In this document: in pieces, positions 1 to 25,515 of the stretch | Position numbering within the stretch: the stretch's first letter is position 1 | Layout of the letters: every line of letters starts with the position of its first letter | DNA from: a virus | Lineage: Duplodnaviria > Heunggongvirae > Uroviricota > Caudoviricetes | Length of the DNA stretch: 25,515 bases | Strand: one strand, 5' to 3' | IMG/VR virus record: IMGVR_UViG_2609459834_000009 | Coordinates: 1 to 25,515 of that record | Notes under the pieces: model-generated | Database searches by the model: none | Told to the model about the DNA's origin: nothing | The model's input: the letters and a program-made list of their open reading frames with translations, nothing else | Position numbers and translations under genes: made by a program

Positions 1-1053
1 TTACGGGGTAATGCCAACCGCTGCCGCCACTTTGTCGCCACTTGGCAGCGTTGCCAGAGGATTGAAACGGAGCGCCGTTTCCAGATGATCCGGTGCCAGA
101 TGTGCGTAACGCATAGTCATTTTTATATCGTGGTGTCCGAGAATTTTTTGTAAGGCCAGAATGTTTCCACCCGACATCATGAAGTGCGCCGCAAACGTAT
201 GGCGCAGAACGTGTGTGAGTTGACCGCGAGGGAGCACGATAGACGTTTTTTCCATCACGGATAAAAATTGAAAATAGCAGTCTGTGAAGAAATTGAACCC
301 ATCAAGCGCCATGATCTCTTCGTAAAGCTCTTTACTGATAGGGATGCTTCTGTTTTTCTTCCCCTTCGTTCTGACAAAGGTAATTCGGTATTTGGTCACC
401 TGTGAGCGGGTAAGATTTACGGCTTCACGCCAGCGTGCGCCTGTGCTTAAGCATATCTTAACTACCAGTGCCAGAATTGGGTCCTGACGTTTGCAATCAG
501 CCAGCAATTCAACAATCTGCTCATGGGTAAGCCATGCCATCTCTTTTTCTGCGATGGTGAATTTTCGCATGTTCTCCAGTGGGTTCGGATACGACCATTC
601 GCCCAGACGGGATAGTTCGCTAAAAACACTACTTAGATAGCTTTGCTCCAGGTTAATGGTGACCGGGCTTGCTCCTTTCTTCCATTTCTCGCTGAAGTAG
701 ATCTCGCCTGTCAGGCGTTTATCTCGATAGTGGGCAAACATTTTAGAGGTGAGATCGGTTGCAAGAGGATTGCCCAGAGCGTCAACCATCAACAGCAATT
801 TGTCATAGACATGCTGCCCAGCTGTCAGAGATTTACCATGTAGTTTGAACCATAGCTCAACCACGTCTTTCAGTGTTCGACGATCCACTGATTCACCCAG
901 CCAGGGCTTTGCTTCGGTTTCTTCCATCGTGTGGCGCTCAAAAGCCAGTGCTTCGCCTTTGGTGACGAATTGTTTACGCACACGACGCCCACTTCGTCCG
1001 GCGGGGTAACATTCGCAAAGCCATTTCCCAGTGGTGAGTTTTCGTACTGCCAT
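1..1053 (-). CDS. int: Tyrosine-type site-specific integrase (P2/186 family)
   Basis: Translation has the tyrosine recombinase C-terminal catalytic region (ARWREA, HVLRHTFA, MRYAHL). ORF is open to 1209, but the N-terminus aligns with P2 Int from the Met at 1051-1053 (MAVRKLTTGKW); upstream extension judged untranslated. Stop at 1-3. Confidence 0.85.
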   Translation of the reverse strand: MAVRKLTTGKWLCECYPAGRSGRRVRKQFVTKGEALAFERHTMEETEAKPWLGESVDRRTLKDVVELWFKLHGKSLTAGQHVYDKLLLMVDALGNPLATDLTSKMFAHYRDKRLTGEIYFSEKWKKGASPVTINLEQSYLSSVFSELSRLGEWSYPNPLENMRKFTIAEKEMAWLTHEQIVELLADCKRQDPILALVVKICLSTGARWREAVNLTRSQVTKYRITFVRTKGKKNRSIPISKELYEEIMALDGFNFFTDCYFQFLSVMEKTSIVLPRGQLTHVLRHTFAAHFMMSGGNILALQKILGHHDIKMTMRYAHLAPDHLETALRFNPLATLPSGDKVAAAVGITP

Positions 1054-1241
1054 AAAAAATGCCCTCCAGTAGAGAGCATTTTCACTGTATGTATAACCAG
1101 TGTCAATGTATGAAATTCTACGACCATACATCTCACTGAAGCCATAATTAAGTTGGCTATTCTTTTTGCTATGTGAGCATGTAACTTTTGCGGTTAACCT
1201 GCGGCTCATTTTTATTTTAGACGCAGATATAAAAGCAAAAG

Positions 1242-1433
1242 TTATCGTGAGTTTTTAGTACAGATTTTTTTGGATTTACTAATAGTTCCATCATTGCAAA
1301 CGAATTTGCCATCTGAGGTACAGTGAGAAACACCTCCCTTTTTCCCTGAGCAGGGATAATTTCTAGCATAGGTAGTTAGTGGGTTTAATAACAAAGAACA
1401 TGACAAAACCACAAAAAATACCTTACCAAGCAT
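1242..1433 (-). CDS. Small secreted cysteine-rich protein (hypothetical; possible moron)
   Basis: 63-aa ORF with ATG start and strong GGAGG RBS 5 nt upstream; N-terminal hydrophobic signal-like segment ([16 protein letters not shown]), four Cys in the mature part; lies in an AT-rich stretch between repressor and integrase on the same strand. Confidence 0.5.
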
Positions 1434-1448
1434 AGTTTCCTCCCGGTA

Positions 1449-2105
1449 CTATTTAACATACTTGACTGTTAAACTTATAATTTTACCAATTATTTCAATG
1501 TCTTCTATCTTGCATTCGAAGGCTCTGTTTCCACCCTCGACGAAGATTCTTCCACCGGGTAAACGAGTAATGTCACGGATCGTTATTTCGCCATCAATAC
1601 TTATTACCCATTTACCATCACGTATATCATCAAATTCTTTATCACAAATAAATTCAGAATTGTTATCTGTGATGACAAAAGGTTTTTTAAACGTAGAGGG
1701 TAGAAATCCCTTATCAAAAATATAAAAACCGTCTTTCTGCAATGCTCCATCAGACAATAAATATTTTTCTACTTCTATAGTATTTGTATTTGCTGATGCT
1801 TGCTTTGAACCATGCCCTGTTGTTAGCCAATTAAGCGAGGTGCCCGTTTCAAGGGCGCACTGGATTACCCAATCTGCTGGAAAAATATCACGCATATAGC
1901 GCGTTGCCATGGTGCTCTTAGAAACACCTAAATGATCACATAGAGCCTGACGGGTACCGAACCCATATGCTTCAACTAAACGTTCTATGGCTTTCTTACC
2001 GCCGCTATTGAAATCCACAAGTCCTCCAAAGAAATCCAAAATTCGTTGACAGATTCCAAAAGCGATCTTAAAGTTGAACCAGAAGTGTTCTTTTGGAGCC
2101 TTCAC
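1449..2105 (-). CDS. cI: CI-type immunity repressor (helix-turn-helix)
   Basis: HTH-like segment (GTRQALCDHLGVSKSTMATRYMRD) near the N-terminus; divergent from the Apl/Cox-like gene; immediately upstream of int on the same strand as in P2/186. Start at 2105 is GTG; a shorter product from an internal start is possible. Confidence 0.7.
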   Translation of the reverse strand: MKAPKEHFWFNFKIAFGICQRILDFFGGLVDFNSGGKKAIERLVEAYGFGTRQALCDHLGVSKSTMATRYMRDIFPADWVIQCALETGTSLNWLTTGHGSKQASANTNTIEVEKYLLSDGALQKDGFYIFDKGFLPSTFKKPFVITDNNSEFICDKEFDDIRDGKWVISIDGEITIRDITRLPGGRIFVEGGNRAFECKIEDIEIIGKIISLTVKYVK

Positions 2106-2163
2106 TACTAATCACGACAAACAACGGCTCGCCACAAGCCATATCTAGAAGGAATGTTGCCTT
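2106..2163. promoter_or_regulatory. Lysis-lysogeny switch region between repressor and Apl/Cox-like gene (promoters/operators expected)
   Basis: 58-bp intergenic region between divergently oriented repressor and early regulator genes; by analogy with P2/186 switch architecture. No specific operator mapped. Confidence 0.35.
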
Positions 2164-2367
2164 ATGACACCTAACATTTCAATTACTCTGAATACACCAC
2201 ATGTCACAATCGAACGTTATAGCGAACTGACTGGCCTTTCTATTGATACGATTAACGACATGTTGGCTGATGGCCGACTACCTCGTCATCGTCTTCGTAA
2301 AGACAAAAAACGTGAAAAGGTAATGATTAACCTGGCTGCTCTGACTGTTGATGCTTTGTCTGCTTAA
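2164..2367 (+). CDS. Apl/Cox-like small DNA-binding regulator/excisionase
   Basis: 67-aa ORF with ATG start, first gene of the rightward early operon, divergent from repressor; HTH-like segment ([22 protein letters not shown]). Confidence 0.6.
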
Positions 2368-2431
2368 TAGACGTCTATTTTCGCAATAAGACGCTGAGTT
2401 CGATTTTGCGATAAGTTCGGAGTTGAAAACC

Positions 2432-2941
2432 ATGTTTGATTACCAAGTTTCCAAACATCCACATTTTGATGAAGCCTGTCGTGCATTCGCACTGCGCCAC
2501 AATCTGGTGCAACTGGCAGAACGTGCGGGCATGAATGTGCAGATTCTGCGGAACAAGCTGAACCCAGCTCAACCTCATTTATTAACCGCACCAGAAATCT
2601 GGCTGCTTACCGATCTGACTGAAGATTCAACGTTGGTAGATGGTTTTCTGGCACAGATTCATTGTCTGCCATGTGTACCGATTAATGAGGTAGCAAAAGA
2701 GAAACTGCCGCATTACGTCATGAGCGCAACTGCAGAGATCGGGCGTGTTGCAGCAGGTGCGGTATCTGGTGATGTAAAAACTAGTGCCGGTCGTCGTGAT
2801 GCTATCAGCAGCATTAACTCTGTAACACGACTGATGGCGCTGGCTGCTGTTTCATTGCAGGCCCGTTTACAGGCTAATCCTGCGATGGCGAGTGCAGTTG
2901 ATACCGTGACTGGCCTCGGTGCTTCATTCGGTTTGCTGTGA
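2432..2941 (+). CDS. cII: CII-like lysogeny establishment regulator (phage 186 CII family)
   Basis: 169-aa product beginning [23 protein letters not shown], which I recall as closely resembling 186 CII; GGAG RBS 9 nt upstream of the ATG at 2432 (track start 2423 is TTG). Confidence 0.75.
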
Positions 2942-2948
2942 GGTGCTT

Positions 2949-3245
2949 ATGCTGACGAAAGAACCATCATTTGCATCGCTGCTGGTAAAACAAAGCCCGG
3001 CAATGCACTACGGTCACGGCTGGATCACGGGTGAGGATGGAAAACGCTGGCATCCATGTCATTCACAAGATGAATTGCTGTCTGAATTGACCACGAGGAA
3101 ACGGAGAAAGTCCAAATGTATGCGGCAGAAAGTGAAGTGGTTTATCAGTTTCGTTACAGAGGGGAGAGTTATTCAGTACCTGAAGATGATTTGCTCTGTT
3201 GCTATCCGTCATTGTCGGGCGATGGCAGTTACTTTTTCACGTTAA
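2949..3245 (+). CDS. Hypothetical early protein (fil-position ORF); 3' portion doubtful
   Basis: ATG at 2949 with GAGGTG RBS. N-terminal 55 aa look protein-like; the C-terminal part overlaps the next ORF in another frame and looks like read-through. Confidence 0.3.
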   Translation: MLTKEPSFASLLVKQSPAMHYGHGWITGEDGKRWHPCHSQDELLSELTTRKRRKSKCMRQKVKWFISFVTEGRVIQYLKMICSVAIRHCRAMAVTFSR

Positions 3246-3340
3246 AGGATGGGACGTTTTTACGGGGAGAGCAGGTTAAAGAGATGATACGAAAAAATAT
3301 ATCTCCTCTTGAGCGTTACCGTAAGAACAAAGAGCGATAG
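3116..3340 (+). CDS. Hypothetical early protein
   Basis: 74-aa ORF with GGAG 9 nt upstream; composition looks like genuine coding sequence; overlaps previous ORF in a different frame. Confidence 0.4.
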   Translation: MYAAESEVVYQFRYRGESYSVPEDDLLCCYPSLSGDGSYFFTLKDGTFLRGEQVKEMIRKNISPLERYRKNKER

Positions 3341-3362
3341 CTGCGTTTGGGGGATATGAAGT

Positions 3363-3704
3363 ATGGCAATTAATGGCGCTGCAGCAACTGTTCCATTAAG
3401 CCCCGGTGAACGCCTGAATGGACTTAATCACATTGCAGAGTTAAGGGCGAAAGTATTTGGCCTGAATATTGAGTCAGAGCTTGAGCGGTTTATTAAAGAT
3501 ATACGTGATCCACGGGATGTTAATTATGAACGAAATAAACGGGCACTGGCTGCTATATTCTTTATAGCAAAAATTCCAGCTGAACGTCATAGCATCAGCA
3601 TTAATGAACTGACCACTGACGAAAAGCGGGAGTTGATTAAAGTAATGAATCATCTTCGTGCAGTGGTGAGCTTATTTCCCAGACGGCTAGCCATGCCGAA
3701 TTAA
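3363..3704 (+). CDS. Hypothetical early protein
   Basis: 113-aa ORF, ATG with G-rich RBS, same strand in early operon. Confidence 0.55.
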   Translation: MAINGAAATVPLSPGERLNGLNHIAELRAKVFGLNIESELERFIKDIRDPRDVNYERNKRALAAIFFIAKIPAERHSISINELTTDEKRELIKVMNHLRAVVSLFPRRLAMPN

Positions 3705-3771
3705 CCAATTAATGAAATTCATGGCGTAAACCCGCCGGGCATTCCTTTATCTAAATTCAGGAGAATTGATT

Positions 3772-4005
3772 ATGCGTAATATTGAAACCCTCTCGACTAA
3801 AACCGGACCGGATGACGCAGGACTTAATATTTTACTGACAGAGGCTCGTCTGGAAGAACGTCGGGCAAGGGCTGAGGCAATGGCTGCCCGCCTTGATAGC
3901 CTTGCGTGTCATATTACATCCCGCCAGCTAAACCACGTCGAAGCAGCAGAACTGCTGCGTGTGACCGCTGAAGCAATCCAGAACGAAGCGCAGGAGGTCC
4001 ACTAA
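3772..4005 (+). CDS. Hypothetical early protein
   Basis: AGGAGA RBS 7 nt upstream of ATG at 3772 (track start 3766 is TTG); stop overlaps next start (TAATG). Confidence 0.6.
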   Translation: MRNIETLSTKTGPDDAGLNILLTEARLEERRARAEAMAARLDSLACHITSRQLNHVEAAELLRVTAEAIQNEAQEVH

Positions 4006-4232
4006 TGGCTGATGCAATGGATCTCGTACAGCAGCGCGTTGAAGAAGAACGCCAGCGCCATATCCGTGCAGCCCGTGCCAAATCACCGGGCGTGTCACGC
4101 GTACTTTGCATTGAATGTGAAGCGCCAATTCCGCCAGCACGACGCCGCGCCATTCCGGGAGTGCAGCTTTGCATTACCTGTCAGGAAATCGCAGAACTGA
4201 AAGGCAAACATTACAACGGAGGTGCTGTATGA
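4005..4232 (+). CDS. TraR/DksA-family C4 zinc-finger protein
   Basis: Cys-x2-Cys ... Cys-x2-Cys pattern (CIECEAPIP...CITCQ) in a 75-aa protein; AGGAGG RBS; translationally coupled to flanking genes. Confidence 0.75.
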   Translation: MADAMDLVQQRVEEERQRHIRAARAKSPGVSRVLCIECEAPIPPARRRAIPGVQLCITCQEIAELKGKHYNGGAV

Positions 4233-5086
4233 GCACCATCCTGAAATGGGCGGGAAATAAAACCGCCATTATGCCAGAACTGAAAAAATACCTTCCTGCT
4301 GGCCCGCGACTGGTTGAACCTTTCGCGGGTTCCTGTGCTGTGATGATGGAAACGGATTATCCCAGCTATCTGGTTGCGGATATTAATCCTGATTTAATCA
4401 ACCTCTATAAAAAGGTTGCCGCTGATTGTGAATCGTTTATATCTCGCGCCAGAGTTTTATTTGAGATCGCAAACAGGGAGGTGGCTTATTACAACATAAG
4501 GCAGGAGTTTAACTGCTCAACTGAAATTACTGATTTCATGAAAGCGGTATATTTCCTGTATCTTAATCGTCACGGTTACCGTGGTTTATGTCGCTATAAC
4601 AAGAGCGGGCATTTCAACATCCCCTACGGTAATTATAAAAATCCGTATTTCCCTGAAAAAGAACTTCGCACATTTGCAGAAAAAGCCCAGCGAGCAACGT
4701 TTATCTGCGCCAGCTTTGATGAAACGCTGGCGATGTTGAAGGCGGGAGATGTGGTGTATTGCGATCCGCCGTATGACGGTACGTTTTCCGGCTATCACAC
4801 TGATGGTTTCACTGAAGATGACCAGTATCACCTGGCATCCGTTCTTGAACATCGGTCATCAGAAGGACATCCAGTCATTGTTTCTAACAGTGACACATCC
4901 CTGATCCGTTCGCTGTATCGCAATTTTACTCACCACTATATCAAGGTAAAACGCAGCATCGGTGTGGCAGCTGGCGAGGGTAAATCAGCAACAGAAATCA
5001 TTGCTGTTTCCGGGCCGCGCTGCTGGATGGGATTTGATTATTCGCGTGGCGTGGATAGTTCTGCCGTGTACGGAGTACGTGCATGA
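4229..5086 (+). CDS. dam: N6-adenine DNA methyltransferase (Dam-like, D12 class)
   Basis: DPPY catalytic motif and N-terminal AdoMet-binding region ([17 protein letters not shown]); ATG at 4229 with GGAGG RBS; ORF-track start 4169 rejected. Confidence 0.85.
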
Positions 5087-7497
5087 GTCATGCCGATATG
5101 AACAACTGCTGCGGCTTTAACGAGGCTGCCGCAGCATTCTCATGGAACAGCCCGAAAAAGGCCATTAACCCTTATCTGGACCCGGCGGAAGTTGCGCCGG
5201 TTTCTACGCTTTCAAACCTGATCACTCTGTACGCTGCCGATAACGAGCAGGAACAGTTGCGCCGCGAGGCACTGAGTGATCAGGTCTGGGAGCGTTATTT
5301 CTTTAATGAATCACGTGATCCTGTCCAGCGCGAAATGGAGCAGGATAAGCTCATTAGCCGGGCAAAGCTGGCGCATGAGCAGCAGCGTTTTAATTCAGAC
5401 ATGGTCATTCTGGCGGACGTCAACGCCCAGCCTTCCCATATCAGCAAGCCGCTGATGCAACGTATTGAATACTTCAGCAGCCTGGGCAGGCCAAAGGCTT
5501 ATTCCCGCTATTTACGTGAGACGATTAAGCCATGTCTGGAACGACTGGAGCATGTACGCGACAGTCAGCTATCTGCATCTTTTCGCTTTATGGCAAGCCA
5601 TGAAGGGCTGGACGGCCTGCTGATCCTGCCTGAAATGAGTCAGGATCAGGTGAAACGCCTGTCCACCCTGGTAGCTGCGCATATGAGTATGTGCCTTGAT
5701 GCAGCTTGTGGTGATTTGTATGCCACCGATGACGTTAAGCCAGAAGAAATCCGCAAGACATGGGAAAAGGTGGCAGCGGAAACCCTGCGTCTGGATGTCA
5801 TCCCACCTGCGTTTGAGCAACTCCGTCGGAAAAGAAACCGCCGTAAACCCGTGCCCTATGAACTCATTCCGGGTTCGCTGGCGCGTATGTTGTGCGCCGA
5901 CTGGTGGTACCGGAAATTATGGAAGATGCGTTGCGAATGGCGGGAAGAGCAGTTGCGCGCTGTTTGCCTGGTCAGCAAAAAAGCATCTCCTTATGTCAGC
6001 TATGAAGCCGTGATGCATAAACGTGAGCAGCGCCGTAAGTCGCTGGAGTTTTTCCGTTCTCATGAACTGGTGAACGAAGACGGCGACACGCTGGACATGG
6101 AGGATGTGGTAAACGCCAGCAGCAGCAACCCTGCGCATCGCCGCAATGAGATGATGGCCTGTGTTAAAGGTCTGGAGCTTATCGCGGAAATGCGCGGTGA
6201 CTGCGCCGTTTTCTACACTATCACCTGTCCGTCGCGTTTCCATTCCACGCTAAATAACGGCAGACCAAACCCGACCTGGACAAACGCGACGGTAAGACAA
6301 AGCAGCGATTATCTGGTCGGCATGTTTGCTGCATTTCGTAAGGCGATGCACAAAGCCGGGTTGCGCTGGTATGGCGTGCGGGTGGCTGAGCCGCATCATG
6401 ATGGCACAGTTCACTGGCACCTGTTGTGTTTCATGCGCAAAAAAGACCGCCGTGCCATCACTGCATTACTGCGTAAGTTTGCCATCCGTGAAGACCGCGA
6501 GGAGCTGGGCAATAACACTGGGCCGCGCTTTAAGTCTGAGTTGATTAACCCGCGCAAAGGAACGCCGACAAGCTACATCGCGAAATATATCAGTAAGAAC
6601 ATTGACGGTCGTGGTCTGGCTGGCGAGATCAGCAAGGAAACGGGTAAATCTCTGCGTGATAACGCTGAATACGTGAATGCCTGGGCGTCTCTGCATCGTG
6701 TTCAGCAATTCCGCTTCTTTGGTATTCCGGGGCGTCAGGCTTACCGTGAACTTCGCTTGCTGGCTGGTCAGGCGGCAAGGCAACAGGGTGACAAAAAAGC
6801 AGGTGCGCCGGTACTGGATAACCCGCGTCTTGATGCCATTCTGGCTGCTGCTGATGCTGGTTGTTTTGCCACCTACATCATGAAGCAGAGCGGCGTACTG
6901 GTTCCCCGTAAATATCACCTCATCAGAACCGCTTATGAAATCAACGAAGAGCCGACCGCCTATGGCGATCACGGCATTCGTATTTATGGCATCTGGTCAC
7001 CCATTGCAGAGGGCAAGATCTGCACTCATGCAGTGAAGTGGAAAATGGTTCGTAAAGCCGTTGACGTTCAGGAGGCGGCAGCCGACCAGGGCGCTTGCGC
7101 CCCTTGGACTCGTGGCAATAACTGTCCCCTTGCTGAAAATTTGAACCAACAAGGGAAAGACAAATCAGCTGATGGGGATACCAGGACGGACATTACCCGC
7201 ATGGATGACAAGGAGTTGCACGATTACCTGCACAGTATGAGCAAAAAAGAGCGCCGGGAACTGGCTGCAAGGTTACGCCTGGTGAAGCCGAAACGGCGTA
7301 AAGACTACAAACAGCGAATTACAGACCATCAGCGACAGCAGCTCGTCTATGAACTGAAGTCCAGAGGATTTGATGGCAGCGAGAAAGAGGTCGATTTACT
7401 CCTTCGCGGCGGCAGTATTCCGTCAGGAGCAGGCCTGCGTATCTTCTATCGGAACCAGCGTTTGCAGGAAGATGATAAGTGGCGAAACCTGTATTAA
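5083..7497 (+). CDS. A: Replication initiation endonuclease (P2 gene A family, rolling-circle)
   Basis: 804-aa product with HUH-like motif (HWHLLCF) and YIAKYISKN active-site tyrosine region; ATGA overlap with dam stop. Confidence 0.85.
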
Positions 7498-7589
7498 TTA
7501 CGCGGGTTAACAATTCGTGCTCTTAATAATACCAGGCATATCAGGCTGATGAACGTAAAAAAACGTTTTACATCAGTAAGATTATTATA

Positions 7590-7609
7590 TACTGTAAATA
7601 TAAACAGTG
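7590..7609. promoter_or_regulatory. LexA (SOS) box, CTGT-N8-ACAG
   Basis: tACTGTaaatataaACAGtg, a near-consensus SOS box, about 45 bp upstream of the ORF at 7651 and overlapping AT-rich promoter-like sequence. Confidence 0.65.
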
Positions 7610-7650
7610 GTTATACATACAGTATTGCTTGTGGTGTCATAGGAGGAAAG

Positions 7651-7839
7651 ATGCAGGACTATTTTTTGGAGTCTTTGAAGCTCCAGCGCATTGATTTTTT
7701 TCTTAAGCTTGTAGCGGCTAGTGAGTGTAGTGATGAAGAGAAGGGGCTGGCTTTGCAGTGGGTTTCTGAACTGACAGATGAACTCATGGCAAAAATCAGA
7801 ACCCACGAATACAACCGCTCAATGGATGTCATCAGCTGA
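7651..7839 (+). CDS. Small SOS-regulated hypothetical protein (first gene of tum-like module)
   Basis: 62-aa ORF, ATG at 7651 with AGGAGG RBS; ORF-track start 7549 rejected because it would read through the LexA box. Confidence 0.5.
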   Translation: MQDYFLESLKLQRIDFFLKLVAASECSDEEKGLALQWVSELTDELMAKIRTHEYNRSMDVIS

Positions 7840-7849
7840 GGTGACTTTT

Positions 7850-8083
7850 ATGCGCATTGAAATAATGATCGATAAAGAGCAGAAGATTAGCCAGTCTACC
7901 CTGGACGCCCTTGAATCCGAGCTTTACCGCAATCTGCGCCCTATGTATCCCAAAACGGTAATTCGTATCCGCAAAGGTAGCTCTAACGGTGTAGAACTTA
8001 CCGGATTGCAACTGGACGAAGAAAGAAAACAAGTGATGAAAATTATGCAGAAGGTGTGGGAAGACGACAGCTGGCTGCATTAA
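7850..8083 (+). CDS. DinI-family protein
   Basis: 77-aa product MRIEIMIDKEQ...VWEDDSWLH with the DinI N- and C-terminal signatures (MRIE..., WE.D.W); GAGGTG RBS. Confidence 0.75.
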   Translation: MRIEIMIDKEQKISQSTLDALESELYRNLRPMYPKTVIRIRKGSSNGVELTGLQLDEERKQVMKIMQKVWEDDSWLH

Positions 8084-8218
8084 GAAACGTTGCTGGCGTC
8101 TGAACTTGTTTCTGGCGTCAGCAAGGTTGAACAACGAGCCCTTGCGAGGCGTTAGCTCTGTAGTGCATGTCTATGCCGCATGAGATCGCATGATCGTTTG
8201 AGGATCGTTTTTGCTAAG

Positions 8219-8242
8219 GCCCGCCAGAACTGGCGGGCTTTT
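8219..8242 (+). terminator. Rho-independent terminator after the SOS module
   Basis: GCCCGCCA-gaac-TGGCGGGC hairpin followed by TTTT. Confidence 0.6.
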
Positions 8243-8287
8243 GCGTAGATCATGCAGGTGCATGAAAACCACTACATAAAGCGGGCA

Positions 8288-8306
8288 GGCGTGGCGGGGA
8301 TACGAG
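8288..8306. other. cos-like motif (possible cohesive-end site)
   Basis: GGCGTGGCGGGGA resembles what I recall of P2/186 cohesive-end sequences; recollection-based and unverified. Confidence 0.3.
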
Positions 8307-8378
8307 CGCGCGCCATGTGGTATGGAGATTGGATCTATTCATAACTTGATGTATAAAGTAGAAAAAAGCGGGGAGATT

Positions 8379-9302
8379 ATGAATAAAAAATTTACCGATG
8401 AGCAGCAACAACAGCTTATAGGACATCTCACAAAGAAAGGCTTCTATCGAGGAGCTAATATTAAAATAACCATTTTTCTATGTGGTGGTGACGTTGCTAA
8501 TCATCAATCTTGGCGTCATCAATTATCACAATTTTTAGCAAAGTTCAGTGATGTTGATATATTTTATCCAGAAGATCTATTTGATGATCTTTTGGCTGGT
8601 CAAGGGCAGCATAGCCTTTTAAGTTTAGAAAATATTCTGGCTGAAGCTGTCGATGTAATAATTTTATTTCCTGAAAGTCCGGGGTCTTTCACAGAGCTTG
8701 GTGCGTTCTCTAATAATGAAAACTTAAGGAGAAAGTTGATTTGCATTCAAGATGCAAAATTTAAATCAAAACGTAGCTTTATTAACTATGGTCCTGTTCG
8801 CCTGTTGCGTAAGTTTAATTCAAAATCTGTTTTGCGTTGTAGTTCAAATGAACTAAAAGAAATGTGTGATTCATCTATTGATGTTGCCAGAAAATTACGA
8901 TTATATAAAAAATTAATGGCATCTATTAAGCAGGTTAGGAAAGAAAATAAAGTATCAAAAGATATTGGAAATATATTATACGCAGAGCGGTTTCTATTGC
9001 CTTGTATCTATTTACTGGATAGTGTCAACTACCGCACACTGTGTGAACTAGCTTTTAAAGCGATAAAGCAAGATGATGTTTTATCTAAAATTATTGTTAG
9101 ATCCGTTGTTTCTCGTCTAATAAATGAACGAAAAATACTTCAAATGACTGATGGTTATCAGGTCACTGCTTTGGGGGCTAGCTATGTTAGGAGCGTCTTT
9201 GATAGAAAGACACTTGACCGATTGCGGCTTGAGATTATGAATTTTGAAAACCGTAGAAAATCAACATTTAACTATGATAAGATTCCGTATGCGCACCCTT
9301 AG
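8379..9302 (+). CDS. Retron effector protein (putative nucleoside 2-deoxyribosyltransferase-like N-domain plus C-terminal domain)
   Basis: 308-aa ORF in AT-rich DNA immediately upstream of msr-msd; its stop codon (TAG 9300-9302) lies inside the a1 repeat. Start ambiguous (ATG at 8322, 8349 or 8379). Confidence 0.7.
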   Translation: MNKKFTDEQQQQLIGHLTKKGFYRGANIKITIFLCGGDVANHQSWRHQLSQFLAKFSDVDIFYPEDLFDDLLAGQGQHSLLSLENILAEAVDVIILFPESPGSFTELGAFSNNENLRRKLICIQDAKFKSKRSFINYGPVRLLRKFNSKSVLRCSSNELKEMCDSSIDVARKLRLYKKLMASIKQVRKENKVSKDIGNILYAERFLLPCIYLLDSVNYRTLCELAFKAIKQDDVLSKIIVRSVVSRLINERKILQMTDGYQVTALGASYVRSVFDRKTLDRLRLEIMNFENRRKSTFNYDKIPYAHP

Positions 9303-9458
9303 CGAGAGGTTTATCATTAAGGTCAACCTCTGGATGTTGTTTCGGCATCCTGCATTGAATCTGAGTTACTGTCTGTTTTCCTTGTTGGAACGGAGAGCAT
9401 CGCCTGATGCTCTCCGAGCCAACCAGGAAACCCGTTTTTTCTGACGTAAGGGTGCGCA
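9290..9458 (+). ncRNA. msr-msd: Retron msr-msd non-coding RNA (template/primer for msDNA)
   Basis: Flanked by 12-nt inverted repeats a1 TGCGCACCCTTA (9290-9301) and a2 TAAGGGTGCGCA (9447-9458); internal msr hairpin AGAGGTT/AACCTCT and long imperfect msd stem around GGAGAGCATC-gcct-GATGCTCTCC; sits directly upstream of the RT gene. Matches my recollection of the Ec86 ncRNA. Confidence 0.85.
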
Positions 9459-9464
9459 ACTTTC

Positions 9465-10427
9465 ATGAAATCCGCTGAATATTTGAACACTTTTAGATTG
9501 AGAAATCTCGGCCTACCTGTCATGAACAATTTGCATGACATGTCTAAGGCGACTCGCATATCTGTTGAAACACTTCGGTTGTTAATCTATACAGCTGATT
9601 TTCGCTATAGGATCTACACTGTAGAAAAGAAAGGCCCAGAGAAGAGAATGAGAACCATTTACCAACCTTCTCGAGAACTTAAAGCCTTACAAGGATGGGT
9701 TCTACGTAACATTTTAGATAAACTGTCGTCATCTCCTTTTTCTATTGGATTTGAAAAGCACCAATCTATTTTGAATAATGCTACCCCGCATATTGGGGCA
9801 AACTTTATACTGAATATTGATTTGGAGGATTTTTTCCCAAGTTTAACTGCTAACAAAGTTTTTGGAGTGTTCCATTCTCTTGGTTATAATCGACTAATAT
9901 CTTCAGTTTTGACAAAAATATGTTGTTATAAAAATCTGCTACCACAAGGTGCTCCATCATCACCTAAATTAGCTAATCTAATATGTTCTAAACTTGATTA
10001 TCGTATTCAGGGTTATGCAGGTAGTCGGGGCTTGATATATACGAGATATGCCGATGATCTCACCTTATCTGCACAGTCTATGAAAAAGGTTGTTAAAGCA
10101 CGTGATTTTTTATTTTCTATAATCCCAAGTGAAGGATTGGTTATTAACTCAAAAAAAACTTGTATTAGTGGGCCTCGTAGTCAGAGGAAAGTTACAGGTT
10201 TAGTTATTTCACAAGAGAAAGTTGGGATAGGTAGAGAAAAATATAAAGAAATTAGAGCAAAGATACATCATATATTTTGCGGTAAGTCTTCTGAGATAGA
10301 ACACGTTAGGGGATGGTTGTCATTTATTTTAAGTGTGGATTCAAAAAGCCATAGAAGATTAATAACTTATATTAGCAAATTAGAAAAAAAATATGGAAAG
10401 AACCCTTTAAATAAAGCGAAGACCTAA
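9465..10427 (+). CDS. ret: Retron-type reverse transcriptase
   Basis: 320-aa product with RT motifs QGAPSSPKLANL and YADD, plus the retron-characteristic VTG motif (RKVTGLVI). Confidence 0.9.
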   Translation: MKSAEYLNTFRLRNLGLPVMNNLHDMSKATRISVETLRLLIYTADFRYRIYTVEKKGPEKRMRTIYQPSRELKALQGWVLRNILDKLSSSPFSIGFEKHQSILNNATPHIGANFILNIDLEDFFPSLTANKVFGVFHSLGYNRLISSVLTKICCYKNLLPQGAPSSPKLANLICSKLDYRIQGYAGSRGLIYTRYADDLTLSAQSMKKVVKARDFLFSIIPSEGLVINSKKTCISGPRSQRKVTGLVISQEKVGIGREKYKEIRAKIHHIFCGKSSEIEHVRGWLSFILSVDSKSHRRLITYISKLEKKYGKNPLNKAKT

Positions 10428-10440
10428 TGGTCTTCGTTTT
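10417..10440. terminator. Bidirectional hairpin terminator between RT (+) and portal gene (-)
   Basis: CGAAGACC-taat-GGTCTTCG followed by TTTT on the plus strand and AAAA beyond; overlaps the RT stop codon. Confidence 0.55.
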
Positions 10441-10444
10441 AAAA

Positions 10445-11470
10445 CTAAAGCTCATAGGTTGAAAAATTGAGCACTTCTTCGTCCAACCAGTTATTTAGTT
10501 CCTGCAATCGTTTCTGCAGGGGCATCAATTCGTTTCTTACGAATACCTTGCTAGCCTTCTCCACATCCCCAAACCCCCCGACATTATTAGGCATAATTCC
10601 CATCATTTGCGGCGGCACGCGGTGTGCCGCCATCATGTCATCACGGCTCACGTTCTTGATATTCAGAAACTCATCCTTCGCTGCGACTTCTGACAACGGG
10701 ATAATCTGAAGTCCGTCTTTTTTACCATTAGGCGAGTACATAAACAGGTTGCGGAAGTTGCCAGGGCCTTTGGCACTTTTCATCGCATTGCGGAGGTTGT
10801 TCACATCTTCCTGGTTCTGCGCGGCGTCGGTCATATACATGATGAAGCCAGCATGACTGCCGTTAATGTAATACTTTCGACGGAACAGCGTGGCGGACTC
10901 ATTGAGCAGGGCGGACGGAATGGCAGAAAGATAGCCTGGCAAGCCGTAGATCTCCTGGTTAATGTCCGGTTCCATCAGATGAAAAATGCTGCCTTTCGTG
11001 AACTGATACGGCTGGGTTGTCATACCGTATTGCACAAACCAGTAGGTATCCAGGTCTAACCCGCGTCGGGTGTATTTTGCCAGTGCAGGCTCAAGGGCGA
11101 TAACTTCACCGAAGCGGTTCGTGCGTTTCTCCAGGTAGGCGTTACCAAAAACCAGATAGTCCTGCACAAAACGCGAAAAAGCCTGCTGGCTGAGCAGCGG
11201 GTGAGGGATGTAGGTGCTGGTCAGAATGTTGCACTTCACTGCAATCGGTGAGCTGTGATGCACGGCGGCGCGGAAGGTTCGCGCCAGTCCGTCGAAACTC
11301 ACAGGCGGCTCATACCAACGATCCATCTGTACGCATTCCACATAGTCCAGCAGTTCGCGGCGGTCCAGAACAGGAACGGGATCGCCAAAGCTGAATGCTT
11401 CGGCTGAAGTTTGGTTTTTATGCTGGATCTGATTCGTCGCCGCAGCGCGTTTTTTCTTACTCTTTCCCAT
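10445..11470 (-). CDS. Q: Portal protein (P2 gpQ family)
   Basis: 341-aa product co-linear with P2 Q; ATG at 11468-11470 with GGAG RBS; start overlaps terminase stop (TGATG). Confidence 0.85.
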   Translation of the reverse strand: MGKSKKKRAAATNQIQHKNQTSAEAFSFGDPVPVLDRRELLDYVECVQMDRWYEPPVSFDGLARTFRAAVHHSSPIAVKCNILTSTYIPHPLLSQQAFSRFVQDYLVFGNAYLEKRTNRFGEVIALEPALAKYTRRGLDLDTYWFVQYGMTTQPYQFTKGSIFHLMEPDINQEIYGLPGYLSAIPSALLNESATLFRRKYYINGSHAGFIMYMTDAAQNQEDVNNLRNAMKSAKGPGNFRNLFMYSPNGKKDGLQIIPLSEVAAKDEFLNIKNVSRDDMMAAHRVPPQMMGIMPNNVGGFGDVEKASKVFVRNELMPLQKRLQELNNWLDEEVLNFSTYEL

Positions 11471-13236
11471 CAAAAAATCTCCACAATATTGCTGGTATTG
11501 GCGGATTCGCCCTGCAGCGGTTCGTTAAACAGTGCGTGCATGGTTGCCCAGGCCAGATCGGCATGGCTGGCTTCTTCGCTGCGGCTGGCTTCATAGGTTG
11601 GGCGGTTGCCGCTGGCGGTGGTGGCGCGACGGATTGCCATAAATGACTGCGCTATGTCGGTGTGTCCGGCGTCAAACTCCAGACGACGGTGACTGATAAT
11701 GTCGTAGGCCTTGAGTACCAGGGCGTTTTTAACGTTGGGGTTGTAGACAAACTCCCGGACGGCTGGAAAAAACGCTTTCACGTTCTCGTAAACCCCGTGG
11801 CCGACACCTGTCGAGTCGATGCCGATGTAGGTCACGTTGTACTGTTCGGTCAGTTTTTTGATGGCGTCAGCCTGGGCGCGAAAGTCCATTCCGCGCCACT
11901 GGTGACGCTCAAGAATGCGGAACTTGCCGCCCGGCACGGCTGGCGGTGCTACCACCACGCATCCGGCGCTGTCGCCATTCTGCGTACCTTTCGCCGGGTC
12001 ATAACCGATCCATACTTCGCGCCAGCCAAACGGGCGCAGGGCCAGTGCATGAAAGTCAGTCCAGACTTCCCAGCTGTCTACCATGCACGCCTGCAGCTCG
12101 CTGAGCGGGAACACGGACGCGAGATCGTCCACAAACTCGCACATCAGCAGGTTCTGGTATTCGTCCGGGCTGTACTCCATGCGCAACTGGTCAAGGTCGA
12201 ACAGGTTACAGCCGCCGCGCACCGCATCTTCCACGGTGACTATCTGGCGGTATTGCCCGTCTGCGCACAGCAGGCCGGGGGCCAGATTGCTGTGGGACAG
12301 GTCGATGTCCACCTTATCGGCTTTGTTGCGCCCACGGTTGAACAGCGCACCGGACCAGAACGGATAAGCACTGTGTGTCAGGCTGGATGGCGTGGAAAAA
12401 TAGGTTTGTCGCCATTTTTTGTGAATAGCCATACCGGAAGCCACTTTGCGCAGCTCCTGGAATTTCGGTATCCAGAAATATTCATCCAGATACAGGTTGC
12501 CGTGGTAACTCTGGGCCGTGCGGGCATTGGTGCCGAGGAAGTAAAGCGTGGCCCCGTTGGGAAGCACCATCGGATCGCCTTTCAGCTCCACCTCCACTTC
12601 TTTGGCGAAGTCGATGATGTACTGCTTAAAGACGTGGGCCTGTGCCTTACTGGCAGAAAGGAAAATCTGGTTACGTCCGGTAAGCAGGGCGTCAATCAGG
12701 GCTTCACGGGCAAAATAGAAGGTCGCGCCGATCTGGCGTGACTTCAGCAGGTTGCGGATGCGGTTGGTTTTTCCGGCTTCCCACCAGTGGCGCTGGTAGT
12801 TGAACATGGAGGAATGGAAAATTTCTTCCAGCTTCTCAATCTGTTCATCGGTGAAAACATTCTTTTCAGGCTGACGGCGTGGGCCTTTGTTGCGGTTGGC
12901 GACGTTAGGGTTTAAGTCAGCTTCGTTGCCGCCATTGTTAAACTTGCCGATCCGCGCGTGGCGCTCCGACTGGCGCGCCAGCAGGTCAATCTCTTTGAAA
13001 TCTTTCCCTTCTTTGTGCTCCTTCATGATGAGCTGGCAGTAGCGTGCGGCGGTGGTGAGCTGCATCTGATCCAGCGGCCCATAGTCACCCCACTTGTCGC
13101 GTTTTTTCCAGCTGTGAACGGTTGCAGCTTTCTCGCCCAGCATTTCAGCAATGCGGGCTACGCGGTATCCCTGAAAGTACAGCAGCATGGCCTGCCGACG
13201 GGGATCGAGATCTGCGGGTGTCAGTGTGGTGTTCAT
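11470..13236 (-). CDS. P: Terminase large (ATPase) subunit (P2 gpP family)
   Basis: 588-aa product; size and position upstream of portal on the minus strand as in P2. Confidence 0.9.
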   Translation of the reverse strand: MNTTLTPADLDPRRQAMLLYFQGYRVARIAEMLGEKAATVHSWKKRDKWGDYGPLDQMQLTTAARYCQLIMKEHKEGKDFKEIDLLARQSERHARIGKFNNGGNEADLNPNVANRNKGPRRQPEKNVFTDEQIEKLEEIFHSSMFNYQRHWWEAGKTNRIRNLLKSRQIGATFYFAREALIDALLTGRNQIFLSASKAQAHVFKQYIIDFAKEVEVELKGDPMVLPNGATLYFLGTNARTAQSYHGNLYLDEYFWIPKFQELRKVASGMAIHKKWRQTYFSTPSSLTHSAYPFWSGALFNRGRNKADKVDIDLSHSNLAPGLLCADGQYRQIVTVEDAVRGGCNLFDLDQLRMEYSPDEYQNLLMCEFVDDLASVFPLSELQACMVDSWEVWTDFHALALRPFGWREVWIGYDPAKGTQNGDSAGCVVVAPPAVPGGKFRILERHQWRGMDFRAQADAIKKLTEQYNVTYIGIDSTGVGHGVYENVKAFFPAVREFVYNPNVKNALVLKAYDIISHRRLEFDAGHTDIAQSFMAIRRATTASGNRPTYEASRSEEASHADLAWATMHALFNEPLQGESANTSNIVEIF

Positions 13237-13282
13237 GGCACAAACCTACAACCTTGAATGAATGCTTTCCCCGCCTGCGGTT

Positions 13283-13300
13283 TGTGTGGTTGTCGGTACA
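13283..13300. promoter_or_regulatory. TGT-N12-ACA dyad in the P/O divergent promoter region (candidate late-activator site)
   Basis: TGTgtggttgtcggtACA in the 142-bp intergenic region between divergent P and O genes; form matches the P2-family late promoter activator element. Confidence 0.4.
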
Positions 13301-13378
13301 AATACCGCGCATTGTTTCACTGCCCCCATCACCGCAACCATAAGGCTCCAGTAAGTTTTTTCTAACGGAGCACGGCTC

Positions 13379-14212
13379 ATGACAGTGAAAGCAAAGCGTT
13401 TTCGCATCGGGGTGGAAGGTGCCACCACCGACGGACGCGAAATCCAGCGTGAATGGCTGGAACAGATGGCAGCCAGCTACAACCCGGCGGTGTATACCGC
13501 GCTGATTAACCTTGAGCACATCAAGTCTTATCTGCCGGACAGCACCTTTAACCGCTACGGTAAGGTGACGGCGCTGTTTGCTGAAGAAATCACGGAAGGT
13601 CCGCTGGCAGGCAAGATGGCGCTGTATGCCGACGTTGAGCCAACGGAGTCCCTGGTGGAACTGGTGAAAAAAGGCCAGAAATTATTCACCTCTATGGAAG
13701 TCAGCCCGAAGTTTGCTGATACGGGCAAAGCCTACCTGGTCGGCCTGGCAGCCACTGATGACCCTGCCAGTCTGGGCACTGAAATGCTGACATTCAGCGC
13801 CAGTGCAGCCCATAACCCGCTGGCAAACCGCAAGCAGAATCCCGCCAATCTCTTTACAGCCGCAGAGGAAACGGTGATCGAACTGGAAGAAATCCAGGAG
13901 GACAAGCCGTCCCTGTTTGCCCGTGTCACGGCGCTGTTCACCAAAAAAGAGCAGTCCGATGACGCCCGGTTCTCTGATGTGCATAAGGCCGTGGAACTGG
14001 TCGCCACTGAGCAGCAGAACCTGAGTGCGCGCACCGAAAAATCCCTGTCTGAGCAGGAAGAGCGCCTGTCTGAGCTGGAGACAGCCCTGCAGGCACAGCA
14101 GACCGCCTTTAACGAACTGGTGGACAAGCTGAGCCAAGAAGACAGCCGCCAGGACTACCGCCAGCGTGCAACAGGCGGTAACGCCCCCGCTGACACTCTG
14201 ACCAATTGCTGA
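13379..14212 (+). CDS. O: Capsid scaffolding protein (P2 gpO family)
   Basis: 277-aa product; first gene of the rightward capsid operon; acidic coiled-coil-like C-terminal half. Confidence 0.85.
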   Translation: MTVKAKRFRIGVEGATTDGREIQREWLEQMAASYNPAVYTALINLEHIKSYLPDSTFNRYGKVTALFAEEITEGPLAGKMALYADVEPTESLVELVKKGQKLFTSMEVSPKFADTGKAYLVGLAATDDPASLGTEMLTFSASAAHNPLANRKQNPANLFTAAEETVIELEEIQEDKPSLFARVTALFTKKEQSDDARFSDVHKAVELVATEQQNLSARTEKSLSEQEERLSELETALQAQQTAFNELVDKLSQEDSRQDYRQRATGGNAPADTLTNC

Positions 14213-14228
14213 TGGAGCACAAAACCTG

Positions 14229-15284
14229 ATGAAGAAGAATACCCGCTTTGCTTTTAACGCTTACCTGCAGCAACTGGCGCGTCTGAACGGTGTGGCAGTT
14301 GAAGAACTGTCCAGCAAGTTCACCGTAGAGCCGTCCGTGCAGCAGACATTGGAAGACCAGATCCAGCAGTCCGCCGCTTTCCTGACGCTGATTAACGTCA
14401 CGCCAGTGACTGAGCAGTCCGGTCAGCTGCTGGGGTTGGGAGTTGGCAGCACCATTGCCGGAACCACTGATACCACCGCGAAAGAGCGTGAACCTGTCGA
14501 TCCGACGCTGATGGTCGATGTGGAATATAAATGCGAGCAGACCAACTTTGACACGGTGCTGACCTACGCGAAGCTGGACCTGTGGGCGAAGTTTCAGGAT
14601 TTTCAGGTGCGTATCCGTGACGCCATCGTGAAACGTCAGGCACTGGACCGCATCATGATCGGCTTTAACGGCGTGAAGCGTGCGAAAACCTCCAACCGTA
14701 GCGAAAACCCGCTGCTGCAGGATGTGAATAAAGGCTGGCTGCAGAAAATCCGTGAGGATGCACCGGATCACGTCATGGGCAGCACCACCACGGGCGGTGA
14801 AACCACACCGGGCGCGGTGAAAGTCGGTAAAGGTGGCGAATATGCCAACCTGGACGCCGTGGTGATGGATGCCGTTAATGAGCTTATCGACGTGGTCTAC
14901 CAGGACGATGACGATCTGGTGGTGATTTGCGGTCGTGAACTGTTGTCTGATAAGTATTTCCCGCTGGTCAACAAAGAGCAGGAAAACAGTGAAAAACTGG
15001 CTGCCGATATGATCATCAGCCAGAAACGCATGGGTGGCCTGCAGGCCGTGCGTGCGCCGTTCTTCCCGCCGAATGCGCTGCTGATCACCCGTCTGGATAA
15101 CCTGTCCATCTACTGGCAGGAAGACACCCGCCGCCGTTCAGTTATCGACAACCCGAAACGTGACCGGATTGAAAACTTTGAATCCGTTAACGAAGCCTAT
15201 GTGGTTGAGGACTACCGCTGCGCAGCACTGGTGGAAAACATCCAGATTGGCGACTTCAGCACCGCCGCAGAAGCCGGAGCATAA
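14229..15284 (+). CDS. N: Major capsid protein (P2 gpN family)
   Basis: 351-aa product whose translation closely resembles what I recall of P2 gpN (TRFAFNAYL..., FTVEPSVQQTL, YFPLVNKEQENSEKLAAD). Confidence 0.9.
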   Translation: MKKNTRFAFNAYLQQLARLNGVAVEELSSKFTVEPSVQQTLEDQIQQSAAFLTLINVTPVTEQSGQLLGLGVGSTIAGTTDTTAKEREPVDPTLMVDVEYKCEQTNFDTVLTYAKLDLWAKFQDFQVRIRDAIVKRQALDRIMIGFNGVKRAKTSNRSENPLLQDVNKGWLQKIREDAPDHVMGSTTTGGETTPGAVKVGKGGEYANLDAVVMDAVNELIDVVYQDDDDLVVICGRELLSDKYFPLVNKEQENSEKLAADMIISQKRMGGLQAVRAPFFPPNALLITRLDNLSIYWQEDTRRRSVIDNPKRDRIENFESVNEAYVVEDYRCAALVENIQIGDFSTAAEAGA

Positions 15285-15287
15285 ACC

Positions 15288-15938
15288 ATGAGCCTGAGTC
15301 CCGCACGGCAGCATCGCCTGCGCGTTCAGGCTGAACAGGCCGCCCGCGAGGGCGGCAGTGTTCGCCACGCGTCGGGCTATGACCTGATGCTGCTGCAACT
15401 GGCGGAAGACCGCCGCCGTCTCAAGGGCGTTCAGTCCACGGTCAAAAAAGCGGAAATCAAAGTGGAGCTGCTGCCGAAGTACGCCGCCTGGGCGGAGGGT
15501 GTCCTGGCTGCCGGAGGCGCACAGCAGGATGACGTGCTGATGTACGTGATGCTGTGGCGCATTGATGCCGGAGATTATGCCGGGGCGCTGGAGATCGGGC
15601 GTCATGCCCTGCGTCATGGCTGGGTGATGCCGCTGGGTAACCGCAACGTGCAGACCGTGCTGGCAGAGGAAATGGCAGATGCAGCGCAGAGCGCAATGCT
15701 TGCCGCCACCGACTTTGATGCCGATCTGTTGCTGCAGACGCTGGAGCTGACAGACGGTCTGGATATGCCGGACCAGTCACGGGCGCGTCTGCATAAAGCG
15801 ATTGGCGCTGTCCTGAGTGAAAGCAATCCGGCTTCCGCCCTTAATCATCTCAACCATGCGTTACAGCTCGATCCCCGCTGTGGCGTGAAAAAAGACAAAC
15901 AGCAGCTGGAGCGCAGACTGCGCAATGACAGCCGCTGA
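15288..15938 (+). CDS. M: Terminase small/endonuclease subunit (P2 gpM family)
   Basis: 216-aa product; position after capsid gene; similarity to P2 M (DDVLMYVMLWRIDAGDYAGALEIGRHAL). Confidence 0.85.
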   Translation: MSLSPARQHRLRVQAEQAAREGGSVRHASGYDLMLLQLAEDRRRLKGVQSTVKKAEIKVELLPKYAAWAEGVLAAGGAQQDDVLMYVMLWRIDAGDYAGALEIGRHALRHGWVMPLGNRNVQTVLAEEMADAAQSAMLAATDFDADLLLQTLELTDGLDMPDQSRARLHKAIGAVLSESNPASALNHLNHALQLDPRCGVKKDKQQLERRLRNDSR

Positions 15939-16033
15939 CAGAACGTGCCCCCGCGCACGGGCGGCACGGGGTGGCGAAAGGCACTGCCACATCAAAATCC
16001 CGTCCACCGCCCTCTATTTCAGGAGAAAGCAGC

Positions 16034-16498
16034 ATGAAGTTTGTTGCGCCAGAACAGGCACCGGAACAGGCGGAAATCATCAGAAATACGCCGTTCTGGC
16101 CTGATGTGGACCTGTCGGAGTTTCGCTGTGTCATGCGCACTGACGGCACGGTGACGCAGCCGCGTTTAAAGCAGGTTGCGCTGTCGGCAATTTCGGAGGT
16201 CAACGCAGAGCTGTATGAGTTTCGCAGACGTCAGCAGATGCTGGGATATGCCTCGCTGGCAGAGGTTCCGGCGGAACAGCTGGACGGCAAAAGTGAGCGC
16301 ATTCATCACTATTTCAACGCGGTTTACTGCTGGGCACGCGCCATGCTCAACGAGCGTTATCAGGACTATGACGCCACGGCATCCGGTGTGAAGCGGGGCG
16401 AGGAACTGGCGGAAGCAAGCGGTGATTTGTGGCGTGACGCCCGCTGGGCCATCAGCCGGGTGCAGGATGCGCCGCACTGCACAGTGGAGCTTATCTGA
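16034..16498 (+). CDS. L: Head completion/stabilisation protein (P2 gpL family)
   Basis: ATG at 16034 with AGGAG RBS 8 nt upstream; track start 15971 rejected. 154 aa. Confidence 0.8.
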   Translation: MKFVAPEQAPEQAEIIRNTPFWPDVDLSEFRCVMRTDGTVTQPRLKQVALSAISEVNAELYEFRRRQQMLGYASLAEVPAEQLDGKSERIHHYFNAVYCWARAMLNERYQDYDATASGVKRGEELAEASGDLWRDARWAISRVQDAPHCTVELI

Positions 16499-16701
16499 TG
16501 AAAGTGCGTGCGCATCAGTATGACACGGTGGACGCGCTTTGCTGGCGTCATTACGGGCGCACGCAGGGTGTCACGGAGCAGGTACTGAAGGCAAATCCGG
16601 GGCTTGCCGAATACGGCCCCTTTTTACCTCACGGGCTGCAGGTGGAGCTGCCGGACATTCCGACAACCACCACCGTGCAGACCGTCCAGCTATGGGACTG
16701 A
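16498..16701 (+). CDS. X: Tail protein X (P2 gpX family)
   Basis: 67-aa product (YGRTQGVTEQVLKANPGLAEYGPFLPHG) resembling P2 gpX; ATGA overlap with L stop. Confidence 0.75.
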   Translation: MKVRAHQYDTVDALCWRHYGRTQGVTEQVLKANPGLAEYGPFLPHGLQVELPDIPTTTTVQTVQLWD

Positions 16702-16704
16702 ATT

Positions 16705-16920
16705 ATGACGCTTGAGCGAATCAGCGCCTTTATCACGTATTGCATCGCCGTCGTGCTGGCCTGGCTGGGCGATTTGTCCATCAAGGATGCCTCAACGCTG
16801 GGCGGCCTGATGATTGGTGTACTGATGCTGGCTATCAACTGGTACTACAAACACAAAGCCTACCAGCTTCTGCGCGACGGGCAGATCTCGCGGGAGGACT
16901 ATGAATCCATCAATCGTTAA
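16705..16920 (+). CDS. Holin (two predicted TM segments)
   Basis: 71-aa product with two hydrophobic segments and charged C-terminus; immediately upstream of endolysin. Confidence 0.65.
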   Translation: MTLERISAFITYCIAVVLAWLGDLSIKDASTLGGLMIGVLMLAINWYYKHKAYQLLRDGQISREDYESINR

Positions 16921-17413
16921 ACGCTGCCTTGTCGGGGCCGTGCTGGCTATTGCTGCCACGCTGCCGGGTTTTCAGCAGCTTCACACCTCCGTGGAGGGGC
17001 TGAAACTGATTGCTGATTACGAAGGCTGTCGTCTGCAGCCGTATCAGTGCAGCGCGGGTGTCTGGACCGACGGCATTGGTAATACGTCGGGCGTCATTCC
17101 CGGCAAAACCATTACGGAGCGACAGGCAGCAGAAGGGCTGATCTCCAACGTGCTGCGTGTGGAGCGGGCGCTGGAAAGGTGTGTGAAGCAACAGCCGCCG
17201 CAGAAGGTGTATGACGCTGCGGTGTCGTTTGCCTTCAACGTGGGAACGGGCAATGCCTGCAGTTCCACACTGGTGAAATTACTCAATCAGCGGCGCTGGG
17301 CGGATGCGTGCCGACAGTTGCCGCGCTGGGTTTATGTGAAAGGTGTTTTTAATCAGGGGCTGGATAACCGCCGTGCGCGGGAGATGGCCTGGTGCTTACA
17401 GGGAGCAAACTGA
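16901..17413 (+). CDS. Endolysin, lysozyme family, probably signal-anchor-release type
   Basis: E-x8-(D/C)-x5-T catalytic spacing (EGLKLIADYEGCRLQPYQCSAGVWTDGIGNT); N-terminal hydrophobic SAR-like segment; GGGAGG RBS. Confidence 0.8.
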   Translation: MNPSIVKRCLVGAVLAIAATLPGFQQLHTSVEGLKLIADYEGCRLQPYQCSAGVWTDGIGNTSGVIPGKTITERQAAEGLISNVLRVERALERCVKQQPPQKVYDAAVSFAFNVGTGNACSSTLVKLLNQRRWADACRQLPRWVYVKGVFNQGLDNRRAREMAWCLQGAN

Positions 17414-17414
17414 A

Positions 17415-17792
17415 ATGAAAAAGAAAGTAATCAGCGGGCTGTTTCTGATGTTATGGATGGCGCTGTTGATCGCAGCAATGGTGTATCCACAGGGGATTTT
17501 TCCGGTACTGGCAGCGTCCGGTGTCTGGGTAGCCTGTCTGCTGACATGGGCGGTAATTCCGGTAGCACTGGCTGCGTTAATTAAGAACGGCCCGCTCTGG
17601 CAGGAGTTGAGGGCATCTTTGCTAAAGACCATTACCCGAAAAGAAAACGTATTTATCAGCTGGGTGATGCGATTGCTGATTGTCGTAAGTTTCGCCTGGA
17701 CGGGGTGGGCTATTACCCTGGTCTTTTATCTGCTGACCGTTATTGCCTTCTGGATGATCCGTAATCAGATTGCGCAACAGGTAGCAGCATGA
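17415..17792 (+). CDS. LysA-like integral membrane lysis-associated protein
   Basis: 125-aa product with about four hydrophobic segments; ATG at 17415 following endolysin stop; track start 17343 rejected. Confidence 0.55.
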   Translation: MKKKVISGLFLMLWMALLIAAMVYPQGIFPVLAASGVWVACLLTWAVIPVALAALIKNGPLWQELRASLLKTITRKENVFISWVMRLLIVVSFAWTGWAITLVFYLLTVIAFWMIRNQIAQQVAA

Positions 17793-18217
17793 ACCGGTTG
17801 CTGCTGGTTGTGCTGGCGTTATTACTGGCGGCGCTGGGCTGGCAGACGTGGCGGCTGGCTGATGCCAGCCAGACCATCAGCACGCAGGCAGACGAGCTTC
17901 GGAGCAAAAGCCAGGCACTGGCAAAGAGCAACAGCCAGCTTATCAGCCTGTCCATTCTGACTGAAACCAATAACCGGGAGCAGGCGCGGCTCTATGCCGA
18001 AGCAGAACAGACCAGTGTACTGCTGAGACAACGACAACACCGGATTGAGGAACTGAAACGTGAGAACGAGGATTTACGCCGCTGGGCTGATACTCCTTTG
18101 CCTGCTGACATTATCCGGCTGCGGGAACGCCCCACACTCACCGGAGGTGCAGCTTACCGTCAGTGGTTGTCCGCGAGTGACGCCGTGTCGGCTGGGGCAG
18201 GCAGCGCCGCGCACTAA
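17789..18217 (+). CDS. LysB / Rz-like inner-membrane spanin
   Basis: 142-aa product with N-terminal TM and coiled-coil-like central region; ATGA overlap with previous stop. Confidence 0.65.
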   Translation: MNRLLLVVLALLLAALGWQTWRLADASQTISTQADELRSKSQALAKSNSQLISLSILTETNNREQARLYAEAEQTSVLLRQRQHRIEELKRENEDLRRWADTPLPADIIRLRERPTLTGGAAYRQWLSASDAVSAGAGSAAH

Positions 18218-18350
18218 CGGTGACCTGAACGCGTTGCTGGATGAAACGGAGGCCGCCTGGGCGGTCTGTGCAGACAAAGTGGACATGATTATTGCGTGTC
18301 AGGAGCGAAACAGTGAACAAACCACAATCCCTGCGCCACGCCCTCAATAA
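18060..18350 (+). CDS. LysC / Rz1-like outer-membrane lipoprotein spanin (overlapping LysB in another frame)
   Basis: 96-aa ORF beginning within lysB out of frame; lipobox LSGC after signal-like segment; GTG start with GAGG 9 nt upstream. Confidence 0.5.
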   Translation: MRTRIYAAGLILLCLLTLSGCGNAPHSPEVQLTVSGCPRVTPCRLGQAAPRTNGDLNALLDETEAAWAVCADKVDMIIACQERNSEQTTIPAPRPQ

Positions 18351-18744
18351 AGCGGTGCCTTATGTCCGCAATAACCCGGACAAACTGCATCTGTTTGTGG
18401 ATAACGGTTCGCTGGTTGCCACGGGGGCCGGCTCCATGTCATGGGAGTACCGTTATACCCTGAACGTGGTGATAGAGGATTTCAGCGGCGACCAGAATCT
18501 GCTGATGGCCCCGGTTTTACTGTGGCTTCGGGATAACCAGCCCGATGCCATCAATAACCCGGCGTTACGGGAAAAGCTATTCACCTTTGATGTGGATATT
18601 TTGCGCAACGATGTCTGTGATATCAGCCTTAATCTGCAACTGACGGAACGTGTGCTGGTCAGCACTGACGGCAGTGTGTCGAGCGTTGAAGCTGTAGCAG
18701 AACCCGATGAACCTGAAGAAATGTGGACGGTGAAACGTGGCTGA
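18313..18744 (+). CDS. R: Tail completion protein R (P2 gpR family)
   Basis: GTG at 18313 with AGGAG RBS 7 nt upstream; product aligns with P2 gpR as I recall it (FVDNGS..., RYTLNV, LWLR.NQPD). Confidence 0.75.
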   Translation: MNKPQSLRHALNKAVPYVRNNPDKLHLFVDNGSLVATGAGSMSWEYRYTLNVVIEDFSGDQNLLMAPVLLWLRDNQPDAINNPALREKLFTFDVDILRNDVCDISLNLQLTERVLVSTDGSVSSVEAVAEPDEPEEMWTVKRG

Positions 18745-19183
18745 ACTGCAGAAGGTGGACGACTGGCTGAGTGCCTTGCTGGCGAATCTGGAACCAGCCA
18801 CGAGAAGCCGTATGATGCGCCAGCTGGCGCAGGAATTGCGCCGGACACAGCAGCAGAATATCAGGATGCAGCGCAATCCAGATGGCAGCAGTTATGAACC
18901 GCGCAGGGTAACAGCACGCAGCAAGAAGGGGCGCATCAAACGTCAGATGTTTGCAAAGCTGCGCACCACAAAATACCTGAAAACTGCCGCCAGCGCCGAC
19001 TCTGCCAGCGTACAGTTTGAAGGCAAGGTGCAGCGTATTGCCCGTGTTCACCATTACGGCCTGCGTGATCGCGTCAGTCGCAAAGGACCGGAGGTCCGTT
19101 ACGCAGAGCGCCGCCTGCTGGGTGTAAATGATGATGTTGAGGCAATGACCCGCGACATGATTCTGCAATGGCTGGCGGGGTGA
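18737..19183 (+). CDS. S: Tail completion / virion morphogenesis protein S (P2 gpS family)
   Basis: 148-aa product (DDWLSALLANLEP...) resembling P2 gpS; GTG start overlapping R stop. Confidence 0.75.
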   Translation: MAELQKVDDWLSALLANLEPATRSRMMRQLAQELRRTQQQNIRMQRNPDGSSYEPRRVTARSKKGRIKRQMFAKLRTTKYLKTAASADSASVQFEGKVQRIARVHHYGLRDRVSRKGPEVRYAERRLLGVNDDVEAMTRDMILQWLAG

Positions 19184-19187
19184 TCTT

Positions 19188-19205
19188 TGTATCAGCACTG
19201 ATACA
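19188..19205. promoter_or_regulatory. TGT-N12-ACA near-perfect palindrome between S and V (candidate late-activator site and/or S terminator hairpin)
   Basis: TGTATCAGcaCTGATACA directly after the S stop; no U-tract follows. Confidence 0.35.
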
Positions 19206-19251
19206 AGTTGCAGCACTGCCGCCTTTCTTCCCCTGATGGCAACCTTTCCCT

Positions 19252-19830
19252 ATGAACGCACAATTAACCGAAATCATGCGCCTTATCACCAATCTGATCC
19301 GCACAGGTGTAGTCACCGAAGTGGACCGGGAAAACTGGCTTTGTCGGGTGAAAACGGGCGACCTTGAAACCAACTGGATTAACTGGCTGACGCTGCGCGC
19401 GGGTAATGCCCGCACATGGTGGAAACCATCGGAAGGTGAGCAGGTGGTGCTGCTGAGTCTGGGAGGCAATCTGGAAACCGCGTTTGCGCTGCCCGCCATC
19501 TATTCGAATCAGCTCGCGCCACCGTCGACGTCGGCGGACGCCTGCGTGACAGAACATCCTGACGGTGGCTGGTTTGAATATGAACCCGCCACCGGGCGCT
19601 GGTATGTCAGGGGCATCAAATCAATGGTCATTGAGGCCGCTGACAACATCACCATGAAAACCAGTGAGTTTGTACTGGAGGCTGACCGCACGCGCATTAA
19701 CAGCGAAGTGGTGATCAATGGTGGCGTTACCCAGGGCGGCGGAGCGATGAGTTCTAACGGGATCGTGGTTGATGCGCATCAGCATACTGGCGTCCTGAAA
19801 GGCGGCGACACAACCGGAGGCCCGGTATGA
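19252..19830 (+). CDS. V: Baseplate spike/assembly protein V (P2 gpV family)
   Basis: 192-aa product aligning with P2 gpV from the first Met (NLIRTGVVTEVD, TWWKPSEGEQVVLLSLGG). Confidence 0.85.
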   Translation: MNAQLTEIMRLITNLIRTGVVTEVDRENWLCRVKTGDLETNWINWLTLRAGNARTWWKPSEGEQVVLLSLGGNLETAFALPAIYSNQLAPPSTSADACVTEHPDGGWFEYEPATGRWYVRGIKSMVIEAADNITMKTSEFVLEADRTRINSEVVINGGVTQGGGAMSSNGIVVDAHQHTGVLKGGDTTGGPV

Positions 19831-20186
19831 CGCTTTATAGCGGGATGAACAATACCAGCGGTAAAGCCATTACTGATATTGACCATCTGCGCCAGTCGGT
19901 GCGGGACATTCTGCTGACGCCGCAGGGTAGCCGCATTGCTCGTCGGGAATATGGTTCCCTGCTGTCGGCACTGATAGATCAGCCACAAAATCCGGCGTTA
20001 CGCCTGCAGGTTATGTCGGCTGTGTATGTGGCACTGAGTCGCTGGGAGCCACGGCTGGCGCTGGATTCCATCACTATTAACAGCAATTTTGACGGTTCAA
20101 TGGTGGTGGCGCTGAACGGGCGGCGTAATAACGGTGTGCCTGTTTCCCTTTCCGTATCAACAGGAGCAGAGAATGGCAGTGATTGA
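19827..20186 (+). CDS. W: Baseplate wedge protein W (GPW/gp25 family)
   Basis: 119-aa product, ATGA overlap with V stop. Confidence 0.85.
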   Translation: MTLYSGMNNTSGKAITDIDHLRQSVRDILLTPQGSRIARREYGSLLSALIDQPQNPALRLQVMSAVYVALSRWEPRLALDSITINSNFDGSMVVALNGRRNNGVPVSLSVSTGAENGSD

Positions 20187-21081
20187 CCTTTCGCAGTTGC
20201 CTGCGCCGCAGATTGTGGATGTGCCGGACTTTGAGACGCTGCTTGCCGAACGCAAGGCAGAATTTGTGGCGCTTCATCCGAAAGATGAGCAGGAAGCAGT
20301 GATCCGCACGCTGGAACTGGAATCTGAACCCGTCACCAAATTGCTGCAGGAGAACGCTTACCGTGAGTTGCTTCTGCGCCAGCGCATTAACGAAGCCGCG
20401 CAGGCTGTGATGGTGGCTTACGCGATGGGCAGCGATCTTGACCAGCTCGCTGCCAACTACAACGTGAAACGCCTGACGGTGACGCCTGCTGATAATGACG
20501 CTGTGCCGCCCGTTGCAGCTGTGATGGAAAGCGATGAAGCGTTACGCCTGCGTGTGCCTGCAGCCTTTGAAGGGCTTTCAGTTGCGGGGCCAACTGCAGC
20601 TTATGAATTTCATGCCCAAAGCGCCGACGGTCGGGTGGCGGATGCCAGTGCAACCAGCCCGGCACCTGCAGAGGTGGTGCTGACTGTCCTTAGCCGCGAA
20701 GGCGATGGAACTGCAGAAAAAGACCTGCTGGACGTGGTGGAAAAAGCTCTGAACAGTGAGAACGTCCGCCCGGTGGCTGACCGTCTTACGGTTCGCAGCG
20801 CAGAAATCATCCCGTATCGCGTGGAAGCCACCATTTTTCTCTATCCGGGACCGGAAGCAGAGCCGGTAATGGCAGCGGCAAAAGCCAGCCTGCAGAAGTA
20901 CATCGCCAGTCAGACACGTCTTGGTCGGGATATTCGCCGTAGCGCCATCTTTGCCGCCCTGCATGTTGAGGGTGTGCAGCGTGTGGAGCTGGCTTCTCCT
21001 CTGGCGGATGTGGTCCTGAACAAAACACAGGCGGCATCATGTACGCAGTGGAGCGTAACCAACGGAGGAACGGATGAATAG
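20173..21081 (+). CDS. J: Baseplate assembly protein J (P2 gpJ family)
   Basis: 302-aa product from ATG at 20173 with AGGAG RBS; track start 20134 rejected. Confidence 0.85.
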   Translation: MAVIDLSQLPAPQIVDVPDFETLLAERKAEFVALHPKDEQEAVIRTLELESEPVTKLLQENAYRELLLRQRINEAAQAVMVAYAMGSDLDQLAANYNVKRLTVTPADNDAVPPVAAVMESDEALRLRVPAAFEGLSVAGPTAAYEFHAQSADGRVADASATSPAPAEVVLTVLSREGDGTAEKDLLDVVEKALNSENVRPVADRLTVRSAEIIPYRVEATIFLYPGPEAEPVMAAAKASLQKYIASQTRLGRDIRRSAIFAALHVEGVQRVELASPLADVVLNKTQAASCTQWSVTNGGTDE

Positions 21082-21679
21082 TCTGCTGCCGCCGGGTTCA
21101 ACACCACTGGAGCGCCGACTGGCGCAAACCTGCAGCGGGATTTCTGATCTGCAGGTGCCGCTTCGTGACTTGTGGAATCCGGCAACCTGTCCGGTCAGTT
21201 TCCTGCCTTATCTCGCCTGGGCGTTCTCTGTGGATCGCTGGGACGAGGGCTGGACAGAAAGCGTCAAGCGCCAGGTGGTGAAGGATGCTTTTTATATTCA
21301 TCAGCATAAAGGGACCACCAGTGCCGTGCGGCGGGTGGTGGAGCCGTTCGGCTTTCTGATTCGCATTATTGAGTGGTGGCAGACCGGAGAGGCACCGGGC
21401 ACGTTTCGCCTGGATATCGGCGTGCAGGACCAGGGCATCACTGAAGATACCTATCTGGAACTTGAGCGACTGATAAGCGATGCCAAACCATGTAGCCGCC
21501 ACATGATCGGCATGTCCATCAATCTGCAGACCAGCGGCCCGCATTGGGTGGGAGCCGCCAGCTATCTTGGCGAAGAAATCACGATCTATCCGTATATCAA
21601 CGAAACGATTATTTCCGGTGGCACCGCGCATGAAGGCGGGGCGGTCCATGTTATTGACACAATGAGAGTGAATCCATGA
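21074..21679 (+). CDS. I: Baseplate/tail protein I (P2 gpI family)
   Basis: 201-aa product, GGAGG RBS, overlap with J stop; conserved position between J and the tail fibre gene. Confidence 0.8.
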   Translation: MNSLLPPGSTPLERRLAQTCSGISDLQVPLRDLWNPATCPVSFLPYLAWAFSVDRWDEGWTESVKRQVVKDAFYIHQHKGTTSAVRRVVEPFGFLIRIIEWWQTGEAPGTFRLDIGVQDQGITEDTYLELERLISDAKPCSRHMIGMSINLQTSGPHWVGAASYLGEEITIYPYINETIISGGTAHEGGAVHVIDTMRVNP

Positions 21680-23415
21680 GCACAAAATTTTATACCCTGC
21701 TGACGGATATTGGCGCGGCGAAACTTGCCAGCGCCGCCGCGCTCGGTGTGCCGCTAAAAATTACCCATATGGCGGTGGGCGATGGCGGCGGAGTATTGCC
21801 AACGCCGGACGCAAAGCAGACGGCACTGGTAAATGAGAAACGCCGGGCTGCGCTGAATATGCTTTATATCGACCCGCAGAACAGCAGCCAGATTATTGCT
21901 GAACAGGTGATCCCTGAAAACGAGGGCGGTTGGTGGATACGTGAAGTGGGCCTGTTTGATGAGTCCGGGGCATTGATTGCCGTGGGAAACTGCCCGGAAA
22001 GCTATAAGCCGCAACTGGCTGAAGGCAGCGGGCGTACCCAGACCGTGCGCATGGTGCTGATTACCAGCAGTACGGACAATATCACCCTGAAAATCGACCC
22101 TGCTGTAGTGCTGGCAACCCGCAAGTATGTGGATGACAAGGCACTGGAGCTGAAGGTGTACGCGGATGATCAGATGGCAAAACATCTTGCCGCACCGGAC
22201 CCGCATTCACAGTACGCGCCAAAAGCCAGCCCGACATTTACCGGAACCCCCAAAGCGCCAACGCCAGCGGCGGGGAATAATACCACGCAGGTTGCGACCA
22301 CTGCGTTTGTACAGGCGGCACTGACGGACCTTATTAATGGTGCGCCAGCCACGCTGGACACGCTGAAAGAAATAGCCGCAGCCATTAACAATGATCCGAA
22401 TTTCAGTACCACCATTAACAATGCGCTGGCACTAAAAGCACCGTTGTCGAGTCCGGCACTCACCGGAACGCCAACAGCCCCCACGGCGGCGCAGTCGGTC
22501 AACAATACACAGATTGCCACTACGGCTTTTGTGAAATCGGCGATTGCAGGAATGGTGGGTTCTGCACCTGCTGCACTGGATACACTGAACGAACTGGCGG
22601 CGGCACTGGGGAATGATCCGAACTTTGCCACGACAATGCTTAATGCGCTGGCAGGTAAACAACCGCTGGACAATACGCTTACCAATTTGAGTGGAAAGGA
22701 TGTAGCTGGTCTTCTCACATACCTTGGTATTAAAAACGCATCAACAACACAGGTGGGTTTAGTCCGGTTAACGTCATCGCGGGTATCGGGTGCAGAGGAT
22801 ATTGCAGCCACAGCTAATGCTGTCGCGCAAAACTATACGGACATAAAATCTTTGCAAAACAAAACTCAGGATTCAACTACGACACAGAAAGGAATTGTTC
22901 AACTTACATCATCAAGGGTATCCGAATCTGAAACGCTTGCTGCAACAGCAAAAGCGGCAGCGATGAATTATGCGGATATTGTAGCTCTGCAAGGCAAGAC
23001 TAATGATGCAACCACTACAAACAAGGGAATTATCCGCGTATCTGATTCCAGAACATCAACAGAATCTGGTGTTGCTGCATCATCACTTGCTGCATCACAA
23101 AACTATTCAGATATGAAAGGGTTGTTTGGTCAATGCGGAATGAAATCTAGAAATCTCGGTGTCGTATACACCAACAGCCAGTCTTTCGCCATATTTGTAA
23201 GCGTCAATGCGGTGCTGTCTGACGGTAGTTCATTTCTGAGCGCCAACGTAAGCGTGGATGGTAATTCGGCTAATTTTCGCGGCTCTCAGACAACAAATCT
23301 TGCAGGGCAAAGAGCAACTATCGCATTCATGGTTCCTGCCGGTGCGACCTATATTGTGCAGCAGTTTTCAGGAACAGTGTCAGATGTTACCTGGGTAGAG
23401 GTGGATAAAAAATGA
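21676..23415 (+). CDS. H: Tail fibre protein H with internal repeats and an AT-rich C-terminal receptor-binding region
   Basis: 579-aa product; conserved P2-H-like N-terminus; two tandem ~72-aa repeats and three ~43-aa repeats; composition shifts to AT-rich after about 22670. Confidence 0.85.
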   Translation: MSTKFYTLLTDIGAAKLASAAALGVPLKITHMAVGDGGGVLPTPDAKQTALVNEKRRAALNMLYIDPQNSSQIIAEQVIPENEGGWWIREVGLFDESGALIAVGNCPESYKPQLAEGSGRTQTVRMVLITSSTDNITLKIDPAVVLATRKYVDDKALELKVYADDQMAKHLAAPDPHSQYAPKASPTFTGTPKAPTPAAGNNTTQVATTAFVQAALTDLINGAPATLDTLKEIAAAINNDPNFSTTINNALALKAPLSSPALTGTPTAPTAAQSVNNTQIATTAFVKSAIAGMVGSAPAALDTLNELAAALGNDPNFATTMLNALAGKQPLDNTLTNLSGKDVAGLLTYLGIKNASTTQVGLVRLTSSRVSGAEDIAATANAVAQNYTDIKSLQNKTQDSTTTQKGIVQLTSSRVSESETLAATAKAAAMNYADIVALQGKTNDATTTNKGIIRVSDSRTSTESGVAASSLAASQNYSDMKGLFGQCGMKSRNLGVVYTNSQSFAIFVSVNAVLSDGSSFLSANVSVDGNSANFRGSQTTNLAGQRATIAFMVPAGATYIVQQFSGTVSDVTWVEVDKK

Positions 23416-23780
23416 TAACAATGATGAAGTATTACAAAGATGAAAATAACGTCGTATATGCCTACGATGCGTATGGCACACAGGATGCTTTTATCAAAGA
23501 AGGGCTTGTGCCAATCACCAGAAGTGAGGCTATGGCAATTATTAATCCCCCACCGACTCATGAACAACTCATCCAGGCTGCTGAAAATGAGCGACAGCGA
23601 TTACTGTCCGCCGCTGATGCAATTATGCTCGACTGGCGCACAGAGCTGATGCTGGGTGAAATCAGCGATGCCAACAGAGCTAAACTTTCGGCGTGGCTTT
23701 TATATAAGAATCAGGTTAAGGCTGTTGATGTAACAACCGACCCTGAGCATGTTAACTGGCCTGTCATCCCGGAACTTTAG
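23412..23780 (+). CDS. G: Tail fibre assembly chaperone (gpG/Tfa family)
   Basis: 122-aa ORF immediately after H with ATGA overlap; AT-rich like the H C-terminus. Confidence 0.7.
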   Translation: MITMMKYYKDENNVVYAYDAYGTQDAFIKEGLVPITRSEAMAIINPPPTHEQLIQAAENERQRLLSAADAIMLDWRTELMLGEISDANRAKLSAWLLYKNQVKAVDVTTDPEHVNWPVIPEL

Positions 23781-23785
23781 CTGGT

Positions 23786-23971
23786 TTGGCTATTGCCAGA
23801 TCCAAAGGCCGGATTGGTGGGCGTAGACCGAAGTTTAGCGACGAGCAGTGGCAACAGATGGGAGCGCTCATAGCGGCAGGGAAATCACGGCGTTATGTTG
23901 CACGTATCTATAACGTTGGGCTATCAACCCTATATAAACGATTTCCTGTTACTGGCATTCAAACGAAATAA
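23786..23971 (+). pseudogene. C-terminal fragment of a Gin/Pin/Hin-type serine DNA invertase (HTH domain only)
   Basis: Translation LAIARSKGRIGGRRPKFSDEQWQQ...VGLSTLYKRFP matches the C-terminal DNA-binding domain of invertases; no catalytic N-terminal domain; no ATG (TTG in track); similarity begins about 23771, directly at the tfa stop. Confidence 0.6.
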
Positions 23972-24107
23972 TTTATTTAAAGAGTTATTTGTCTAATGTT
24001 GGAAGCCGCAGCCACGTCGTATGCAAGAACGTGCTGCGGCTGGCTGGAGAACTTTCGATAGTGCGAGTATTGAATGATTTCCAGCCGTTACCGATTTTAC
24101 GTGTTAA

Positions 24108-24356
24108 TTAGTGAACAAACCACTCGTCAGCAGATTCCCAGGTATCTTTCAGAGTCTCCTGAACAAAAGTTTTTGCAGAATCCTTATCTGCTGTGCGTGT
24201 AACAGAAAGGCCATCGTTGCTGGTGGCTTTTACGATCACCTCTACATCGTCATAACGTTTACTGATGCGTCGGGTTAATTCTTCCTTTAACGCATCCACA
24301 GCACCGGTTGGCATTTTAGTCATTTTTTCTTTGGCTATGCAGATTTCAATACGCAT
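24108..24356 (-). CDS. DinI-family protein (second paralog)
   Basis: 82-aa product [11 protein letters not shown]...[10 protein letters not shown], close to my recollection of E. coli DinI. Confidence 0.8.
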
Positions 24357-24369
24357 AAAAGTCCCTCTA

Positions 24370-24417
24370 TACTGTGTTTGTATACAGTATTATTTTTAAC
24401 TGTATAGATAAACAGTG
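24370..24417. promoter_or_regulatory. Two tandem LexA boxes upstream of the second dinI-like gene
   Basis: tACTGTgtttgtatACAGta (24370-24389) and aaCTGTatagataaACAGtg (24398-24417), both CTGT-N8-ACAG. Confidence 0.65.
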
Positions 24418-25515
24418 TCAAGAGGCCTTATTTCTGCTCCTTTGGAGCTCTTCAAAACGATTATGTAAAGATTTCGGATACAGTTCGGTATATACCTGCC
24501 ATAGCACGTTTAATGAACGATGCCCTGTAACCTGGGCGACTTCCTCAATACTAAAACCAGCCTCAAATAAGCGACTTGCCCCTTCTCTACGCAAATCATG
24601 GTATCGCAGATCTTTAATACCTAATTTGCTTCTTACCCTCTGGAATCCCGCAGTAACAGAAGTGCTGTTATATGGAAAAATGAATTCTGATTTTTTGGGT
24701 TGTCGTTGGACGATATCCCAGGCTTCCCCAAGCAAGGCTACTTTCATATGGTTGCCTTCCTTTTTACGTGGATCTTTCCTGTCTCTTACGAGTATGGATT
24801 TTTGTTCCTGATCGAGATCCTCCCATCGTAATCGGCATACTTCACCGATTCGCATACATGACCACACAGAAAATTTGAGGATATCAACGAACGGAATTTT
24901 TGAGCATTTATGTGTAGATCGTTGTTGAAGACCTTCAATGAGCATGTCCAGTTCATCAGATGCCGGTCTACGATTACGACGATTTGATTTACCAATTAAA
25001 CCAAGTTTAAGTAGATATGGACGAGCGGCTTTTGCTGGGTTTGATGTGTAATTAATTCCATATACAGGTTTGGCAGCATCCAGAACACTGCCAAGATAAC
25101 TAACATCGTGGCTAACTGTAGCTGGACCTGCACCAGCGTTGTTTCTTAGCCTGCAATGTTCAATTACGTCATTTTCTGTCAGTTCAGATAGTTTGATCGC
25201 GGAGATGTCACTATCCATAAGCAGTTCCAGCACATATCTTTTAGTACGGCCTGCTTTACCTCCGGCATTTGGGTCATTTAAATATTTGTGTAGTAAGTCA
25301 CGGACTGTAAGTCCGTCAACTGCATTTGATGATGGAATGCCATATAGATCTAATTCCATCACTTTCTGTGTGCCCCATGTTTTGGCATGAGCATGTTTAG
25401 GGAATGTTTTACTTTCCCTGTAAGTGATAACACCTTTTTCTTTGATAATCACATTACAGCGATAGCGTGGTGTGCCATCGGATTTTAGTCGTTTCTCTAT
25501 GTTATAGTACGCCAT
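24418..25515 (-). CDS. Tyrosine-type integrase of a second integrative element (start at window edge; may be N-terminally incomplete)
   Basis: 365-aa translation with phage-integrase C-terminal catalytic region (HDLRREGASRL, ...VYTELYP); the ATG at 25513-25515 is the last codon of the window. Confidence 0.75.
   Translation of the reverse strand: MAYYNIEKRLKSDGTPRYRCNVIIKEKGVITYRESKTFPKHAHAKTWGTQKVMELDLYGIPSSNAVDGLTVRDLLHKYLNDPNAGGKAGRTKRYVLELLMDSDISAIKLSELTENDVIEHCRLRNNAGAGPATVSHDVSYLGSVLDAAKPVYGINYTSNPAKAARPYLLKLGLIGKSNRRNRRPASDELDMLIEGLQQRSTHKCSKIPFVDILKFSVWSCMRIGEVCRLRWEDLDQEQKSILVRDRKDPRKKEGNHMKVALLGEAWDIVQRQPKKSEFIFPYNSTSVTAGFQRVRSKLGIKDLRYHDLRREGASRLFEAGFSIEEVAQVTGHRSLNVLWQVYTELYPKSLHNRFEELQRSRNKAS

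Follow-up and report, generated by a model that had tools for sequence, protein, structure and literature searches.

The closest described systems are the G segment of phage Mu, gene S and the C segment of phage P1 (and likewise the Min system of p15B), the gpH/gpG fibre genes of phage P2, and a set of E. coli prophages that switch their fibres by inversion. Gene S and the C segment are reportedly treated by Sandmeier, Iida and Arber in 1992 and in a 1994 review by Sandmeier. Din-type invertases contain a Fis-dependent enhancer in the 5' part of their coding region. Switching at 26-bp sites of the same form as the one described below has been demonstrated in E. coli prophages (PMC4134206, Table 3), and for strain EC958 the evidence is direct and read-level, with one prophage carrying a truncated invertase (PMC4134206). 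In cyanophage Pam3, the gp24-gp25 pair combines a TNF-like fibre tip with a Tfa-like chaperone, and the same work describes the modularity of Tfa (PMC9608196).

We analysed a window of 25,515 nucleotides of viral DNA, in which the fibre gene H belongs to a P2-like (Peduoviridae) prophage of E. coli, can be assigned to the gpH-type long tail fibres and is modular in build (Table 1). ORF and Pfam analysis places gpI (PF09684) upstream of H in the order V-W-J-I-H-G, with the Tfa gene (Caudo_TAP) after H. By BLASTP, the product is 48% identical to P2 gpH across 420 aligned columns, most densely over the N-terminal domain, which by analogy with its family would attach the fibre to the baseplate. 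The C-terminal tip is a putative small jelly roll of C1q/TNF-like fold, assigned from a low-confidence monomer model, and most likely binds the receptor. No NCBIfam model matches H or Tfa.

Table 1. Features at the fibre locus and the right end of the window
Feature	Position	Strand	Details
gpH-type long tail-fibre gene, 579 aa, intact	21676-23415	+	ORF; Pfam PF12571 and PF03406; PHROG tail-fibre families
N-terminal tail-collar fibre domain, aa 1-150	21676-22125	+	PF12571, E 6.7e-65, 218 bits vs cut-off 23
Two 74-aa 'b'-type shaft repeats, aa 185-257 and 259-331	22228-22446 and 22450-22668	+	constant segment
Predicted 26-bp Din-family invertase crossover site TTCTCACATACC-TT-GGTATTAAAAAC	22712-22737		central TT 22724-22725; encodes LLTYLGIKN
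Three 45-aa 'a'-type repeats (PF03406), aa 356-400, 401-445 and 446-490	22741-23145	+	first part of variable cassette
C-terminal tip domain, aa 491-579	23146-23412	+	putative trimeric jelly-roll receptor-binding knob
tfa (gpG/U-type tail-fibre assembly chaperone), 122 aa	23412-23780	+	ATGA overlap with H stop; in cassette
Deletion joint J2, 8-bp microhomology GAACTTTA	23772-23779		TAG stop created at 23778-23780
Serine DNA-invertase 3' remnant, codons 125-188 (HTH_7 only)	23780-23971	+	PF02796
DinI-like gene	24108-24356	-	Pfam DinI
Tyrosine integrase	24418-25515	-	right end of dusA-integrated prophage, not P2-like

The first-pass annotation had proposed a conserved N-terminus and a horizontally exchanged C-terminal host-specificity cassette, and both proposals are borne out by the way in which homology to other genomes breaks within H. 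Homology to P2-like sequences ends at 22725-22739, both in over 200 E. coli genomes and in some 180 phage records; hundreds of P2-like prophages are 95-99% identical to the window as far as 22728-22739, where the match breaks off abruptly. In the unrelated prophages E2348/69 and EcPF16, the match instead begins at 22712/22713 and continues onward, and homology to relative L013 changes strand at 22721-22725. The downstream 1 kb, consisting of the variable part of H and tfa, recurs in E. coli, Salmonella and Citrobacter behind N-terminal scaffolds of at least seven unrelated kinds, and tfa is co-inherited with the variable part in every context examined.

Tfa matches PF02413 over aa 45-121 (E 1.4e-18), Mu U (5yvq_B) with E 5e-4, and the C-terminal part of P2 gpG at 29% identity. 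The only stretch of tfa that is conserved in other E. coli tfa genes is nt 23543-23773. The gene fits the Tfa arrangement, in which a gene immediately downstream of the fibre gene encodes a conserved C-terminal domain and a fibre-binding N-terminal domain that varies, and its product would be the cognate chaperone that folds the tip.

The junction of the constant and variable parts of H is the 26-bp sequence at 22712-22737, which scores 14/18 against the crossover consensus and is the sole site at or above that score in the window, where shuffled windows average 0.125 such sites. No second crossover site at 14/18 or better is present in the window, and degenerate matches at 12-13/18 are scattered, none meaningfully placed. 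The inner half of the site fits the consensus poorly (6/9 specified positions). In position the site is the homologue of the left inverted-repeat arm in the 500365-1-like relatives 500465-1 and Cartapus. Its right half, GGTATTAAAAAC, is joined to three different left halves, namely TTCTCACATACC in the window and L001, CTCTCGAAAACC in E2348/69 and TTCTCAAAAACA in EcPF16, and the 60-nt flanks of the half-sites agree closely on one side (57-60/60 identities) and poorly on the other (9-22/60). We read 22712-22737 as a crossover site for a Din-family serine invertase of the Gin/Cin/Pin/Hin type, which would have catalysed these exchanges.

The same cassette is found inverted in some P2-like prophages. 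In 500465-1, Cartapus and the dusA-type prophages, exactly two inverted sites bracket tfa, tfa' and H'v, followed by the invertase. Among P2-like prophages, a single cassette lies in one orientation or the other, and the half-sites at its two ends are exchanged in an exactly reciprocal way, a pattern seen in these relatives and not in the window. L001, L008 and L009 are in the ON state, each with one cassette and without an alternative set, and L013, L014 and the class of 243-aa ORFs (P0001/P0023/P0058) are in the OFF state. In L009 (ON) the constant part of H, Hc, is followed by TTCTCACATACC TT GGTATTAAAAAC, the cassette, CTGTTCGAAACG AA CGTTTAAGAAAA and the invertase; in L014 (OFF) the reverse-complemented invertase is followed by TTTTCTTAAACG TT GGTATTAAAGAC, the cassette, CTGTTCGAAACG AA GGTATGCGAGAA and the reverse-complemented Hc. 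The constant-part ORF of L013 ends with LLTYLHLIL and a stop codon. In P2-like relatives with an intact invertase, the cassette would flip between ON, with constant and variable parts fused, and OFF, with the constant part truncated. Annotators should note that 243-aa ORFs labelled 'tail fiber protein' or 'integrase' are OFF-state fragments. Some relatives carry an acyltransferase moron within the invertible DNA.

The window itself has neither an alternative variable part nor tfa', as judged by the lack of a minus-strand fibre or tfa ORF at 23400-24100, and it lacks an intact invertase. The remaining codons correspond to aa 125-188 of the invertase of dusA-type prophages, which is 188 aa long when intact, and DNA identity to those prophages is 99.3-99.8%. 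This remnant marks the locus as a decayed invertible segment of the Mu G or P1 C type, a class that also includes e14 P and p15B Min. Joint J2 fuses the end of tfa to invertase codon 125. Its parental sequences are CCGGAACTTTA followed by AACC (L009, L001 and L008) and GAGCGAACTTTA followed by GCTGG (L007), and the fused form is found in the window and in E2348/69. The crossover site that follows tfa in L008 and L009 is deleted in the window. The microhomology-mediated deletion took out the terminator together with the second crossover site, and also the promoter of the invertase and its codons 1-124, which encode the catalytic domain. With the second site, promoter and catalytic half lost, the switch is dead and locked ON. 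A scan of 21000-24500 gave promoter and terminator counts no higher than in shuffles and no terminator after tfa, which fits the loss by deletion of the hairpin terminator that L001, L008 and L009 naturally have. An invertase event at a quasi-site was also considered for J2, but the two parental sequences show no resemblance to the crossover consensus, and we therefore prefer plain microhomology.

After tfa, the window runs through the invertase remnant, DinI and the dusA-type integrase to dusA, whereas the relatives have FI-T downstream. The DinI-integrase block adjoins dusA in 696 E. coli genomes, and the source contig past the window is identical at 191 of 192 positions into the dusA 5' end. 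As assembled, the window lacks the P2 genes from tail sheath to D (sheath FI, tube FII, E/T/U/D and Ogr), so that the prophage in this form cannot build tails; the missing tail module could be an assembly artefact. Neither this loss nor the invertase remnant had been recorded in the first-pass annotation.

It is possible, although in our view doubtful, that the link between P2-like and dusA sequence from 23780 onward is a chimera of draft short-read assembly, formed via two 1-kb copies of the cassette, and that the fibre gene in reality belongs to a P2-like prophage that is complete. The sequence comes from a draft contig whose end lies 104 nt inside dusA, and the whole window is present in 0 of 5,426 complete E. 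coli genomes, none of which has the constant/variable joint (J1) together with J2. The best match, 23AR0998, covers positions 1-23779 and has an H that differs by 3 aa, within a P2-like prophage that is complete and includes the tail genes. In addition, the attachment site of the P2-like prophages, beside rcdA/ybjJ, is not adjacent to dusA; on the K-12 map the two loci are about 1.26 Mb apart. However, finished genomes contain each joint singly (23AR0998 has J1, E2348/69 has J2), assemblers tend to break at repeats and not to bridge them, and the contig is recorded in 2 samples. We offer only tentatively the suggestion that the cassette and crossover site act beyond host range as portable joints that rearrange prophages and chromosomes. 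A P2-like prophage near rcdA would then have fused in vivo with the right end of a dusA prophage at the cassette or site, and the single-cassette segment of the relatives would be an ON/OFF switch for the fibre tip.

How the joints at 22712-22737 were made allows for a second explanation, in which ordinary homologous or short-homology recombination (RecA or a phage Rad52-like function) acted within the conserved YLG motif and the invertase site is incidental. The site is the sole sequence common to the scaffolds, so any homology-dependent process would map there too. SNP phasing inside the cassette, compared with L001, L002, L003, L008 and L009, also gives a patchy pattern, and such mosaicism of the cassette itself points to homologous exchange between cassette copies. 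As precedent, relaxed homologous recombination between phages and defective prophages has been documented (PMC3945230). Nevertheless, we consider this explanation of the joints unlikely, since the scaffold classes share only about 8-14 bp of identity and exchange falls on the central dinucleotide at both cassette ends, with three outer halves per side. In addition, the reciprocal ON and OFF products are predicted by site-specific inversion and not by homologous recombination. Exchange at a Din-family crossover site is the reading that we retain for the joints.

The repeats described in the first-pass annotation, two of about 72 aa and three of about 43 aa, are real, but their periods are 74 and 45 aa, respectively. 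They correspond to the 'b' and 'a' elements that the 1992 annotation of phage P1 gene S records (GenBank M81956). The b pair is identical at 45/73 positions (62%), with a BLOSUM62 score of 231 against a shuffle mean of 35 (sd 6.5; z=30), and each copy follows the consensus SPxLTGxPTAPT..TQIATTAFV..LDTLxELAAAlgNDPNF, present twice in gpH. Identities within the a triplet are 28/45, 18/41 and 16/38 (range 42-62%; z = 21, 16 and 14 in the shuffle test), and PF03406 recognizes two stretches of gpH (E 3.7e-11). The b repeats are 81% identical in amino acids to b1/b2 of P1 (repeat_region features in M81956), and the a repeats match Mu gpS (5yvq/8ju3) as well as the a elements of P2 and P1. The two arrays flank the crossover site, with the 74-aa repeats in the conserved part and only the 45-aa repeats moving with the cassette.

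These duplications are old, because nucleotide identity between copies is low (62-63% for b1/b2 and a1/a2, about 48% for pairs with a3) and identity at third codon positions is 36-40% throughout. The number of a units in relatives of the cassette is 2 or 3, and the difference is a clean in-register 45-aa indel, as would be expected of a hypervariable array that is still expanding by recent tandem duplication or slippage. We consider such recent expansion very improbable given the divergence of the copies, 48-63% identical in DNA, and the presence of the same a and b elements in P1, P2 and Mu. Neither TRF nor a seed-based repeat finder detects a relevant repeat at the DNA level, and the repeats are visible in protein only.

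Base composition is far from uniform across the locus. The constant part of H (21676-22710) has a GC content of 55.4% and a GC3 of 57.7%, whereas the variable part (22738-23415) has 45.0% and 36.3%; tfa is at 45.8% and the late-gene backbone at 56.9% (chi-square p=6e-6 for the constant part versus the cassette plus tfa). A shift to AT-richer sequence from about 22670 through tfa had been noted before, and the fall in GC from 55% to 45% and in GC3 from 58% to 36% close to 22700 confirms it, except that the boundary is discrete (22712-22737) and not a gradual drift. The maximum-likelihood change point is 22612 (support interval 22493-22712), and GC stays low as far as the window end. In all P2-like and dusA-type relatives compared, the variable segments have 43-48% GC and the backbones 55-58%; the backbone of E2348/69 has only 48%. 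That the low GC reflects local selection or a Ser/Thr/Asn/Ala-rich fibre composition and not foreign origin is scarcely credible: S, T, A and N are abundant in the 45-aa repeats and GC at codon positions 1+2 also falls slightly (0.54 to 0.49), but the drop lies mostly at synonymous third positions (GC3 0.58 to 0.36, where equal GC3 would be expected), the step coincides with the homology breakpoint, and cassette GC is constant across backbones of different GC.

We propose, with a probability of about 85%, a model in which gpH is ordered as collar domain, two b shaft repeats, crossover site and lower-GC cassette, the cassette comprising three a repeats, the tip and its cognate Tfa. The cassette would be drawn from a pool common to different myovirus and lambdoid prophages, and its junction with any one scaffold would fall precisely on the central dinucleotide of that site. 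The locus is a clear example of a long-known route of phage host-range swapping and not a new kind of system, and it leaves the knowledge of tail-fibre evolution unchanged. What it provides is a base-pair-resolved case of temperate phages trading host-range determinants, in which one cassette of tip and chaperone has spread over many fibre scaffolds, with every junction at the centre of the invertase site, and occurs in both orientations in relatives and fossilised in the window. It also defines exact module boundaries at which fibres of the P2, P1 or Mu type, or tailocins, can be engineered, by swapping between YL and GIK and keeping tfa with the tip.

Comparison with the known systems places these features in context. 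Pam3 has no detectable sequence similarity to the window, whose tip fold is a low-confidence monomer model. The Mu G segment (S/U, S'/U', Gin; 5yvq, 8ju3, 9ki1) likewise encodes a myovirus fibre, made of a constant part, gix and a variable part, along with its Tfa chaperone; gpS 109-194 aligns with the a repeat, and the C-terminal part of Mu U with Tfa. However, similarity is weak (E 4e-4 to 5e-4), the tips are unrelated by sequence, and the switch in the window is inactivated. P2 (NC_001895) shares the operon position, the collar domain and the Tfa C-terminal domain, and its gpH carries one b and two a elements, whereas the last 300 aa of gpH and the N-terminal domain of Tfa have no relationship to their counterparts in the window. 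In the NC_001895 region compared, no invertase gene lies between G and fun(Z), and at the corresponding position in gpH P2 has only the motif EYLGLQE, which may be read from its sequence as a vestige of the crossover site.

In 500465-1 (Wadgaonvirus), Cartapus (Elveevirus) and EC958 Phi1/2/4 (PMC4134206), the constant DNA is 96-99% identical to the window up to the crossover core. These prophages have two alternative cassettes and an intact invertase, unlike the window with its one cassette, one site and HTH remnant; in EC958 Phi4 the truncated invertase has lost the HTH (PMC4134206), whereas in the window the catalytic domain is lost. P1 differs in its order, a0-a1-b1-b2-cix-Sv compared to collar-b-b-cix-a-a-a-tip, and the window has a P2-type N-terminus and is without a second site, an S'v/U' set and an intact invertase. 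Like P1 (gene S, C segment, Cin; also p15B Min), however, the window has 74-aa b1/b2 elements in its constant part, PF03406-type a elements, and a 26-bp cix at the constant/variable junction that encodes YLG (TTATCCAATACC TT GGTTTAAGAGAA in P1, TTCTCACATACC TT GGTATTAAAAAC in the window), and in both the variable part moves with its own assembly gene.

The window is a P2-like prophage of E. coli in which the tail-fiber gene H joins a constant part to a variable part that, together with tfa, differs in composition from the rest of the late region. GC content falls from 55.4% (GC3 57.7%) in the constant part to 45.0% (GC3 36.3%) in the variable part and 45.8% in tfa, and the constant part differs significantly from the cassette plus tfa (chi-square p=6e-6), with a maximum-likelihood change point at 22612 (support interval 22493-22712). 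In 1-kb windows the late-gene backbone stays at 55-61% throughout, so the AT-richness proposed in the first-pass annotation from distal H through tfa is upheld. The drop lies mainly at third codon positions, which speaks against an artifact of amino-acid composition. In the P2-like and dusA-type relatives compared, the variable or invertible segments likewise have 43-48% GC on backbones of 55-58% (the E2348/69 backbone has only 48%), and AT-richness is therefore a trait of a shared cassette pool, not of this locus alone.

Homology searches locate the joint. With 21074-24400 as the megablast query, ~180 phage records, together with thousands of places in E. coli, match at 95-99% from gpI to 22728-22739, where the match ends; with the whole window as query, >200 genomes match 1-22725/22728. 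The segment 22740-23780 is uncommon: a search of 5,426 complete E. coli genomes finds at least 80% of it in only 9, and it is in no phage record. Cassette carriers have unrelated upstream DNA, namely a non-P2 myovirus-type prophage at argW in E2348/69 (homology from 22713), a different P2-like lineage in EcPF16 (from 22712) and a lambdoid remnant in strain S1. At the protein level, at least seven unrelated N-termini from E. coli, Salmonella and Citrobacter carry the cassette, all joining it at ..LGIK(N/D/E)ASTTQ... The breakpoint and the same tip on unrelated scaffolds bear out the earlier proposal of an exchanged C-terminal host-specificity cassette.

Some variation among the copies is also visible. 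H differs from that of the complete prophage in E. coli 23AR0998 at three residues (V436Q, T447P, S526N). Of six cassette copies, the window's alone has three clustered substitutions at 23250-23253 (codons 525-526), which turn N526 into S in the tip domain, where homologues have N, T or S; residue 526 may be a surface or receptor-contact position. In E2348/69, the fiber gene with the cassette (L002 5648-6217) carries a pseudogene annotation (C-terminus missing), and homology to the window stops at 24117, just before DinI.

The two homology classes overlap in TTCTCACATACC-TT-GGTATTAAAAAC, which is very probably an invertase crossover site. With a cut-off of 14/18, the Din consensus TTNTCNNAAACCNNGGTTTNNGANAA matches nowhere else in the window (shuffles, 0.125 per window). 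Exactly two matches occur in each of the closest intact relatives, phage 500465-1, phage Cartapus and dusA-type prophages: one at the homologous H position and the other just upstream of a DNA-invertase gene, which together bracket tfa, tfa' and an inverted H'v. For the 60 nt left of the site, identity is 57-60/60 with the P2-like class and 9/60 with the cassette carriers, and right of it the pattern is reversed. The inner half-site GGTATTAAAAAC has three alternative outer partners (TTCTCACATACC, CTCTCGAAAACC and TTCTCAAAAACA). At the other cassette end in three relatives with constant and variable parts fused (ON; L001, L008 and L009), the inner half CTGTTCGAAACG likewise meets three outer halves (CGTTTAAGAAAA, CGTTTTGGAAAA and CCTTTTTAAAAC), and every join falls at the central dinucleotide. 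Published sites of the same form in prophages of E. coli EC958 switch in PacBio reads (PMC4134206, Table 3).

Both orientations of the cassette occur in relatives. In the P2-like prophage of GCA_052284135.1 (L013), the constant-part ORF ends in ..LLTYLHLIL and a stop, the cassette is inverted beside the invertase, and the strand of homology to the window changes at 22721-22725. The order in contig L014 is the invertase (reverse complement), TTTTCTTAAACG TT GGTATTAAAGAC, the variable part of H and tfa, followed by a terminator, CTGTTCGAAACG AA GGTATGCGAGAA and the constant part of H (reverse complement). This arrangement is precisely reciprocal to the ON order in L009, as predicted for serine-invertase strand exchange at the central 2 bp, and the reciprocity is the best evidence for 22712-22737 as a true crossover site. 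Since the segment of these relatives has one fiber cassette only, it behaves as an ON/OFF switch; for the L009 type, the OFF product is predicted to comprise aa 1-350, the constant part, followed by RFEQEE. One class of ORFs, 243 aa long (MMPVSCYLCIFLNVGIKD...), is the cassette read in the OFF orientation. Such 243-aa 'tail fiber protein' entries, and the names 'integrase' or 'head decoration protein' that sources give to several database copies of the tip, are annotation artifacts of invertible segments.

Additional genes accompany the segment in some relatives. In L013 (7126-8190) and in E. coli S1 (L003 6026-7090), tfa faces a convergent Acyl_transf_3 gene, which is an O-antigen-acetylase-like moron. 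In L013 this gene sits inside the invertible segment, so inversion would alternately connect the fiber tip or put the acyltransferase downstream of a truncated constant part. The prophage of E. coli 23AR0998 (L001 10876-13824), which is the complete relative closest to the window, has two invertase genes, dusA-type r1 and P2-type r2, flanking two DinI-like genes, a hypothetical gene and a hemerythrin-domain gene; this block, which separates tfa from the tail-sheath gene, resembles foreign DNA taken up between crossover sites.

In the window, a microhomology deletion has locked the cassette ON. In L001, L008 and L009, the tfa stop is followed by ~100 bp with a hairpin terminator, the second site and the invertase. 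In the window, the tfa end ...CCGGAACTTTA directly abuts GCTGGTTTGGCT..., codon 125 of the 188-aa invertase. The parental tfa end continues from CCGGAACTTTA into AACC, and the parental invertase interior (L007) from GAGCGAACTTTA into GCTGG; because both parents have GAACTTTA in common, the joint is a microhomology deletion, which also generates a TAG stop. The invertase remnant is the HTH_7 domain only, and the catalytic domain, promoter and partner site are absent. Hin, Gin and Cin have a recombinational enhancer in the 5' coding region of the invertase, and by analogy the enhancer would be lost here too. The identical joint is present in E2348/69, so it is older than the present arrangement and moved along with the cassette.

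Positions of features in the window
Feature	Position	Strand	Remark
Integrase	1-1209	minus	P2-like
DinI-family gene	7778-8083	+	P2-like early region
Retron island	8322-10427	+	between gpA/DinI and portal gene
H	21676-23415	+	tail-fiber gene, after I; intact 579-aa ORF
Constant part of H	21676-22710	+	
Crossover site	22712-22737		
Variable part of H	22738-23415	+	
tfa	23412-23780	+	directly after H
Deletion joint	23772-23779		
dusA-type prophage end	23781-25515		
DinI-family gene	24108-24356	-	dusA-type prophage end

An exact protein match places H on contig JNPE01000026.1 (177 kb, draft) of assembly GCA_000703505.1. The integrase is followed by the CI repressor, Dam-type methyltransferase, gpA replication protein and retron island, then by portal, terminase, capsid, lysis genes, R, S, V, W, J, I, H and tfa. 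The AT-rich island (GC 35-39%) carries a type II-A retron pair that combines an NDT effector (PADLOC NDT_II-A, E 4e-94) with a reverse transcriptase (RT_II-A, E 7e-128; Pfam RVT_1), and we interpret the island's position as the P2 defense hotspot. DinI genes adjoin invertases in relatives too.

Over the last stretch of the window, 23781-25515, identity to the right end of a dusA-integrated prophage (invertase, DinI, integrase) is 99.3-99.8%; the block is found in 696 complete E. coli genomes. The source contig runs 191/192 identical into the dusA 5' end (L010 13841-14032) and then ends, 104 nt into dusA. In relatives, the fiber region is followed by the P2 genes FI, FII, E, T, U, D and ogr, none of which is present here. 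A P2-like integrase is normally beside rcdA/ybjJ, not next to dusA, and we take these loci to be ~1.26 Mb apart on the K-12 map. The strain possibly holds a real fusion or inversion between two prophages sharing the cassette; alternatively, the draft assembly possibly bridged two cassette copies. As assembled, the prophage is a tail-less hybrid.

Two repeats of ~72 aa and three of ~43 aa had been described in H, and both sets are real, with slightly longer periods of 74 and 45 aa. The first pair (aa 185-257 and 259-331) is identical at 45/73 positions, with a local alignment score of 231 versus 35 +/- 6.5 for shuffles (z=30). The later units (aa 356-400, 401-445 and 446-490) are 62%, 44% and 42% identical (z = 21, 16 and 14 versus shuffles). 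DNA-level repeat searches detect none of them, and the copies have 48-63% nucleotide identity, 36-40% at third codon positions, which argues for old duplications kept by protein-level selection. Cassette homologues have three or two 45-aa copies, with a clean in-register 45-aa indel between …NYTDIK and ALQGK… in the alignment (window 22741-23145), so shaft length varies via unequal exchange between repeats.

In the most likely model, the collar domain would anchor the trimeric fiber to the baseplate, and the b and a repeats would make up the shaft. In Tfa, a specific N-terminal part that is very short, at 44 aa, precedes the conserved PF02413 part at the C-terminus. This layout fits the published model in which a variable N-terminal domain grips the fiber and conserved C-terminal helices drive trimerization (PMC9608196); it also accounts for the constant co-inheritance of tfa and tip.

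The 74-aa units are 'b' elements as in phage P1 gene S: they have 81% aa identity (tblastn) to GenBank M81956, whose 1992 annotation labels 'repeated element b1' and 'b2', 222 nt each, in constant segment Sc immediately before the Sc/Sv boundary. The 45-aa units are 'a' elements (Pfam PF03406), found also in P2 gpH, P1 S and Mu gpS. The module order is collar-a-a-b-tip in P2 gpH and a0-a1-b1-b2-cix-Sv in P1 S, whereas it is collar-b-b-site-a-a-a-tip in H; the building blocks are thus known and the arrangement alone is particular.

Taken together, the initial observation and its interpretation are correct, and our analysis adds the exact junction, the cassette as an invertible unit with both states in relatives, and the mechanism locking it ON in the window. 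The phenomenon itself is textbook: work of the early 1990s on P1, P2, Mu and p15B already described mosaic tail fibers, a/b repeat elements and Din-invertase segments, and they have later turned up in E. coli prophages as well.

Follow-up and report, generated by a model that had tools for sequence, protein, structure and literature searches.

The closest described systems are the Fis-dependent inversion switches Gin/G of Mu, Cin/C of P1 and Pin/P of e14, and for gin, hin and cin the recombinational enhancer is known to lie in the 5' part of the invertase gene. Prophages with dusA-associated integrases have reportedly been described as well (Farrugia et al., 2015); a literature search on invertases of dusA prophages returned nothing relevant. 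Active inversion was reported for two P2-like prophages and a Mu prophage of strain E2348/69 (Goldberg et al., 2014; PMC4272514). The locus presented here lies in a stretch of 25,515 nt, which was analysed over its whole length and is called the window below. Intact relatives of this locus share with the Gin, Cin and Pin switches the order of constant fibre, site, two convergent arms of fibre tip and tfa, second site and invertase, whereas in the window a single site and the enzyme's DNA-binding third are left, so that no inversion is possible. With the invertible fibre segments of E2348/69 it has the phage group and the kind of switch in common, and P2-like relatives carry tfa, a site and an invertase in front of FI; it differs from them in being an inactivated allele. 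From dusA-associated integrase prophages it differs to the left of its final 1.7 kb, where the window contains a P2/186-like prophage beside ybjK instead of a dusA element.

The invertase relic occupies positions 23772-23971 on the + strand and corresponds to residues T123-K187 plus stop, comprising the end of helix E, the GRIGGRRPK arm and HTH_7. Its frame opens after a TAA at 23753-23755 and runs as a second frame beside tfa, open from 23756 to the stop at 23969-23971 and encoding ..GTLAGLAIARSKGRIGGRRPKFSDEQWQQMGALIAAGKSRRYVARIYNVGLSTLYKRFPVTGIQTK; translated in full, 23756-23971 reads LACHPGTLAGLAIARSKGRIGGRRPKFSDEQWQQMGALIAAGKSRRYVARIYNVGLSTLYKRFPVTGIQTK and a stop. The original prediction that the translation from about 23771 matches the C-terminal domain of Gin/Pin/Cin/Hin-type invertases proved sound. 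The Pfam resolvase HTH model HTH_7 was matched with E=1.2e-12 and 48 bits (cutoff 23.8 bits), residues 123-181 of the solved Gin (3uj3) with E=1.5e-17 and the DNA-binding domain of Hin (1hcr) with E=4e-5, and the hallmark of serine invertases, a C-terminal HTH_7 preceded by a GR(I/V)GGR(R/P)PK minor-groove arm, is present. An intact homolog, sought in related prophages, was found in strain EC2001 (locus L001), whose invertase has 187 aa (WP_000639148.1). With this protein as tblastn query only residues 123-187 align (23774-23968, 98.5% identity, E=5e-39), and the DNA of the relic, 203 nt, equals nt 365-567 of the L001 gene with one difference (99.5% identity). The similarity had been said to begin exactly at the tfa stop, which is correct within 9 nt, DNA identity starting at 23772 and the tfa stop being located at 23778-23780.

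Residues 1-121 of the intact relative found no match by tblastn over the whole window (best E=0.38), and in the relic Pfam gave only HTH_7, with neither a catalytic domain (Resolvase, PF00239) nor an active-site serine. As the N-terminal 121 residues are unmatched in the window, a frameshift cannot rebuild the gene, and the objection that a simple frameshift might restore an intact invertase falls away. The absence of a start codon is likewise confirmed: the earliest in-frame starts are TTG at 23786 and ATG at 23857, a complete ORF with start codon and promoter of its own is lacking, and a + strand sigma-70-like promoter was not found near the relic. By its sequence the parent invertase belonged to a divergent subfamily (MIYGYVRVSTNHQDTELQ...YNFRNILSAAQYESDLNSERT), unlike the Gin/Pin core type of L005 and L017. 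The relic reads as an ordinary pseudogene: of a Gin/Pin-family serine invertase gene only the 3' third is left, and it is dead. This kind of pseudogene is already known, and finished E. coli genomes already carry its truncated-gene annotation; the RefSeq label for the same sequence is 'helix-turn-helix domain-containing protein; incomplete; missing N-terminus', and PGAP treats it as an incomplete pseudogene. Annotators should therefore label it as a pseudogene of an invertase, not as an 'HTH protein'. Decayed Pin-family genes annotated as pseudogenes in prophage remnants are comparable, namely K-12 pinH (b2648), which differs in retaining a piece of the catalytic domain and not the HTH, and the invertase of 1217KP, which was split by IS66, whereas the window has a clean microhomology deletion adjoining tfa.

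The tail fibre gene H (21676-23415, + strand) is of P2 type and encodes 579 aa with a constant N-terminal and a variable C-terminal part (Pfam Phage_tail_fib E=6.7e-65, Phage_fiber_2); its identity to the H gene in the P2-like prophage of strain 23AR0998 is 98.9%. The tail fibre assembly chaperone gene tfa (23412-23780, + strand; 122 aa, Pfam Caudo_TAP E=1.4e-18) is intact, and the same 122-aa protein is encoded in loci with the junction described below and in loci in which tfa has its native 3' flank alike. The C-terminal part of H and tfa constitute a variable cassette (22721-23779, + strand; delimited by blastn and SNP tables) common to three prophage backbones with 97.7-99.6% identity (blastn against five relatives' loci), within which the 383 nt of 23397-23779 are invariant in every copy examined. 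SNP phasing of a switch from P2-type to dusA-type sequence within the cassette gave no resolution, because the alleles form a mosaic over the backbones and 23397-23779 does not vary. At 23250-23253, in the fibre tip, the window has private substitutions, A.GC versus T.AT in 15 of 15 relatives, which alter one codon (Ser vs Asn).

The surviving left crossover site, which is gix/pix-like, reads TTCTCACATACC TT GGTATTAAAAAC and is located at 22712-22737, at the constant/variable boundary of H. It resembles the 12+2+12 sites of the relatives with their AAACC/GGTTT core, and dusA prophages have CTCTCGAAAACC TT GGTATTAAAAAC at the equivalent place. When the window was scanned with a weight matrix built from 12 distinct half-sites of nine real sites in relatives' loci, the H site was the only outlier (22.3, next best 14.5), a score that is partly circular because the H site is itself among the nine. 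Independent support comes from other P2-like H genes, whose similarity stops at 22728-22740, and the cassette common to dusA and E2348/69 prophages starts at 22721-22723; the breakpoints (22721-22740) coincide with the site and place it at the constant/variable boundary of the fibre, as in inversion switches. A second inverted crossover site was not found by the matrix scan in the 25.5 kb, in which 22712-22737 is the single site-like sequence. The runner-up match, ATGTCACAATCG AA CGTTATAGCGAA at 2201-2226 near the start of the CI repressor (14.5), is probably due to chance.

In L001 the genes are arranged as fibre, tfa, convergent tfa', alternative fibre tip, invertase, DinI, int and dusA, and the inverted sites are found at 3696-3715, within the fibre gene, and at 5551-5570, about 70 bp upstream of the invertase ATG. 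P2-like relatives show tfa, about 90 bp with a hairpin, the right crossover site, an intact invertase and the sheath gene FI; those with the native tfa flank include 23AR0998, Z1323HEC0011 and several draft genomes. For the comparison of parental sequences the native tfa 3' flank of six loci (L004, L005, L012, L015, L017, L020) and the intact invertase of L001 were used. The native tfa end is CCGGAACTTTAA/G, continued by ACCATACTGG; the gene thus ends in ...CCGGAACTTTAA or ...TAG, and ACCATACTGGTCTTGCT...AGCAAGACCAG, a terminator-like hairpin, follows. At the corresponding place the intact invertase reads GAGCGAACTTTAGCTGGTTTGG, and the window reads CCGGAACTTTAGCTGGTTTGG across the join. The parental sequences overlap at the join only in GAACTTTA(G), 8-9 nt that occur once where native tfa ends and once in codons 122-124 of the invertase (nt 365-373 in the gene of L001) and of which one copy is kept, at 23772-23780. 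A direct repeat in both parents and a single copy at the join are what a slippage-type deletion leaves behind.

Judged by the relatives, the ancestor would have carried constant fibre, left site, variable fibre and tfa, right site, invertase, DinI and int, possibly with a convergent alternative arm between tfa and the right site. A single deletion would have fused the repeat at the tfa stop to its copy in the invertase gene, leaving tfa unharmed. It would have removed the hairpin and everything between tfa and the right crossover site; certainly lost are this site itself, the invertase promoter and codons 1-121, which encode the catalytic Ser domain and the greater part of helix E. To judge by gin, hin and cin, the Fis-dependent enhancer in the 5' coding region of the invertase was probably lost as well. 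The earlier view of the locus as a relic of a tail-fibre inversion system, produced by deletion and devoid of the catalytic domain, is thus borne out by the parental comparison, which adds the loss of the right crossover site. With one site and neither enhancer nor enzyme, the fibre segment is locked in its expressed orientation and the switch can no longer operate in cis. As an example, of minor importance, the locus illustrates how a host-range switch is lost through a deletion between 8-9-nt repeats that spares the chaperone gene.

If the geometry was that of L012 and the alternative arm was missing, the loss would amount to at least about 541 bp. The alternative tail-fibre segment was also supposed to have probably been removed; it may have been, close relatives occurring both with and without the arm. 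A reverse-strand fibre or tfa ORF is absent from 23780-24108 and present in L001, L017 and L020; among relatives with native flanks the arm has 157 aa in L017, 140 aa in L020 and only seven codons in L004, L005 and L012. In the latter three, inversion would make H end in LTYL followed by RFEQEE and a stop, and with the arm cut to seven codons the apparently intact switches would toggle between a full and a truncated fibre. The pre-deletion allele, in which the cassette would be followed by an intact WP_000639148-type invertase, was not found among the relatives' loci, and a metagenome scan for a P2-type right half-site joined to the 5' end of an L001-type invertase gave 0 matches; for this reason we only infer how much was deleted and whether an alternative arm existed.

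L012, which has the native tfa flank and an L001-type region upstream of the invertase, was considered as direct ancestor and rejected, its invertase turning Pin-like after codon 11. This chimeric gene (6456-7104 of L012) combines the L001-type upstream region and first 11 codons with Pin/Gin-like sequence, so that recombination took place inside invertase genes. In L005 (region 5760-5850) the right crossover site reads TTCGAAACG AA CGTTTAAGAAAA, and in L004 (region 5760-8240) TTCGAAACG AA CCTTTTTAAAAC ... AGCTTTTTAAGG AA CGTTTAAGAAAA, a module of invertase, DinI, hypothetical gene, hemerythrin and DinI apparently having been inserted at the central AA. From its sequence, this module looks like an invertase-mediated capture of a circular cassette.

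The identical junction was detected in the finished genomes of EcPF16, E2348/69 (four assemblies) and OZ038585.1 and in several drafts, and eight relatives' loci show it together with a near-identical 203-nt fragment. The prophage of E2348/69 with the identical stub, located at argW/intS, is separate from the inverting prophages of this strain, and its fibre gene is broken. All copies of the 203-nt stub have Q149, versus K in the intact L001 invertase, and in total they differ by one synonymous SNP; the junction and the Q149 allele, shared by all, point to a single origin of the deletion. Every junction copy found is from E. coli. An exact-pattern scan of species-representative genomes for the junction gave 0 matches, and the phage collection contained no junction; the matches there were to an intact invertase in phage SKA5 (97%) and to a distant tfa in SEN34. 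The stub adjoins three baseplate modules, i.e. Mu-like gp45-48, the E2348/69 type and the P2-like module of this window. Cassette and stub would have moved between backbones by recombination in conserved flanks, with the region of the fibre crossover site serving at the left end and the invertase/DinI/int module at the right end, and the allele would in this way document a fibre-tip cassette and its scar travelling between unrelated prophage backbones.

Downstream of the stub, the window contains the right-end module of dusA prophages, with a DinI-like gene (24108-24356, - strand; Pfam DinI E=1.1e-19) and a dusA-associated tyrosine integrase of 365 aa (24418-25515, - strand; Pfam Phage_integrase E=1.1e-20), which is situated 88 bp from the start of dusA in the source contig and in relatives. 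The order invertase-DinI-int-dusA is the same in three relatives' loci, and the right 1.7 kb (stub, DinI, int and dusA 5' end) match the int-proximal end of dusA prophages with 99.8-100% identity. The source is draft contig JNPE01000026.1 (GCA_000703505.1), whose left flank is ybjG-mdfA-ybjH-ybjI-ybjJ-ybjK and whose right flank is dusA, the contig ending 104 nt into this gene. Adjoining ybjK is a P2/186-like prophage with int, CI, gpA, retron, Q, P, O, N ... V, W, J, I, H and tfa; missing from the assembled prophage is the P2-like tail gene block FI-FII-E-T-U-D-ogr, and with it the genes for sheath, tube and tape measure as well as gpU, gpD and ogr. In this contig the stub marks the place where a P2/186-like prophage at ybjK, which is tail-less, meets a dusA prophage at the latter's int end. 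A frozen host range, as originally proposed, may not apply to the P2-like prophage of the window, where the question is moot because the assembled prophage is without tail genes.

As to the mechanism, the junction is very probably a microhomology deletion, caused by replication slippage or microhomology-mediated illegitimate recombination and not by invertase catalysis, for which the 8-9-nt overlap is strong but circumstantial evidence. The proposal of a deletion or aberrant inversion at a crossover site did not withstand the comparison with the parents: apart from the short repeat they share nothing at the join, the surroundings of the junction score at background in the matrix scan (best -9.0, rank 2181/25490) with the pre-deletion sequences no better, and an aberrant inversion is superfluous because both partners are on the same strand. 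A fusion catalysed by the invertase at GAACTTTAG, be it by recombination of a true crossover site with a quasi-site in the invertase gene or by aberrant inversion, would find a point of attack in the weak half-site-like GGTTTGG immediately right of the join on the invertase side, Cin reportedly uses quasi-cix sites (Iida & Hiestand-Nauer, 1986-87), and elsewhere in these loci modules switch precisely at the central AA of real sites. It is nevertheless very improbable: the best nearby half-site scores 0.7 (rank 1604/51008), the join is at least 1 nt left of the cut expected for a site centred on GGTTTGG, the native tfa flank has AC and not CT at the cut dinucleotide, and in the relatives neither the tfa stop nor codon 122 has a real site, such sites being confined to the fibre gene and to a place some 70 bp ahead of the invertase ATG. 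Moreover, the partners are directly oriented and the product retains one copy of the 9-nt repeat. After such a microhomology deletion the remainder of 65 codons is most likely non-functional and at most transcribed by read-through from tfa. It is hardly to be expected that the stub was domesticated as a stand-alone DNA-binding protein, started at TTG 23786 (61 aa) or coupled to tfa, which would bind gix-like sites and block inversion by other Pin-family enzymes, or regulate genes. The DNA-binding domain of Hin is a folded unit on its own, solved separately, the junction allele occurs in many assemblies and three backbones, and the frame is open in 9/9 copies examined, yet the last point is uninformative and neutral decay not distinguishable, since the copies are too similar. 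Against domestication stand the missing ATG and promoter, the lack of a Shine-Dalgarno-like sequence upstream of the TTG and of a PADLOC match for the stub, and hitch-hiking with the fibre cassette accounts for the spread. More remote still is the idea that a stub of 61-65 residues, expressed by read-through and coupling from tfa, which is conceivable because the tfa terminator hairpin was deleted too, acts as a catalytically dead competitor at gix/pix-like sites and damps inversions, of fibres or other segments, by co-resident Pin-family enzymes; if true, this could explain the spread of the allele onto three backbones.

A different question is whether the hybrid of P2-like and dusA prophage exists in the chromosome. 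There is an even chance that it is an assembly chimera, in which two prophages were joined through the shared cassette of variable H part and tfa (about 1 kb); in that case the stub would be part of an ordinary dusA prophage, while the P2-like prophage would go on beyond the cassette to an invertase and tail genes of its own. The contig is a draft, and its flanks fit the gene order and strands of K-12. From this we infer that recombination between direct repeats, had it really occurred, would have cost the chromosome about 3.4 Mb together with oriC or duplicated 1.27 Mb. None of 5426 complete E. coli genomes covers at least 80% of 19000-25515, and the invariant part of the cassette offers the assembler a perfect repeat of 383 nt to cross. 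The contig end within dusA also matches the 105-nt 5' fragment of dusA that is duplicated at the far end of the dusA prophage, which suggests that a complete dusA prophage is present. However, an assembler stopped by a repeat of about 100 nt would not be expected to pass a two-copy repeat of 383 nt, and the private substitutions in the fibre tip are compatible with a single real copy of the cassette. The hybrid arrangement is geometrically implausible, and the odds between a chimera and an unusual rearrangement are about even; in annotation it should be borne in mind that the contig may be mis-joined across a prophage repeat. Irrespective of this, the junction of tfa and stub is real because it is also found in finished genomes.

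In the P2/186-like prophage, between gpA/DinI and the portal gene Q, a type II-A retron pair was observed at 8322-10427, consisting of an NDT-type effector of 326 aa (PADLOC NDT_II-A, E=3.6e-94) and, downstream of it, a reverse transcriptase (RT_II-A, E=7e-128). Rfam, searched with the entire window, returned nothing, with no msr/msd RNA at gathering score. The dusA end module (invertase-DinI-int-dusA) is attached to a lambdoid siphovirus-type prophage in EC2001 (L023) and is also present with Mu-like-baseplate prophages and the E2348/69-type baseplate (L011 and L013, compared with L023), so that, as far as sequence can tell, it spans very different tail types. In EC2001 the integrase of the module is split by an IS3 element (6647-8969 of L001). 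The IS66 insertion in the module's invertase of 1217KP (1187-4200 of L021) is an inactivation independent of that in EC2001; 1217KP had been considered as a second, independent break at the position of the junction described here, and the insertion proved to be elsewhere in the gene.

Follow-up and report, generated by a model that had tools for sequence, protein, structure and literature searches.

The chromosomal dinI gene of E. coli is governed by a single imperfect LexA operator. According to literature cited in PMC3121763, the acidic C-terminal helix of DinI is a DNA mimic that contacts RecA. Homologues of dinI are also carried by the Gifsy prophages, where their control by LexA was shown experimentally (Lemire et al. 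2011, PMC3121763); when these homologues were deleted in a non-polar manner, no effect on induction could be detected (PMC3121763). In the prophages PSP3 and Fels-2 the gene takes part in a split tum/dinI arrangement, which is described in the same work (PMC3121763), and in Klebsiella a small RNA derived from a 3' UTR, DinR, has been reported (PMC10907235). A second family of described systems concerns the integration of prophages and related elements into dusA. Elements with DusA-associated integrases (Farrugia et al. 2015, PMC4482086) supply a surrogate 5' end to the gene that they interrupt and leave the native 5' fragment behind at their far boundary; a semi-conserved att repeat of 21 bp is described for both of their ends.

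The locus considered here lies at the right end of a 25,515-nucleotide stretch of viral DNA (IMGVR_UViG_2609459834_000009:1-25515), hereafter called the window, to which all coordinates refer (Table 1). Comparison with the systems mentioned above makes it very probable that positions 24003-25515 come from E. coli prophages whose integration target is the 5' end of dusA, and that they constitute the integrase-proximal end module of such prophages. This end module, counted from the invertase remnant up to and including int, is found in 634 of the 5426 complete E. coli genomes, and the isolated phage mEp460 carries the same module with an annotated DinI-like gene and promoter. Positions 1-23779 belong to a 186/P2-like prophage comprising an integrase, a 186-type CI, gene A, tum/dinI, a retron-like insert, genes Q through H and tfa. 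Compared with complete relatives, this prophage is devoid of everything from the invertase/FI region to ogr.

Table 1. Features of the window that bear on the dinI/integrase locus (positions counted from the first nucleotide; boxes given as read on the coding strand)
Feature	Position	Strand	Basis or remarks
First SOS unit of the 186-like prophage (predicted)	7592-8083	+	LexA box 7592-7607, tum-like 62-aa ORF 7651-7839, dinI-like gene 7850-8083
Cassette of tail-fibre C-terminus and tfa (tail fibre assembly gene), ~0.85 kb	22937-23771	+	BLAST boundaries; common to P2-like and dusA prophages
8-bp microhomology GAACTTTA	23772-23779	.	tfa stop codon fused to the middle of the invertase gene (alignment)
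Serine DNA invertase 3' remnant, pseudogene, HTH_7 domain only	23786-23971	+	Pfam HTH_7, 7.9e-13
dinI 3' UTR with two hairpins (24042-24086; 24004-24041)	24004-24086	-	Fold MFE -37.6 kcal/mol, z = -4.66
dinI-like gene, 82 aa, monocistronic	24108-24356	-	Pfam DinI, PHROG 189, 1GHH alignment
Shine-Dalgarno GAGGGA	24362-24367	-	Sequence reading
Putative LexA box 2 (CTGTATACAAACACAG)	24372-24387	.	Perfect arms; between -10 and Shine-Dalgarno, over the expected transcription start
Predicted sigma-70-type promoter	24392-24421	-	-35 TTGACA 24416-24421, 18-nt spacer, -10 AAAAAT 24392-24397
Putative LexA box 1 (CTGTTTATCTATACAG)	24400-24415	.	Perfect arms; fills the -35/-10 spacer
Tyrosine integrase, DusA-associated, full length, 365 aa	24418-25515	-	PF00589, XerA alignment, dusA adjacency

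The integrase matches PF00589 with an E value of 1.1e-20, and in an alignment to XerA (5HXY) the catalytic residues R222, H306, R309, H332 and Y342 are all present. Its gene and the integrase gene of phage mEp460 share 97 % nucleotide identity, and 1761 blocks of the collection list an Int protein identical to it. The source contig (GCA_000703505.1, JNPE01000026.1) continues for 192 bp past position 25515, and within this extension a dusA-like open reading frame starts on the opposite strand 89 bp beyond the integrase start. Other contigs that encode the identical Int protein are organized in the same way, with a divergent dusA 89 bp upstream and the 82-aa dinI 61 bp downstream in all ten of the ten contigs displayed. 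Among cross-species relatives of the integrase, dusA is the adjoining gene in about 35 out of 52 cases.

The 104 nt of “dusA” at the end of the contig match the attP side of mEp460 and differ from the native dusA of K-12; they are a surrogate dusA 5' end supplied by the phage. The attachment site was mapped by aligning the contig end with K-12 dusA (attB), the attL and attR of EcPF16 and the attP of mEp460. This alignment places the recombination point at ...ATGCTCGA, past which attB and attR proceed to CTGGACGG while attP and attL proceed to TAGGATGTACC. At the crossover the contig-end stretch reads ...CCTATGCTCGA; its continuation as CTGGACGG would correspond to attR and dusA, its continuation as TAGGATGTACC to attP. 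The source contig ends exactly at this crossover, where attP and attR diverge. In EcPF16, the native 5' fragment of dusA sits at the far end (attL) of the prophage. Judged from these alignments, the integrase can be assigned to the DusA-associated family and the edge of the window to the boundary between chromosome and att. Since the integrase is DusA-associated, the DNA beyond 25515 would be chromosome and not another element, and the integrase's own element lies to the left.

The locus thus resembles the described DusA-associated integrases and prophages (PMC4482086; mEp460, SKA5, ETEC H10407) in that the integrase diverges from the dusA 5' end at a distance of 89 bp. It also shares with these elements the surrogate dusA 5' end and the location of the native 5' fragment at the other end, as seen in EcPF16. 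The nucleotide identity of the integrase to those of mEp460, SKA5 and ETEC H10407 amounts to 97–99 %, and a great number of genomes encode an identical protein. The initial annotation had taken the integrase as the mark of a separate element abutting or inserted into the truncated prophage. This holds insofar as the integrase belongs to an element other than the 186/P2-like prophage and does mark the edge of that element, but the element lies to its left and is not inserted in the P2-like prophage. The idea of another element past the window edge had to be abandoned: past 25515 there is first the 89-bp spacer, then the dusA 5' end that the phage supplies, and then the att crossover. Extension of the assembly past this point, which had been proposed as a check, does yield the additional 192 bp of the source contig, but these lead to the dusA start and the crossover and to no further element. 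Nor is the integrase a fragment without an associated element, a case that the initial annotation had considered, as it has its full 365 aa, the complete catalytic set and a dusA element of its own.

Unlike in other dusA elements, only about 1.7 kb are found beside the integrase in this contig, and the att continuation is unassembled. What is left of this second element (23772-25515) consists of the invertase 3' fragment, dinI and int, and dinI belongs to the dusA element, not to the P2-like prophage. At the equivalent position, ETEC H10407 and most dusA prophages encode the full 187-aa invertase. Sequence identity to ETEC H10407 (99 %) and to phage SKA5 (97.6 %) starts at 23772, that to the lambdoid phage mEp460 further to the right, at 24003. 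The microhomology junction between tfa and the invertase gene recurs in several dusA prophages with Mu-like tails, EcPF16 among them, as well as in an IntS/argW prophage of EPEC E2348/69, which has neither dinI nor this integrase. This illegitimate junction is an old one and no peculiarity of the present contig. As the event that truncated the P2-like prophage, the microhomology was rejected because the junction pre-exists in the dusA prophages and in the argW prophage of E2348/69.

In the contig, the two elements are joined through a tail-fibre/tfa cassette that both types of phage have in common, and the dusA element is not inserted into the P2-like prophage. Complete P2-like prophages and dusA prophages encode the identical 122-aa Tfa, and their fibre C-termini are nearly identical; the cassette of the window is flanked on its left side as in the former and on its right side as in the latter. 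Its allele differs at 15 positions from the sampled dusA-type copies, but at only 3–4 from the P2-type copies. The join between the P2-like prophage and the dusA module itself was found in none of the 5426 complete E. coli genomes, where the best matches extend no further than 23779. To the left the contig is flanked by ybjG-mdfA-ybjH-ybjI-ybjJ-rcdA and to the right by dusA. Both rcdA (0.887 Mb) and dusA (4.262 Mb) lie on the + strand in K-12, in direct orientation and 1.27 Mb apart. Since the two genes are co-oriented, a reciprocal crossover between the prophages would split the chromosome and not invert a part of it, and a simple inversion between prophages was rejected for the same reason. 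A simple real crossover is therefore problematic given this geometry, and the truncation may be an assembly artefact. A crossover within the invertase/dinI cassettes of P2-like prophages was also considered. Complete P2-like prophages do possess cassettes of an invertase and dinI between tfa and FI, and one complete P2-like relative has two further dinI genes there; one of these has a perfect LexA box upstream, the other two boxes with one arm mismatch each. This candidate was rejected since these cassettes have no detectable nucleotide similarity to 23780-25515 and the junction consists of an 8-bp microhomology.

An artefact and a real joint carry roughly equal weight. The chances are close to even that the contig is a mis-join, in which case the strain would harbour two separate prophages, a dusA prophage and, at rcdA/ybjL, a P2-like prophage that is complete, the contig would cross from one to the other via the ~0.85-kb cassette, and the truncated prophage would not exist. 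The identical Tfa and near-identical cassette in dusA prophages as well as in complete P2-like ones argue for this explanation, as do the lack of the join in complete E. coli genomes and the orientation of rcdA and dusA in K-12, which would make a reciprocal crossover split the chromosome. In addition, the source is a draft assembly in which the contig runs into another branch point after a further 192 bp. However, assemblers usually break at such repeats and seldom join across them, and the 15 differences from dusA-type copies as against 3–4 from P2-type copies make a mis-join less likely if the two copies of the strain differ likewise.

That the joint is real is also quite possible, if short of an even chance. 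A circular dusA phage could have inserted by homologous recombination, in the manner of Campbell, into the resident P2-like prophage via the cassette, or unequal recombination could have produced a duplication of about 1.27 Mb of which the observed join would be the novel joint. Both routes yield exactly the direct-orientation joint observed, and the cassette has demonstrably been exchanged among P2-like, Mu-like-tail and IntS/argW prophages. Moreover, a contig stop at the point where attP and attR diverge is expected if the strain holds more than one continuation. The argument is nevertheless a purely geometric one; complete E. coli genomes provide no second example of the join, and megabase duplications are unstable. 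The position of the contig end at the att crossover fits a branch in the assembly graph and discriminates none of the three possibilities, mis-join, Campbell insertion or duplication.

Whatever the origin of the join, the dinI gene of the end module is clearly recognizable. Its product scores 70.9 bits against Pfam DinI (PF06183; E = 1.1e-19, cut-off 24.2) and matches PHROG 189, “RecA filament binding protein DinI”, at 5.7e-31. The structure of E. coli DinI (1GHH) can be aligned end to end with the 82-aa protein (residues 1-81, E = 3.7e-13), and the acidic C-terminal helix is kept (TWESADEWF, as compared to TWESADDWF in 1GHH). The score of 73 bits does not reach the cut-off of 111 of the NCBIfam equivalog NF007893 (chromosomal DinI), which is why the product is best classed as a DinI-like paralogue and not as the host chromosomal orthologue. 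It is like chromosomal E. coli DinI in fold length, in its acidic C-terminal helix and in being the product of a gene with predicted LexA regulation, but identity between the two is only about 45 %, and the phage copy is horizontally mobile and has two perfect-arm operators.

The window contains another member of the family, encoded at 7850-8083 in the 186/P2-like prophage, which matches Pfam DinI (2.2e-22) and PHROG 189 and shares 31 % identity with the first-mentioned protein. The initial annotation was thus right in placing a DinI-family gene on the minus strand at 24108-24356 and in counting two DinI paralogues in the window. The 7592-8083 arrangement matches the split tum/dinI of PSP3 and Fels-2 (PMC3121763) and the tum of phage 186. 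Unlike the tum/dinI of 186, PSP3 and Fels-2, the 24108 copy has no antirepressor partner. No minus-strand open reading frame of at least 20 aa is present 3' of dinI in 23900-24107, and since no frame follows the gene on its strand, a dinI-antirepressor operon of the Gifsy type was rejected. The 24108 gene and the Gifsy dinI (PMC3121763) have in common that they are prophage-borne DinI homologues with a LexA box in the promoter and an expression, predicted in the present case, that is independent of the phage repressor. However, the Gifsy gene heads an operon that also comprises a small antirepressor gene and irsA, and has one operator, whereas the gene discussed here is followed by no frame, has two operators and forms part of a unit that adjoins an integrase. 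A search of the literature for experiments with this particular phage dinI or its promoter found nothing specific.

The integrase and dinI genes are separated by 61 bp (24357-24417), and the coding strand shows in this order TTGACA, box 1, TTAAAAAT, AATA, box 2, TATAGAGGGACTTTT and ATG. The promoter scan credits TTGACA-18 nt-AAAAAT with 10 out of 12 matches; the -10 is imperfect, either as AAAAAT or as TAAAAA with a 17-nt spacer. The TGA stop codon of the integrase is contained within the -35 TTGACA, and box 1 lies directly 3' of this hexamer. Both boxes overlap the dinI promoter in the way given in Table 1, and the equivalent site in phage mEp460 is annotated as a promoter. Compared with the 20-mer consensus TACTGTATATATATACAGTA, the two boxes match at 17 and 16 of the 20 positions. 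Perfect CTGT-N8-ACAG motifs occur three times in the whole window, a number reached by none of 100 shuffled windows; the third is located at 7592-7607, upstream of the tum-like/dinI pair (7651-8083). The GC content over 24000-25515 is 41–43 %, as against 55–59 % in the P2-like late genes. The initial description of two tandem near-consensus LexA boxes in AT-rich DNA, within the 61 bp between the integrase stop and dinI, is therefore accurate, and both boxes even have perfect arms. SOS control of dinI, which had also been claimed, is very likely because the promoter is bracketed by two conserved LexA boxes.

Comparison across relatives provides good evidence that the boxes are functional operators. 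About 80 related loci, taken from viral contigs and other genomes, represent 26 distinct upstream variants, and both LexA motifs are kept in 26 of these 26. Among the 19 variants of equal length, none of the 16 arm positions varies, as compared to 15 of the 54 others (one-sided Fisher p = 0.012). Phage 2H10 keeps both boxes even though its dinI unit adjoins an unrelated integrase in opposite orientation, and a 91 %-identical copy of the unit at the prophage end of a Stx2a phage keeps the two boxes with one arm mismatch in box 1. The scan of IMG/VR viral contigs with DinI returned only 99–100 % identical copies, which offer little divergence for a test of conservation or covariation; the cross-genus cases came from an integrase scan of species-representative genomes. 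In Rosenbergiella, with a DinI that is 56–58 % identical, the order is the same, namely the integrase stop, TTGACA, CTGTATATATACACAG and dinI. In Proteus terrae the integrase is followed by a distant DinI-like frame (~23 % identity) with a single perfect box in front of it. All variants from E. coli and from phages retain box 2; it is absent in Rosenbergiella and Proteus, which have one box each.

The organization of the locus suggests a simple scheme. The integrase is transcribed away from dusA, its start codon lying, by comparison, 89 bp from the phage-supplied replacement start of dusA. Downstream of int and in the same orientation, the dinI unit comprises the promoter, the DinI-like gene and a presumed terminator hairpin. 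LexA dimers bound to box 1 in the -35/-10 spacer and to box 2 at the transcription start, expected near 24380-24386, would jointly exclude RNA polymerase, and the presence of two perfect-arm operators predicts tighter repression than would be achieved by a single weak box. Upon DNA damage, the formation of RecA filaments would lead to LexA self-cleavage and hence to expression of dinI independently of the prophage repressor. By analogy with the family, the DinI-like product would bind RecA filaments and tune their co-protease activity, which in turn may affect SOS mutagenesis and also the way in which LexA-like phage repressors are cleaved.

A more specific role of DinI in the life of the element can also be envisaged. 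As Escherichia, Rosenbergiella and Proteus all show the linkage of integrase, LexA promoter and dinI, this linkage may, although we consider this unlikely, represent a unit with a function in one subclade of the elements that integrate into dusA and not a random moron. DinI produced early in the SOS response could then serve as a brake or timer on the RecA-dependent cleavage of the LexA-like repressor of the element. If so, the timing of excision would be coupled to the level of damage, and co-resident prophages, e.g., the 186-like one, would be influenced.

At its other end, the dinI unit terminates in a structured 3' UTR. Its second hairpin is presumed to be the terminator and the left boundary of the portable unit. 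The homology to mEp460 starts next to it, at 24003; the mEp460 hairpin has a U-tract behind it, but that of the window has none, as is the case in invertase-bearing variants. The terminator scan reported nothing at 24004-24086, and an Rfam scan of the whole window, including the retron region, found no family at threshold and no known small RNA. Hairpin, dinI and two-box promoter together (24003-24421) are a discrete portable moron, i.e., a self-contained extra phage gene. The same terminator-dinI-two-box unit is present in the phages mEp460, SKA5 and 2H10 and in Stx phages.

A second role of the SOS transcript at the RNA level, either as the source of a 3'-UTR-derived small RNA like Klebsiella DinR or through antisense read-through into an intact convergent invertase gene, is quite improbable. 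In its favour, the structured 3' UTR (z = -4.66) and the module are conserved together, the hairpin is without a U-tract in the invertase-bearing variant, and DinR sets a precedent (PMC10907235). However, Rfam gave no match, the pairing region of DinR is described as Klebsiella-specific (PMC10907235), and a terminator explains the hairpins adequately; the copies of the dinI unit are nearly identical, too similar for covariation to be assessed. Even less credible is the view that the LexA motifs are chance palindromes, favoured by the AT-richness of the region, and that dinI is constitutive or phage-controlled, since with 0.37 motifs expected by chance per 25.5-kb window a stretch of 44 bp immediately in front of an SOS-family gene contains two, their arms are invariant where neighbouring bases vary, and the boxes are conserved across genera and in differing integrase contexts.

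The preferred reading, an integrase-proximal end module of dusA-integrating prophages with its own SOS-responsive dinI unit, describes an ordinary and already known region. LexA-controlled dinI copies borne by prophages are common and already described (PMC3121763), as is the DusA-integrase family (PMC4482086), and two prophage dinI copies in one strain are unremarkable. On its own, the finding is of little importance, as it labels a very common prophage end module and identifies the window edge as a dusA attachment site. Its main added value is a word of caution on the structure of the contig: verification of the contig, which runs through a cassette that occurs in two types of prophage, should come before any biological conclusion from the apparent “truncated prophage abutting a second element”. 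For the SOS biology of such strains, the consequence is that they hold at least three LexA-controlled DinI proteins, from the host, the 186-type prophage and the dusA phage, and the phenotypes of single dinI deletions in SOS and prophage induction may therefore be masked.

At the window's right-hand end, the stop codon of the DusA-associated integrase, TGA, is contained in the -35 hexamer of the dinI promoter, TTGACA (window 24416-24421), and the two genes are therefore packed without spare intervening sequence. On the other side of the integrase, the 89-bp spacer that separates its start from that of the surrogate dusA (13841-13928 of the source contig L005, just past the window) holds three copies of GGGAACC/GGTTCCC, to which the integrase or a regulator could bind. 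The contig itself stops 192 bp beyond the window, its last base being the final base of the att core ending in ATGCTCGA (L005 14025-14032). Since this is exactly the point where the attR and attB sequences part from those of attP and attL, the stop suggests a branch in the assembly graph, such as a phage circle after excision, or a second copy, would give.

The P2-like prophage has an SOS switch of its own, in which a perfect LexA box, CTGTAAATATAAACAG, is accompanied by a tum-like ORF of 62 aa (PHROG 698) and a DinI-like gene of 77 aa; this split tum/dinI order is the one reported for PSP3 and Fels-2. The nearby retron-like insert encodes two proteins, one of 326 aa from the STM3845 family (PF28093), the other a reverse transcriptase of 320 aa (RVT_1, 2.9e-25). 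No msr/msd RNA was detected by Rfam at the gathering threshold. In the complete P2-like prophage of strain 23AR0998, the interval between tfa and the sheath gene contains an invertase, dinI, an ORF of 110 aa, a gene with a hemerythrin domain, another dinI and another invertase. A perfect LexA box accompanies one of the two dinI genes; the other dinI shares two boxes, each with one mismatch, with the divergent 110-aa ORF.

Coordinates of the SOS switch, the retron-like insert and the dinI interval of the relative
Feature	Location	Content or setting
SOS switch (186-type), P2-like prophage	window 7592-8083	LexA box, tum-like ORF, DinI-like gene
Retron-like insert	window 8322-10427	P2 hotspot, flanked by dinI and the portal gene
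tfa-to-sheath-gene interval, 23AR0998 prophage	L004 35160-36900	

Just 3' of the stop codon of the invertase remnant, the window lacks 7 bp, TTGCTTT, relative to most dusA prophages (around 23975-23985), a deletion common to only a few loci (L014 and L070). The microhomology junction between tfa and the invertase, GAACTTTA (window 23772-23779), recurs in an IntS prophage of EPEC E2348/69 at tRNA-Arg (L161 14045-14242), which has kept the hairpins of the dinI 3'-UTR and lost the dinI coding sequence. The block made up of fibre-C, tfa and the invertase remnant is thus a travelling mosaic module in its own right.
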